Below are positions 1 through 55,894 of a stretch of DNA of 55,894 bases, one piece after another. The notes below the pieces were generated by a model that saw nothing but the letters and a program-made list of their open reading frames with translations, had not been told where the DNA came from and searched no databases. The number at the start of each line of letters is the position of its first letter. The first letter of the stretch is position 1. A program made the position numbers and the translations under genes. Source of the DNA: a virus (lineage: Duplodnaviria > Caudoviricetes); IMG/VR virus record IMGVR_UViG_3300030376_000535, positions 1 to 55,894 of that record; one strand, given 5' to 3'.

Positions 1-77
1 AGGGTGGGCCTGTTGACTTTATTACTGGTGAAGAGCTTCCTGTATTTAGTAGCCAAGAGAAAGCAGTTGAGTATGCG
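1..77. repeat. Terminal direct repeat, identical to 55818-55894; probably assembly circularisation overlap
   Basis: First 77 nt match last 77 nt exactly; an ORF reads through the junction in frame. Confidence 0.95.
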
Positions 78-1748
78 GAGTGGCGTTCTAGTACGATGTT
101 TAATCCAGAAGCTGCAAAGAAAGGTTTTCCAGAAGAGTTCCCGATGCAAGAGGAACCAGAACCCAAAGGACCAATAGAAAGAAGGGTAGAACCTTACATT
201 GAAAAAGGTAAAGACTTCCTAGACTATTTAACAAGCCCTAACCAACATGGTGTTTTTAACGAGGGTGGTTTATCTAGTTTTATGAATATGATTACCAGCC
301 CACTTACTGGTAGATATAGAAGACAGAAACCATCCAGTGTTAAGGCAGCTGAAGTTGGCATAGAGTTTACTCCTGCAGGAACTGTGTTCGGAATAAACGA
401 CATTAGAGAAGAGCTTAAAAAAGAAAACCCAGATTATTACAAAGTTGGGTTAATGGGTGGCGCAGAAGTTATTGGTCTAATTCCTGGATTAGATAAAGTA
501 GCTATTGATGCAATCAGAGCTGGTGCTAAAAAGTTTGGTGGTACTAGAAAAATAGATAAAACTCTAGAGGCACTCAAAGGTCCAGATGCGGAAAGTATTG
601 CTGCACAAAAGATACTTGCTGGCCCAGGTGCTAAGAGTTATGATAACAGGGCATTATATAAAGCTGAAGATTTAAAAGCTAGAGGTTATAGTCCCAGACA
701 AATTGAAGAAATAACAGGTAGAGTTGAGACAGGATCTCCAGCAGATTACTTAGGACCAAGACCTAACCAAAAACCAAAAAGCCCTTTTAAGTTTGAAATA
801 CCAGATAAAGGTATTATAATAAGAGAAAATGATGGGTATATAACTTATTTAGAATCTACTGAACAAAGACCAGTACGAGTTGGAAATTTGATACCAACCC
901 ATAAAAAACTTTTTGAAGAGTATCCTGACTTAAAACATGTTGGATTTTATATAGATCCAAAATTAAAAACAGGTGCTCATTTTGATCCATCTAAAGGAAG
1001 TTATGGTTCAATTGTAGTTGGTCCAGAACACAGGGGTATTGATAATATTAACAGCCCTGCTTTTAGGGATACGTTTTTTCATGAACTGCAACATGCAGCT
1101 CAACATCAAGATTTTCTTAAGGTTGGCTTACAGCAATTAGGTGGTGGTCCAACTACATATACTAAAGCTATTACAGAGACAAGTAATTTTAATCAAGCCT
1201 TTAAAGAGAGTGCCTTAGCTAAAAGCCCTAAAGCTATTGAACTTAGAGATAAGATGGTAAAACTTTTTAAGGAAGATACTAGGGGCTTAGATTTTTCTTC
1301 TAGTAGTGGTTACTCAAACCCTAAAACAGCTAAAAAAATGGCAGAGTTGATGAGGGAACTTGAGGCAGAAAGTTTTAAAACATATATGCAAACAGCTTCT
1401 GAAGTAGAGGCTGGTGCAGTGGGTTTAAGAGCAAGACCAACTTATGGTAAAGATCAACCAAGATTAACTTCAGAAATATCTGAAAGAAAAAAGATGGAGA
1501 CTGCCAGAGAGTACGGTAAAACTAAACCTGATAGTAAAACTGAAAAGCTTTCTAAAAAACTTAAGTCTACCTTTAAAACTATGGACGACAAAGAAGTATC
1601 AAGGTATGCCGAAGGTGGTATTAATTTTGTTAGGTATGCCCTCGGTATAGATAAAGAGTTACAGGGTTTTGGTGCTTTTGGTGTAAAATATTCTCGGGGT
1701 GGAGCAGTAGATAAACAAATGAACGAAATATTCGCAGGGGGTAAATAA
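1..1748 (+). CDS. 3' part of the 666-aa putative virion/ejected protein with LPD23-like region and zincin HExxH metallopeptidase motif
   Basis: FKFEIPD, HKKLFEEYPDLK, FFHELQHAAQ and YMQTASEVEA resemble LPD23/MPTase modules of polyvalent proteins; follows portal. Confidence 0.65.
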   Translation, partial: GGPVDFITGEELPVFSSQEKAVEYAEWRSSTMFNPEAAKKGFPEEFPMQEEPEPKGPIERRVEPYIEKGKDFLDYLTSPNQHGVFNEGGLSSFMNMITSPLTGRYRRQKPSSVKAAEVGIEFTPAGTVFGINDIREELKKENPDYYKVGLMGGAEVIGLIPGLDKVAIDAIRAGAKKFGGTRKIDKTLEALKGPDAESIAAQKILAGPGAKSYDNRALYKAEDLKARGYSPRQIEEITGRVETGSPADYLGPRPNQKPKSPFKFEIPDKGIIIRENDGYITYLESTEQRPVRVGNLIPTHKKLFEEYPDLKHVGFYIDPKLKTGAHFDPSKGSYGSIVVGPEHRGIDNINSPAFRDTFFHELQHAAQHQDFLKVGLQQLGGGPTTYTKAITETSNFNQAFKESALAKSPKAIELRDKMVKLFKEDTRGLDFSSSSGYSNPKTAKKMAELMRELEAESFKTYMQTASEVEAGAVGLRARPTYGKDQPRLTSEISERKKMETAREYGKTKPDSKTEKLSKKLKSTFKTMDDKEVSRYAEGGINFVRYALGIDKELQGFGAFGVKYSRGGAVDKQMNEIFAGGK

Positions 1749-1749
1749 C

Positions 1750-4179
1750 ATGCGGAACAATATGATGCCGCCACAAGGTGGCCTTAAGACAGATGGACAA
1801 CAAGTAGATCCTGTATCGGGCAATAATGTTCCCGTAGGTTCTAACGCAAACGAAGTACGTGATGACATCCCAGCGCAATTGTCTGATGGTGAATACGTTG
1901 TTCCTGCTGATATTGTTCGTTATTATGGCGTAAAGTTCTTTGAAGATCTGCGTAACCAAGGTAAAGGTGGTCTGAGCGATATGGCTGCTAATGGTCGTAT
2001 TGGCGGACAGCCTGTTCCTGCAGGTGGACCACAAGCAACTGGATTTTCAAAAGACGAAGTTAATGCAATGCAAAGCATGGTGGGTGCAGCTATGGGTGGA
2101 ATGATGACCCAACAGATGCCACCAGCTGATCCTTATGCACAACAATCTAATATGTACCAACAACCTAAAGGTTATGACGAAGGTGGTGATGGAAGTTATT
2201 ATCCAGGTGGTACATCAGCTGAAGTAGGTGTTACAACACCATCAACATACAGAGGTGCTTTTAGTTGGGAGACCCCTGCCCCTGCCCCTACTGGTGGAGG
2301 TGGTGGTACTAGTGACCAAACAACAGTAACACTGCATTGTCCTGATGGGTCTATTAATACCTTACAACTACCTGCAGATCAAGACAGGTATGATACCCTT
2401 GTTGCATCTGGTTGTGGATTAGATGAGTCTATTTCTAGACCTAGTAGCGATGATGACGGTGGACCAGATACACCTGAAGTTACTGACGAGCAACGTAATG
2501 CTTGGATGGAAGATTATGGTTATAAGGGTGATGGTACAGAAACTTTTGAAGATATTATCAAGGGGTCTCAAGATGCGATGGACCCAGACAATAGAAACTT
2601 CATTGAAAAACTTTTGTCAGGTGGTGCTATTGGTAAGTTTCAACAGGCAACTGTAGCAGCACAAGTAGCTGGTAACATTATCGTACTAACTGAAAACCTT
2701 CCTACAGATAAAGATAGTCCTGAATATAAACAACAAAAAGATCTTTTAGATGACTTAATAGAACAGCGTGAAAAGTACATTAAACAAAATGGACTAGGCA
2801 TGTTACCAAAAGAGTTTATTAACGGTGATCAGTTTGCTAAACAAATTAACTCTACTCAAATTGATTGGGCTTTAAGTGCTACTGCTAAAGATCCTGACGG
2901 TAAAAATATTTTTGATAGTCGAGAAGACTTTATTAAACATTTAGAAAGCGTATCTTCTGATCCAGAAAAAGGTATTATTGCAACATACGATCCAACTAGT
3001 GGTGCTGTTAAATATACTTACGACCCAACTAAGTATGATATTGGTGCAATAAGACCTAAACTACCTGAAGATTTTGGTATAGACAAACCTGACCGTAAGC
3101 CTGATGATGATGAGCCTGATGGTGATACTGGAGATGGTACTGGAGATGGTACTGGAGATGGTACTGGTGGTGATACTGATGGTGGTACTGGAGATGGTAC
3201 TGGTGGTGATACTGATGGTGGTACTGGACCAGACTTTAGTATACTTGATCCAGATCCCGAAGAGGACATGAACTTAGGTACAGGTGATTATGGAAGTGAT
3301 GACAGTGTTGCTGGTGGTATTGATGATGCAGTAAATGCAGGTATTACTTCTGCAGACTTTAGCATACTTGATCCAGACCCTGAAGAGGATATGTTTTTAG
3401 GTACAGGTGGTTATGGTAATAATAATAATGACGATGATGACGGTCCAGGAATGACTCTTAAACCGTCAGACAATGATGATTTGATTGACTCTATTATAAA
3501 TGATCCTACATCTGCATTGCCACCAACAACAACTTCTAGCAGCAGTTCTTCTGGTGGAGGAGGAAGTTCCTCAAGCAGTGGAGGAGGGGGTTCCTCAAGT
3601 AGCTCTTCTGGTGGGGGTGGTTCCTCAAGCAGTGGTGGTGGGGGTACTACAACAATTAGTTCGGGAGATACCTTAAGCGGAATTGCTGCAGCTAACAACA
3701 CTACTGTTGATGCACTAATGGACGCTAACCCAAACATTACCAATGCTGATGTAATCTACGCAGGGGATACAATCAATATTCCAGGATCTAGTTCAAGCGG
3801 CGGCGGAGGTAGTTCCTCTAGTAGCTCCTCTAGTGGTGGAGGCGGTGGATGCTGCTTCATCATGTTAGAAGCTCGTTATGGTGACGGTACTATGGATGAA
3901 GTAGTGCGTAGATACCGTGATGAATATATGACTGATCGCAATCGTCGTGGATACTATCGTATGGCTGAAGTGCTTGTACCACTAATGCGTAAGTCAAAAA
4001 CATTTAAGTGGATTATCACAAAACTATTTGCAGATCCCCTTGTGTCTTATGGTAAATATTACTATGGACAAAACAAACATGGTGTGATATACTCTCCGTT
4101 AAAGAACTTTTGGATGAAAGTTTTTGACGTAGTGGGTGGCGACACCAAGTTTATAAGGGAAAATGGAGAAGTTGTCTAA
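1750..4179 (+). CDS. 809-aa low-complexity virion-associated protein with LysM domain and CFI-box-CTERM-like C-terminus
   Basis: DDIPAQLSDGEYVVPAD N-terminal motif; G/D/T and S/G repeats; LysM-like ISSGDTLSGIA...NPNITNADVIYAGDTINIP; GGGGGCCFIM...RRYRD...GYY. Confidence 0.75.
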   Translation: MRNNMMPPQGGLKTDGQQVDPVSGNNVPVGSNANEVRDDIPAQLSDGEYVVPADIVRYYGVKFFEDLRNQGKGGLSDMAANGRIGGQPVPAGGPQATGFSKDEVNAMQSMVGAAMGGMMTQQMPPADPYAQQSNMYQQPKGYDEGGDGSYYPGGTSAEVGVTTPSTYRGAFSWETPAPAPTGGGGGTSDQTTVTLHCPDGSINTLQLPADQDRYDTLVASGCGLDESISRPSSDDDGGPDTPEVTDEQRNAWMEDYGYKGDGTETFEDIIKGSQDAMDPDNRNFIEKLLSGGAIGKFQQATVAAQVAGNIIVLTENLPTDKDSPEYKQQKDLLDDLIEQREKYIKQNGLGMLPKEFINGDQFAKQINSTQIDWALSATAKDPDGKNIFDSREDFIKHLESVSSDPEKGIIATYDPTSGAVKYTYDPTKYDIGAIRPKLPEDFGIDKPDRKPDDDEPDGDTGDGTGDGTGDGTGGDTDGGTGDGTGGDTDGGTGPDFSILDPDPEEDMNLGTGDYGSDDSVAGGIDDAVNAGITSADFSILDPDPEEDMFLGTGGYGNNNNDDDDGPGMTLKPSDNDDLIDSIINDPTSALPPTTTSSSSSSGGGGSSSSSGGGGSSSSSSGGGGSSSSGGGGTTTISSGDTLSGIAAANNTTVDALMDANPNITNADVIYAGDTINIPGSSSSGGGGSSSSSSSSGGGGGCCFIMLEARYGDGTMDEVVRRYRDEYMTDRNRRGYYRMAEVLVPLMRKSKTFKWIITKLFADPLVSYGKYYYGQNKHGVIYSPLKNFWMKVFDVVGGDTKFIRENGEVV
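3121..3226 (+). repeat. Tandem GDGT/GGDTD-coding repeats
   Basis: Repeated actggagatggt and ggtgatactgatggtggtact units. Confidence 0.9.
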
Positions 4180-4858
4180 AGAACCATATGACAACCCTAA
4201 CCTAGTAGAAATATACGAAGAAAGGTACATCCATCACCCAAATCAAAAAGCTGATATTAATTTTGAAATAACAGTTATAGAAAGGGTAATGGATTACTAC
4301 AACCACGAATCTTGGTGCGATGTTGCCTGTGGTACTGGTTATCATTTGCGAAAAGCTTCTGGTAACTTTAAAAGGTTAGGTGTTGATAAGTCTAAGTTGA
4401 TGATAGATCAACATAAAGAAAATACAGAGTATGACGTAGATTATTCTGTTGCAAACATACTAAGTTGGAGAACTAAAAAGAAATTTGACTTAGTAACAAA
4501 CTTTTGGTTTGGTTATTCACACCAACCATCTTTGGAAAAGGTACTAGACTTTTTTCAGAAAATGATAGACCTTACTGCAAAGCACGGATCTATAATACTA
4601 TCTTACCACAATAACTGGAGGTTGTTTGATAAGATACCTATGAGTAACCCAGAACCTATGGGCGGTCAGTTTAGCTTTGATGCATTGCAATGGTCTTACG
4701 TAGAACCAAGTACAGGTGATAAATACCATTGTATATCCCCTCACAAAAACCTTATCATAGGACTTTTTGGTTCACAGTTTAAACGTTACAAAGTAGTAGA
4801 CTACCCTACGTTTGCTGGAAAAGAGTTATTAGTATTAGAGGGTAAACTATGGAACTAA
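4163..4858 (+). CDS. Class I SAM-dependent methyltransferase
   Basis: Motif I WCDVACGTGYH, GVDKS, KFDLV. Confidence 0.85.
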   Translation: MEKLSKEPYDNPNLVEIYEERYIHHPNQKADINFEITVIERVMDYYNHESWCDVACGTGYHLRKASGNFKRLGVDKSKLMIDQHKENTEYDVDYSVANILSWRTKKKFDLVTNFWFGYSHQPSLEKVLDFFQKMIDLTAKHGSIILSYHNNWRLFDKIPMSNPEPMGGQFSFDALQWSYVEPSTGDKYHCISPHKNLIIGLFGSQFKRYKVVDYPTFAGKELLVLEGKLWN

Positions 4859-5052
4859 ACGAATATAAAAACACTATAGCAAAACGTCATGATGATCTTT
4901 CTGAAGAAGAAAAAGAAACTGTAAGACGTATAATAGGTACACCAGTAGGAAATGTTCTGACAAAACTTGTTGGACCAGAATTAGGTAAAGCAATTACAGT
5001 AGGACAACCAACAAAGATTAATCCCAAGCGTGGTGGCTTAGGATCAAGATAG
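4849..5052 (+). CDS. Hypothetical protein ending GGLGSR
   Basis: Coupled ORF with GAGG upstream. Confidence 0.7.
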   Translation: MELNEYKNTIAKRHDDLSEEEKETVRRIIGTPVGNVLTKLVGPELGKAITVGQPTKINPKRGGLGSR

Positions 5053-5099
5053 GCAATAAGGCTACCCAGCGCAGCTGGCCCCAACATAAGGAGAAATAA

Positions 5100-6044
5100 A
5101 TGCCTGAACTAGCAGAAGTCGAACCAACTAAAACTGCGGGTTTTGTTGACCGTGGTTACAACTATGAACGCAAACGTCAGCGTATTGAACAAGAAGAAGC
5201 AGAGATTGCTCGTTTAGAAGCAGAGGCTCGTGGTGAAAAGGTCGAGGAACAAGAATCCGATGGCGAAGGATCTGAGACAGCCGAAGTATCGGATGCAGAT
5301 AATACCAAACAAGAAGAAGCCAAAGCGGAATCCGAAGCATCGGAAGACGACTCAAACCTGAGCCGTGAAGAAAAATCGTTTAAGAAACGTTATGGTGATC
5401 TTCGTCGCCATATGAATGATAAAGAAAAAGAGTGGAAAGAAAGACTGTCTGCGTTAGAAGAACGCATGAAAGGTGAAAACATTGTTCCACCAAAGTCTAA
5501 TGAAGATATTGAAAAGTGGGCTAAGAAGTATCCTGATGTAGCTGGTATTGTAGAAACAATTGCCGCAAAGAAAGCACAAGAAATGTTTTCTAAAGCTGAG
5601 GGTAGACTTAAAGAATTAGATGATGCCCATGCAGAAGCCTCTCGTGTAAAAGCAGAAAACGTAATCCGTAAGTCACACAAAGACTTTGATACGTTACGTG
5701 CATCAGATGAGTTTCATGATTGGGCTGATGAGCAGCCTAAGTGGGTGCAAGATGCACTGTACGAAAACTCAGACGATCCTAAATCTGTAGTGCGAGTTAT
5801 TGATTTGTATAAATCAGACAAAGGCTTAACACCTGCAGCAAAGAAAGAACAAACAAAAGCAGCAGCTACTACAGTAACTAAACGTAGTAAAACACAAGTA
5901 GATGTAACTGATGCTAATGACGCAATTCGTGAATCAGATGTTTCGAGGATGTCTGATAAAGAATTTGAACAAAGGGCGGATGAAATTAATAAGGCCATCC
6001 GTTCTGGCAAATTTATATACGATGTTTCTGGCAAAGCCAGATAA
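5100..6044 (+). CDS. Capsid scaffolding protein
   Basis: Acidic coiled-coil, FKKRYGDLRRH, AAGGAG RBS, directly upstream of MCP. Confidence 0.75.
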   Translation: MPELAEVEPTKTAGFVDRGYNYERKRQRIEQEEAEIARLEAEARGEKVEEQESDGEGSETAEVSDADNTKQEEAKAESEASEDDSNLSREEKSFKKRYGDLRRHMNDKEKEWKERLSALEERMKGENIVPPKSNEDIEKWAKKYPDVAGIVETIAAKKAQEMFSKAEGRLKELDDAHAEASRVKAENVIRKSHKDFDTLRASDEFHDWADEQPKWVQDALYENSDDPKSVVRVIDLYKSDKGLTPAAKKEQTKAAATTVTKRSKTQVDVTDANDAIRESDVSRMSDKEFEQRADEINKAIRSGKFIYDVSGKAR

Positions 6045-6048
6045 ACTG

Positions 6049-6078
6049 TTGACAATAAAGAAATCAGCAGTATAACTA
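6049..6078 (+). promoter_or_regulatory. sigma70-type promoter for the capsid operon
   Basis: TTGACA-N16-TATAACTA. Confidence 0.7.
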
Positions 6079-6086
6079 TGAGCATA

Positions 6087-6250
6087 GAGACAAAAGCCTC
6101 TTAACGACTACCTTTTGTCTCAACTCAATTTCCGAAAGTCTAAAACTAATAAGAACGACCTGTTTAAGTATAGGCCCGTTTACGCTACAGAGTATAACTG
6201 ATCATTTTACGCTACAGCGTATACGCACCCTAGAAAACGAACAGCCTCTT
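6087..6250 (+). ncRNA. Candidate structured 5' leader RNA of the major capsid gene
   Basis: 10-bp stem GAGACAAAAG/CTTTTGTCTC plus multi-stem junction with C-rich linkers. Confidence 0.45.
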
Positions 6251-6299
6251 GTCGGTGTTTAGCTTTGTAACTCGAAGCCAAATATCAGGAGGATTTATC

Positions 6300-7373
6300 A
6301 TGGCTTTTACAAGTGCTGGAGGACACGGTAACTTACCAAACGGTAATTTTAGTTCCGTAATTTACTCCAAAAAAGTTCAGCTTGCTTTCCGTAAGTCTAC
6401 GGTTGCAGGTGACATTACTAACTCAGATTATTTTGGCGAGATCGCTGCTCAAGGTGATACCGTTAAGATTATCAAAGAACCTGAGATTTCGGTCAGCTCT
6501 TACGCACGTGGCACACAGATCACTGCACAAGATCTTGACGATGAAGATTTCTCTCTTGTCGTAGATAAAGCGAACTACTTCGCCTTCAAAATCGACGACA
6601 TTGAAGAAGCTCACTCACATGTGAACTTCATGGACTTGGCTACTAATCGTGCAGCATATCGCTTGTCAGATCAGTATGACCAAGAAGTATTAGGTTACTT
6701 GGCAGGGTATAAGCAGTCTGCACTACATGCTGCAGCTGATGCTGTAAATGACCAAGTAAACGGTACTAAAGCTGTTTCAACCGCAGGTTCAGACGAATTG
6801 CTTTCAAGCATGAAGCTGAAAAAAGGTGACTTTGGCAACATTACAACTTCTTCTGCTGGTGATCACTCGATTCCAGTAGCAGCTCGTTTGCCAGGTGCAA
6901 CAGCTCTGCCAACAGCCACAGCTTCACCAGCAATGGTTGTAGCTCGTATGGCTCGTCTACTTGATCAACAACAAGTTGATAAAGATGGACGGTGGCTTGT
7001 AGTTGACCCAGTATTCATGGAGATTCTACGTGATGAAGACTCACGTCTTTTCAACGCAGACTTCGGTGAATCAGGTGGACTACGTAATGGTCTTGTCTTG
7101 AACAACTTCCACGGATTCCGTGTATATACTTCAAGCAACCTACCATCAGTCGGTACAGGCCCAGGTACAACTGGTTCTGCTAACCAAAACACTAACTATG
7201 GTGCTATTGTTGCAGGTCATGATTCTGCTGTCGCAACTGCGGAGCAAATCAATAAGACTGAAACTTACCGTGATCCAGACAGCTTTGCTGACATCGTTCG
7301 TGGTATGCATCTATATGGTCGTAAGATCCTTCGTCCAGAAGGCATCGTTACTGCCAAGTATAACGCAGCGTAA
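6300..7373 (+). CDS. Major capsid protein (357 aa; start reassigned to ATG 6300)
   Basis: AGGAGG RBS; GDTVKIIKEP, DSFADIVRGMHLYGRKILRPE, typical of P22-coat-like MCPs. Confidence 0.9.
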   Translation: MAFTSAGGHGNLPNGNFSSVIYSKKVQLAFRKSTVAGDITNSDYFGEIAAQGDTVKIIKEPEISVSSYARGTQITAQDLDDEDFSLVVDKANYFAFKIDDIEEAHSHVNFMDLATNRAAYRLSDQYDQEVLGYLAGYKQSALHAAADAVNDQVNGTKAVSTAGSDELLSSMKLKKGDFGNITTSSAGDHSIPVAARLPGATALPTATASPAMVVARMARLLDQQQVDKDGRWLVVDPVFMEILRDEDSRLFNADFGESGGLRNGLVLNNFHGFRVYTSSNLPSVGTGPGTTGSANQNTNYGAIVAGHDSAVATAEQINKTETYRDPDSFADIVRGMHLYGRKILRPEGIVTAKYNAA

Positions 7374-7387
7374 GGGGGGATTGAATT

Positions 7388-7876
7388 ATGGCATTAGGTG
7401 ATAACACACTCCAAGCGGCACGTGGTAACTCACAACGTGGACGCAACCCTTATATGGTTCAAACTGTACTAAATTGGGCTACAGCTTTATCAGACAAAGG
7501 CGGTGCTTTAGCAGCAGCTGATGTTGTTCCTGTTATTGCTGTACCAAAAGGTACAATGATCCTTAACGCAGGTATCGAAGTTGATACTGCTACCGATGGT
7601 TCTACATTTACTGTAGACCTTGGTACTGGTGTTGACCCTGACGTTTTTGTTGATGGCTTTGATGCTACATCTGCAGCAGCAGAAGTTGCACAAAACCCTG
7701 CAGCATATCAACCAGTAATGGCTGTAGCTAATGACAACATTGATGTAACAATTGCAACACTTTCTGGTGGTGCAGTTACTTCAGGTAAGTTCCGAGTTTG
7801 GGCAGTCCTTATGGATTGTACAGATGCAGGTAACGATGGTACTGCTAATGAAGTAGATCGTGATCTACTAGCATAA
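7388..7876 (+). CDS. Putative capsid decoration/cement protein
   Basis: Beta-rich, directly after MCP and before the terminator. Confidence 0.55.
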   Translation: MALGDNTLQAARGNSQRGRNPYMVQTVLNWATALSDKGGALAAADVVPVIAVPKGTMILNAGIEVDTATDGSTFTVDLGTGVDPDVFVDGFDATSAAAEVAQNPAAYQPVMAVANDNIDVTIATLSGGAVTSGKFRVWAVLMDCTDAGNDGTANEVDRDLLA

Positions 7877-7886
7877 ACATTAACTT

Positions 7887-7921
7887 TGGGGCTGGCTAAA
7901 TGCTGGCCCCATTGTACTTTT
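7887..7921 (+). terminator. Rho-independent terminator
   Basis: TGGGGCTGGC-TAAAT-GCTGGCCCCA followed by T-rich run. Confidence 0.75.
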
Positions 7922-7941
7922 AGAATAAAAGGGATTCAAAC

Positions 7942-8379
7942 ATGGCTATTACAACAGCAATGTGTACAAGTTTTAAAACAGAACTTCTTGGTGGTGTCCA
8001 TGACTTGGATACCCACACTTTAAAAATAGCACTTATAAAGTCTTCTATGTCAGGAACTTATGGTGCAGCAACTACAAATTATTCAGATGTTACAGGTAAC
8101 TCTGATGAAGCTACAGGAACAAATTATACAGCAGGTGGTCAAAACTTAGATGGTGCAGCAATTAGTGCATCAGGTACTACTGCTATTGTAGATTTTACAG
8201 ATGAAGTATTTTCAAATGTAACCACATCAGCAGATGGTTGTATTATCTATAACTCTTCAGCTTCTAATAAAGCTATTTGTGTAATTGATTTTGGTGGCAC
8301 AGTAAGTGCTACAGCAGGTGATTTAACTATTGAGTTTCCTGCAGCAGACGCATCTAACGCAGTAATACGTATTGCCTAA
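7942..8379 (+). CDS. Virion structural protein
   Basis: MAITTAMCTSFKTELL type beta-rich protein in structural module. Confidence 0.6.
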   Translation: MAITTAMCTSFKTELLGGVHDLDTHTLKIALIKSSMSGTYGAATTNYSDVTGNSDEATGTNYTAGGQNLDGAAISASGTTAIVDFTDEVFSNVTTSADGCIIYNSSASNKAICVIDFGGTVSATAGDLTIEFPAADASNAVIRIA

Positions 8380-8389
8380 GAGGTAGGCT

Positions 8390-9130
8390 ATGGCTGTTAT
8401 CAAGTCTTCAGCGTTATACGGAACAGGTGTATATGGTGGTTCTGTATTTGGCACTCGTAATGTTTCTTTTACCCTAACAGGGGTAGCAGGAACAGGTGCA
8501 GTTCAAACTGTAGCTATTAACGGTTTTGAAATTGATATATCTGAAAGACTAGGTAATGTATTTGCCACAGGTTCAGTAAATACTGTATCTGTAAATATAC
8601 AAGAAGATATAGTTGGTGTATCGGCTACAGGTGCTATAGGCACACTTACATTTAGCACTTCTCACAGTCTTGGTAGTGTATCTGCAACAGGAAGTATTGG
8701 TACACTAGCTATTAGCAACACTGTTGAACTAACAGGAGTAGCTGGTACAGGTGCAATAGAAGCAGTAGCTGCAGGTGGTTTTGAAGTAGATGTATCTGAA
8801 CCTCTAGCAAGCGTATCAGCAACAGGTGCAGTAGGTACTGTACAGCCTATATTTAGCTTTAATCAACAGCTTGTTAGTGTTGGACTTACCGCATCTATTG
8901 GAACAATAAGTCCAAACGTAAAAGAAGAGCTAGGTGCAAATGCTGTTACAAGTGTCTTTGGTACACTTGGCATAAACGGAGTAACAGTTCACACTACTGC
9001 AGGTATAACTTCAACAGGATTAACTGGATCAGTACACGATGTAACAACAACTGCGGTAGAATTTGATTTTCAAGCAGTAGCACACCTATACAGCAGAAGA
9101 CGTGCTGTTACTATTCCAAGAGCAGCTTAA
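8390..9130 (+). CDS. Fibrous repeat structural protein
   Basis: Repeated (G/S)VSATG(A/S)(I/V)GT units. Confidence 0.6.
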   Translation: MAVIKSSALYGTGVYGGSVFGTRNVSFTLTGVAGTGAVQTVAINGFEIDISERLGNVFATGSVNTVSVNIQEDIVGVSATGAIGTLTFSTSHSLGSVSATGSIGTLAISNTVELTGVAGTGAIEAVAAGGFEVDVSEPLASVSATGAVGTVQPIFSFNQQLVSVGLTASIGTISPNVKEELGANAVTSVFGTLGINGVTVHTTAGITSTGLTGSVHDVTTTAVEFDFQAVAHLYSRRRAVTIPRAA

Positions 9131-9240
9131 TGAGTACAGCAGCAGAAAGAACTGTAAGAGTTCCAGAACAAAAAAGAATTGTAACAATTTTTAGTAAGCC
9201 TACATCGGCAGACAGAGTTGTTTACGCAAATGAGGATTAA
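9130..9240 (+). CDS. 36-aa protein not in the ORF track (MSTAAERTVRVPEQKRIVTIFSKPTSADRVVYANED)
   Basis: TAATG coupling; fills the gap exactly. Confidence 0.6.
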   Translation: MSTAAERTVRVPEQKRIVTIFSKPTSADRVVYANED

Positions 9241-9242
9241 CT

Positions 9243-9590
9243 ATGAGTTTTCGTTGGCCCATCAAAGACCCAGACGAGACATTAGATTACAGTGTAGACT
9301 GGTCAAGATTTCTTGACACAGCTACAATTAATAGTGTACGATGGTTTGTAAAGTCTACTTTATATAACACAAAAACAGAATTAACTAATGGCCAAAACTT
9401 AACTACTGCATCAGGTGGTGCAACTACAGATTCAATACAAAATGTTTCTCAAAGTAATACGGACACTGTTGCGACAATAAATATTGGTGGTGGTCAAAAT
9501 AACATAGAGTATACTTTTTTTTGTCAGATGACAGACAATACAGGTAGTACAGCAGAGCGTAGTATTAAACTAAAGCTAAAGGAACGTTAA
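9243..9590 (+). CDS. Fibre-tail adaptor-like structural protein
   Basis: KDPDETLDYSVDW motif. Confidence 0.6.
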   Translation: MSFRWPIKDPDETLDYSVDWSRFLDTATINSVRWFVKSTLYNTKTELTNGQNLTTASGGATTDSIQNVSQSNTDTVATINIGGGQNNIEYTFFCQMTDNTGSTAERSIKLKLKER

Positions 9591-9591
9591 T

Positions 9592-10314
9592 ATGGCATAT
9601 GATTACATTGGACTTGTCAATGACGTAAACCGTAGGCTTAATGAGGTAGAGCTAACATCAACTAACTTTCCTACAGCTACTGGCGAATACTCAATGATTA
9701 AAGATGCGGTTAATGCATCTATTCGTTATATTAATCAACACGAATACGAGTGGCCATTTAATCATGTAGAAGAAACAGAGACACTAACTGCAGGTCTTGT
9801 AAGATATGCATCTCCAGCAGACTCTAAAGTAATTGACTTTGATAGTTTTAGAATTAAACGTAATGATACGCTGGGTAATGAAACTAAAAAACTTAGGTTG
9901 CTGTCTTATGAAGAGTACTTAGAAAAATATTCTGATTATGAATATAACACTTCTACTGGAATAAGAGCTTTACCTGAGTTTGTATTTAGAACTCCAGAAG
10001 AAGGTTTTGGTATTGTAGCACCTGCAGATAAAGCTTATGAGTTAGTTTACGAATACTACAGACTTCCTGTAGACTTAGTAAATGCTACTGATGTACCATC
10101 TATACCAGAACAGTTTAGATATGTCCTTGTAAACGGTGCAATGCACTTTGCATATATGTTTAGGGGTGAGTCTCAAGAATCTATGATGATACAACAAAGA
10201 TTTGAGCAAGAAATAAAACAGATGAGGAGCTTGTATATTAACCGTTACGACTATGCTAGATCTACTGTTGTAAACAGAGGTAACGTTTCTTATAATACCA
10301 TTAAGGTTTCCTGA
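9592..10314 (+). CDS. Head-tail adaptor / tail tubular protein A-like
   Basis: WPF and DVPSIPEQF motifs; gene order. Confidence 0.65.
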   Translation: MAYDYIGLVNDVNRRLNEVELTSTNFPTATGEYSMIKDAVNASIRYINQHEYEWPFNHVEETETLTAGLVRYASPADSKVIDFDSFRIKRNDTLGNETKKLRLLSYEEYLEKYSDYEYNTSTGIRALPEFVFRTPEEGFGIVAPADKAYELVYEYYRLPVDLVNATDVPSIPEQFRYVLVNGAMHFAYMFRGESQESMMIQQRFEQEIKQMRSLYINRYDYARSTVVNRGNVSYNTIKVS

Positions 10315-10317
10315 TAA

Positions 10318-12501
10318 ATGCCTACAAATCGTCAAACATATCCCATTGAGTTTCGTGGTGGGCTTATTACAAACATGAGTCCGTTGCAGCAAGGTATTAA
10401 CCAACCTGGATCTGCACGTATTCTCAGAAACTATGAACCTTCTGTTGAGGGTGGTTATCGTAGGATAGAAGGTTACGATAAGTACGATAGCAATATTATT
10501 CCACCTTATGGTGCTCCTGTTGTACATGGTGATAGTCAGTCTGGCACAACTTTAATTGTTGCTAACATCCGTAAATCACCAGAAGCAGGTGATGTTTTTT
10601 CTTTAAGTGGTGGTGCAGTAAATGGTGCAAGTCAAACAGGCACAAGTTTAATTGCCGATGGTTTTGATGTAGCTCCTTCAGCAAATGACACATTTACAAT
10701 TGCTGGTGATACAACTGTATATACGGTTAGTGCAGCAACAGCTTTGTCAGGAACTGAGTCTACACTAACAATTAGTCCTGCTATTACGGTTGCTCCTGCA
10801 GACAATGCAGTGCTTTCTTTTAGATATACAATTTCTGCAGGTGCTGTTACATTTAATGACACTACAAATAGAGCTACATTGACTATTGATCAAACTATGG
10901 TGGTAAACCCATCTAATGGAGACAGCTTAACTTTTATATCTACAACATCTAAATACCTTGCATTAGGTTGTGGTGTGTTTTTAGACAGTGTAATTGTAGC
11001 AAAAAATGAAAGTGTTTATGAGACTACAGGTTCAGGTTATTCTCTAATTAACATACCGTCTTATGGAACTGTACTTGTAAATGGGGCATCACAATCTGGT
11101 AGTAGTTTAGTTGTTGATGGATTAGATGCAACACCACAGATAGGTGATATATTTAAAATTGCAGGTGTAGACTTAATCTACACACTTACAGCAACACCTA
11201 CAGTTACTTCTGGAGGGGCTACATTAGCAATAGACCCTGCACTAGATAGCTCACCTGCAGATAATGCGGCAATAACTTTTTTAAGTACATCACGAGAAAC
11301 TGCTGGTAAAACTAGATTTTCTAGGTATAACTATACTGGAACAGAAAAAATAGCTATCGTAGATGGCACAAATGTCCCAGCCTTATACGATAGGAATATC
11401 TTTACTGCACTAAATGATGCCCCTTCAGATGTAGATGGTGCTGAGTTTGTAGTAAACTTTAAAAACCAGTTATTCTTTGGTAAAAATAATTTATTAACTT
11501 TTACTGCTCCTTATACAGATAATGACTTTACAGCGGCTGCTGGATCTGGTACAATATCTGTGGGAGCAGACATCACTGGTTTAGTGGTATTTAGACAGCA
11601 GCTAATAATATTTACTGAGTCGTCTATTTTTCAATTAACTGGAAACACCATTTCTGATTTTCAGCTTCAACCTATTACAAGAGATATTGGTTGTGTAGAT
11701 GAAGATACAATACAAGAAGTTGGTGGAGATGTTATGTTTCTTGGGCCAGATGGTTTAAGACTTTTAAGTGGTACTGACAGAATTGGTGACTTCGGTTTAG
11801 CTGTCGTATCAAAACCTATACAAAAAGAAACTACAGAGTTTATAACAACAAACACTTCTTTTACAAGTGTTGTTATAAGAGAAAAATCTCAGTATCGTTT
11901 GTTGGGTTATAACACTAACATTACACAAGAAAATGCTCAAGGCATACTTGGCACACAGATGGCAGGTCAAGGTGGCGAAGGGATGGCATGGGCAGAATTA
12001 AGGGGTATTAGGGCATACGTAGCTGATAGTAGATTTTATCAAAATACTGAAACAATTGTTTTTGCTAATGATGATGGCTACTTGTATCAGATGGAAAACG
12101 GAAATAGCTTTGATGGTAATAACATACTAACCACATTTGCTACTCCGTTTATGCCAATTAATGACCCAAGGGTACGTAAGACATTTTATAAAATGTTTTT
12201 GTATACAGACCCACAGGGTAGTGTTTCTTTTGAGACAAGTTTAAAATTAGACTTTGACCAAAAGAACAGCGTACAACCTACACAAATAAGTTTTAATAAC
12301 ACTACAGGACAGGTGGCATTTTATGGACAAGCTACTTTTGGATCAACAGCAGTATTTAGTTCTAAGCTGCAAACACTATTTGAAACGCAATTAATAGGGT
12401 CAGGTTTTGTTGTCTCTCTACAGTACACATCAGATAGCACAGACCCTCCATTTTCACTAGACGCTATCACATTAGAGTACGGCACAAATACAAGAAGGTA
12501 A
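10318..12501 (+). CDS. Tail nozzle / tubular protein B-like with inserted repeated beta modules
   Basis: FRGGL N-terminus, IGCV...GDVMFLGPDGLR; three VNGASQ-type modules. Confidence 0.7.
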   Translation: MPTNRQTYPIEFRGGLITNMSPLQQGINQPGSARILRNYEPSVEGGYRRIEGYDKYDSNIIPPYGAPVVHGDSQSGTTLIVANIRKSPEAGDVFSLSGGAVNGASQTGTSLIADGFDVAPSANDTFTIAGDTTVYTVSAATALSGTESTLTISPAITVAPADNAVLSFRYTISAGAVTFNDTTNRATLTIDQTMVVNPSNGDSLTFISTTSKYLALGCGVFLDSVIVAKNESVYETTGSGYSLINIPSYGTVLVNGASQSGSSLVVDGLDATPQIGDIFKIAGVDLIYTLTATPTVTSGGATLAIDPALDSSPADNAAITFLSTSRETAGKTRFSRYNYTGTEKIAIVDGTNVPALYDRNIFTALNDAPSDVDGAEFVVNFKNQLFFGKNNLLTFTAPYTDNDFTAAAGSGTISVGADITGLVVFRQQLIIFTESSIFQLTGNTISDFQLQPITRDIGCVDEDTIQEVGGDVMFLGPDGLRLLSGTDRIGDFGLAVVSKPIQKETTEFITTNTSFTSVVIREKSQYRLLGYNTNITQENAQGILGTQMAGQGGEGMAWAELRGIRAYVADSRFYQNTETIVFANDDGYLYQMENGNSFDGNNILTTFATPFMPINDPRVRKTFYKMFLYTDPQGSVSFETSLKLDFDQKNSVQPTQISFNNTTGQVAFYGQATFGSTAVFSSKLQTLFETQLIGSGFVVSLQYTSDSTDPPFSLDAITLEYGTNTRR

Positions 12502-12507
12502 ATCATT

Positions 12508-15500
12508 ATGGGAACAGGTTACACCAGAAACGACACAGCAAATAACATTGCTGATGGTAACGTTATAAATGCGGCAGACCTTGACGGTGAATTTGACGCA
12601 GTAGAATCAGCGTTTAATTCGTCTACTGGTCACACACACGATGGCACATCTGCAGAAGGTGCGCCTATTGAGGTAGTTGGTCCTACCCAAGACGTGGTTA
12701 TTACCGCTTCAGTCATGCGGCCTAAGACAGATAATACTGTTGACTTAGGTACAACATCATTAATGTACAAAGACGGATTCTTTGATGGCACGGTAACTAT
12801 GCACAGCCTTGTCGTATATGATGACGAAGGTACAGATGCTACAATTAAACTAGATGGTAACTATCCTGATGGTACTGCCAACGTTGCTTTTGGTTTAACT
12901 GCTCTTGATAGTCTTGATGGTTCATCTCCTGGGGGTAATAACATTGCCCTTGGTAATGCTGCTCTTACTGCTTTAACAACAGGTAGTCACAATATTGCAA
13001 TCGGTTCCTCTGCAGGTGACGCTTTAACAACTGGCGGTAAAAACATTGCAATTGGTTTTGAGGCTCTGTCTACAGAAGATGGTAATGGCAATAACGTAGC
13101 TGTAGGTTATCGTGCATTAAAAACTCAAAATGCAGGTGCAGATGCATACAATACTGCAATAGGTTACGATGCAGGTACTGCTATTACAACAGGTACACAA
13201 AACACTATAATTGGTGGTTTATCAGGAGATGCCTTAACTACTGGTGCAGAAAACGTAGCTATAGGTGTTAATGCACTAACAGCAGAAGATGTTGGTTCTA
13301 GGTCTGTTGCAGTAGGTCATACAGCATTGGCCTCTCAAAACACAGCAGCTTCGGCAAACATCTATAATGTAGCGGTTGGTTACGCTGCAGGCGGGGCAAT
13401 TACAACAGGTGATAAACAAACATTAATTGGTGGTCTTGCAGGTGACGCACTAACAACAGGAAACTTAAATACTGCTGTTGGGTATGGATCACTTAGTTCT
13501 GAAACAACAGGTGACAGAAGTGTTGCTGTTGGTGTTTCTGCTTTGTCATCACAAAATAACACTTCAAACGCAGATGTTTATAACGTAGCTGTTGGCTATA
13601 ACACAGGTGCATCCATCACAACAGGACAAGCAAATACCTTAATCGGTGGTTTAGCTGGTGATGCAACAACTACTGCAGTTAATAACGTAGCTGTTGGATA
13701 CCTCGCACTAAGTGATAATACAACAGGTGCAAATAACACTGCAGTCGGTACAAGTGCATTAGAAAACAATACTACTGCTGACAATAACGTAGCATTTGGT
13801 ATGTCTGCACTTTATGCAAATACTACAGGTACAACTAATACTGCATTAGGTAGACAGGCATTGGCTGCTAATACCACTGCAAACAGCAACACTGCTGTTG
13901 GATACCAAGCTGCAACCTCTAACATAACTGGTGCAAACAACGTTGCTATTGGCTATGTAGCAATGGAGGACAATACCTCTGGAGGCGACAACGTAGCAAT
14001 TGGATATCAGGCACTACCCAACAATACTACGGCAAACAGCAACACAGCCATAGGCTACCGTAGTATGTTTACAAATACAACAGGGTTTTCAAATACTGCT
14101 GTCGGTAACGAATCTTTAAGGTCAAACACTAATGGGGATTACAACGTAGCATTAGGTGAGTTTGCTTTATATGACAACTCTACTGGTGGTCAAAATACTG
14201 CTTTAGGTTCCTACGCACTAAAGTCTAATACTACTGCAAGCAACAATACGGCTGTTGGTTATTCTGCTTTGGAACTTACTACAACTGGATCGGGGCTTAC
14301 AGCGATAGGACATAAAGCACTTGAAGCTAATACTACTGGTACTAATAATACTGCTGTTGGTCTAAGTTCATTAAACGTTAATACCACCGCAGTAAACAAT
14401 ACAGCCGTTGGTTATCAAGCTCTTGTTGCAAATACCACAGGTGATACTAATACAGCACTTGGGTACAATGCAGCAGCAAGTAACACAACAGGAACAAGAA
14501 ATGTTGCGATTGGCTCAGAGGCTCTTGACGCAAACACTACCGCAGCAGGCAACACAGCAGTTGGTTATCAATCTCTTACTGCAAATACCACAGGTTATCA
14601 AAACACGGCAGTCGGACAAGAAAGTTTAGAGTCTAATACAACGGGTCAAGAACTTACGGCTTTTGGTTACAATGCATTGTTAAAAAATACTACGGCTTCA
14701 TACAACACGGCTATTGGTCGTCTGTCTATGAAAGAAAACCTAACTGGTGAGCAAAACACGGCATTGGGTCATACTTCTCTAATCAGCAATACTACGGGTA
14801 ACAACAATACGGCTGTTGGTTTTCGTGCATCTTATGACAATACGACAGGATCAAACACAGTTTCTGTTGGTCGTGAGGCTCTCTATAATAACACTACAGC
14901 AGGAGCACATACAGCTATTGGTTATCAATCAGGGTATACTACAGTAGACAGCACCACATACGGTCTTACTGCAATTGGCTATCAGTCTGCCCACTATACA
15001 ACGTCAGGTACGCAGTCCACGGCTCTTGGTACTCAGGCACTGTATAGCAATACTACAGGCTCAAACGTGGCTGTTGGTAATACTGCTATGTATGCAAACA
15101 CTACTGGTAGTGCAAACACTGGTGTTGGTATGGCTGTTTTGCGTTTCCTTACAACAGGTGACAACAACACAGTAGTAGGACATCAGGCAGGGTATAATAT
15201 TACTACTGGTAACAACAACACAATATTTGGCTTTGAAGCAGGGGATGCTATAACAACAGCTACCTACAATACTGCTATTGGTCGATCAACATTAGGTGCA
15301 ACCACCACTGGTGGATTTAACGTAGCCGTTGGACCGTTTAGTTTGTTAGATAATACAACAGGTACAAAAAATGTTGCAGTTGGATATGATTCATTAGCAA
15401 ACAACACTACCGCAAGTAGTAACACTGCTGTTGGTCATCAGTCAGCACAGGCTAATAGCACTGGTGCTGCTCTTGTAGCTATTGGTACAGAAGCATTATA

Positions 15501-17373
15501 CACTAACACTTCAGGAAGTAATCATGTTGCAATAGGCTATCAAGCTGGTTATAATAACACTACTGGTGCAGCAAATGTATTTATTGGAAGAGAAGCAGGT
15601 CACGATATTACAACAGGTAATAGAAACACTATAGTTGGAACTAATGCAGGTGATAGTGCAACAACGCCAGATGATGCTGTTTTAGTTGGGTACGGTGCAG
15701 GTGGCGGTGCTGTTATGACAGGTCACGACAATGTGGCTGTTGGAGTTAATTCATTATTTTATACTACGTCAGGTGCTACAAATACTGCTGTTGGCAGGGA
15801 AGCCTTGCAAAATAACACTACTGCTGGTGGTAACACTGCTCTTGGTTATGCAGCAGGTAAGACAATTACGACAGGTACAAATAACGTAGCTCTTGGAGAC
15901 AGAGCTATGAATGGAGGTGCTGTCACAGGTAACTTTAACATTGCTATTGGTCGTACTACACAAACATCCCTGACATCAGGCGCACAAAACCATTCTATGG
16001 GTGTTGATAGTTTGGCTACAAACACTGATGGTAGTAACAACGTTGCTATCGGTGCAAGTTCTTTGCGTCTTGGAGCTTCTCCTGACAATAACGTTGCAAT
16101 AGGTGTTAACGCAGGACGTAATGGTACTGCGGCAGGTAGTATTTATATAGGATATCAAGCAGGATATAACCACACATCAAGTTCTTACAATACGCATATT
16201 GGTTATGGTGCAGGGTATAGTACAACTACAGGTAACGGCTTAAACGTAGGTTATGAGGCAGGGTATAGTATTACCACAGGTACTAACAACACTTATGTGG
16301 GTAGATACAGACCAGGATATTCCACAACTACAGGTACTTCAAATACAGGTATTGGAGATCAAGCACTTCGTGATACTACGACTGGCAGTCATAACACGGC
16401 TGTTGGTGCATATGCTCTAGATGCCAATACCACTGCATCATATAATAACGCTTTTGGTAGAAACGCTTTAGGAGCTACCACAACAGGTTACGGTAACGTG
16501 GCAGTTGGTGAGGGTGCAGGGTTAGCTAATACCACAGGTTATGCAAACGTATTTATTGGCAGCTACACAGGTTCAAGTGAAGCAGCAGGTAGACTTAGCA
16601 CAGGAGATCAAAATACTTACATAGGGCAAAGCTCTGGTTCTGCGATGACCAGTGGCAACCACAACACCATCCTTGGACGCTACAACGGCAACCAACATAG
16701 CCTAGACATCCGCACCTCAAGCAACAACATCGTGCTGTCTGATGGGCAAGGTAATCCTAGGATGCGTTTTGGTTCTACTGGTGCAGCAGCTATGGGTGGG
16801 GCTAGTTATGATAGCTCAAAAACTCTAAAAGCAGCAACAGTAGGTACAACCTCAGCCGACTATGTTTTTTATGGTATAGGCACACAAACTGGTGGCAGTG
16901 GTCGTGTACATTATTGGGAGCTACCAAATACAACCAGTGCTTCCGCTTACTTTGTTTATGCACAAAATAGTGGTGGTGGTGTTTTTGCGGTTAGGGGTGA
17001 CGGTGATGTTGAAAACGCAAACAACAGTTATGGTTCTATGTCTGACCAAAAACTAAAAGAAAACATACAAGATGCTTCTTCACAGTGGGATGACATTAAA
17101 GCACTTAGAGTTAGAAAATATAGCTTTATAGCTGATAACTTGGACGCACCCAATCAGCTAGGTGTCATTGCCCAAGAGTTAGAAACGGCTGGAATGTCGG
17201 GGCTAGTTAAAGATAGTCCAGATACAAACATGAAAACAGGTGAAGACTTAGGAACTGTTACAAAAACTGTAAAATACTCAGTTCTCTACATGAAAGCAGT
17301 CAAGGCACTACAAGAAGCAATGGATCGGATTGAAACACTTGAAACCAAAGTAGCGGCTCTTGAAGCCGAATAG
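12508..17373 (+). CDS. Long tail fibre with ~14-aa beta-solenoid repeats and C-terminal peptidase S74-like chaperone
   Basis: Dozens of NTAVGxxALxxNTTG repeats; SDQKLKENI...GVIAQEL...coiled coil. Confidence 0.9.
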   Translation: MGTGYTRNDTANNIADGNVINAADLDGEFDAVESAFNSSTGHTHDGTSAEGAPIEVVGPTQDVVITASVMRPKTDNTVDLGTTSLMYKDGFFDGTVTMHSLVVYDDEGTDATIKLDGNYPDGTANVAFGLTALDSLDGSSPGGNNIALGNAALTALTTGSHNIAIGSSAGDALTTGGKNIAIGFEALSTEDGNGNNVAVGYRALKTQNAGADAYNTAIGYDAGTAITTGTQNTIIGGLSGDALTTGAENVAIGVNALTAEDVGSRSVAVGHTALASQNTAASANIYNVAVGYAAGGAITTGDKQTLIGGLAGDALTTGNLNTAVGYGSLSSETTGDRSVAVGVSALSSQNNTSNADVYNVAVGYNTGASITTGQANTLIGGLAGDATTTAVNNVAVGYLALSDNTTGANNTAVGTSALENNTTADNNVAFGMSALYANTTGTTNTALGRQALAANTTANSNTAVGYQAATSNITGANNVAIGYVAMEDNTSGGDNVAIGYQALPNNTTANSNTAIGYRSMFTNTTGFSNTAVGNESLRSNTNGDYNVALGEFALYDNSTGGQNTALGSYALKSNTTASNNTAVGYSALELTTTGSGLTAIGHKALEANTTGTNNTAVGLSSLNVNTTAVNNTAVGYQALVANTTGDTNTALGYNAAASNTTGTRNVAIGSEALDANTTAAGNTAVGYQSLTANTTGYQNTAVGQESLESNTTGQELTAFGYNALLKNTTASYNTAIGRLSMKENLTGEQNTALGHTSLISNTTGNNNTAVGFRASYDNTTGSNTVSVGREALYNNTTAGAHTAIGYQSGYTTVDSTTYGLTAIGYQSAHYTTSGTQSTALGTQALYSNTTGSNVAVGNTAMYANTTGSANTGVGMAVLRFLTTGDNNTVVGHQAGYNITTGNNNTIFGFEAGDAITTATYNTAIGRSTLGATTTGGFNVAVGPFSLLDNTTGTKNVAVGYDSLANNTTASSNTAVGHQSAQANSTGAALVAIGTEALYTNTSGSNHVAIGYQAGYNNTTGAANVFIGREAGHDITTGNRNTIVGTNAGDSATTPDDAVLVGYGAGGGAVMTGHDNVAVGVNSLFYTTSGATNTAVGREALQNNTTAGGNTALGYAAGKTITTGTNNVALGDRAMNGGAVTGNFNIAIGRTTQTSLTSGAQNHSMGVDSLATNTDGSNNVAIGASSLRLGASPDNNVAIGVNAGRNGTAAGSIYIGYQAGYNHTSSSYNTHIGYGAGYSTTTGNGLNVGYEAGYSITTGTNNTYVGRYRPGYSTTTGTSNTGIGDQALRDTTTGSHNTAVGAYALDANTTASYNNAFGRNALGATTTGYGNVAVGEGAGLANTTGYANVFIGSYTGSSEAAGRLSTGDQNTYIGQSSGSAMTSGNHNTILGRYNGNQHSLDIRTSSNNIVLSDGQGNPRMRFGSTGAAAMGGASYDSSKTLKAATVGTTSADYVFYGIGTQTGGSGRVHYWELPNTTSASAYFVYAQNSGGGVFAVRGDGDVENANNSYGSMSDQKLKENIQDASSQWDDIKALRVRKYSFIADNLDAPNQLGVIAQELETAGMSGLVKDSPDTNMKTGEDLGTVTKTVKYSVLYMKAVKALQEAMDRIETLETKVAALEAE

Positions 17374-17395
17374 TTAGACAGAAAAGGAGAAAGAA

Positions 17396-17623
17396 ATGTC
17401 TGATGAAATAGAACTAACTGCTGAACAAATCGCAGCAAACTACACAGCAATGGGTCACTCTGTTGATCTGCTAAATGCAGGTAAGCCAGAGGACATGGAA
17501 GACGATGAGTGGACTGACACAGTCTCACGCAATGTCGAACACTTACAGCTTATGGTAGCAAAAGACTACTGGACTACAGAAGACATGACAGCAGTAGATA
17601 AAGCTATTGCAGACAACACATAA
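17396..17623 (+). CDS. Putative tail-fibre accessory protein
   Basis: AAGGAG RBS, directly after the fibre. Confidence 0.6.
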   Translation: MSDEIELTAEQIAANYTAMGHSVDLLNAGKPEDMEDDEWTDTVSRNVEHLQLMVAKDYWTTEDMTAVDKAIADNT

Positions 17624-17635
17624 TTGTGTTATACT
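17607..17635 (+). promoter_or_regulatory. sigma70-type promoter
   Basis: TTGCAG-N17-TATACT with TG extension. Confidence 0.5.
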
Positions 17636-17683
17636 AACAATGCACTTTAGGTGCAATCTAAAACAATAAAAAGGAGATAGACA

Positions 17684-17923
17684 ATGGGTAAAAATGAAAA
17701 GACTCCCATCACTATCAATGAAAAAGAATACTTCATTGAAGACCTAACTGATGAACAGAAAGTTATGTTTAATCACGTAGCAGACCTAGATCGTAAGATT
17801 GGTAACGCTGCATTTAACATGGATCAATTGCAAATTGGTCGTGATGCATTTGCAAACATGCTTGTACAATCAGTAGAAGCACCAGTAGATGCAGAAATTG
17901 TAGATGAAGAAGAGGCTGCATAA
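17684..17923 (+). CDS. Hypothetical coiled-coil protein
   Basis: AAGGAG RBS. Confidence 0.75.
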   Translation: MGKNEKTPITINEKEYFIEDLTDEQKVMFNHVADLDRKIGNAAFNMDQLQIGRDAFANMLVQSVEAPVDAEIVDEEEAA

Positions 17924-18106
17924 ATGAAACTTGAGCAAGTCTTTGGTGTTATTGCAATTGGTATACTTAGTTGGGGTGCGCTCCAAATATATCAAATGAA
18001 TGCCAAGGTCTTGCTCATGTCATATAAAGTAGACGAGAACCATAAGATGATAAAACCTATGTGGGAAGATTTCTTGGTTCGTAATTCACAGGTGGCAAAT
18101 AGATAA
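17924..18106 (+). CDS. Small membrane protein
   Basis: N-terminal hydrophobic helix. Confidence 0.6.
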   Translation: MKLEQVFGVIAIGILSWGALQIYQMNAKVLLMSYKVDENHKMIKPMWEDFLVRNSQVANR

Positions 18107-18510
18107 TGGACAGCATGAAACTTCCTATAGCTTTAGTTGCAGCAATGGCTGTACAACTAGCAGGTGCGGTATGGTGGGTGTCTCAACAGGCAGCTACTAT
18201 CAGCAATCTACAGGATACAGTTTCTGTTTTAAATGCCGAAAACAAAGCGTCTGACAAAGTAAATATGCAACGTGACATATTAGCTAACTCAGAAAAAATA
18301 GAAGATATAATTGATTATATAGTAGAACTAGAAGAAGAGGGAGAGGAAACTGCCTCTGAGGTTTGGGACGACATAGAACTAATTTGGGAAGACTTGGATG
18401 GTATGACCAGTTCATTAATGGAAATAGTTAAAGTGCAAGGTCGTATTAAAACTTTGGAAAACACGTTGGAGTACCTCACAAGAACGCCAGCGCATTCAGA
18501 TGCTAGATGA
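18106..18510 (+). CDS. Membrane-anchored coiled-coil protein
   Basis: TM helix then acidic coil; TAATG coupling. Confidence 0.65.
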   Translation: MDSMKLPIALVAAMAVQLAGAVWWVSQQAATISNLQDTVSVLNAENKASDKVNMQRDILANSEKIEDIIDYIVELEEEGEETASEVWDDIELIWEDLDGMTSSLMEIVKVQGRIKTLENTLEYLTRTPAHSDAR

Positions 18511-18968
18511 TAGACCCCGTTACAGCTATTGCAGGAGCCACTGCAGCATACAATGCAATTAAAAAAGGTATATCTGTAGGCAGAGACTTACAGGATATGG
18601 GTGGGCAGCTTTCTCAATGGGCTGGTGCAATGGCAGACTTACAGTTTGCTGAAAAACAACAATCTAAACCCCCTTGGTATAAGGTACTTGGTGGTGGTGT
18701 AGAAGCAGAGGCAATGGAAATATTTGCTGCTCGTAAAAAAGCAGAGTCCATGCGTAAAGAATTAAAAGAATATATATCTGTAATGTATGGTCCATCTCAT
18801 TGGGATGAAATACTTAGAATAGAAGCAGACCTCCGTAAACAGAAAAAAGAACACGAGCATAGGCGCATAGAAATTAAACAGGCAATAATAGAATGGGTTG
18901 CAGGATTAACTTTATTTATTATTGCAGTTGGTTCACTAGTCGGTTTTGTGTACTTAGCGAATAGATAA
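18507..18968 (+). CDS. Membrane protein (MIDPVT-type)
   Basis: C-terminal TM helix; ATGA overlap. Confidence 0.7.
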   Translation: MIDPVTAIAGATAAYNAIKKGISVGRDLQDMGGQLSQWAGAMADLQFAEKQQSKPPWYKVLGGGVEAEAMEIFAARKKAESMRKELKEYISVMYGPSHWDEILRIEADLRKQKKEHEHRRIEIKQAIIEWVAGLTLFIIAVGSLVGFVYLANR

Positions 18969-18981
18969 TTAGGAATAAAGT

Positions 18982-20886
18982 ATGAAACAGAGTACAGCGC
19001 AAAAAGACATAGAGTTAGACGTTATGTATAATATGGCGACTAAGTTTATGAACTACGATGGCCCTAGAACACGTAAGGCCATGCTTCAGTTTGCTAACTC
19101 TAGTCCTGCAATAGCCGCTAAGATGGGTCAATATCAACAAGCTATGAAAGGTATGGCTCAAAAAGAACCTATGAAAATGGATGAGGGTGGTGACACATTT
19201 AGTTACGAAGATGATGTTGTCCCTGCTTTTGGTGCAGCTGTTAAAAAGACAATGGACCCAGTGCAGTCTACTGTTGCAAAAATAACTGAAGACCCTAATC
19301 AAATGATAGGTACTGGTACTGGTCAAGTTACTGGTACTTCTGGTTATACTGCTTCTACTGCTGGAACCACTGCTACAGCCACAGCACCTACTAGTCCAGG
19401 TGCAGCAGGTTATACAGCAACTGGTGCTGCAGGAGCTGTAGGTGCGGAGGTTGATAAACTAGACCCTACAAAATATCAGACGGGTATTGTAACAGATGCT
19501 TATGGTAATGAGATATTAGATCCAAGAGCAACTGTTGATGCAGCTCAAATGAACGAGTCATCTGTAAGTGGTATGAAAGCTGCTCAGGGTGCTGCATATA
19601 TGATGAATAACCCTGTGCAGAGAGAAATTCAGAATGGTGAACTTATCTCTGGTGCTGCTGATGCAGCCAAAGCTGCTGCCTTTGCTGAACAAGTACAAGC
19701 AGCAGATGCCTCTCCCTCAGAACAAGCAACAGTACAAGGTCAACTTGGAAACCTAATGAATGACTTTGAAGGTGGTAAGACACCTGCGTGGGCTGCTGGT
19801 GCTATGCGAGCTGCAATGGGGGCAATGGCTTCTCGTGGACTAGGGGCTTCATCACTAGCTGGACAAGCTGTCGTACAAGCTGCAATGGAATCAGCACTAC
19901 CAATTGCACAAGCTGACGCTGCAACACAAGCAAGATTTGAATCTCAGAACTTGTCAAACCGTCAACAACGTGCTATGCTTGCAGCAGAACAACGTGCTCA
20001 GTTTATTGGCCAAGAATTTAACCAAGAGTTTCAAGCAAGAGTTCAAAACGCTGCTAAGGTTTCTGATGTAGCAAACATGAATTTTACTGCTGAACAACAA
20101 ATTGCCCTTGAAAATGCTCGTGCAGCAAACACAATGAACTTAGCAAACCTAAGTAATAGTCAGGCTATGGTTATGGCAGAGGCTGCTGCCTTGTCGCAAA
20201 TGGACATGGCTAATCTTAGTAATAGGCAACAAGCTGCTGTTAAAAATGCTCAGGCGTTTCTTGAGACAGACTTTAAAAACATGGATCGTATTCAACAGAT
20301 GGATACGTTTAAGACACAGCAAAAACTTGCTGCACTGTTTACTGATCAAGCTGCAGATAATGCTGCAAAACAATTTAATGCTACTAGTGAAAACCAAGTC
20401 AACCAATTCTTTGCAGGTTTAGAAGCACAGTCTTCACAGTTTAATGCATCTCAAAAGAATGCTATGGCTCAGTTTAATGTTAATGCAGAAAATGCATCGA
20501 AGCAATTTAACGCAGATGTAAAAAATCAAAGAGAGCAGTTTAACGCTAAGAACAGTTTACTTGTAGCTCAAGCTAATGCTCAGTGGAGACAAAATATTGC
20601 CACTACAAATACAGCTGCACAAAACCAGTCTAACATGGATTATGCAAAAACCATGAACAACCTTACTGCTAAAAACATAGATGCTGTTTGGCAACGTGAA
20701 CGTGACTTAATGAGCTATAACTTTACCTCCGAAGAAAATGCTAAGACTAGGGCAATGGAACTTATTATGGCAGACAGAGATTTAGCAGCCCTTAAAGATA
20801 AGATTGGTTATCAAGACGATGCAGCTAAAACAGAGTTAGCCTTTAGATTTTTGTTTGGTTCTTCATTCGGTGGGCTATTTGGTTAA
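18982..20886 (+). CDS. Internal virion (ejection) protein
   Basis: Ala/Gln/Asn-rich helical protein with QFNA repeats. Confidence 0.65.
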   Translation: MKQSTAQKDIELDVMYNMATKFMNYDGPRTRKAMLQFANSSPAIAAKMGQYQQAMKGMAQKEPMKMDEGGDTFSYEDDVVPAFGAAVKKTMDPVQSTVAKITEDPNQMIGTGTGQVTGTSGYTASTAGTTATATAPTSPGAAGYTATGAAGAVGAEVDKLDPTKYQTGIVTDAYGNEILDPRATVDAAQMNESSVSGMKAAQGAAYMMNNPVQREIQNGELISGAADAAKAAAFAEQVQAADASPSEQATVQGQLGNLMNDFEGGKTPAWAAGAMRAAMGAMASRGLGASSLAGQAVVQAAMESALPIAQADAATQARFESQNLSNRQQRAMLAAEQRAQFIGQEFNQEFQARVQNAAKVSDVANMNFTAEQQIALENARAANTMNLANLSNSQAMVMAEAAALSQMDMANLSNRQQAAVKNAQAFLETDFKNMDRIQQMDTFKTQQKLAALFTDQAADNAAKQFNATSENQVNQFFAGLEAQSSQFNASQKNAMAQFNVNAENASKQFNADVKNQREQFNAKNSLLVAQANAQWRQNIATTNTAAQNQSNMDYAKTMNNLTAKNIDAVWQRERDLMSYNFTSEENAKTRAMELIMADRDLAALKDKIGYQDDAAKTELAFRFLFGSSFGGLFG

Positions 20887-20896
20887 GGAATAAATA

Positions 20897-21721
20897 ATGT
20901 ATAAACTTGCATCATTAAAGTACAGAGAAGCTTTAGAAAAAGGTGGGTCAGGTGTAGATCTACAGGCTATATCTAGACAAGATATTAAAAGTGCCAGTGC
21001 TAGAGCAGGTCTTGGTAAACGTGTAGACACTACAGCACCAGAGGTATCTAATCCTCAATCAGATATGGAAACTCAATTGATGCAAAGGTATGCAGATGCA
21101 TATCAAAGAGTTCAGGATGCCCCTACCACAAAGGAAAGATTTTTAGCTATGCTAGAAAAAGATGTTTCCATAGGCGCTGGGTTAGACAACGAAAAAATAT
21201 TTGCATCTCCTGATATAGATATGACTGACGAAGAAAAAGAGATACAAAAAGAATTTACAAAACGTTTTAGTAAAGGTCTAGGTAGCCCTAGTGAAACAAC
21301 TTCTGTTGAAGATTTTATTGCATCTTTTGAAGTATCAAAGCCCCAAGAAACTTACAAAGCTTATTGGGATAACAAGCAGTGGTCTATTGGTTTTGGTACA
21401 AAAGCTAAAAATAAAAACGAGGTAATTAGCCACGAAGAAGCTTTGTCTAGGTTAAGTGAAGAGACTACTAAAGCAAAAGAGTTTGTTTTAAAAGCTCAGG
21501 AAAAATATGGATATGATTTTACTGACAATCAAATTGATGCCTTGACTAGTTTTACCTACAACTTAGGTCCAACAAACCTTGATAAGCTTACAGAGAATGG
21601 CACAAGAGGTATTGAAGAGATCTCTGATATGATTCTCGAATACAATCGAGCTGATGGTAAAGTTCAAGAGGGGTTAGTAAAACGTAGACAAGCTGAGTAC
21701 GACCTCTTTAACGAACTATAA
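20897..21721 (+). CDS. Virion-associated lysozyme (GH24-like C-terminal domain)
   Basis: AYWD...WSIGFG, QIDALTSFTYNLG, GLVKRRQAE. Confidence 0.85.
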   Translation: MYKLASLKYREALEKGGSGVDLQAISRQDIKSASARAGLGKRVDTTAPEVSNPQSDMETQLMQRYADAYQRVQDAPTTKERFLAMLEKDVSIGAGLDNEKIFASPDIDMTDEEKEIQKEFTKRFSKGLGSPSETTSVEDFIASFEVSKPQETYKAYWDNKQWSIGFGTKAKNKNEVISHEEALSRLSEETTKAKEFVLKAQEKYGYDFTDNQIDALTSFTYNLGPTNLDKLTENGTRGIEEISDMILEYNRADGKVQEGLVKRRQAEYDLFNEL

Positions 21722-21735
21722 ACTAAGGAAATAAT

Positions 21736-22254
21736 ATGTTTAACGTACCTATTCCAGGAGAGTCTTTGACAGTAGAACCAAAGAGTATGCCGTATGAAAG
21801 ACCTCCAGAAATATCAGACCCTATAGAAGCACTTGATCTACATATCAACAACATCACTAGACCAGATGCAATGGAGGATATGTTCTTCTTTTTGGATAGT
21901 GGTCTTGACCTTACTAGTTTAGTAGAGGGTATACTTCGTAGTGCTGTTATGGCAGGTATGCATAGTGTTGATGTAAGTTTAATTATTGCTCCAGTATTAC
22001 ACGAAGAGATTAAAGCATTGGCATTAGAAGCTGGTGTAGAGTTTGAAGAAGGCTTTGACGACAACGAAGAAAAGAACGCTGTTGATTATGGTCGTGATGT
22101 TAGTCGTGCAAAGAACATGATGAAAGAGCTTCGTGAAAAAGAAGGAGAGGTTGTTGGGATTGGTGTAAGCGTTATGCCTGTAGAAGTAACAGCAACAGAA
22201 GTAGAAGAAGAGCCAACTAAAGAGGCTCCTAAAGGTTTGATGGCAAGGGGATAA
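21736..22254 (+). CDS. Putative internal virion protein ending GLMARG
   Basis: PIPGESLT...PYERPP; in ejection cluster. Confidence 0.6.
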   Translation: MFNVPIPGESLTVEPKSMPYERPPEISDPIEALDLHINNITRPDAMEDMFFFLDSGLDLTSLVEGILRSAVMAGMHSVDVSLIIAPVLHEEIKALALEAGVEFEEGFDDNEEKNAVDYGRDVSRAKNMMKELREKEGEVVGIGVSVMPVEVTATEVEEEPTKEAPKGLMARG

Positions 22255-22257
22255 GAC

Positions 22258-23268
22258 ATGGCGTTTAGTGCAGTAGGTGCTCTCAATTGGATGAGAGAAG
22301 CTAATAAAAACTATATGGACAGTAAGATTGCTGAACAAAACCTTATCTCAAGGCGTGAGGATGCTTTACTTTCTTTATACATAAAGAATGGTGGTGCATA
22401 CACAAATAAGAAAACTGGTAAAGAATATAACACCGCTGCTAAAAATGCGCTAGTATTGCAAGACAGAGTAAATACTTACGGTGAATCAACCAATGATCCA
22501 GACACTATAGAGTTTTACAATAATATCTTACAAGATCCTATGGCTGCAAGTGAGGTTATGGATTTTATTACTGAGCAAGAAACTAAGTACAATAGAATTA
22601 TTCCTATACAAGATGTGCCTAACTACATAAATATTATTAACGCACCAAATATTTCTGTTGATGAAAAGATAGATATTTTTAAAGAGCTGGACTTAGCTGA
22701 TCTTACAGATAAAGAAGAGTACTACGAGCTTGCATCTAAGATACAAAACATGACCACTAAATCTGGTCGTACAGTATTTACTGACATAGCCCCAGGATCA
22801 CAGATTAGTCAAGACGAAACAATTAAACTAGCTGATCAGCAATATGAAATGATGACTGGACTCTTAGTGCCAGTTGCACAGACATATCTTAATAATAATC
22901 CTGAAGGTACTCAGGCTGTTGAAACAGCAAATGCAATTAAAAACTTAGAAAGTGCTGATGAGTTTGTTAAATCAGCAGCTAGAAAATATTTGTTTGAAAC
23001 CTACACAACACCTGATTTTGTTTCAAATCTAGAGACAACTATGCCACGATTCTTTAGAGGTCTTGGTAAAATACCTCAAGTCGTTACTTTGTTTGAAGCG
23101 CAAAAACCTCTTGAAGGTGGAGGAGATCCTCCCCCAATAGTTCCAACAGTGTACCCAACACCAACACCAGATGCAGTTGCTGCACTAATGGCAAATCCAA
23201 CAGAACAAATGATAAGAGAGTTTAACGATTTTTATGGGCCGAACAAAGCTTCTGACTATCTAAACTAG
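22258..23268 (+). CDS. Putative internal virion protein
   Basis: Position; helical composition. Confidence 0.55.
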   Translation: MAFSAVGALNWMREANKNYMDSKIAEQNLISRREDALLSLYIKNGGAYTNKKTGKEYNTAAKNALVLQDRVNTYGESTNDPDTIEFYNNILQDPMAASEVMDFITEQETKYNRIIPIQDVPNYINIINAPNISVDEKIDIFKELDLADLTDKEEYYELASKIQNMTTKSGRTVFTDIAPGSQISQDETIKLADQQYEMMTGLLVPVAQTYLNNNPEGTQAVETANAIKNLESADEFVKSAARKYLFETYTTPDFVSNLETTMPRFFRGLGKIPQVVTLFEAQKPLEGGGDPPPIVPTVYPTPTPDAVAALMANPTEQMIREFNDFYGPNKASDYLN

Positions 23269-23276
23269 GAGAAACT

Positions 23277-26200
23277 ATGGCTAACTTTTTTGAGCAGTTT
23301 CACCAGCAAAAAGAACCTGAAAATTTCTTTTCTCAGTTTCATACTGAAGAGCTAACCTTACCTTCACCTACAGCTCCTCAGACAACACTTCCCGAACCTG
23401 GTACATATACACAAGACGATATGGTAGAAGACGATCAGATGTTTTCTATCATCCAAAACTATATGGCTGATCGCTATGGTCCATTGTCTATGGAGGGACA
23501 AGATAGAGAGTCTATTGTAGATAGTTTCTTAAACAATCGTCGTGGTGTTGTGTCTGGTAACTCTGTAAGAGCCTTGTCAGAGATTGACTATATCAACGAT
23601 ATATCCGAAGACTCTACTAAAATGGGTAATGCTGCAGCCGCAGCTGCCCTGTATGAAAACATGGCTGGTTTGTTTAGTGGAGAAACAACCTTTGCTGAAA
23701 AAGCTGAGGGTGTTATGGACTTTACACGTTCAGCTATTGCTGATCCCATCAACTTAGTTGGTGGATTTATTGGTAAGGCTGTAGGTCAAGGTGCTTTAAG
23801 AGTTGGTTCTAACCAAGTAAAGAAAAGAGCATTAAAGAAAATGTCAGAGGCATCAATTAAAAAAGGTGCTACTCAAGAGACAGTAAAGAAAGCAGGACAA
23901 GAAGCTATTAAGGTAGCTGTTAAAGAGTCTGGTGATGTTGTTACAAAAGAAGTGGCAGAGTATACTGCTAGGGTTATGTCCAGTAAAGGATTTAAAAGGC
24001 TATATACCAGAGGAGCTTTAGCTGAGATAGGAACTACCGTAGGTATTGATGCCGCAGTAGGAGCTGGTACAGAATATCTTTATCAAAGTGGACTTATTAA
24101 GTTAGGTGTACGTGAAAACTTTGATAAGTATTCTATGGGTTTTGCTGCGCTGGGCGCAACAGTTTTGGGAGGAGTACAAGCTGGTAGAGTTATGCTTCGT
24201 GGTAGTACAGGAACTGTAGCTCCGTCTATCGCAGTCAAAGAACCTAAACCAGAAAACGTTGTTCTTGAACTAGCTAACTCAGTTGGTAAGTATGGTAAAG
24301 CTACCGTTGAAAAATCTAGCACTTGGAAAAATAAAGTTGCAGGTGGTGTTGAGTTAAAAGATTTAGACTCAGAATTTTTTGTAGATCTTTTACTAGGTCA
24401 CGTTGATGATGATGGCAATGTAGTTTTAAAAGGCCTATCACAGATTGCACAAGAAAAAGGTTTAGTTTGGACCAAGCGATTTGAAGATGATAAGTATGCT
24501 AACTGGATGGCTGACATAATTAAACAGTCAGATCCAAAACAGATTACTAATTTTGTAAAAGCATTTGAAAAAGCAACTGGCAATAAACTTAAGGATGCAA
24601 AGAAACTAACTCTTGATGAGTTTGCAGATACCTTTGCACTAAAGATAAATCATTCTGCAAGAATACTTAATGCTCTTTCACAAGGCTCAAAACGAAATGG
24701 TATTTCTGCAGCAGACATGACAGTTCAGGATCTTATTAAAGATGCTATGGATGCAGGATATTTACCTAAGCCAAAAGATCCGTTGTCATCAAGCCTTTCT
24801 GAAAAGATACCTGACTATATACGAAACAATCAGAACAGAGTTATTAGATTACTTGTATCTAACCCCTCTACCAGCGCACTAAACATGATTGGTTATGGTG
24901 CTAATGCAGGTATCGGTATGGTTTCAGACATGGCTCTTGCCACACTGCATCTTGGTACAGGTACTATGGCAAACCTTATTGGTATGCAAAAACAAGGGGC
25001 TAAATCTTATCGTTTAGCTAATACTTTAATTCAATCAAATGCGTCAAGAGTTAGACGACTGCTTGATCCTGATATGACATACGCTGCTTTTGAGTCTGCT
25101 CTCTCAAGAAACTCAGAGGCACTGCAGAAACTATCTAACACATTGCCAGGTGGTATTGAAAATACTACACGCATGATTACCGATAGCAAGATCTCACCAG
25201 AAATGCAGATGCTTGGTCTAAAAGCTGACGAGGCTATTGATGTAATACAAACAATATCTTTTGTTAAAGCACAAGATAGATTTACAAAGTCTCAAGAGTT
25301 TGTATTTCAAATGGACAAAGCTTTAAGAACTACCTTTGGTAAAAGCTGGAATGATTTTTACAATGGACCAGAAGCTGTAAAGCTTATGGCAACAAAAGAA
25401 TATAGAGATCTTGAGTCTGTCGTAGTAGAAAAAACACTTGAGTCTATCTTTTCTAAATCCTACAAAGGTACAGATGTTTTAGGTGAAGTAGCTGGTATCA
25501 TTGAAGATGCTAGAAATATTCCTGGTGTTGGTTTGCTTGTACCTTTTGGTCGTTTCTTTAATGCTACTGTAGACTGGGGCTTACAAGCCTCTGGCCTTAG
25601 CATTACAGGTAAAGCTATGGGTTACTATGGTGATAAGACTTGGGGAGAGTTAGGTAGTAGAGCTGCCGTTAGTTGGGCATTTGCCTCTACTATGGTTGAG
25701 AACGAAAGGGAAAACAGGAAAAAAGGTATCGGTGTTTTTCAAACAGTAGACCCTTTAACTGGTGAGGTAATTACTCAACAATATGATTACCCAATCTCAG
25801 CATTTAAAGCTGCTGCACGAGTTGCTTCCTATTGGGTAGATGGTGAAGAGCCTCCAAAAGAATTGTTGCAACAAGTTGCTAGAGACTTTACTTTAGATGG
25901 TGTTCTTAGAAACTTAAACAAGACTCAAGAAGATGTAGCATCTTTAGTTTACTACATGTTCCAAGGAGATATGAAAGAATCTTGGAATGCCTTTGGTAAA
26001 TCAATGGGTAACGTAGCAGTTCAACCTGTTGCAGGTGCGACACGTTTTCTTGAACCTTTAAACGTAGCCGCAGGTGTAGTAAGAGGTGAAGCTGCAAGAC
26101 CGATTGATAGGTATCAAGGCAACAAAACCTACAACGACATGGTAAAGTATATTGATAACTTAATACCGTTGTTCACTGGTGAACCAGTAGGAGAAACACT

Positions 26201-26759
26201 TAAGACTGCAGCTGCAGGTGAAGCAGATGTTACTTCAACAAAACCTATGGGTATAAGAACTATCAGACTTACTGATACTCAACGTGTAATGAACATGATG
26301 GGATACGAGCAGTTTAGTCTTAATGCTGCAAGAAAAATTAGACAGACTGTACCCAAAGCTGCTAATGAATATAACGGTATCTTGTTTGATATTATTGAGG
26401 CTGAAGCTGGTGCATTGATGGCAAGTAAAGGCTTTAGAAAAATGTCTACTGATGCCCAGCGCAGATACTGGAAAACAGATGTGTTGCCCAAGGCTAAGTC
26501 ATTAGCTAAAAGTTTCTTGGCTATGCAATACTCAGGACCACTAGACACTATAGATTTACAATATCAACTTAGTCAAAAATATACAAGAGATGATCTTAAT
26601 GATGCTATCGAAGAACTAAACTTTGAAGATGGTAGTGATCTTGGAGATCTAAATCGTGGGCAACTCTTCTTAATACAAAACTATCTGGACACTGTAGATA
26701 GCCTTAAGCTTTTACAGACCCCATCAGATGTAGGTGCATCTAGGTATCTGTCAAATTAA
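23277..26759 (+). CDS. Large internal virion/ejection protein (1160 aa)
   Basis: Last late gene; duplicated NFF(E/S)QFH N-terminal motif. Confidence 0.65.
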   Translation: MANFFEQFHQQKEPENFFSQFHTEELTLPSPTAPQTTLPEPGTYTQDDMVEDDQMFSIIQNYMADRYGPLSMEGQDRESIVDSFLNNRRGVVSGNSVRALSEIDYINDISEDSTKMGNAAAAAALYENMAGLFSGETTFAEKAEGVMDFTRSAIADPINLVGGFIGKAVGQGALRVGSNQVKKRALKKMSEASIKKGATQETVKKAGQEAIKVAVKESGDVVTKEVAEYTARVMSSKGFKRLYTRGALAEIGTTVGIDAAVGAGTEYLYQSGLIKLGVRENFDKYSMGFAALGATVLGGVQAGRVMLRGSTGTVAPSIAVKEPKPENVVLELANSVGKYGKATVEKSSTWKNKVAGGVELKDLDSEFFVDLLLGHVDDDGNVVLKGLSQIAQEKGLVWTKRFEDDKYANWMADIIKQSDPKQITNFVKAFEKATGNKLKDAKKLTLDEFADTFALKINHSARILNALSQGSKRNGISAADMTVQDLIKDAMDAGYLPKPKDPLSSSLSEKIPDYIRNNQNRVIRLLVSNPSTSALNMIGYGANAGIGMVSDMALATLHLGTGTMANLIGMQKQGAKSYRLANTLIQSNASRVRRLLDPDMTYAAFESALSRNSEALQKLSNTLPGGIENTTRMITDSKISPEMQMLGLKADEAIDVIQTISFVKAQDRFTKSQEFVFQMDKALRTTFGKSWNDFYNGPEAVKLMATKEYRDLESVVVEKTLESIFSKSYKGTDVLGEVAGIIEDARNIPGVGLLVPFGRFFNATVDWGLQASGLSITGKAMGYYGDKTWGELGSRAAVSWAFASTMVENERENRKKGIGVFQTVDPLTGEVITQQYDYPISAFKAAARVASYWVDGEEPPKELLQQVARDFTLDGVLRNLNKTQEDVASLVYYMFQGDMKESWNAFGKSMGNVAVQPVAGATRFLEPLNVAAGVVRGEAARPIDRYQGNKTYNDMVKYIDNLIPLFTGEPVGETLKTAAAGEADVTSTKPMGIRTIRLTDTQRVMNMMGYEQFSLNAARKIRQTVPKAANEYNGILFDIIEAEAGALMASKGFRKMSTDAQRRYWKTDVLPKAKSLAKSFLAMQYSGPLDTIDLQYQLSQKYTRDDLNDAIEELNFEDGSDLGDLNRGQLFLIQNYLDTVDSLKLLQTPSDVGASRYLSN

Positions 26760-26781
26760 AGGGGTCTTACGACCCCTCTTC
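26757..26781. terminator. Terminator hairpin between convergent arms, probably bidirectional
   Basis: AGGGGTC-TTAC-GACCCCT between opposing stop codons. Confidence 0.8.
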
Positions 26782-27000
26782 TAACATCTTATCTGCCCAT
26801 TCATAAGCTTCTCTTCTTATATCCTCAAACCTAGCATAACCTGGCTGATTAGCCAGTAGTCCTGCAAGAGCTTGTCCTGCTAGGTATATCCGTGCTGTCA
26901 TTGGTTTATCGGGCGGCTTTTTATTTTGTTTAAACTGACGAGCTTCTTCCAATAAATTATTTACTTTAGGTGGCCTACCTCTAGGTTTCTTTACTTCCAT
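26767..27000 (-). CDS. Hypothetical protein with AT-hook-like KPRGRPPK
   Basis: ORF translation. Confidence 0.7.
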   Translation of the reverse strand: MEVKKPRGRPPKVNNLLEEARQFKQNKKPPDKPMTARIYLAGQALAGLLANQPGYARFEDIRREAYEWADKMLEEGS

Positions 27001-27001
27001 G

Positions 27002-27265
27002 TTACTTCCTTGACTGCTGTTGTATCAAAGCCTCAAGATACCATCGGGCTTTCTTTAGATCTTCTATACCATTCTTGTATCTCCATCGGTGTAAGTATTT
27101 AGCAATGTTACCCCTGAGATAACCAGTGTATTCTTCATCGGTTAAAAAATCTTTTATATAATTTATACACTCTATCTGACCCTGCCCGTAATGAGCAGGG
27201 TTATTTACGTTATCAAGGTCAGGAAACAAAGACTTTTGTTCCTTTAGGTATTCGTCTGCAATCAT
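27002..27265 (-). CDS. DUF3310 / T7 gp1.7-like protein
   Basis: VNNPAHY...IECI...GNIAKYLHRW..KNGIEDLKKARWY. Confidence 0.85.
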   Translation of the reverse strand: MIADEYLKEQKSLFPDLDNVNNPAHYGQGQIECINYIKDFLTDEEYTGYLRGNIAKYLHRWRYKNGIEDLKKARWYLEALIQQQSRK

Positions 27266-27741
27266 TGTACCTCCACCGTATGTTCAGTATGCTCTAGTAA
27301 AAAGTCTACTGGTATCATTGCTGCAAGATCGTGTCGTCCTGGCCTAGTGTTTAAGCCCCATATACCTCTATAGTGTTCAGTGCATTTTTCTTCTAGCAGA
27401 TTATTTACTTTGTTAGGATCGACAAGAATAAATTTATCTTCTAATCTAAAAGCAATAAATCTTTTTTCCTTGTTAGGTGAACCCCATCCTGGCTTACCCA
27501 CAACATTCTTAAACTCCCACCAATGTATTGAGTAATCAATAGGACCACCACGATACTTTCGTTTACCTGCTTTGATGTCTACCTTTCCAAACTCTTTGTC
27601 CAATACATCCCAGTGTTCATTAATATCTTCTGTGCGAGTAGCCCTCCGTATAAAATTATCCTGTCTTAAATCGGCAAACTCTTGTTCAGCTACCGTACCT
27701 TCTTGAAAAGAACTTGTGTATTTTGTTTTAGCTGTCTGCAT
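27262..27741 (-). CDS. Putative PD-(D/E)xK-fold nuclease
   Basis: E...HWD...VDIK pattern. Confidence 0.5.
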   Translation of the reverse strand: MQTAKTKYTSSFQEGTVAEQEFADLRQDNFIRRATRTEDINEHWDVLDKEFGKVDIKAGKRKYRGGPIDYSIHWWEFKNVVGKPGWGSPNKEKRFIAFRLEDKFILVDPNKVNNLLEEKCTEHYRGIWGLNTRPGRHDLAAMIPVDFLLEHTEHTVEVQ

Positions 27742-27964
27742 CTGAAAGATACTCCTTTAATTCCAATAGTCCACCAAGGTGTGTTCCATCGGGTTTGAAT
27801 ATTTGGGGTACAGTATTTATACTAGACTTTTTTAACAAAGACAATACCCATTTACTACTTTGTGATTCAATATTATACTCAGTGCAGGATGCTCCAGCAC
27901 TCTTTAAGAGTGCCTTTGCATCATCACAAAAACTGCAGTGATCTCTAGTTATCATTACCCACAT
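27728..27964 (-). CDS. grx: Glutaredoxin
   Basis: CSFC, TVPQIF, GG. Confidence 0.9.
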   Translation of the reverse strand: MWVMITRDHCSFCDDAKALLKSAGASCTEYNIESQSSKWVLSLLKKSSINTVPQIFKPDGTHLGGLLELKEYLSDADS

Positions 27965-29880
27965 TATGTTATGTCCACTATTTCACATGCATCTCCAGTA
28001 CATGCCATTGTTTGCATTGCAACAGTGTTGTCTTCACTTTCATACTCTGACAACTTGGACCAGTCAATACTGTCTGGCATACATGATAGTAAGTATTCGT
28101 AGTCATGCTTGCCGCAATCTTGGTATGGTGCTTGTTGATAGGTGTGATCAGAGTGTGGCAAGAAAGATACACCAGACATCTCATCAAAGTGATCATAAAC
28201 AAAAGCACCTACAGACATCCACTCATCATCACGTACTGAGATTGTTACGCTAGGCTTATGCTCACACCAGTGTCGTTGATATGTCAGCCACAGTTTAAGT
28301 TGTTCAATAGCTGTCATATCCTCACGAGTAACTGCATTGTCTGGTGACTTTTGTGGAAAGCTAAACACTGTAGTGGTGTCACCCTTAAATACACATGGCT
28401 CATTAGGAATACGTTGATCCTTCATAAACTGTGTTAAGGGGTCTTTGTTATCTCCTCTAACGGTTCTGATGTAATAGGGTGAGTGACGGGCATGGATACC
28501 ACTGGCTGAGTCAACGAGCTGTGATACTGTGCCTGATGGCTTAACACAGCTAATACTAGTAGACATAGGAATACCAAATTTAGCAGACCACTCAGCGTTT
28601 GTATCAACAGCCACATTACGAAGTTCATCAAGTGTTTCATCTAGTTTTTTATTCTTTAATGTCATTAATGGATTGTCCATTATCCCTGTGAGAGACACAC
28701 CGAGCAATCGTTCTTCTTCGGTATTTCGTTGCCACACCTTTCGCAAGTATGGAAACTTGGTGTAGGTTGATTGTATTGTTCCAAGTATAGTTGCAAGGCG
28801 GACTTTACGCTTAAGATCTTCAAGAGAATCTGCTGCACGTACAACAACCTCTGTAAGATTACAGAACTGATAAGGCCGTAAGATAATTTCACTGCAAGGA
28901 TTAGTTCCGAACTCATGGTTAGGATCACGTCTACCGTATTTAGCAGCCTGTTTCTTAGATGCTTCACGATTGAATACCCCTCTTTCTCCAGACTTAGATT
29001 CTACAAGAGCTGTCCACTCACGCATAAATGTTTCAACGTCAGGCTTTTCTGTATAAGCTACAGAGTTGTTAGCTAGTGCACGATGTGCTGCAGTTTCCCA
29101 CCACTGGCCAGACTTTGCATGACGCATACGATCATCAGACAAGTTAGACAAGCTGATCATAGCACTACGTCTTACACCACCCACAACAACAATCTGACCA
29201 ATGAAACACATTAGGTCATGACATTCCATAGACGACAGTCTACGACCTTGTGCATTTTTAAATGTATTTATTGTAAAGTTAAACAACTCAACCAAGGGCG
29301 CTGGGCCTGATGCTCGACCACCAAATGTTTTTAGTCGTGAACCAGCAGGACGTACAAGACCGATGTCCCACTGAGGAATCTCGCCAGACCAAAGTAAAGC
29401 TAGTAGTTGACGATAAGCTTTTGCCCAACCCTCTTTACTATCCTTAACTACAATAGTAGTTTCGCTCTCAAACAATTGGTCTGGAACTTCTGGTAACTGC
29501 TGAATAAACTGTCGCTCAACACTAAAGCCTACGCCAGTACCACAAAGTAGAATAAACATAGCTTCGTCAAAAGACTTTGGATCATCTACAGGTAGATATG
29601 AACAGTTATACCCTGCTGTATTATCACGAGACAGTGCAGGTCCAGCTGTCATCATAGCTCTCATGCTTGGCATAATTTCCAAGCTAAGAATAGCTGCTTC
29701 AAGCTCATCATAAACAGCATCTTTAAATTCATCTGCAACTGTAAGTAGAGGCATTGCTACATTCTTCATGTAACGTTCTACTGTTTCTGGCCAAGACTCT
29801 CGACCTTTGTTGTCAAAGTATTTTGCATACCGTGACTTGTGTATGAATGACTGATAGTCAGTCGGTAAATAGTTATTCAT
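27964..29880 (-). CDS. nrdJ: Class II (B12-dependent) ribonucleotide reductase
   Basis: PSMRAM, NCSY, TNPCSEI, VKPSGT, C-terminal CTGDAC; no beta subunit gene. Confidence 0.93.
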   Translation of the reverse strand: MNNYLPTDYQSFIHKSRYAKYFDNKGRESWPETVERYMKNVAMPLLTVADEFKDAVYDELEAAILSLEIMPSMRAMMTAGPALSRDNTAGYNCSYLPVDDPKSFDEAMFILLCGTGVGFSVERQFIQQLPEVPDQLFESETTIVVKDSKEGWAKAYRQLLALLWSGEIPQWDIGLVRPAGSRLKTFGGRASGPAPLVELFNFTINTFKNAQGRRLSSMECHDLMCFIGQIVVVGGVRRSAMISLSNLSDDRMRHAKSGQWWETAAHRALANNSVAYTEKPDVETFMREWTALVESKSGERGVFNREASKKQAAKYGRRDPNHEFGTNPCSEIILRPYQFCNLTEVVVRAADSLEDLKRKVRLATILGTIQSTYTKFPYLRKVWQRNTEEERLLGVSLTGIMDNPLMTLKNKKLDETLDELRNVAVDTNAEWSAKFGIPMSTSISCVKPSGTVSQLVDSASGIHARHSPYYIRTVRGDNKDPLTQFMKDQRIPNEPCVFKGDTTTVFSFPQKSPDNAVTREDMTAIEQLKLWLTYQRHWCEHKPSVTISVRDDEWMSVGAFVYDHFDEMSGVSFLPHSDHTYQQAPYQDCGKHDYEYLLSCMPDSIDWSKLSEYESEDNTVAMQTMACTGDACEIVDIT

Positions 29881-30086
29881 TAATCCTCTCCTATATTTGT
29901 AGGTGCATAAACCTCACCATTATATTTACTACCTGTTGCACCCTTACCTGTTTCTACTCCGTTATTACAACCAACTACTACGACAAGCAATCCAAATATA
30001 GTTATGTAGACTGTTCGTTTAGTCCAGAGTATAAATTGTTCGTAAGTACGTTTTGCCTCCAGTTCTGCTGCTTCTCTTGGAGTCAT
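29880..30086 (-). CDS. Small membrane protein resembling aa3 cytochrome c oxidase subunit IV
   Basis: EAKRTYEQFILWTKR followed by TM helix. Confidence 0.45.
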   Translation of the reverse strand: MTPREAAELEAKRTYEQFILWTKRTVYITIFGLLVVVVGCNNGVETGKGATGSKYNGEVYAPTNIGED

Positions 30087-30436
30087 CGGTTATCACCAGA
30101 CCCCGACAGTACACCACGCTGCTGTCTGTCTTTAAGTTTCTTAATATTATTATTAGCTATGTCTTCCATATCAGTATTTAGATCACGGCACAATGCGGCT
30201 ATATACCACAGGCAATCACCCAACTCATCTGCAATAGCTTCACGATCAAAGTTTTTGTCACGCATTATCTTTTTAACTTTGTTTGCAACCTCACCTGCCT
30301 CTGCTGCCAAGCCCAGCGCAGGATAAATTACTGCGTGTTCTTGTTTGTAGATAGCAGTGCTTGCTGCTGCTCTTTGGTAATCATTCATTTGACCAGAGTC
30401 AAAGAACTCAAAGGCTTCTATGTGTGGGTTACTCAT
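30083..30436 (-). CDS. mazG: MazG-like NTP pyrophosphohydrolase
   Basis: LGLAAEAGEVANKVKK...DELGDCLWY...GSGDNR. Confidence 0.9.
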   Translation of the reverse strand: MSNPHIEAFEFFDSGQMNDYQRAAASTAIYKQEHAVIYPALGLAAEAGEVANKVKKIMRDKNFDREAIADELGDCLWYIAALCRDLNTDMEDIANNNIKKLKDRQQRGVLSGSGDNR

Positions 30437-30590
30437 CGTTTTTTACCTCGCAATCTAATACTGTTGTGTCATCTATGTCGTACAAATAGTTTCTTACTAA
30501 CTCAGCTATTACATCTGTGTTGTCACCAAAGGTTTCTAAAAAGTTTGCCTCTGGATCTACGTGCAATAAAATATTAATCTCAAACTTCAT
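30429..30590 (-). CDS. 53-aa acidic protein not in the ORF track (MKFEINILLHVDPEANFLE...)
   Basis: Fills the gap on the co-oriented strand. Confidence 0.6.
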   Translation of the reverse strand: MKFEINILLHVDPEANFLETFGDNTDVIAELVRNYLYDIDDTTVLDCEVKNDE

Positions 30591-30599
30591 GACGAACCC

Positions 30600-30836
30600 C
30601 TAGTTATACGCATCGTATGAGTCCATGTCAATAACTAATGGCTCAATACTTTTCTTAAAATGTGATTCCCATTCATAGGCATCATCAAAATCTTCGAACC
30701 AAAAATTATCGTCTGCCATAACACCATCAATCTCTGCCCTGCAAACCATAACATAGTTAGCCCCTTCTGGAGCTTCCTCATCTAGATCTGATACAGCTAT
30801 TGGTCCTTCTAAAACATCCCAAACCTTAACTATCAT
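30600..30836 (-). CDS. Hypothetical acidic protein
   Basis: ORF in operon. Confidence 0.7.
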   Translation of the reverse strand: MIVKVWDVLEGPIAVSDLDEEAPEGANYVMVCRAEIDGVMADDNFWFEDFDDAYEWESHFKKSIEPLVIDMDSYDAYN

Positions 30837-31182
30837 TATTGTTACTCCAAGCTCTTATTAGTTCCATGTAATGATCAAGTCCAATCATTACTACCCAAGG
30901 GTTACGATCTGATCTATAGAAAACAACAGGCTCTCCCTTGGCGTGAGACTTTGCTTGTTCAATATAATCATACACAGTTTTTAGTGCAGACTTTCTTCTT
31001 TTAACTTCTATTGTTATTGGTATCTTTTTTCTGGCTGCAGGAGACAGCTGTATATCTTCTCCACTGTCTCCCATAGTAGTGGACTTAACGTCATCAGGTT
31101 CTAACTCAGGAAATGTTTCTAGTATTTTATCTCTGATTTCGTTTTGTCCAAGACGACCTTTTGCTTTAGCGGCCCTTGTCAT
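30826..31182 (-). CDS. Holliday junction resolvase-like PD-(D/E)xK endonuclease
   Basis: AKAKGR, GEDI, IEVK. Confidence 0.75.
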   Translation of the reverse strand: MTRAAKAKGRLGQNEIRDKILETFPELEPDDVKSTTMGDSGEDIQLSPAARKKIPITIEVKRRKSALKTVYDYIEQAKSHAKGEPVVFYRSDRNPWVVMIGLDHYMELIRAWSNNNDS

Positions 31183-32029
31183 TTGTAACCTCTGGAACCT
31201 TTGGTGGCTTTTCTACATGAACTAAATACTCAATGCCGTAAGAGTATTCAAACATACGTAGGTTAGGCCAACAAACTTTCTTATACTCACAGAACTGACA
31301 AGACTTATCTAGTTTTGTGTTAGGACTAGACTTGCTGGCAGGTACGGGTGATACACGTTCAGTAGGAATATCACCTGCGACCAATTCTTTTGCAGCCTCC
31401 ATCTCTGTCTGCTTGGTAGACAGTTCATTAGAAAAGTCATATACATCAAGACAAATCTCCCCATTAACTTTATCAATAGCTAAAAAAGCACCACGGTTTT
31501 TATCCGTAACTAACGGATCATCCTGTGCTGCATATACATATGAAGATAGCTGACTAACATAACCAAAGGGATCATTATCTCGCAGTCCACCTTCTTTAAA
31601 TTTCTTAAATGCAAATGGGCTGCAAGACTTTACATCAATGGTCATGCCATCAATAACTGCATCCCTGTGTCCACGAATACCATGAACAGTTAAACGGTCT
31701 TGCATACCTTCGACAGTATGACCAGATGCCGCTACCATAGAAAGTATTAGTTCCTCTATCATGTCTCCATAGAAAAACTTAAGAAGCATCTTGGCATCAA
31801 GAGGCTCTCCAATCCCTGGTTTATTTACTTTGTACCAAAGCTTACGCTTACATGGTGTGCCAATGGACGACAAAGAAAGATACCCACGAGGTTCTTGTGG
31901 TTTACTAAATCTCTTACTCGCAACTTCGGCAATGTTCTTACCCATTGCATTTGCAATAGAGGTAGTCCAACCACCTTGTCCATAGATGACTGACTCAAGA
32001 TCTTCAACTAGAGTGTCAATGTTTTTCAT
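31166..32029 (-). CDS. Cas4/RecB-like PD-(D/E)xK exonuclease
   Basis: SSIGTPCKRKLWY, GHRD, IDVKS, QLSSY, CQFCEYKKVC. Confidence 0.8.
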   Translation of the reverse strand: MKNIDTLVEDLESVIYGQGGWTTSIANAMGKNIAEVASKRFSKPQEPRGYLSLSSIGTPCKRKLWYKVNKPGIGEPLDAKMLLKFFYGDMIEELILSMVAASGHTVEGMQDRLTVHGIRGHRDAVIDGMTIDVKSCSPFAFKKFKEGGLRDNDPFGYVSQLSSYVYAAQDDPLVTDKNRGAFLAIDKVNGEICLDVYDFSNELSTKQTEMEAAKELVAGDIPTERVSPVPASKSSPNTKLDKSCQFCEYKKVCWPNLRMFEYSYGIEYLVHVEKPPKVPEVTNDKGR

Positions 32030-32038
32030 ATTATATCC

Positions 32039-32065
32039 TTAAAAGGTAGCCCCCCGAAGGGGGCT
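32039..32065 (-). terminator. Rho-independent terminator after SSB
   Basis: Minus strand AGCCCCC-TTC-GGGGGCT (cUUCGg-type loop) then ACCTTTT. Confidence 0.8.
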
Positions 32066-32082
32066 TAGTTGAGAGAGGAGTA

Positions 32083-32592
32083 TTAGAACAGAACTGCTTC
32101 TGCTTCTTTATTGTCTGCCTTTGGCAGAGTATCCGCTGAGATAGTATCAGCTTGGATTACTGAGTCCACTGGCACATGATCAAGGATTCGGACAGAATCC
32201 AGTCGTGTACCTGGACGATTTTTGTAACTGGTATCGTAGACTGATAGCATTACTTCTACAGTAGACCCATTACCAATGGGGCCATCATGATCGAAGCTCC
32301 AAGGATCACCATCAGCATTTGTAACATTAGGTGCACCACTGTCCCAATCACGGCCAGTGTCGAACTTACGTACAAACTTAGTTTTGAATAACCCATTACC
32401 TACATCCTTTGGATTTTTGATTGAACGTGATGCTTTTAGTGCAGCTACGTTCGCTTCATCCATGATAAGGTCAATGGTACAAGCACCATCATGTGCTTCG
32501 TATGCTCCCTCAAAACCTTTGAGGTCACGGTTCTCGGCAAATACTTTTGCCCATTCTGCAGTACCAGTTAATTTTACTTTACGTGTAGCCAT
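32083..32592 (-). CDS. ssDNA-binding protein (T7 gp2.5-like; start reassigned to ATG 32592)
   Basis: AAGGAGG RBS, IGNGSTV, acidic tail ending in F. Confidence 0.75.
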   Translation of the reverse strand: MATRKVKLTGTAEWAKVFAENRDLKGFEGAYEAHDGACTIDLIMDEANVAALKASRSIKNPKDVGNGLFKTKFVRKFDTGRDWDSGAPNVTNADGDPWSFDHDGPIGNGSTVEVMLSVYDTSYKNRPGTRLDSVRILDHVPVDSVIQADTISADTLPKADNKEAEAVLF

Positions 32593-32608
32593 GCGGCCCT
32601 CCTTTAAG

Positions 32609-34459
32609 TTAGTGTACTTCACTATAGCGTTGACCATACTGTATGTCAATACCCAAGTCAACATTTAATTTCAAATCTTCATTAAGTTTTTTGATAGCCC
32701 ATGTCAATGCGGAACTATGTGCATCCTCTTCTCCTTTCTTAACCAGATTAATTGATTCGTCGTGGAACTGACCAATGATGTTTGGTCTGCGAGTACGGTA
32801 GTAAGCAACCCACTTATCAAAACAGTAAGCACCAGTTGACTGGTTGAGTGTAGAGAACACATCTTTCTCGTATCGTAACGAATGCCAGAACCTACTTACT
32901 GGATTTTGTACCCACATTTCTCCATTAATCTTTCTTATCTTTTGATCCTCAGAAAACTTTTTAACTGACCAGTTGCGTTCCCAATAAGCATCAAGAAGTT
33001 TCTGTGCCTCTGGTATAGGCAATCCAGTTGTACGTGACAGCTTAGGTGAACCAACACCATAGGTAGCAGAATAGTTTACAACCTTAAAGTTTTTACGCAA
33101 AGCTTTTAGCTCTGGCTTTTTACCTTCGTTATAAGCATCAATGTCATATTGCTTAATAGCACCTGCATGTTTAGCTAAGTCAAGGTGCGGATCAAAACCT
33201 TCTTGCGACATCTCAAACACATACGCAGGATCATATGGTTGCATATAATGTCTCTTGGTTGTATCTTCAAGAGATGTCATGTCTGCACCGCAAAGAGTGT
33301 AACCCTCTGGCGCTGTAAGACAACCACGTACTTCTTTACCCCAAGGTCTATCCACACCAGGAAGATTAACCAAAGGCTTTTTGTGTTTAAAACGCAGAGT
33401 ATTTGTAAGACCATCAATCTCTGCTTTTACATAACCGTTGTGTTGTGTTTCAAGAAAACCTTTGAAGATACCTTGCCTGTGTTGAAGCATAGAAAAATCT
33501 GCAAGAACTTTAACAGCAGGGTTTGTTTCTGCCAACCTTTCAACTGACCTTGTAAGTTCATTGTCTGATCTTACTTTAGGAACCTTACGCTCTGAACCAT
33601 CATCCTCTTTTACATAGTTAAAAGTACAAGGCTTCCAACCAAGAGAAAACAACCAGTCTTTTATCTGAGGATTAGACTTAGGGTTAGGCTCTTGCCAACA
33701 CTTAATAACCTCAACATCACCATCATAGTGTGGCGGTAAGTTGTGCTCTTCAAGCAAAGCAAACCAACGCTCACCATGAGAAGACATTGAACCATCTTTC
33801 TTAAAACAAACTTTAGGTTTTCGTTTGATGGCTGTAACCTTACGCTTAGGCATTACCTCTTTTAGTTCAGTCTCTTTGTTAGAAAGCAATTGACCTAGAT
33901 CATCGTAACATTTTTGTGCCAGATCAACATCTAACTTCCAACCAATCCGTTCTGCAGTAGCAGCACAGTCCATCTTAAACTGAAGATAACGAAAGAACTT
34001 ATCAAGCTCTTGTTTGTTGTCGTAGATAAACATAAACCTTTTAAGTAAGTCCTGCCACAACAGCCAGTTAATCTTTACATCTTCAGTACAACGGTGTGCA
34101 TACTCTTCTGGAGTAAGGTTTACCCAATCATCAATCTTAGGTTTAGGTACACCAAAGTCTTCCCCAAAAGCCTCAAGGTTATGTTTGTTTCCTGCACGAG
34201 TATAGTTCAGTACCCAAGACATAGGTAGAGTGTCAAACAATCTAGCTTGAAGTTTAATACCCAACATCTTCTCAAGTAATGGTGCATCATACCTTATGAT
34301 GTTATGACCAATCAAACCACGTTGACTCATAACCAAGTCACGCATGTCGTTATAGTCAAACAAAGTGTCGTAATTAGAACCATCAGATGTATAAGACAAG
34401 CAGTGTATCTTTGTGGCATCATCCAACAAACCATCAGCTTCTATGTCAAATACAATCAT
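32609..34459 (-). CDS. polA: Family A DNA polymerase with 3'-5' exonuclease
   Basis: FDIEAD, GHNIIRYD, ADMTSLE, RKNFKVVNYSATYG, QFHDE. Confidence 0.95.
   Translation of the reverse strand: MIVFDIEADGLLDDATKIHCLSYTSDGSNYDTLFDYNDMRDLVMSQRGLIGHNIIRYDAPLLEKMLGIKLQARLFDTLPMSWVLNYTRAGNKHNLEAFGEDFGVPKPKIDDWVNLTPEEYAHRCTEDVKINWLLWQDLLKRFMFIYDNKQELDKFFRYLQFKMDCAATAERIGWKLDVDLAQKCYDDLGQLLSNKETELKEVMPKRKVTAIKRKPKVCFKKDGSMSSHGERWFALLEEHNLPPHYDGDVEVIKCWQEPNPKSNPQIKDWLFSLGWKPCTFNYVKEDDGSERKVPKVRSDNELTRSVERLAETNPAVKVLADFSMLQHRQGIFKGFLETQHNGYVKAEIDGLTNTLRFKHKKPLVNLPGVDRPWGKEVRGCLTAPEGYTLCGADMTSLEDTTKRHYMQPYDPAYVFEMSQEGFDPHLDLAKHAGAIKQYDIDAYNEGKKPELKALRKNFKVVNYSATYGVGSPKLSRTTGLPIPEAQKLLDAYWERNWSVKKFSEDQKIRKINGEMWVQNPVSRFWHSLRYEKDVFSTLNQSTGAYCFDKWVAYYRTRRPNIIGQFHDESINLVKKGEEDAHSSALTWAIKKLNEDLKLNVDLGIDIQYGQRYSEVH
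32621..32649 (-). promoter_or_regulatory. sigma70 promoter inside the 3' end of pol, driving SSB
   Basis: TTGACA-N17-TATAGT on the minus strand. Confidence 0.7.
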
Positions 34460-36060
34460 GCTGCAATTACACTCCCTTCATATGGTGCTTCCTCACTGAG
34501 GATGGTAGTCTCTGGATCGTAGTAGACTGATCCTGCTTTACCTAATTTAGCAAACGGTCTGTTCTTGTCAACAATAAAGTCTGTGGTGTTTTGAAGCACC
34601 TCATCATCTGACTCAACATCACGTTCAATCTTTATACAGATTATTGCCTCCTCTTCAAGAGACCCTGCATACTTTGTCCTACCATCATCATTGACCTGTG
34701 ATATAAATACCACACCAATGTTGAGTTCCTTGGCAAGCTGTGCCATGCGTGAACCCAAGGTAGTAAGCGTACTTGTTGCACCATCTACACCTGATTGTGA
34801 TAGGTAGGCAAGACGTTGTACGTGGTCAACGAAGATAAAGTCAGCGCCATAGACAGACGCTGCAAGTCTTGTGTAGTCAAGCAACTTAAGAGGATCATCG
34901 TGGCTACGCATTTCGAATACGATTGTGCGTTCACCTTGAGTCAACTCCTGTGCTGCTTTGATTACAGTCTCCTCTGAGAAGCCATTCTCTTTTGCATCAT
35001 CCTTGGTTCTAACATTCAACCCAAGTTGATAAGTAGCCATAGCCCGATATGTTGTAGACTTCATCTCTTCCATGTGAAGTAAAGCTATTCTTGTAGAGTT
35101 GTCACGGAGTAGACCAGTCTCAAAGTATCGGATGACTTCGGTCTTACCAGTACCACGAGGAGCTTTGATAAAAGTAAGACCTCCCTTAACCATACCACGT
35201 ATCTTGTCATCAAGGCCAGAGTGACCAGTGGGTACGTACTCGTAAGGGTTTTCGTTTAAGATTGCTTGTTCAACATCATTGTCAGAACAGAAGAAGTTCT
35301 CTGGCGAATAGCGTTGGGGTTTCTTTGCTGCCCACATTAGCTCATTGCCATCTCCTGCTTGCAAGAAGTCGTTAGCATCTTTGTGTTTAGACATCGGAAC
35401 ATACCAAAACTTTTCTGGAAAAGCTTGATACAATTTGTCAGCAGCTCTGCGACCTGCATCATCTAGCTCACCTGCATAAACAATTTCTTTAAAGGACGAC
35501 AAGTAAGCGTGGTTATGCTTTACAAACTTTTCACCGATAGATGCGCTGGGCAAAGACTTTACAGGAAAGGTCTTGCCAAGGATCTGATATAAGGATGCAG
35601 CATCAAACTCACCCTCGGTCAGATAGATGCGTTGGCTTGTGCCTGCGTTGAACTCAGGGCCAAACAAGAAGTGCATACCAAGCCCTTTGTCTTTCATCCA
35701 AGACTTAGACTTGTCATCGTACAATCTGTACTTAACTGTGTGAGGATACTTATAAGCATACCGTACAGGTCTGCCCTCACCAGTCTGTATTTGTATTCCG
35801 TATAACTCGCAGACATCTGGATCAATACCACGGATGCCCTCGTAAGTCATACCATCTACGGATATGTCCATTGGGTTTCTCCTCTCTTTCAATGGGTACT
35901 CGGACTTAACCCAATCAAAAACTTCTGGCATGTTCTTCATTGGATAAGAGTTACCGCAAGAATGACAGTGACCAAAGCCATCATCATTCCAATTAAATGC
36001 ATCGCTCGAACCGCACTCAGTATACGGACAAGCTAGATGTGGGTTGTCGTTGTTAGACAT
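34456..36060 (-). CDS. T7 gp4-like primase-helicase
   Basis: Zn finger CP...C...CHSC, TEGEFDA TOPRIM, KDAND, Walker A APRGTGKT. Confidence 0.92.
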   Translation of the reverse strand: MSNNDNPHLACPYTECGSSDAFNWNDDGFGHCHSCGNSYPMKNMPEVFDWVKSEYPLKERRNPMDISVDGMTYEGIRGIDPDVCELYGIQIQTGEGRPVRYAYKYPHTVKYRLYDDKSKSWMKDKGLGMHFLFGPEFNAGTSQRIYLTEGEFDAASLYQILGKTFPVKSLPSASIGEKFVKHNHAYLSSFKEIVYAGELDDAGRRAADKLYQAFPEKFWYVPMSKHKDANDFLQAGDGNELMWAAKKPQRYSPENFFCSDNDVEQAILNENPYEYVPTGHSGLDDKIRGMVKGGLTFIKAPRGTGKTEVIRYFETGLLRDNSTRIALLHMEEMKSTTYRAMATYQLGLNVRTKDDAKENGFSEETVIKAAQELTQGERTIVFEMRSHDDPLKLLDYTRLAASVYGADFIFVDHVQRLAYLSQSGVDGATSTLTTLGSRMAQLAKELNIGVVFISQVNDDGRTKYAGSLEEEAIICIKIERDVESDDEVLQNTTDFIVDKNRPFAKLGKAGSVYYDPETTILSEEAPYEGSVIAA

Positions 36061-36224
36061 TGATCTTCACCCTCTAACCCTTTCTTTATAAGCTGAATAA
36101 AACCAAACTCAAATATTTGGCTACGAGTTTCTTCACTCATTTCTATAGTCAGTGTAGCTGAACCATCTTCATGTTCACTAACCTCTAAAACTTTTATTTC
36201 ACCAGTTATAATTTTATCTGACAC
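36033..36224 (-). CDS. Hypothetical protein
   Basis: EHEDGSAT motif; in operon. Confidence 0.6.
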   Translation of the reverse strand: MSDKIITGEIKVLEVSEHEDGSATLTIEMSEETRSQIFEFGFIQLIKKGLEGEDQCLTTTTHI

Positions 36225-36453
36225 TGTTTTTTAACCCCCTGACTAAAGATGCTTTTCTTTCTTCTGGACTCATAGGACGGATAGCATCATCCAAGTAATC
36301 TACAATCATGCCAGTGTTCCAGTTACTACATTCGGCCTCAGCTTCTTCAATAGTATCAAACAACTTAGGGTCGTCATGACTAGTCTTACAAGGCCAGCTA
36401 TTAGGAACATACATGATGTCTCCATCAACGTCAATAAGAACTGCATACTTCAT
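36214..36453 (-). CDS. Hypothetical protein
   Basis: GGAGG RBS. Confidence 0.65.
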   Translation of the reverse strand: MKYAVLIDVDGDIMYVPNSWPCKTSHDDPKLFDTIEEAEAECSNWNTGMIVDYLDDAIRPMSPEERKASLVRGLKNSVR

Positions 36454-36651
36454 TTAATATTCCTCCGTTGCATGTACATCATCTAACAAACCACAAGAGC
36501 ATTCATTCTCTTTTAATTTAACAATAGTTTTATATGCTTCTTGCAACTGACTCTGTAAATCTTTTACATTCTTCTCTAATATATCTATCTTTCTAGATAT
36601 TGCAAGAATTATTTTTCTATTCTTTTCTGCCTCCATTTCATCTGGTAACAT
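36454..36651 (-). CDS. Hypothetical coiled-coil protein
   Basis: AAGGAG RBS. Confidence 0.65.
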   Translation of the reverse strand: MLPDEMEAEKNRKIILAISRKIDILEKNVKDLQSQLQEAYKTIVKLKENECSCGLLDDVHATEEY

Positions 36652-36813
36652 TTAACTCTCCTTTATGCAGACTAATTGTGTTTGTATTTCGTCTACCTGA
36701 TCTTCATAATAATCAAAACCTTTAAAGCAATCATACATTGAAACATACTCTTCAACCTTTTCTACATAGGGTTGACCATTGTATATATAAACAAGAACTA
36801 ATATCCATTTCAT
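36652..36813 (-). CDS. 53-aa protein not in the ORF track (MKWILVLVYIYNGQPY...LVCIKES)
   Basis: ATGA overlap with thyX stop; fills the gap. Confidence 0.6.
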   Translation of the reverse strand: MKWILVLVYIYNGQPYVEKVEEYVSMYDCFKGFDYYEDQVDEIQTQLVCIKES

Positions 36814-37472
36814 TCTTCATACATCCTCAATGCTTCCCAAGAAACTGGGAATAGTTTCATCATTACATCCTCAACCTGTTCAGCCACAAGCCTTGTTTCG
36901 TATTGTGAGTCGTCCTTCAAACGTAAGCCACACATCTTTGCAAAAGCAAACAAACTTCCTGACCAGTACCACTCAGTCATCATGGACTGTGGCAGTACCA
37001 TACGTGCTTGCTCAGGACAAACACCTTCCCCTAATAATCGTGTATATAATCTAGCACAGTCAAAGACTTCTCTACAATCTTGATCTATTTCTATTGTACC
37101 TTCGCTACCTTGTTTTTTATCTGCACTGCGCTTACGCCATAATTCAGGTTCGTAAAACTCAGGATCACTATCTACATAGCGTCTGCTGATTTCATTCCAA
37201 GGCATGTACTCATGCTTGACTAGTTGTCGTGCTACAAACACTGGCGCTTTGACATGGAAGGTAGCAAAGGCATGGTTGAATGGTGACTTGTGGTTGTGCT
37301 TGGCAAGATATTGAATAAGCTTTTTATCTTTTGCACTAAGAATAAACTTACCCTTTACCATATCAATACATTCTAACTTAGATTGTTTACCAAAGCTAAC
37401 TCGTGCTGAGTTTACCACAGTAAGATCATCACCCATGTGATTAATATAAGTTACCTTAATCATTATTTCCAT
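36810..37472 (-). CDS. thyX: Flavin-dependent thymidylate synthase
   Basis: NSARVSF, HKSPF, RQLVKH...NEISRRY, PEQARMVLP. Confidence 0.95.
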   Translation of the reverse strand: MEIMIKVTYINHMGDDLTVVNSARVSFGKQSKLECIDMVKGKFILSAKDKKLIQYLAKHNHKSPFNHAFATFHVKAPVFVARQLVKHEYMPWNEISRRYVDSDPEFYEPELWRKRSADKKQGSEGTIEIDQDCREVFDCARLYTRLLGEGVCPEQARMVLPQSMMTEWYWSGSLFAFAKMCGLRLKDDSQYETRLVAEQVEDVMMKLFPVSWEALRMYEE

Positions 37473-38221
37473 ACTCCTTCTTCACAGAATATTCCACAAT
37501 CAACATCATAGTCTTTCATCTTATGTCCCTTTGCTTTAGGATCAAGATCTTCTAAAAAGATCCTTACATTCTTAACTCGCACTAACCTAGCACCAATCTC
37601 TTTAGACTGCTCCATCCTATCTTTAAATATCTCAGGGTGTTTTTCCCTGACAAAATTCCAATAGGTAGGTGATGTAGCTTTAACACATCCAATGCAGTTA
37701 GCATTAGAATAACCATTAAGGTACAAGCTAGGCAACCTTATTCCTGCATCCATAATTATATCAAAGCAGTGTTGTTTAGTGTAGCCCTTATCTATCAGTG
37801 GTGTAAGTAAACTTTCACGCTCAGTCATTCTAAACCTGTCTGCCCTGCCCTGTTCTTCTGCTGTAAATCCAAGCACAGTCCAATTAGGTTTATGTATTGC
37901 TTCCCAATCTTGTCTGGGTTTTTTCTTAAGTTCTTGCGTACATGGTGCACCACTAACTCCAGACATATATTTTCTATCATCCCATACTTCTTTTACAGAA
38001 CCTTTAGGATACCTGGCAGATCTTACATGTTCTATCGGATGGTCTAACCAATCCTGAACATCACGTAAAAATCTTTGATTGTCCTCACCTTCTTCAAGTA
38101 TAGGATTGTTAAGGATATGAATATCATTATCATTTCCATAGGTATCTAAAGTAACCTTAGCTGCTACAGCAGATGCAGCACCGCAAGAAAACCACACAGC
38201 TATCTTTTGGTCTTTCATCAT
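37463..38221 (-). CDS. PAPS-reductase-family (PP-loop) protein
   Basis: WFSCGAASAVA, CTQELKK, LGFTAEE, NCIGC, CGIFC. Confidence 0.75.
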   Translation of the reverse strand: MMKDQKIAVWFSCGAASAVAAKVTLDTYGNDNDIHILNNPILEEGEDNQRFLRDVQDWLDHPIEHVRSARYPKGSVKEVWDDRKYMSGVSGAPCTQELKKKPRQDWEAIHKPNWTVLGFTAEEQGRADRFRMTERESLLTPLIDKGYTKQHCFDIIMDAGIRLPSLYLNGYSNANCIGCVKATSPTYWNFVREKHPEIFKDRMEQSKEIGARLVRVKNVRIFLEDLDPKAKGHKMKDYDVDCGIFCEEGVWK

Positions 38222-39102
38222 TGTCTTTGTCTCCTCTCAAGAGCATTGCTTGCAGTTTTGAAACTGAATTTATTGTACGGATTTAGACTCGAAACATTCT
38301 TGTGGCCAGACACTGACTGAATAGCCAGATGATCTACTCCGCTTTCAATCATCTGAACTATCGCAGTCTTACGTAGATCCCCCACTCTCAGCTCGTCAGG
38401 AAGCCGTGCAATAGCCTTTACTTCTCCAAGCAGGGCAGTCATCTGCATAACTGTTAGGGGCTTGTATGCACCGTCTGAGGGCTTGTGGTGAGGGACTACG
38501 TATTCTTGAAAGTCCAAGTCTTGTTTCTGCTGAGATAACATCTCGAATAAATTATCTGGTATTGGTAATTCTACGGTAGCACCACGCTTGCTTTGCGTGA
38601 TAGTAACCTTGCGTTGCTCTAGGTCTACGCTATCCCACGTAAGATTGCGTATGTCCACAGGACGTTGACCCCACTCATAACACATCAACACAATTAGTCC
38701 AATGCTACGGTAATCAAAATTAGTAAATGCGACATCAAGAAAATCCATAACCTGATCGTGAGTCCATACGACAGAACGAGGGGTAGATGATCTCTTCTTA
38801 ACTCTTGCCATTGGATTATACAACAGTACATCAGTGGACACGAGATGGTTCATGAGAACGGAGAACACCCTTGCGTTATGGTTCGCATTGGAGGTAGAGG
38901 TTTCCGCTTCCCATGTATCGTATATCTCAATGCACATCAGAGAGTTTATCTTATCAACTCTAACATTACCAAGTGTCTTTCCCATAATAGACATACGACA
39001 ATAAGATGCCAGATTGTACTCGTAGTTCCTTTGAGTGGAGCGAGAGAGTGAAAGGAACTGACGAGTCCTTAAGTATTTATTTACAGCATCTTTTAATTTC
39101 AT
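38218..39102 (-). CDS. Tyrosine recombinase/integrase
   Basis: GQRPVD (R), QSKRG (K), GDLRKT, SGH, LNPY (Y). Confidence 0.88.
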   Translation of the reverse strand: MKLKDAVNKYLRTRQFLSLSRSTQRNYEYNLASYCRMSIMGKTLGNVRVDKINSLMCIEIYDTWEAETSTSNANHNARVFSVLMNHLVSTDVLLYNPMARVKKRSSTPRSVVWTHDQVMDFLDVAFTNFDYRSIGLIVLMCYEWGQRPVDIRNLTWDSVDLEQRKVTITQSKRGATVELPIPDNLFEMLSQQKQDLDFQEYVVPHHKPSDGAYKPLTVMQMTALLGEVKAIARLPDELRVGDLRKTAIVQMIESGVDHLAIQSVSGHKNVSSLNPYNKFSFKTASNALERRQRQ

Positions 39103-39164
39103 ATTTTTCCTATCCAGTGTGTACAGTCATCATGTGGGTCGTCTGGTCGTTGATACACTTCCAT
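39099..39164 (-). CDS. 21-aa peptide MEVYQRPDDPHDDCTHWIGKI coupled to the integrase
   Basis: GGAGGGG RBS; ATGA overlap with integrase start. Confidence 0.5.
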   Translation of the reverse strand: MEVYQRPDDPHDDCTHWIGKI

Positions 39165-39253
39165 AGTAACCCCTCCCATACTTTAAGTTTAACTTTAAGT
39201 ATTAATAACTCTAATATTAGAATTATTAAAACACTCTTAGTTATACTTAAAGT

Positions 39254-39284
39254 ATTATATAGAGGCAAACTAAAAGTGTGTCAA
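39254..39284 (-). promoter_or_regulatory. sigma70 promoter for the integrase/replication operon
   Basis: TTGACA-N17-TATATAAT; further TATAACTA at 39238-39245. Confidence 0.65.
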
Positions 39285-39285
39285 G

Positions 39286-39302
39286 TGCGACAGGTTGTCA
39301 CA
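39286..39302. promoter_or_regulatory. RegA/PrrA-like palindromic box adjoining the -35
   Basis: TGCGACA-GGT-TGTCACA. Confidence 0.4.
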
Positions 39303-40260
39303 TATACCTCCTTGATACATAGCCATCCATGTAAGCATTGAAATGACTGTTGTCCTCTATTTGGCATTCTTCCATTACATCATATGGATTGAAGCCATAC
39401 TCAGCAAGCATCTCTGCAATGGCATACGGATAGTCTAGAACCAGACTGTGTATTGCATCTACATTGTCCTGTGATACATCGTAACCCCTTGAAACTCCAG
39501 CAGTTTTTCTATAGTAATTACCATACTCTACTACACTAGGATCACGAACAAACACTAGCTTTGACCAGTCAGCAGACTCTAGTTTAGCCACAAGCTTATC
39601 AAGGTACAGCAGGTCTTGTGTCTCGTTGACACCATGCTGACCATAGTAACCAACACTGATATTAGTACACTCAGAAACAACCATTGAGTACTCGTTGCTG
39701 TCTGTGTAAGAACCACCGCTATCAGCCACAAGCTCTGGCATGTTAAGTGCATCAGCAAAAGACTGGGCAAACTCATCTGATGCAGTACGCAACCCCATCT
39801 GGTGAGTAATCACTGAGTTGTCACCATACCTGTCAAACGAGATCACTGCTTGAGTATCTGCCAACCATGCAGGGTAGTCAGTAACAAGTGCAGAGCTACC
39901 CTTACAGCCAACCTCCTCAGCTGCATGAACAACATACGTACCCTCAATACCTGACTCAATCATACACAACAGTATGTATACGCCAGTAGTACAATCAGCA
40001 CCAAGACAGCTAGAAACTTTACTATCTGCCACTGAGACTACATCATTAGAAACAATAAGCTTCTGCATACCCTCTTGTTTGTGTACCGTATCATGGTGTG
40101 CAGTAAAGCATATCTTTGGCTGATCACCAATGTGCAATATGTAATTACCATATTCATCAGGTAAACCAAACACAGGTTCGAGAAACCTTTTACAAAACTG
40201 TCGTTGAGTGACAGTACCCTCTGGCCGCATGTAACGCAGCATTTCAATTATACTATGCAT
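39298..40260 (-). CDS. M28/M20-family zinc peptidase-like protein
   Basis: AHHDTVH, LGADCTTG, AAEEVG, SFDR, QH. Confidence 0.75.
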   Translation of the reverse strand: MHSIIEMLRYMRPEGTVTQRQFCKRFLEPVFGLPDEYGNYILHIGDQPKICFTAHHDTVHKQEGMQKLIVSNDVVSVADSKVSSCLGADCTTGVYILLCMIESGIEGTYVVHAAEEVGCKGSSALVTDYPAWLADTQAVISFDRYGDNSVITHQMGLRTASDEFAQSFADALNMPELVADSGGSYTDSNEYSMVVSECTNISVGYYGQHGVNETQDLLYLDKLVAKLESADWSKLVFVRDPSVVEYGNYYRKTAGVSRGYDVSQDNVDAIHSLVLDYPYAIAEMLAEYGFNPYDVMEECQIEDNSHFNAYMDGYVSRRYM

Positions 40261-41848
40261 CTTTACTCTCTCCTTTTATCCATAGTCCACTATCATTATC
40301 TAAGACATAACCTGCCTCTTTAGCCTCATCTTTTGAGACTGATTCTGTATCTCCATGTTCATCAACAACATCTGCAAATTCATCATTAGGATACAACTCA
40401 CCATCCCACGATGACCAAAAGTAATCATCAAGATCAGCTGAGGAAATATACTCATCTTCATACTCACAGTAATGTGCACAATCGACATGCCAGTACTCGT
40501 GATCTGAACACATAACAAAGTTAGTACCATCTTCAAGTACCCACTGTGCAACAGTCTCCTCACACCTGCGGTCATGTCTCCAGAAGAAAGCAGTACCTGT
40601 CTCATTCTGGTGTACAGAATCACCTGCCCAATCACAGTAGTAATGCTCCTCATGGTAGCAATCAGGGCAATAGTGTTGATCAGTGTACTCAGAGTAGTAA
40701 TACTCATCCTCTGATACCCCACAGCCACACGACTCACAATGTGTATACGCAGAGCCAAGCACACCATTGTATTGGCTTGCATCAATCTCACCATAGTTGC
40801 TGACCACAAGATATTTACCACACTCAGACTCTTCTAAAGACTGTGGAGCTAGATCAATGTATGGCGCAATGAACCCATCCTCATAATCACGACGAGAAAG
40901 CCTTGCACCTACCCAACAAGATGATCCAAACTTTACTGCACCAATAGTTTCTAGGTGATTGATAATCATATCAATAGCTTGCTCAGATACACCATACACA
41001 GGGCTAGGCTGTGGAAAGCCACTGTCATGTTTCTTGTAGACAACACAGCGTCCTCCAATCAATCCATCCTCATCAGTGACGTAGATAATATCAAAGTCAC
41101 CACTGGCATATGCCTCAGCAGGATGCATCGGTAGATGCTCGAAGTCATACCGCATACAACTGTGAGCTAGATGCTTGCGCCAACAACTTGTGTGAATGTT
41201 CTCAGTCTCTGACTGAACACCTGCATACGCAAGCTTGAAAGACTCAGCATCACTGGCTGTATGTATTGTAAATGTACGAGGCGCAAACCTCTGCAAAAAC
41301 TCATCAGTAAGTTGAATGATAACCTTGTGCTCAAGCTCAGGAAACATCAAGCCGAATGCACGACCAGGTTTCATCGCTACCTCACGACCATCATCACGAT
41401 CTTTGTGTGATTGATAGACTGTAATTTTACCCTTGTATTGTTTAGAACGTCTGGCATTGAATGCACGTAGACGAAAGGTAGGTCTGCAAGTATGGCCTAG
41501 AAAAGGTATCTTTCTCTGCAACCAGTCCTGCAAGTCAATGTCTGCTGCATGAAACATATCAAAAGATTTGTAGTCGCCCCACTCACGAAGCACTGGATCT
41601 ATTTCATCAGGATCTTCACGATACTGTTTCTTGACGACAAAACCATACTTAGTTGGTTCAACGACATAGACAAACTTACCGTTAGCCAGTTGCACATTAC
41701 CTGCGAATGGAACTTTAGGATCATCAGCTCGCCACTCCACATTGTCGAACAGGTGCGGTTGGTATGCAACCAGTCCGTCAAATATATCATCGCCGTAATG
41801 ATTCTTGATTTCATTACCATCTACAGGAACAAGAGTATAATTAGCCAT
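40253..41848 (-). CDS. Early protein with HSCMR domain and Cys/His-rich acidic C-terminal repeats (start probably 41848)
   Basis: GGAGGT RBS before MANYTL; CxxC and YCEY/YCDW repeats. Confidence 0.7.
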   Translation of the reverse strand: MANYTLVPVDGNEIKNHYGDDIFDGLVAYQPHLFDNVEWRADDPKVPFAGNVQLANGKFVYVVEPTKYGFVVKKQYREDPDEIDPVLREWGDYKSFDMFHAADIDLQDWLQRKIPFLGHTCRPTFRLRAFNARRSKQYKGKITVYQSHKDRDDGREVAMKPGRAFGLMFPELEHKVIIQLTDEFLQRFAPRTFTIHTASDAESFKLAYAGVQSETENIHTSCWRKHLAHSCMRYDFEHLPMHPAEAYASGDFDIIYVTDEDGLIGGRCVVYKKHDSGFPQPSPVYGVSEQAIDMIINHLETIGAVKFGSSCWVGARLSRRDYEDGFIAPYIDLAPQSLEESECGKYLVVSNYGEIDASQYNGVLGSAYTHCESCGCGVSEDEYYYSEYTDQHYCPDCYHEEHYYCDWAGDSVHQNETGTAFFWRHDRRCEETVAQWVLEDGTNFVMCSDHEYWHVDCAHYCEYEDEYISSADLDDYFWSSWDGELYPNDEFADVVDEHGDTESVSKDEAKEAGYVLDNDSGLWIKGESKDA

Positions 41849-41849
41849 A

Positions 41850-42341
41850 TCAATACCTCCATTGTGGCTCCTCACCCCAACGCCAAGTCAAAGTGATATT
41901 ACGTTCTTTCCAACGATCATTCATGTACATACGATACGCTTGATGCACATCATCAACATCTGAATAATCAACTCCACGTTCTAAGTTTCTAGCACAGTTA
42001 GCAAACTCTGTCAACTCCTCATTTGGAAATTCACCATTGTCTACATACTGTTGAAACAAAGGAATAAGTCGGGCAGACTTGTGTGCGCCAGACTTCTGAT
42101 TGAATAGCCAACTCATGTGACTGAGCAGCCACTTGAAGTTAGCACGAGATCGCCTTGCCCATTTACTGCATGGGTGATTGATGTACGCCAATTTGTACAC
42201 GGGCAAGGTTGTGTCAGGATCAAGCCAACGTACTGCGGTGGACAACATCTGAGCAGACTCAAGAATCATCTTGTTCTTGCGGACATCATCCAACCACAGT
42301 GCGGATTGCATCGGACACTTGTCGAATGCGAATATATTCAT
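41850..42341 (-). CDS. Pyrimidine-dimer glycosylase (DenV) superfamily protein
   Basis: MNIF...KMILESAQMLST...HPCSKW. Confidence 0.7.
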   Translation of the reverse strand: MNIFAFDKCPMQSALWLDDVRKNKMILESAQMLSTAVRWLDPDTTLPVYKLAYINHPCSKWARRSRANFKWLLSHMSWLFNQKSGAHKSARLIPLFQQYVDNGEFPNEELTEFANCARNLERGVDYSDVDDVHQAYRMYMNDRWKERNITLTWRWGEEPQWRY

Positions 42342-42349
42342 AGCACCTC

Positions 42350-42745
42350 CTAGCTATCAAACCCTCGTAACTTTATCACTGGGGTTTCTGATTGAGTACT
42401 GATTGCATCAGCAATGTCATGCAGTTTGTTTTTCAACCACTGCTTATCCAAATCTGAGTTGGTCAGCCGAGTCTCAAGAGCTATAATACGAGCTTTCAAG
42501 TCACCATTTTCTTGCTTGGCAATCATGAAGTCTTTCGACTTACGCTTCTGCACAGTAGGTTGCAACTCCTCAGTATACAAATTGTAATTGAAGAATTTGT
42601 TACGATACCCAAGAGCATTACGCCATCTGTGTAAACTCTTTCTAGTAATACCATACTTGGCAATGGTTTGATCGCCAGTATGATTGTCGTAATACTTGCA
42701 AACCTCATGTTTGAACTCAATCGGAAATCTTGCACGTTTGTCCAT
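42350..42745 (-). CDS. HTH DNA-binding protein with coiled coil
   Basis: FPIEFK...TIAKYGITRKSLHRW. Confidence 0.65.
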   Translation of the reverse strand: MDKRARFPIEFKHEVCKYYDNHTGDQTIAKYGITRKSLHRWRNALGYRNKFFNYNLYTEELQPTVQKRKSKDFMIAKQENGDLKARIIALETRLTNSDLDKQWLKNKLHDIADAISTQSETPVIKLRGFDS

Positions 42746-42750
42746 GATAC

Positions 42751-42876
42751 TTACTCCTCTACACGAACGTTGATTATACCCTGCTTACGCAGAGCGTTGA
42801 CAGTACCATCAACCGCACCATGCGGAAGGGTACATACTAATATGTCATCGACATATAACTTGACAGGCCTATACAT
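42751..42876 (-). CDS. 41-aa early protein not in the ORF track
   Basis: MYRPVKLYVDDILV...; overlaps previous stop. Confidence 0.5.
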   Translation of the reverse strand: MYRPVKLYVDDILVCTLPHGAVDGTVNALRKQGIINVRVEE

Positions 42877-43084
42877 CTCTCACCATACGCCTGACTGTTT
42901 TCTCTACTAACTTTACCACGCCATTTGGTAGATGCAACTCAAGCTCCATCTTGTAGCGTCCAAAGTCAATATCACGATTCATCATACGACATACAATGTC
43001 GTTAAGGCAAACGCCAGATTCATCATTTACCATCACATGAGAATGATCTTCTTTCTCATACCATCCAGTAAGCAATACACTCAT
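42869..43084 (-). CDS. Hypothetical early protein
   Basis: ATGA coupling. Confidence 0.6.
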   Translation of the reverse strand: MSVLLTGWYEKEDHSHVMVNDESGVCLNDIVCRMMNRDIDFGRYKMELELHLPNGVVKLVEKTVRRMVRDV

Positions 43085-43197
43085 TTCATTAATCCTTCAC
43101 AAATTCTGCGGTCAGTGGATATAATAACGATCTTACCATCATCATCATACAGTATCCATCTTTTACCACGTTGCACCAATTTCATTATGTCCATCAT
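43081..43197 (-). CDS. 38-aa early protein not in the ORF track
   Basis: GAGGAGG RBS; MMDIMKLVQRGKRWILYDDDGKIVII. Confidence 0.55.
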   Translation of the reverse strand: MMDIMKLVQRGKRWILYDDDGKIVIISTDRRICEGLMK

Positions 43198-43553
43198 ACC
43201 TCCTCTACATAAACGTGTGGCCTGTTGTTTTCATCCAATACTAAGATGGCATACTTTGCCTCATGTATTGGTTCATGGGTGTCCACATCGTAAAAATAAC
43301 CGTACTTGTACGGATCATACTTAACTCTTTTTAATCCGTCAACATCTGGTTTTGCATCCAGAGTTTTCATCTCACCTTTTAAAAAGGCATGGACATTCTT
43401 TTGCTTATCTCTAAGCACAGCTGCCCTACCACCTGCTCGCACTACAAAAATTGGTCTTTCAACTTTCACAGCTTTTGCATATGATACAGGTACACTCTTT
43501 GCACGGATAGAGTATATCCGTTTATTAATGTTGTAGTAAATTTCTCTGATCAC
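43194..43553 (-). CDS. Conserved-looking phage early protein (GTG start 43553)
   Basis: GGAGGT RBS; KNVHAF and YDPYK motifs. Confidence 0.7.
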   Translation of the reverse strand: MIREIYYNINKRIYSIRAKSVPVSYAKAVKVERPIFVVRAGGRAAVLRDKQKNVHAFLKGEMKTLDAKPDVDGLKRVKYDPYKYGYFYDVDTHEPIHEAKYAILVLDENNRPHVYVEEV

Positions 43554-43660
43554 GTTACTACACCTCCTAGCATATAACCCCATGTAAACATAAGTACACA
43601 CGAAAGTAAATACCCACCAAACACAACCCTGTCATGCTTACGTCTTTGTTTTCTAGTCAT
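43550..43660 (-). CDS. 36-aa membrane peptide not in the ORF track
   Basis: GAGGAGGT RBS; MTRKQRRKHDR then TM helix. Confidence 0.55.
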   Translation of the reverse strand: MTRKQRRKHDRVVFGGYLLSCVLMFTWGYMLGGVVT

Positions 43661-43690
43661 CTTACACCTCCTCATTATTTGGGCATAGGA

Positions 43691-43718
43691 AAGCACCCCA
43701 TGTAATCACAGGGTGCTT
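43691..43718 (-). terminator. Hairpin after first early gene (terminator or processing site)
   Basis: AAGCACCC/GGGTGCTT stem. Confidence 0.5.
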
Positions 43719-43727
43719 ACGCAATAC

Positions 43728-44222
43728 TCACGCAATGATAGCTTTGAGTGCTTTGATCTTGTCCGCATCGACAACATCACCATCTTGCAAACCATCTTGA
43801 CGCCGTTTGTCTGCACGTGCAACCAGTGCAGCAATCATGTCGTCAAGGTTCATGGGTTTGTACTCAGGTTCTTTCTTGAACTCCCAAAACGGCGTAGCAC
43901 ACGCAGCCTTAGCATCATCAAGAGCAATCTTGGTACGCTTGGCATGATAAGCGAAGCACGAATTGTCAGCATCCCACACGAATGTGGCGAAAGCCTCAAC
44001 CCACGCTTTGAAGGCATTAGCACGAGCCATACTAGGTATAGCTTCAAGCAATGCGTTCATCTGGCGAACAGCAACAGACACGTCACTGCTCTCATGCCAA
44101 CGACGAACGATAGAACAAGCGGTGCGGTGTATGTCATTCTGAATAGACTTACCACGCTTACCGATTGAAACAATCATGTCGTCAATCTTTGCATCAGTTT
44201 TGATAAGAGAAATATTAGCCAT
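43728..44222 (-). CDS. First early gene, helical protein of unknown function
   Basis: GGAGGT RBS before ATG 44222. Confidence 0.75.
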   Translation of the reverse strand: MANISLIKTDAKIDDMIVSIGKRGKSIQNDIHRTACSIVRRWHESSDVSVAVRQMNALLEAIPSMARANAFKAWVEAFATFVWDADNSCFAYHAKRTKIALDDAKAACATPFWEFKKEPEYKPMNLDDMIAALVARADKRRQDGLQDGDVVDADKIKALKAIIA

Positions 44223-44237
44223 GTAAACCTCCAACGA

Positions 44238-44709
44238 TATAGCCTAACACCATGCACTCACCATGAATGCACAGTGCGAGCTATACCGTAGGCCACACAC
44301 AAACCACAGTGTATGCGGCCTATGGGTTTACTCACACGCAATGGGTGCAGGTCTCAGCTTTTATCCCATTGCATTTATGAAACTCAGAGAATTGGCGGCA
44401 TGTGGGTTGACAGGCATCGCATAGCATCGCTGGCAATTTTCAGCTGACGCACTAGCATTGATGCAAACGCACCACAATAACCAAAACTCGCAAGCCTTAC
44501 CGTCACCCCTAGAACGCACCAAGAATTAGGCACACGCTAGGACTTACAGCACTATCTTATTGGGCAGCACCACACCACCACCGATAAGGCATTGAGCCAC
44601 TCTCGAAAGAGTGTACTATAGGCGTTGGATGGTCTAGACGCACTCCCCCAATCCATCACAGACGGGATACAATCTATAGTCCAACTATGGTCAAATCTGA
44701 GTTTTGACT
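44238..44709 (-). ncRNA. Candidate hairpin-rich early leader or ncRNA
   Basis: About nine consecutive stem-loops; no ORF of 60 aa or more. Confidence 0.4.
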
Positions 44710-44776
44710 AACTCGATATTTGATGAACCTAGAATAACGAATAGAACCAAGAATAAAACAAAAAAGAATTGTTTAA

Positions 44777-44789
44777 AATCAATAGGTTA
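44777..44789 (+). promoter_or_regulatory. IHF site
   Basis: AATCAATAGGTTA matches WATCAANNNNTTR, with upstream A-tract. Confidence 0.6.
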
Positions 44790-44829
44790 TAAAATAGTTT
44801 ATATTCAACAAAATGAATATGACCACCAA

Positions 44830-44884
44830 GTTCTGGCGATGTTCTCATTCTGTTCTATGTTAGTGATTCGTTCCTGATTCGTTC
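44830..44884 (+). promoter_or_regulatory. Alphaproteobacterial LexA (SOS) boxes
   Basis: GTTC-N7-GTTC-N7-GTTC (44830-44855) and GTTC-N7-GTTC (44870-44884). Confidence 0.65.
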
Positions 44885-44963
44885 TCTTATTATATATAAT
44901 GTGTATCTGATTTAGGGGGGTATATTCTAGAATATGAATATTTGAATATGTTGTGCATCCTAG

Positions 44964-44980
44964 TTGCGAATGATTCGCAA
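44964..44980. promoter_or_regulatory. Fur/Mur-family-like box
   Basis: Perfect 8-1-8 palindrome TTGCGAAT-G-ATTCGCAA. Confidence 0.5.
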
Positions 44981-44988
44981 TATCAATA

Positions 44989-45013
44989 ATACCTTACTCT
45001 TTTAGTAGGATAT
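44989..45013. promoter_or_regulatory. IscR/Rrf2-type box
   Basis: ATACCTTACTCTTTTAGTAGGATAT, 21/25 match to ATASYYGACTRWWWYAGTCRRSTAT. Confidence 0.5.
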
Positions 45014-45240
45014 AATGTATTAGATAATGTTATATTGTATAAAATATATAATAAAAACAATAGTTTAGCCCTAGAAAACCCTGTCATATTCAAACATTCG
45101 AATACTTGAATGTGTTGCTAGGGGTAGGCATGGGGCATACGGGGGGTGTACGTTGCGTATATATGCTCAATGACAGAGATGGGGTTTTTTAAGTCTGTTA
45201 ACCACATGCTATATTAGGTCATACATGCTGACATATCTGT

Positions 45241-45256
45241 ATGTTATACTATAACA
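45241..45256. promoter_or_regulatory. Zur-like box
   Basis: ATGTTATA-C-TATAACA. Confidence 0.55.
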
Positions 45257-45290
45257 CCCCTATTTCATTAGATAATAGCAGTAATAGGTA

Positions 45291-45318
45291 AGACATTATG
45301 ACCTATATTATGTAAATC
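45291..45318 (+). other. dif-like (XerCD) site
   Basis: AGACATTATGA-CCTATA-TTATGTAAATC. Confidence 0.35.
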
Positions 45319-45498
45319 TTGTAGGAAGCCCCAGGAATTACGTTATCTTTGTCCTGGACGTAGGGTACTAGGGGAGTCTATTGCGTTATTCTGGGGGCAT
45401 CTCTGGGGTTCCTGGATGTATTTCGTGGTGTTATCCTAAATATACGACAAAACAGCCAGACTTTACCGATATTTTTAAAAAATATTTTGTCGTACCCC

Positions 45499-45528
45499 TT
45501 GACAGCGGGGCGTAATGTGATATATAAT
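45499..45528 (+). promoter_or_regulatory. sigma70 promoter, late arm
   Basis: TTGACA-N18-TATAAT. Confidence 0.65.
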
Positions 45529-45673
45529 ATACTTAATGTATTACATTACGCTTAACTCTAACTTTATTATTACTTTAATATATAGTAATATTAATACTTA
45601 TAGTAATACTTAAAGTAATACTTCTAGTACGTACACTCGCTCAAACTTTTTTCTGTCGTATCAAGAAAAAGTG

Positions 45674-45703
45674 TTGACCTTAGTGGACAAAAAGGTATAA
45701 CTA
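45674..45703 (+). promoter_or_regulatory. sigma70-type promoter
   Basis: TTGACC-N16-TATAACTA. Confidence 0.55.
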
Positions 45704-45706
45704 AGG

Positions 45707-45961
45707 ATGTCCAAATCAAAACTGTACTCTTCAGACAAAGTGATAGAAGAGTTCTACAAAGCTTTAGCCGACAAAAACGAATCAAAGGTACGTAGGGTAC
45801 ACATACCACGTTCAGATGTATTCTATATACGAGAAAAAATTCACCAAGATACTGGCATACGATATTCACTCGACAGAGTAGAGCGAGCTATGTATCTTGA
45901 AGGACATCTCAGCAGATACGATGTCTTAGATCCTGACAGAAAAAGGAAGTGGGAAGAATGA
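45707..45961 (+). CDS. Hypothetical protein
   Basis: First ORF of the late arm. Confidence 0.7.
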   Translation: MSKSKLYSSDKVIEEFYKALADKNESKVRRVHIPRSDVFYIREKIHQDTGIRYSLDRVERAMYLEGHLSRYDVLDPDRKRKWEE

Positions 45962-46161
45962 CAGTAGCAATGGAAAGAGTCTTACAGTGGAAGATCATGC
46001 CACGTCTAATGATGTTGGTAATGACTGGTATGTATATACGAGTTATTGAATGGGGAATGTCACTGCCTGATCTGTCTACACAACAAAGCGCTATGATTTC
46101 AGTAGTCAGTGGTGCAATGACAGGTGCATTTGCAGTTTGGTTAGGAAGTGAGAAGAAATGA
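45958..46161 (+). CDS. Two-TM holin-like protein
   Basis: Two hydrophobic helices, upstream of endolysin. Confidence 0.55.
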   Translation: MTVAMERVLQWKIMPRLMMLVMTGMYIRVIEWGMSLPDLSTQQSAMISVVSGAMTGAFAVWLGSEKK

Positions 46162-46541
46162 TACAGGCCTTAATAGGACCAATAACAAGTTTAGCAGGTA
46201 CATGGTTAAATGGAAAAGTTGAAACAAAAGCTGCAGAGACTAAAGCAAAAGTTGCCAAAGCTGAAGCTGAAGCGCAGATTATGCTGTCTCGTGCAACCAG
46301 TGAGGCAGACTGGGAAAAGATTATGGCACAAGGTTCGCAGTCTTCGTGGAAAGACGAATGGCTAACAATCTTGTTTAGTATCCCACTAGTACTTGTATTT
46401 ACAGGTGACTGGGGTAGAGAAATAGTTGCGAATGGTTTTACCGCATTGGAAACCATGCCGCAGTGGTATCAGTATACACTTGGAGTAATCGTAGCTGCAA
46501 GCTTTGGCGTAAGGTCAGCTACAAAGTTTTTTGGAAAGTAA
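46158..46541 (+). CDS. Putative holin
   Basis: SWKDEW, multiple TMs, adjacent to endolysin. Confidence 0.6.
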   Translation: MIQALIGPITSLAGTWLNGKVETKAAETKAKVAKAEAEAQIMLSRATSEADWEKIMAQGSQSSWKDEWLTILFSIPLVLVFTGDWGREIVANGFTALETMPQWYQYTLGVIVAASFGVRSATKFFGK

Positions 46542-46543
46542 AC

Positions 46544-47011
46544 ATGGCATTTAAATTATCAAATAGATCACTGGGTAAACTAGAAGGTGTACACCCAGAT
46601 ATGGTGAATACAGTTAAACGTGCTATTGAACTTACGAAGGTAGACTTCGGAGTTACATATGGCGTAAGAACTTTGGAAGAGCAGGAGAAGCTGTACAAGG
46701 CTGGACGTTCTCAAACCATGAAGTCTAAACACCTTATTCAAGACTCAGGATATTCTCATGCAGTAGACCTAGTAGCTTACGATGGATCTAACGTAGTATG
46801 GGAATTGAATGTCTATGATGATATATGCGATGCGATGGCAGAAGCTGCCAAAGAGGTTGGCGCTGCAATTAAGTGGGGTGCGGCGTGGAGCGAAGGAGAT
46901 ATTCGCTCGTATGAAGGTACTGCAGAGGATGCGATGAATGCATACGTAGATCTTCGTCGTAGCCAAGGCCGTAGGCCGTTTATTGACGGACCACACTTCG
47001 AATTGATTTGA
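46544..47011 (+). CDS. Endolysin, M15-family peptidase (start reassigned to ATG 46544)
   Basis: LEGVHPD, GVRT, SKHL, HAVD, DGPHFEL. Confidence 0.88.
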   Translation: MAFKLSNRSLGKLEGVHPDMVNTVKRAIELTKVDFGVTYGVRTLEEQEKLYKAGRSQTMKSKHLIQDSGYSHAVDLVAYDGSNVVWELNVYDDICDAMAEAAKEVGAAIKWGAAWSEGDIRSYEGTAEDAMNAYVDLRRSQGRRPFIDGPHFELI

Positions 47012-47036
47012 CGGTGTAAATATTTTCTGATATAAT
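47008..47036 (+). promoter_or_regulatory. sigma70 promoter
   Basis: TTGACG-N17-TATAAT with TG extension. Confidence 0.75.
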
Positions 47037-47102
47037 ATATTTGCAGTAAAGTTGGGGTAAACAGAGAACCGTCCTTGTTCCCCTAACAGATTAGGATACA
47101 AA

Positions 47103-47387
47103 ATGGCAACAACTAAGGACGTGGAAAGACTACCAAGCGGTAAACTCAAATACCGTGGCGAAACCTTTCCAGGATATAATAAACCTAAGAAAACCCCAGG
47201 CGAGAATAAGAAGTCTGCGGTGTTGGCTAAGAAAGGCGACCAAGTAAAGATTGTCCGTTTTGGTGATCCTAAGATGTCTATCAAAAAAGATCAACCAGCT
47301 AGACGTAAAAGTTTTCGTGCAAGACACAATTGCGATACGGCAACTGACAAATTTACAGCAAGGTACTGGTCGTGTAAGGCTTGGTAA
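47103..47387 (+). CDS. Small basic protein (DUF6321-like)
   Basis: VRFGD...RRKSFRARHNC...ARYWSCKAW. Confidence 0.65.
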   Translation: MATTKDVERLPSGKLKYRGETFPGYNKPKKTPGENKKSAVLAKKGDQVKIVRFGDPKMSIKKDQPARRKSFRARHNCDTATDKFTARYWSCKAW

Positions 47388-47575
47388 TGTGGCTGGCGAT
47401 AGTACTAGCTTGTACTAATCCCTCTGCATTATCCTGTGTAGTTCTTGCAAAAGAAGATGAAATTTTTACAACAAAGCAACAGTGTGAAATAGAAACAAAG
47501 CAAATGGTAACTCTAATGAATAGTAAGGGTATCTTTGCAAAACCTTCCTGCATTAAAGTAGGTACAAATATATAG
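47381..47575 (+). CDS. Small Cys-containing secreted-type protein
   Basis: Hydrophobic N-terminus, 4 Cys. Confidence 0.55.
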   Translation: MVMWLAIVLACTNPSALSCVVLAKEDEIFTTKQQCEIETKQMVTLMNSKGIFAKPSCIKVGTNI

Positions 47576-47585
47576 GATTAAAATT

Positions 47586-47936
47586 ATGAAGACTCTAGTA
47601 TTCGCATCTGCGTTGGCAGTTGCAGCAACATCAGTATCGGCTATGGACTTAGGTAATGGCCTGTCAATCGGATCAGAAGTAGACATGAGCTACGTAACTG
47701 GTGCAGATACATGGGCATTGGAAGCAACACCCTATGCAGCTATCTCACAATATGGCGTTACTCTTAAAGCAGAAACAACTGTAGACGTATTGAAAATTAA
47801 TGAAGATGATGTATTCAAAGGTGTAGACCTTACTGCAGAATACGTCTGGAATAACATGACAACTTACACAGAAGTATCTTCGGATGCAGACTTTGAGTTT
47901 GGTGACATCACTGTTGGTGCGAAGATCAAGTTTTAA
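47586..47936 (+). CDS. Small outer-membrane beta-barrel (porin-like) protein
   Basis: Sec signal ending VSA, amphipathic strands, C-terminal VGAKIKF. Confidence 0.7.
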   Translation: MKTLVFASALAVAATSVSAMDLGNGLSIGSEVDMSYVTGADTWALEATPYAAISQYGVTLKAETTVDVLKINEDDVFKGVDLTAEYVWNNMTTYTEVSSDADFEFGDITVGAKIKF

Positions 47937-47949
47937 TTAGGAGTTCCTA

Positions 47950-48129
47950 ATGCCTAAGAAGAAGAGTACAGTAAATGCTGCTGGTAACTACACCAAACCG
48001 ACTATGCGTAAAAACCTGGTCGCAAAAGTTAAGGCGGGTGGAAAAGGTGGCAAGCCTGGACAATGGTCAGCGAGAAAAGCGCAAATGGTTGCCAAACAGT
48101 ACAAAGCAAAAGGGGGAGGCTACAAGTAA
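47950..48129 (+). CDS. 59-aa basic protein not in the ORF track; N-half of DUF5872-like family
   Basis: AGGAG RBS; NYTKPTMR...KGGKPGQWSARKAQ...YKAKGGGY. Confidence 0.75.
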   Translation: MPKKKSTVNAAGNYTKPTMRKNLVAKVKAGGKGGKPGQWSARKAQMVAKQYKAKGGGYK

Positions 48130-48407
48130 TGAAGGCTCCTCAAAAGTCCCTAAAGAAATGGGGAAAACAAAAGTGGCGTACTAAAAGTGGCAAACCGTCT
48201 ACTCAAGGTCCAAATGCTACTGGTGAACGTTACCTTCCTTCTAAGGCTATTAAGTCTCTTAGCAGCAGTGAGTATGCCGCTACAACCAGAGCTAAACGAA
48301 AAGGCACGAAGGCAGGTAAGCAGCATGTGGCTCAACCTAAACAAGTTGCAAAAAAGACGAAATCTTTTAGAGCCGCTAAGGGTGGACTTGCACGAGGTAA
48401 AAAGTGA
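48129..48407 (+). CDS. Basic protein; C-half of DUF5872-like family
   Basis: TAATG coupling; QKSLKKWGKQKWRTKSG...ERYLP. Confidence 0.75.
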   Translation: MKAPQKSLKKWGKQKWRTKSGKPSTQGPNATGERYLPSKAIKSLSSSEYAATTRAKRKGTKAGKQHVAQPKQVAKKTKSFRAAKGGLARGKK

Positions 48408-48664
48408 GTCACAGTCTTGGTCTACTAGATCACATGCCTTTACCAAGTATGCCGTTTAATACGCATGTTAATACTGTATTTGAATCTGCAGATAAAGACA
48501 GGTCAAATAAAAATAACGTAGAAGAAAAAAGAGAGCCTACAAGGATTACTCCTGATACTCCTGTAGAAGATTTAAAACTCGTAAACCAAAAATACGCATA
48601 CCACCCAGATCCTAACAAGCTTAGGATGCCAGACGGTCAGATAGTGGATTTTGTCGTAGCATAA
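48404..48664 (+). CDS. Hypothetical protein
   Basis: GTGA overlap. Confidence 0.6.
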   Translation: MSHSLGLLDHMPLPSMPFNTHVNTVFESADKDRSNKNNVEEKREPTRITPDTPVEDLKLVNQKYAYHPDPNKLRMPDGQIVDFVVA

Positions 48665-48677
48665 TAAGAGGTAGTTA

Positions 48678-49358
48678 ATGCCCTATTTAACAAGTAGCAT
48701 TCCGCATTTCAAAGCGTGGGTTCGTAGAGAATACACAAAAAACTTAGAAGAGTATCATGGAGAGTTCTTACATTGCATGGTCATTGGCGTCACTACTATG
48801 CCAAACAGGACTCTCAGCTTTCAAGTTATTTTTACAGGCTGCGAGTCTGACTTTGATGATGGTCCCAATATACATGGCGGTGCGATGTGGGCTAGATTAC
48901 CTCTTGTAGCTTTGGTGGCAGATACCCCCCTAGAAGATTGGCCAGAAGAGTTACCACCGTATTTAGCACAACCTTGGGATTGTATGTCGCACTACCACAG
49001 TGTTTATAAGTTAGAACGTGCAAGCCCAGCGCCTTGGATTGCAAAGGTAGACGGAGAGTTTTACCCAGCTAAGTATTACTTTACCGTAGATTATACAGAC
49101 AGTGAAGTTGCAGACGACCCAGCACAACACAAACAGTCTCACGTATTAGAGTTGTTAGACGCTGGAGAATACACAGGTAACATTGTTGCATTACCCAATA
49201 ACAGAGTGAGGGTAACTCACCCAGCTTGGTTTGAAACAGGAGAAGGTGCTCCAGACTTTAAACCAAACCAGCATGTGTACAATTCAAAAGAAGATGTAGA
49301 CTACGTGTGGAATACACAAAGAGTTTTCAATAATTTATACAGTGAGGAAGAACAATGA
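48678..49358 (+). CDS. Conserved hypothetical phage protein
   Basis: GAGGT RBS; PWDC, QHKQSH, LPNNR. Confidence 0.8.
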   Translation: MPYLTSSIPHFKAWVRREYTKNLEEYHGEFLHCMVIGVTTMPNRTLSFQVIFTGCESDFDDGPNIHGGAMWARLPLVALVADTPLEDWPEELPPYLAQPWDCMSHYHSVYKLERASPAPWIAKVDGEFYPAKYYFTVDYTDSEVADDPAQHKQSHVLELLDAGEYTGNIVALPNNRVRVTHPAWFETGEGAPDFKPNQHVYNSKEDVDYVWNTQRVFNNLYSEEEQ

Positions 49359-49660
49359 AAATGAAAAAGAAAGGTTATGCTAAAGGCGGCATGATGAAAA
49401 AAGGTTACGCCAAAGGTGGATTAAAACCAGCTCCAAACAAAGGTGCTGCATCATTACCTAAAGATGTTCGTAATAAAATGGGCTTTATGAATAAAGGTGG
49501 TATGGCTAAGAAAAAAGGTTACGCCAAAGGCGGTGCTATGATGAAGAAGAAAGCATACGCTAAAGGTGGTAAAGTAGCTATGTACAACCAAGGTGGTATG
49601 GTTAAGTCTACTGGTACAATGAATACTGGCGTAAAAACTGCTAAGAACACGTACAAGTAG
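49355..49660 (+). CDS. Lys/Gly/Met-rich protein with six YAKGG-type repeats
   Basis: Four YAKGG plus MNKGG and YNQGG. Confidence 0.8.
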   Translation: MKMKKKGYAKGGMMKKGYAKGGLKPAPNKGAASLPKDVRNKMGFMNKGGMAKKKGYAKGGAMMKKKAYAKGGKVAMYNQGGMVKSTGTMNTGVKTAKNTYK

Positions 49661-49671
49661 GAGATAATACA

Positions 49672-50190
49672 ATGGCTGTATCATTACGAACATACCTAAA
49701 TAATAAACTAAAAGAAAAGGGTATGACTGCTACCCAAGCTAAAAAGAATGCTAGTAAATATAAAAGCATCGCTGCAGCTAAAAAAGCTGGGTCACTTTAT
49801 TATACCAATAAAGATGGTAAAGTAATGGCAGCTGTTTATGCAGAAGATCTTAAGAAAGCACCAGCTACTTCACCTAGACCAAAAGCTCGCCCAAAGAAAA
49901 CACCTGGCAAAGCTCAAGGTCCAACTCGTCGTGGTGTAATGACACTTGACGAAAAGATAGAAGTAGATAGAGCAAACAAAAAACCTATGAGTACTACAGA
50001 GCTGAACAGAATGGTTAAAAAAGCTATTGACGCAGCTCCAGCTAAAGTAGCACCTAAAAATAAAAGTCAGTCATCTAGATTTAATGCTTGGTTTAAAAAC
50101 AATCAAAGCAAGTATGAAAGAAAAAATGGTGGCTTTAATATGGGGCAAGCAATTAAAGACTTTTCCCAAACACAACTTTATAAAAAGTAA
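49672..50190 (+). CDS. Basic protein with SPRPKARP motif
   Basis: GGAG RBS. Confidence 0.75.
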   Translation: MAVSLRTYLNNKLKEKGMTATQAKKNASKYKSIAAAKKAGSLYYTNKDGKVMAAVYAEDLKKAPATSPRPKARPKKTPGKAQGPTRRGVMTLDEKIEVDRANKKPMSTTELNRMVKKAIDAAPAKVAPKNKSQSSRFNAWFKNNQSKYERKNGGFNMGQAIKDFSQTQLYKK

Positions 50191-50211
50191 CAATACACAG
50201 GAGACACACAC

Positions 50212-50442
50212 ATGAGTAATCCATATCAAATCCGTACTGACATTTTATCTATGGCAAAAGAAATGATGGATAAAAGTTATGATACACAAATGCAACTAGC
50301 CTACAGCGTTATGGAACAGTATAAAGATAATGCAGAACAAGCGTTAGAGGCTTGGCAACGTTATGTACCAAAGATGTACACACCAGATGAAGTAAAAGCT
50401 CAGGCAGAAAAACTGTATGAGTTTGTTACAGATAAAGGATAG
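50212..50442 (+). CDS. Hypothetical protein
   Basis: AGGAG RBS. Confidence 0.75.
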   Translation: MSNPYQIRTDILSMAKEMMDKSYDTQMQLAYSVMEQYKDNAEQALEAWQRYVPKMYTPDEVKAQAEKLYEFVTDKG

Positions 50443-50444
50443 TA

Positions 50445-50810
50445 ATGGCAGATCCTTCTACAGCCAAGTACTTTACAAAAGCAAAAGACCTTTCTGCAAC
50501 TGCAGGAGGGGCTAGTGGTAATGTAATATACACTTGTCCAAACAATTTTATCTCACTAATTACTTTTTTACATGTATCGAACGGTTCAAGTAATAATAAA
50601 AAGTATAGTCTGCAGTGGTATGAAGCAGCAACAACTACCTACCATTTTATTGTAGATGAACACAGTTTATCTGCCAATAGTCTTGAAGACGTAGTTCATG
50701 GTGGTTCATACTTAGCTTTAGCTGCAGGTGATAAAATAGTGGGTTTTGAGGACAGCAGTTCCGACTTTCATGTAGTTATATCTGGTGCTGAATATTATCA
50801 ACCGACATAA
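50445..50810 (+). CDS. Beta-rich putative structural protein
   Basis: IYTCP...L.AGDKI pattern. Confidence 0.55.
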   Translation: MADPSTAKYFTKAKDLSATAGGASGNVIYTCPNNFISLITFLHVSNGSSNNKKYSLQWYEAATTTYHFIVDEHSLSANSLEDVVHGGSYLALAAGDKIVGFEDSSSDFHVVISGAEYYQPT

Positions 50811-50815
50811 CGGGG

Positions 50816-50860
50816 TTGCAATATTAACAATAGTATGTTATAACTAAATGTATATAACTA
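50816..50860 (+). promoter_or_regulatory. Promoter(s) for the DUF1127/terminase operon
   Basis: TTGCAA-N17-TATAACTA, second TATAACTA at 50853. Confidence 0.6.
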
Positions 50861-50890
50861 CTCCTGCACAAACAAAAAAGGAGTAGTGCA

Positions 50891-51052
50891 ATGAAAAGAT
50901 GGTTAAAAGCTTTAGGTAAAGCTATTCAAGAAAATCAACAAAGACGTGCAGATTATAGAATACTGCAAATGTTAAGTGATAGAGAACTGAACGACCTTGG
51001 TATTGGAAGGTCACAGATAAAAGAACGAATTTATGGCGAGAAACCTTACTGA
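50891..51052 (+). CDS. DUF1127 (YjiS-like) small protein, 53 aa, not in the ORF track
   Basis: AAGGAG RBS; RRADYRILQMLSDRELNDLGIGRSQI. Confidence 0.8.
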   Translation: MKRWLKALGKAIQENQQRRADYRILQMLSDRELNDLGIGRSQIKERIYGEKPY

Positions 51053-51398
51053 AAAACAACAAGCATTTCTAGATGCATTGTTTAACGAAGCCGAAGGCAA
51101 CCCTGTCGCTGCATTAAAAATGGCAGGGTATGCTGACGGTACGTCTACGACTGTTGTTATGGCTCCTCTTAAAGAAGAGATAGCTGAACGCACTCGTGAT
51201 TTTATCTCAACTCGTGGACCTCAAGCTGTTTGGTCTATGATGCAAGTAATGAGATCCCCTACCGACTTGGGCAATAAAGAGAAGATGGCAGCAGCTAAGG
51301 ACTTCCTTGATAGAGCTGGCTTTGTAAAAACAGAAAAAGTCGAAGTTAAAGCAGACAGTCCTTTGTTTATCTTGCCTCCGAAAGCAGATGAAAACTAA
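51033..51398 (+). CDS. terS: Terminase small subunit
   Basis: LTEKQQAFL...AGY, LDRAG; upstream of TerL. Confidence 0.75.
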   Translation: MARNLTEKQQAFLDALFNEAEGNPVAALKMAGYADGTSTTVVMAPLKEEIAERTRDFISTRGPQAVWSMMQVMRSPTDLGNKEKMAAAKDFLDRAGFVKTEKVEVKADSPLFILPPKADEN

Positions 51399-51813
51399 AA
51401 CTTGGAAATTACCTAAACCTCAAAAAGAAGATGGTGAATGGGAGTGGGAACCGATAGTAAGAATCGGAAGGTTTGTGCCATTTGGTTATAGACAAGACCC
51501 CGATGATTGTGATATACTACAACCAATTCCAGAAGAGCTAGAGCTTTTTGAACAGGCTAAAAAACATTTAAAGCAGTATAGCTATAGAGAAGTAGCTGCT
51601 TGGTTAAGTGAAACTTCTGGTAGATACCTTTCCCACGTAGGTTTATATAAGAGAGTTAAACTTGAGCACAAGCGTAAGAAAGAAGCTTCAGTCCAACGTT
51701 TCTATGCCGAAAGGTACAAAGAGGCAGCAGAAAAGGCGGAAAAGCTCGAAGCCCAAAGACTCGGTGCAAGAAGTAGAGTTGACACCAGCAACCCCGAAGC
51801 ACGAGCCAGTTGA
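51388..51813 (+). CDS. HTH protein between terS and terL
   Basis: PFGY, YSYREVAAWL. Confidence 0.7.
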   Translation: MKTKTWKLPKPQKEDGEWEWEPIVRIGRFVPFGYRQDPDDCDILQPIPEELELFEQAKKHLKQYSYREVAAWLSETSGRYLSHVGLYKRVKLEHKRKKEASVQRFYAERYKEAAEKAEKLEAQRLGARSRVDTSNPEARAS

Positions 51814-53221
51814 AGTAGAACAGGTACAAAGAGAAATAATCTTTGAACCTAACCCTGGTCCACAGACAGATTTCCTAGCATCAACAGAACAGGAGGTCTT
51901 ATACGGAGGATCTGCAGGTGGCGGTAAGTCATACGCAATGATTGCCGATCCTGTTAGATACCTGAACAATCCAAATGCTCGAATGTTGCTTGTACGTAGA
52001 AGCACTGAAGAGCTTAGAGAACTTATCTCTGTTTCTAAACAGTTATATCCCAAAGCAATTCCTGGTATCAAGTTTATGGAACGAGATAAAACTTGGGTAG
52101 CCCCTAGTGGAGCTACACTCTGGATGTCTTACCTTGATCGTGATGATGATGTCATGCGCTATCAAGGACAGGCATTTAACTGGATTGGTTTTGACGAATT
52201 AACGCAATGGCCTACACCCTATCCTTGGAATTATATGAGGTCACGTCTTCGTACAACCAAAGCTAGTGGGCTACCCTTGTATATGAGGGCAACAAGTAAC
52301 CCAGGTGGTCCTGGCCACCAATGGGTAAAGAAAACATTTATAGATCCTAGTATACCTAATGAAGATTTTTGGGCGACAGACACAGACAGTGGTGAAATCA
52401 TTTCTTGGCCGAAAGGACATTCGAGAGAGGGTGAGCCACTATTTAAACGTAGGTTCATACCTGCTACCCTATTCGATAATCCTTACCTAGCTGAGGATGG
52501 AATGTATGAAGCAAACTTGCTTTCTCTTCCAGAACATCAACGTAGACAGTTACTAGAAGGTGATTGGGATATTAACGAAGGGGCGGCATTCCCTGAGTTT
52601 AACCGTAACATACACGTAATAGAACCTTACGACATTCCAAAAAGTTGGGTAAGGTTTAGGGCTTGCGACTACGGATACGGATCTTACACTGGTGTCGTAT
52701 GGATGGCAGTAACCCCAGCGGAACAGCTGGTAGTCTATAGGGAACTCTATGTATCTAAGGTTACAGCAACAGATTTAGCTGATATGATACTTGAAATAGA
52801 GAGTGAAGAGAAGATACGGTATGGTGTTCTCGATTCTAGTTTATGGCATAATCGTGGTGATACTGGCCCATCATTGGCTGAACAAATGATTATGAAGGGT
52901 TGTCGTTGGAGACCCTCTGACAGATCTAAAGGTTCTCGTGTATCGGGTAAAAACGAATTACATAGAAGATTACAAGTGGATGAATTTACTGAAGAACCCA
53001 GACTAGTATTTTTTAACAGCTGCACTAATGTAATCTCACAACTACCGTCCATACCACTGGATAAAAATAATCCAGAAGATGTGGACACAAAAGCAGAAGA
53101 TCACTTGTATGATGCTTTACGTTATGGTATAATGACTAGACCACGTAGCAGCATATTTGATTTTGATGCCAGCACCCAAAGATCTGGCTTTCAAGCGTCA
53201 GATTCAACGTTTGGTTATTAA
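51662..53221 (+). CDS. terL: Terminase large subunit (start uncertain)
   Basis: YGGSAGGGKS, GFDELT, SNPGG, DYG, DHLYDALRY. Confidence 0.93.
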   Translation: MSTSVRKKLQSNVSMPKGTKRQQKRRKSSKPKDSVQEVELTPATPKHEPVEVEQVQREIIFEPNPGPQTDFLASTEQEVLYGGSAGGGKSYAMIADPVRYLNNPNARMLLVRRSTEELRELISVSKQLYPKAIPGIKFMERDKTWVAPSGATLWMSYLDRDDDVMRYQGQAFNWIGFDELTQWPTPYPWNYMRSRLRTTKASGLPLYMRATSNPGGPGHQWVKKTFIDPSIPNEDFWATDTDSGEIISWPKGHSREGEPLFKRRFIPATLFDNPYLAEDGMYEANLLSLPEHQRRQLLEGDWDINEGAAFPEFNRNIHVIEPYDIPKSWVRFRACDYGYGSYTGVVWMAVTPAEQLVVYRELYVSKVTATDLADMILEIESEEKIRYGVLDSSLWHNRGDTGPSLAEQMIMKGCRWRPSDRSKGSRVSGKNELHRRLQVDEFTEEPRLVFFNSCTNVISQLPSIPLDKNNPEDVDTKAEDHLYDALRYGIMTRPRSSIFDFDASTQRSGFQASDSTFGY

Positions 53222-53230
53222 GGAACTAGT

Positions 53231-55369
53231 ATGGAAGAAGATGAAATCTTTGAAAACGAAATGATGATGGACGATGAAACGTCTTCTTCAATTGAAGATG
53301 TAGAAAAAGATTTGTACCATGATCCACAAGCTGGTGAGATTGTTCAGTTTGTAAAAGAAAAATATGCTAAGGCTGAAACGGCACGACAACTTGATGAAGA
53401 ACGTTGGATTCAAGCTTACCGTAACTACCGTGGTATATACGGACCAGATGTACAATTTACTTCTACAGAACGTTCCCAAGTATTTGTTAAGGTTACTAAA
53501 ACAAAAGTTCTAGCAGCTTATGGTCAAATTGCTGATGTGTTGTTTGGTGGTAATAAGTTTCCAATTACCATTGACCCCACTAAACTTCCCGAAGGTATTG
53601 AGGAAGTAGTAAACTTTGAAACAAACCCAGAGATACGTAAAGCTGTAGCTGAACAACCAGACACAATGGAAGAGCTACTTCCAGGCGAAACATACCAAGA
53701 ATATCAAGAACGTCTTGGTGCTATGAAAGCAAAACTAGCTCCAGTCATGGACGATGTAAAACCTGGAATTAATGGTAGTCCAACATCTGTACACATATAC
53801 CCTGCAGAAGTTGCTGCCAAGAAAATGGAAAAGAAAATCCATGATCAGCTAGAAGAATCTCACGCAAAGAAACACCTACGTGCTGCAGCTTTTGAGTCTG
53901 CCCTGTTTGGTACAGGTATCATGAAGGGTCCGTTTGCAATAGATAAAGAATACCCTAATTGGAATGACGAGGGAGAATACTCACCAGTATTCAAAACAAT
54001 TCCACAAACATCGTCTGTATCTATCTGGAATTTTTATCCAGACCCAGATGCAGCTACAATGGAAGAAGCAGAGTATGTAGTTGAACGACACAAGATGTCA
54101 CGATCACAACTACGTTCTTTGAAGAACCGTCCGTACTTCCGTGCAAATGCAATTGACAATGCACTATCTCTTGGCGAAAGCTATAACAAAGAGTGGTGGG
54201 AACATGTCATGGAAGACAACACCGAACAAGACCACGCAGATCGTTTTGAAGTTCTAGAGTTCTGGGGTTTTGTTGATACAGAGATTATTGAAAAACAAGG
54301 TGTAGAAATACCAGAAGAGTTAAAAGACTCTGAGCAAGTTAGTGTAAATGCATGGATTTGTAATAGCCAAGTATTGCGGCTTGTAATGAATCCGTTTACT
54401 CCAGCGTACATACCGTACTTTGCTGCACCTTATGAGATGAATCCTTACAGTATTTTTGGTGTTGGTATTGCAGAAAATATGGACGATACCCAAACACTTA
54501 TGAATGGTTTTATGCGTATGGCAGTTGATAACGCTGCCTTATCTGGCAACTTGCTTATTGAGATAGACGAGACTAATCTCGTCCCAGGGCAAGACCTCTC
54601 CGTGTATCCAGGCAAAGTGTTTCGGAGACAGGGAGGGGCACCTGGTCAAGCCATCTTTGGCACTAAGTTCCCCAACGTATCAAACGAGAACATGCAGATG
54701 TTTGATAAGGCAAGGGTACTAGCAGATGAAAGCACAGGTTTTCCTTCGTTCGCTCATGGACAAACTGGAGTCAGCGGTGTTGGTCGGACTGCTTCAGGTA
54801 TTTCTATGCTTATGTCTGCTGCTAATGGTTCTATTAGAAACGTAGTTAAAAACATTGACGACTACTTACTAGCTCCGTTAGGTAAAGCATTCTTTAACTT
54901 TAACATGCAGTTTGACTACGATAAAGAAGTTAAAGGTGATCTTGAAGTTAAAGCTCGTGGTACAGAAAGCTTGATGGCCAACGAAGTACGTAGCCAACGC
55001 TTGATGCAATTTATGCAGGTCGTATCCAACCCAGCGCTTGCACCGTTTGCACGTATGGATTATATTGTTCGTGAGATTGCTAAGTCTATGGATCTTGATC
55101 CAGACAAGGTTGGCAACAATATGTCAGAAGCAGCTATACAAGCTGAAATACTAAAACAATTCCGAGAAGCAAATCCACCTGAACCACAACCAGGAGTTCC
55201 TGGTCCAGAGGGTGCTCCACCTCAAGAAGGTGCACAGGGCGCTCCTGCTGGCGCACAGGTACAAGATACCAGTGGTGCAGGGGGTGGTACTATAGGAACT
55301 GGAACAGCACCTCAGCCAGGAGAACAGGGCTTCTCAGGCAATACTGGTGGTGAACCTACAATGCAATGA
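53231..55369 (+). CDS. Portal protein
   Basis: Follows TerL; FGTGIMK, FYPDP, RTASGISML. Confidence 0.88.
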   Translation: MEEDEIFENEMMMDDETSSSIEDVEKDLYHDPQAGEIVQFVKEKYAKAETARQLDEERWIQAYRNYRGIYGPDVQFTSTERSQVFVKVTKTKVLAAYGQIADVLFGGNKFPITIDPTKLPEGIEEVVNFETNPEIRKAVAEQPDTMEELLPGETYQEYQERLGAMKAKLAPVMDDVKPGINGSPTSVHIYPAEVAAKKMEKKIHDQLEESHAKKHLRAAAFESALFGTGIMKGPFAIDKEYPNWNDEGEYSPVFKTIPQTSSVSIWNFYPDPDAATMEEAEYVVERHKMSRSQLRSLKNRPYFRANAIDNALSLGESYNKEWWEHVMEDNTEQDHADRFEVLEFWGFVDTEIIEKQGVEIPEELKDSEQVSVNAWICNSQVLRLVMNPFTPAYIPYFAAPYEMNPYSIFGVGIAENMDDTQTLMNGFMRMAVDNAALSGNLLIEIDETNLVPGQDLSVYPGKVFRRQGGAPGQAIFGTKFPNVSNENMQMFDKARVLADESTGFPSFAHGQTGVSGVGRTASGISMLMSAANGSIRNVVKNIDDYLLAPLGKAFFNFNMQFDYDKEVKGDLEVKARGTESLMANEVRSQRLMQFMQVVSNPALAPFARMDYIVREIAKSMDLDPDKVGNNMSEAAIQAEILKQFREANPPEPQPGVPGPEGAPPQEGAQGAPAGAQVQDTSGAGGGTIGTGTAPQPGEQGFSGNTGGEPTMQ

Positions 55370-55581
55370 AGCTAGTCGTGAACAATACATTAAAACCTTT
55401 TGTAAATAACCCAGAGTTTTACACACCTTACATAGAAGAAATAGCGTCAAGGATTGCTTTTACTCATGTAGCTCTTGAACAATCCAGAGAACTTGATGAG
55501 GTCTACCGACTTCAAGGTGAAATACGTGCTCTCCGTAGCCTTTTAAAATTGCGAGATAAAATAAATGGAGCAGAGTCCTAG
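55366..55581 (+). CDS. Small protein following portal
   Basis: RLQGEIRALR motif; ATGA overlap. Confidence 0.7.
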   Translation: MKLVVNNTLKPFVNNPEFYTPYIEEIASRIAFTHVALEQSRELDEVYRLQGEIRALRSLLKLRDKINGAES

Positions 55582-55817
55582 ACCCAAGATACGTCCAAGA
55601 TCTAAAACAAAAAGGCTTACTGTAAGAGGTAGACCAGTTTGGGTAGATCATACTGGGGAGGTTACTGGTAAAAAAGGCACTAGTTATTCTGAGGTTACAA
55701 CTACTGTTCCTTGGGGTACTGGTTGGGCTACTTTGCCTACAATAGATGGGCAAGGTAAAAGACTTTCTGACGAAGAGGTGTTTAAAAGAACAGTTCAAGT
55801 TAGGAACAAACTTAGTA
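55565..55817 (+). CDS. 5' part of a 666-aa protein continuing across the junction into 1-1748
   Basis: ATG at 55565 (MEQSPRPKIRP...) stays open to the end and is in frame with ORF 96-1748; 253+1748=2001 nt. Confidence 0.85.
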
Positions 55818-55894
55818 AGGGTGGGCCTGTTGACTTTATTACTGGTGAAGAGCTTCCTGTATTTAGTAGCCAAGAGAAAGCAGTTGAGTATGCG
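55818..55894. repeat. Second copy of the 77-bp terminal overlap
   Basis: Identical to 1-77. Confidence 0.95.

Follow-up and report, generated by a model that had tools for sequence, protein, structure and literature searches.

In the Bacillus phage GIL01, the lysogeny switch is described as being run by the LexA protein of the host (PMC4551915). The likeness to the locus studied here lies in a temperate phage without a classical repressor, in which SOS boxes in the control region let the host repressor hold transcription; the account given there is of one host regulator acting with a phage co-factor, whereas here at least four operator classes, together with IHF sites, are predicted from sequence alone. 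Phages of Alphaproteobacteria are reported to carry conserved CtrA-binding sites (PMC9437464). The likeness in that case is that sites for a host global regulator are described as timing phage gene expression, and the difference is that a single cell-cycle regulator is involved, in other phage groups. Host metalloregulators also control genes carried by phages: stx1 is under Fur, and tox of corynephage beta is under DtxR. In both, as at the present locus, the operator of a host metal-sensing repressor is found on phage DNA, but one cargo gene is controlled, while here the boxes are located in a putative core control/origin region with no adjoining cargo. The origin of phage lambda contains four palindromic iterons and an AT-rich region, and the primary origin of T7 contains promoters and an AT-rich region. 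Our locus likewise has palindromes in several copies, together with a promoter-like element and an AT-rich stretch, at a replication-type asymmetry switch; it differs from them in that no initiator gene is recognised and several unrelated repeat classes are scattered across 500 bp.

Phages of the HMO-2011 type have been described as a viral group that is both dominant and widespread in the sea (PMC9038755). Their known hosts are SAR116 and Roseobacter. One of them, CRP-3, integrates at a tRNA-Met gene and is the only member reported to integrate (PMC6918029). In the main texts of the two papers on the group, the terms attP, origin of replication, non-coding and terminal repeat are absent, and intergenic refers to host rRNA spacers. 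We found no published account, in phages, of a host-operator control region such as the one proposed here. We tentatively read a 550-bp non-coding region of one such phage as the core of a central control region gated by host repressors and IHF, and possibly also as an origin; we regard this as the best of the readings considered, though at slightly less than even odds.

Genome context and features of the region

The window, that is, the whole stretch of DNA analysed (55,894 nucleotides), is the record IMGVR_UViG_3300030376_000535, a 55.9-kb genome with a G+C content of 40%, obtained as a circular assembly whose ends overlap by 77 bp, the record start falling within an ORF. The phage is an integrase-bearing marine podovirus of the HMO-2011 type and encodes a T7-like primase-helicase and a family A polymerase. 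Positions 44770-45320, called the region below, form the central part of a non-coding gap of 1,472 bp that separates two divergent gene arms, with replication genes leftward and lysis, packaging and structural genes rightward; the minimum of the cumulative GC skew and the divergence of the arms coincide with the region. An earlier note on this DNA had described about 550 bp here as non-coding, and the sole overlapping ORF of at least 40 aa is indeed a 57-aa TTG frame (44704-44877). A blastn search with 44200-45750 gave zero matches among 50,697 phage records. Assignment of a host through the capsid protein was tried and rejected: the close matches proved to be phage contigs that had ended up in MAGs of unrelated phyla through binning, and the matches to Marivivens and Rhodovulum MAGs were weak.

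A sequence scan of the window located the IHF, ATTC-N8-GAAT, GTTC-N7-GTTC and IscR-like motifs and the two perfect palindromes at the places claimed by the earlier note. The features considered in this work are the following.

38218-39102, minus strand: tyrosine integrase, Xer-like, 294 aa (PF00589, E 1.3e-20)
44235-44700, minus strand: conserved left part of the gap (conserved blocks in 10 relatives)
44777-44789, plus strand: exact IHF-consensus site with an A-tract before it (consensus match)
44803-44818, no strand: ATTC-N8-GAAT box 1, extended ATATTCA-N6-TGAATAT, SqrR/ArsR-type palindrome (sequence scan)
44830-44884, plus strand: five GTTC direct repeats, at 44830, 44841, 44852, 44870 and 44881 (11-bp phasing)
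44895-44900, plus strand: TATAAT, -10-like (read from the sequence; not called by the promoter scan)
44924-44950, no strand: ATTC-N8-GAAT box 2 with further GAATAT half-sites (sequence scan)
44964-44980, no strand: perfect 8-1-8 palindrome TTGCGAAT-G-ATTCGCAA, predicted Fur-family (Mur/Zur-type) operator (single genome copy)
44989-45013, no strand: imperfect palindrome, IscR type-1-like (21/25 positions)
45034-45067, plus strand: AT-rich conserved block with a second, one-mismatch IHF-like site (repeat family D1)
45088-45111, no strand: overlapping ATTC-N8-GAAT boxes 3 and 4 (45088 and 45096), directly upstream of block H
45119-45208, plus strand: block H, 90 bp, the most conserved non-coding element (alignment of relatives)
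45242-45256, no strand: perfect 7-1-7 palindrome TGTTATA-C-TATAACA, predicted Zur box (single genome copy)
45499-45528, plus strand: predicted rightward sigma-70 promoter, perfect consensus TTGACA-18-TATAAT (promoter scan, 12/12)

The exact IHF site fits the IHF consensus, which we take to be WATCAANNNNTTR with an A/T-rich upstream tract, and the one-mismatch site (45055-45067) belongs to a segment, 45034-45067, that is a direct-repeat copy of 44768-44801. The four ATTC-N8-GAAT boxes (44803, 44924, 45088 and 45096) are all the copies in the genome, as are the three GTTC-N7-GTTC boxes (44830, 44841 and 44870) that the five GTTC repeats form. The third GTTC box overlies the -35 region of the conserved TATAAT at 44895-44900, a leftward promoter-like site, TTGATA-18-TAGGAT, has the TTGCGAAT-G-ATTCGCAA palindrome in its spacer, and a candidate CTGACA-16-TATAAC, seen by eye, lies over the Zur box, its -35 being lost in relatives. 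The AT-rich stretch has a GC fraction of 0.20-0.26, with values of 0.20-0.24 in the 50-bp bins from 44985 to 45084. The best genome-wide match to the 25-nt sequence that we take to be the IscR type-1 consensus is 44989-45013, with 21/25 positions. Among assembled Logan contigs of four sequencing runs, strain variants with additional GTTC repeats were observed, together with a loose contig end at 44881 and one variant in which 44904-44957 is replaced.

Comparison with chance and with host operators

The motif counts were compared with 5000 dinucleotide shuffles of 44770-45320, and the motif density is higher than in shuffled sequence. The four ATTC-N8-GAAT boxes stand against a shuffle mean of 0.014 and the three GTTC-N7-GTTC boxes against a mean of 0.004, with neither count reached in any of the 5000 shuffles; perfect palindromes (arms of at least 7, spacer 0-1) number three against a mean of 0.21, a count reached in 7/5000. 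An IscR match of at least 21/25 was obtained in 1/2000 mononucleotide shuffles. The IHF consensus alone is at chance level (1 in the region against a mean of 0.088; 412/5000 shuffles), and with one mismatch it gives 84 matches genome-wide against 93.75 expected; since its frequency alone is at chance level, the support for the IHF site comes from positional conservation.

For the operators, the comparison set consisted of Rhodobacteraceae genomes alone, a restriction that, with the 40% G+C of the phage, counts against the control-region reading. The word TGTTATA-N-TATAACA is found exactly in 33 of 301 genomes, compared to 1 of 301 for the reversed control, and the 48 ORFs flanking it include CobW (9), ZnuA (5), Fur family (4), PRA-CH (3), ZrgA (2) and ZinT (1). 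The palindrome at 45242-45256 is, as judged from its sequence, a Zur box, the same word as the host sites beside zinc-uptake genes. The pattern TTGCRAAT-N-ATTYGCAA occurs in 22/301 genomes, with one copy each and 0 in the reversed control, and in 17 of these 22 a metal ABC substrate-binding gene (cluster A-I) starts alongside, its NCBIfam matches being family-level and below the equivalog cut-offs. The palindrome at 44964-44980 thus fits a Fur-family (Mur/Zur-type) operator of metal (Mn/Fe or Zn) ABC uptake operons. Separately, one short match of the gap in Rhodobacteraceae genomes pointed to the Mur-type palindrome.

The ATTC-N8-GAAT pattern corresponds to the inverted repeat described as the sqr box of SqrR/BigR, of the ArsR family (bioRxiv 10.1101/2020.03.22.001966), and the GTTC-N7-GTTC direct repeat to the alphaproteobacterial SOS (LexA) box as listed in Table 1 of PMC9578287, so that the patterns of the window agree with published operator patterns for both of these assignments. 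The form TATTC-N8-GAATA is present in 94 of 151 Rhodobacteraceae genomes, well above the reversed control, and 8 of the 30 sites listed extend to ATATTC-N8-GAATAT, the form found in the window. Among the 44 ORFs flanking it, seven Pfam matches are possibly sulfur-related, two of them perhaps on one ORF: Pyr_redox_2 on two ORFs, and BLH_phosphatase, Lactamase_B, Sulf_transp, Sulfate_transp and STAS_2 on one each. The GTTC array follows the alphaproteobacterial SOS-box pattern and could equally be a set of iterons. The earlier assignment of the motifs to host regulators stands for Zur and Fur/Mur, whose single-copy counterparts in Rhodobacteraceae genomes are beside zinc-uptake and metal-transporter genes, and is not supported for IscR, the pattern derived from that site being found in just 1/301 Rhodobacteraceae genomes.

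A different reading, somewhat unlikely in our judgement, is that a phage-encoded origin initiator and/or immunity-type regulators bind the palindromes and repeats, in which case the region would be an iteron-type origin with operators of the usual sort and the likeness to host operators coincidence or mimicry. Two of the palindromes are, however, letter for letter host operators with the expected neighbour genes, and binding at four unrelated motif classes would call for several DNA-binding proteins encoded by the phage. Pfam scans of 56 phage ORFs, out of 73, turned up neither a Fur, ArsR or LexA-like protein nor the signature of such a fold, and no replication initiator was recognised. A small protein encoded at 42350-42745 gave a weak HTH-like match. 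The proteins neighbouring the gap have no sequence relatives in the PDB and matched unnamed viral clusters alone in the Atlas, a 0.80 match to a phage repressor family being at chance level; the AlphaFold model of the left-flanking protein has a mean pLDDT of 55.5. The many small ORFs of no known function speak for phage-encoded binding proteins.

Conservation in related phages

Two sets of relatives were used, a clade set of 36 non-redundant related contigs and a close set of 10 relatives. The idea that relatives keep the motifs while the spacers diverge, put forward in the earlier note, holds within the phage's clade (n = 36), where the motif classes are kept at fixed positions around the 90-bp block. 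ATTC-N8-GAAT occurs 54 times in 32.4 kb of region and once in 343.9 kb elsewhere in the loci of the 36 members. The corresponding counts in the region and in the remainder of the loci are 22 and 4 for GTTC-N7-GTTC, 27 and 4 for the Zur box (at most two mismatches), and 19 and 27 for IHF sites; the members carrying each motif number 14/36, 21/36 and 17/36, respectively. A Zur-like palindrome is located 144-183 bp before block H in 18/36 clade members, and one or two ATTC-N8-GAAT boxes 56-122 bp before it in 11/36. The pair of an IHF site and an ATTC box recurs, and in the close set the IHF site is kept at the same place, 22-26 nt before the box, in 7/10 relatives. An ATTC box occupies the place of box 1 in the window and in 8/10 relatives, the exceptions being L009 and the cut L010, and TAYAATG after the first box is retained in 8/10.

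As a trait of the whole phage group, the cassette is not supported: no Zur, Mur or LexA motif occurs in the corresponding gap of HMO-2011 or of five roseophages of the same type in culture, and ATTC-N8-GAAT boxes are present in 2 of these 6. Since cultured phages of Rhodobacteraceae lack the motif set, a phage of this type can do without the cassette on hosts of that family, which counts against the control-region reading and favours phage-encoded binding proteins. The palindrome type also switches between close lineages at fixed positions, with a Zur-type box or TGTGATCACA where the window has its Mur-type box, and with CTATCC-N4-GGATAG in place of the multi-copy ATTC boxes in sister lineages. 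Different multi-copy palindromes at the same positions in close lineages, whose flanking genes are 72-89% identical in protein, are likewise in favour of phage-encoded binders, since such switching is also expected from co-evolving binding proteins of the phage. On the other hand, no gene varying in step with the palindrome type was found among the ORFs flanking the gap. The CTATCC-N4-GGATAG palindrome, moreover, is also clustered in host polysaccharide gene clusters, with clusters of 2-3 exact copies in three Rhodobacteraceae genomes, which argues against a phage-encoded binder; with one mismatch, its forward counts in hosts are about equal to the control counts.

Up to 8 ATTC boxes per region are found among clade members. 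This is more than a simple operator needs and counts against a control region, and it would suit a decoy, in which replicated operator arrays titrate host repressors and turn on the genes for zinc and manganese/iron uptake, SOS and sulfide oxidation. We consider such a decoy improbable. That operators in multicopy titrate Fur is the principle of an established assay; every regulator named here is a repressor that titration would relieve, and several repressor operators stand together with no matching genes nearby. With no greater probability, such a sponge would need no phage gene product, in a host that would be a small, regulator-poor marine cell, and the arrays of the sister lineages, being of the operator type of polysaccharide clusters, would also reprogramme surface polysaccharide, an extension for which we see equally little likelihood. 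A sponge, however, has no need of conserved spacing around block H and promoter-like elements, and the Zur and Mur boxes are present in single copy.

The earlier note had also placed the motifs at the probable genome end, one of its options being a pad that protects this end. A physical end of the genome, with the terminus coated or protected by host proteins, is hardly credible. Related contigs number about 55, of which at least 11 stop 2-650 bp upstream of block H, and cultured relatives have GenBank records whose cut falls within the equivalent gap, but the contigs break at non-homologous positions, which strain variation in the repeats explains better, and record starts are set by annotators' convention. 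The window is, in addition, a circular assembly whose overlap is elsewhere, and HMO-2011 is filed as circular. For the end-protecting pad we found nothing in favour.

Block H, probable leader and candidate promoters

Block H contains runs of G or C, a core in which purines and pyrimidines alternate, AATGACAG, a G-run with a T-run after it, and TGTTAACCAC. It is about 80-86% identical in relatives whose flanks do not align, it is present in about 55 of 99 pattern matches among viral contigs, and a diverged form is found in HMO-2011. No full CtrA box was seen by eye, the tail of block H being TTAA-N5-TTAAC, whose spacing is not N7. Block H showed no consensus RNA fold on either strand, no Rfam match and no match in bacterial genomes. 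It may be the core of an origin. For an origin with a phage-encoded initiator, the 4-8 copies of one palindrome and the 11-bp-phased GTTC repeats beside the AT-rich stretch resemble iterons with an unwinding element, and the region is at the strand switch and the GC-skew minimum; against an iteron origin, DnaA-box-like words are not enriched, with 3.4 per kb in the gap compared to 2.5 per kb in the genome.

The conserved left part of the gap, 44235-44700, which is outside the 550 bp, probably forms a structured leader for the operon read leftward (replication). RNAalifold gave -32 kcal for the minus strand compared to -11.5 for the plus strand at 44235-44316, and -28.8 compared to -12.6 at 44400-44543. 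The predicted rightward promoter at 45499-45528 is kept in 10/10 relatives, and in many clade members it comes 310-350 bp downstream of block H; palindromes of the TACTTAAAGTA type (45529-45625) and a further promoter-like site (45674-45701) follow it. Most of the candidate promoters, however, are weak and escaped the promoter scan, which counts against the control-region reading.

Assembled contigs from RNA libraries lie over 44336-44671, which is a weak hint, and one such contig spans 44916-45148 at a depth of 52, an assembled contig being unable to show transcripts. Three assembled contigs stop near 44703-44705, and these cannot show ends. A non-coding RNA was considered and rejected, with no Rfam family at the gathering score or at E up to 10, and no tRNA.

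Integrase and possible attachment site

The integrase is 42.7% identical to that of HMO-2011, its NCBIfam matches of the Xer type are all below their cut-offs, and it is present in 10 of the 11 clade loci that reach far enough. It possibly marks the phage as temperate. That the region is attP, or another recombination site of this Xer-like enzyme with IHF in an architectural role, seems to us decidedly improbable. Such a site would agree with the presence and retention of the integrase, with the IHF-type sites of the region, with the layout of ATATTCA-N6-TGAATAT, which has the inverted arms and 6-bp spacer of a core-type site, and with the integration of CRP-3, of the same group, at a tRNA-Met gene (PMC6918029). 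The integrase gene is, however, 5 kb distant, and at 294 aa the protein is too short for an arm-binding domain. The gap contains no tRNA-like T-arm and gave no tRNA or Rfam match. Its matches in 401 Rhodobacteraceae genomes are of at most 47 nt, with a best E of 4.6e-4, about the level of chance, the true host perhaps not being sampled among them, and two conserved-block patterns gave 0 matches in 185,579 species genomes.

Discussion

The clustering of the motifs, the identity of the Zur and Fur-family palindromes with host operators and the conservation of positions around block H are the observations on which a control region gated by host repressors is proposed. The promoter context of the third GTTC box and of the Mur-type box, the lack of Fur, ArsR or LexA-like proteins among the ORFs scanned, the integrase and the location at the divergence of the arms and the GC-skew minimum also speak for it. 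From this evidence we infer that host proteins bind the sites, that the promoters are active and that transcription or replication is affected. The region would hold operators for Zur, for a Mur/Fur-type regulator, for a SqrR-type ArsR regulator and for LexA, plus IHF bending sites, set at fixed positions around the conserved 90-bp block and the AT-rich stretch. In an unstressed, metal-replete cell, the host repressors and IHF would occupy these sites and silence the internal promoters, and perhaps transcription-primed replication from the region as well. When the cell ran short of zinc or of manganese/iron, met sulfide or persulfide stress or suffered DNA damage, the matching repressor would come off and the switch would open. 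With an integrase and no recognisable repressor gene in the phage, the lytic decision or induction would be coupled to the state of the host. Among the three options of the earlier note, a sensor of host state is the best fit.

Our analysis suggests that the phage reads host stress via the host's own repressors for zinc, manganese/iron, sulfide and DNA damage. If true, the precedents with a single regulator (LexA, CtrA, Fur, PhoB) would be joined by a switch with several inputs, and phage development would be linked directly, in a way open to test, to the trace-metal and stress status of ocean bacteria.

Organization of the phage genome

The 55,894 bp record has an estimated completeness of 100% as a whole virus; its first 77 bases are identical to its last 77 and base 1 falls inside an ORF, so that it corresponds to a circular assembly that was cut arbitrarily. 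The genes form two divergent arms, and the minimum of the cumulative GC skew falls within the gap between them.

45707 to 26759 across the record ends, plus strand: rightward arm with small genes, endolysin, terminase, portal and capsid
44234 to 27262, minus strand: leftward arm with primase-helicase, family A DNA polymerase, ribonucleotide reductase, ThyX, MazG and tyrosine integrase
38218-39102: Xer-like tyrosine integrase of 294 aa, from profile matches
44235-45706: gene-free gap of 1,472 bp between the arms, holding at its middle the non-coding region studied here (44770-45320)

The NCBIfam XerA, XerC and XerD matches of the integrase were all far under the cut-offs. This protein shares 42.7% identity with the integrase of Puniceispirillum phage HMO-2011 and about 42% with its counterparts in roseophages CRP-207 and CRP-2, and the nearest polymerase is that of roseophage CRP-6 (54%), which identifies the phage as an HMO-2011-type podovirus. 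The hosts named for this group in two of its papers are SAR116 and Roseobacter RCA bacteria, and integration into a tRNA-Met gene was demonstrated there for CRP-3 (PMC9038755, PMC6918029). That the region is an attP appears highly unlikely: the integrase gene is 5 kb off, the gap contains no tRNA-like word, and no core is in common with 401 Rhodobacteraceae genomes. Whole phage contigs of the same type (capsid protein 70-81% identical) were also observed in MAG records with bacterial and archaeal labels (Neomarinimicrobiota, Methanobacteriota, Bacteroidetes, Blastopirellula), which are probably due to mis-binning and do not indicate the host. No Fur, ArsR or LexA-like protein was found among the 56 of 73 phage ORFs scanned against Pfam; the other 17 are large structural or replication genes, of which 8 were scanned against PHROGs.

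Motif density and host operator types

The region had been described in an earlier note as a dense array of sites for many host proteins, and each motif tested was found where that note had placed it.

44777: exact IHF consensus (sequence match)
45055: one-mismatch copy of the IHF consensus (sequence match)
44964-44980: perfect Mur-type palindrome TTGCGAAT-G-ATTCGCAA
44989-45013: IscR type-1-like site, 21/25 match to the consensus
45242-45256: perfect Zur-type palindrome TGTTATA-C-TATAACA

All four ATTC-N8-GAAT boxes and all three GTTC-N7-GTTC boxes of the genome lie in the region. This density exceeds chance, since among 5000 dinucleotide shuffles of its 551 bp none reached the observed count of ATTC boxes and none that of GTTC boxes, and only 7 contained three perfect palindromes with arms of at least 7. 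The IHF consensus taken alone was not above chance. The region also has an AT-rich stretch with a GC of 0.20-0.26.

We then searched for the motifs in Rhodobacteraceae genomes, as the hosts of the cultured roseophages belong to this family, with the reversed pattern as control. Exact TGTTATA-N-TATAACA was present in 33/301 genomes compared to 1/301 for the control. The 48 ORFs beside 30 of these sites included CobW (9), CobW_C (8), ZnuA (5), Fur family (4), PRA-CH (3), ZrgA (2), ABC ATPases (2) and ZinT (1) proteins, which make up a zinc regulon, and the word is thus a Zur box, as had been proposed. TTGCRAAT-N-ATTYGCAA occurred as one copy each in 22/301 genomes (control 0), and 17 of these have the start of a metal substrate-binding gene (cluster A-I) within about 150 bp; the NCBIfam matches of that gene (EfaA, MntC and AztC types) are at family level only and under the curated cut-offs. 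From this neighbourhood the pattern is a Fur-family operator, of either a Mur or a Zur regulator, in agreement with the Fur/Mur assignment of 44964-44980. TATTC-N8-GAATA was found in 94/151 genomes, well over the control, and 8 of the 30 sites listed extended to ATATTC..GAATAT, the form of the window. Of the 44 ORFs flanking SqrR-type sites, only a handful had matches to families that may relate to sulfur (two Pyr_redox_2, BLH_phosphatase, Lactamase_B, Sulf_transp and Sulfate_transp), which is no more than suggestive of a host sulfur operator. Motif patterns in the region agree with the published SqrR box (bioRxiv 10.1101/2020.03.22.001966) and Caulobacter SOS box (PMC9578287); the SqrR and LexA assignments therefore hold as matches to published patterns, with SqrR neighbour genes that are not decisive. 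The IscR assignment found no support, as the pattern built from 44989-45013 occurred in only 1/301 genomes.

Conservation in relatives

Ten relatives were retrieved via the left-flanking protein (68-98% identity, best aligned segment). The whole gap was present in nine of them (1.36-1.6 kb) and was cut by the contig end in the tenth, L010. Distant relatives aligned at three islands only, 44404-44586, 45119-45208 (block H, the most conserved non-coding element) and the promoter region starting near 45430. We also compared, in 36 non-redundant clade members including the window, the 900 bp around block H with the remaining locus.

Motif counts around block H (32.4 kb in total) and outside (343.9 kb); the outside sequence is mostly coding and is thus no AT-matched control
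Motif; region; outside; members with motif
ATTC-N8-GAAT; 54; 1; 19/36
GTTC-N7-GTTC; 22; 4; 14/36
Zur-type palindrome, up to 2 mismatches; 27; 4; 21/36
Zur-type palindrome, exact; 5; 2; 5/36
IHF consensus; 19; 27; 17/36
Mur-type palindrome, up to 3 mismatches; 5; 3; 4/36
Mur-type palindrome, exact; 2; 0; 2/36

Within this clade the motif set is kept while the spacers diverge. In 18/36 members block H is preceded at 144-183 bp by a Zur-like palindrome, the window differing by a Mur-type box at -193 and its own Zur box at +85, and in 11/36 it is preceded at 56-122 bp by 1-2 ATTC boxes. An IHF site followed 22-26 nt on by an ATTC box is a recurring pair, and a strong promoter is found 310-350 bp after block H. 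Zur, Mur and LexA motifs were all absent from the 0.9-1.5-kb gap of five cultured HMO-2011-type roseophages and HMO-2011, and of these six, CRP-2 and CRP-603 alone carry two ATTC boxes along with IHF sites. The cassette is therefore confined to one clade and is not a trait of the entire group, which counts against a reading by host regulators.

In the relative L009, TTTAGAA-TAG-TTCTAAG replaces, at the equivalent of 44800 or so, the first ATTC box of other relatives; it resembles the Irr iron-control element. In the marine DNA run X1, the contig of a strain variant goes on at 44881 with extra GTTCTCAT-type (GTTC) repeats, and in another contig 52 bp carrying the second ATTC box (44904-44957) are swapped for 19 different letters. 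Within populations the region is hypervariable.

The region had also been placed at a probable genome end, which would be protected by bound host proteins. At least 11 of about 55 related contigs do stop 2-650 bp before block H, but at non-homologous positions, and the strain variants account for such assembly breaks; with a circular record, this reading is hardly credible.

Block H, predicted promoters and probable leader

A pattern derived from block H gave 99 stretches in viral contigs, about 55 with the entire block. This non-coding element of about 90 bp is common to some 55 marine viral contigs (loci L012-L110), and in some lineages its second G-run becomes a C-run, which would allow a hairpin. 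We found for block H no consensus RNA fold, no Rfam match and no bacterial-genome counterpart; no reading as RNA fold, promoter or terminator suits all members. In HMO-2011 the block has diverged, and a strong promoter of the same kind comes after it.

45499-45528, rightward: perfect promoter TTGACA-18-TATAAT, kept in 10/10 relatives
45529-45625: at least three TACTTAAAGTA-type palindromes, in 10/10 relatives

A second promoter-like site to the right is also retained in 10/10 relatives, and the palindromes, which lie between the two promoters and have CACTTAAGTG-type equivalents in HMO-2011, are probably operators of early rightward promoters. On the other side, the minus strand gives a much better fold for 44235-44700 than the plus strand does, and the leftward operon probably has its leader here. 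The minus-strand consensus folds of 44235-44316 (-32 kcal) and 44400-44543 (-28.8 kcal) are much stronger than those of the plus strand; both segments are strongly conserved immediately upstream of the first leftward gene and may form a structured leader, or else a small RNA, for the replication arm.

Palindrome exchange and candidate control region

The palindrome type switches at fixed positions between close lineages. Lineages with a left-flanking protein 71-89% identical to that of the window carry many CTATCC-N4-GGATAG palindromes and TGTGATCACA at the places of the ATTC boxes and Mur-type box, the former in L004, L005, L007, L008 and L011 at the equivalent of 44830-45100. Exchanges of this kind are characteristic of specificity pairs encoded by phages and would favour phage-encoded binders acting at an ordinary iteron origin. 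However, no flanking ORF varies in step with the palindrome type, and exact CTATCC-N4-GGATAG copies form groups of 2-3 in polysaccharide-synthesis clusters, which also contain response regulators, of three Rhodobacteraceae genomes (L301-L303). The alternative palindrome may thus likewise be a host operator type, in a search that allowed one mismatch and hence yields no usable statistic. We consider phage-encoded binders unlikely, with an appreciable chance still. Up to 8 ATTC boxes per region exceed the need of a plain operator and count against host operators; a decoy titrating host repressors appears rather improbable.

Three operators sit, as read from the sequence, where a repressor would block a candidate promoter. 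The third GTTC box covers the -35 region of a TATAAT (44895-44900) kept in 8/10 relatives, the Mur-type box falls within the spacer of a promoter-like site that points leftward, and the Zur box contains TATAAC with CTGACA 16 nt upstream (read by eye). Taking this layout together with the IHF sites, block H, the AT-rich stretch, the position at the strand switch and the T7-like replication genes, we tentatively propose, as a reading just short of probable, a control region gated by host repressors that may also contain a transcription-primed origin; we infer the binding, the promoters and the origin activity. Host repressors would hold the region shut, and a lack of zinc or of manganese/iron would open it, as would sulfide stress or damage to the DNA. 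The read data consisted of assembled contigs, of which one from an RNA library spans 44916-45148 (depth 52) and three end near 44703-44705. This is what one would expect if a transcript ran rightward from the TATAAT and another started leftward; as contigs cannot show starts, ends or strand, they were not counted as evidence.

Fur and DtxR are host regulators that act on phage-borne toxin genes. LexA is described as a host regulator acting on phage DNA in GIL01 (PMC4551915), and CtrA sites are reported in alphaproteobacterial phages (PMC9437464). Each of these cases involves one host regulator, whereas the region combines several repressor operator classes with IHF. The two main papers on the group and the literature searched gave no description of a conserved multi-class operator cluster with IHF in the core control region of a marine phage clade. 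Control of phage DNA by one host regulator is thus well known, and a cluster of several repressor operator classes with IHF in an abundant marine clade appears, within the literature searched, to be new.
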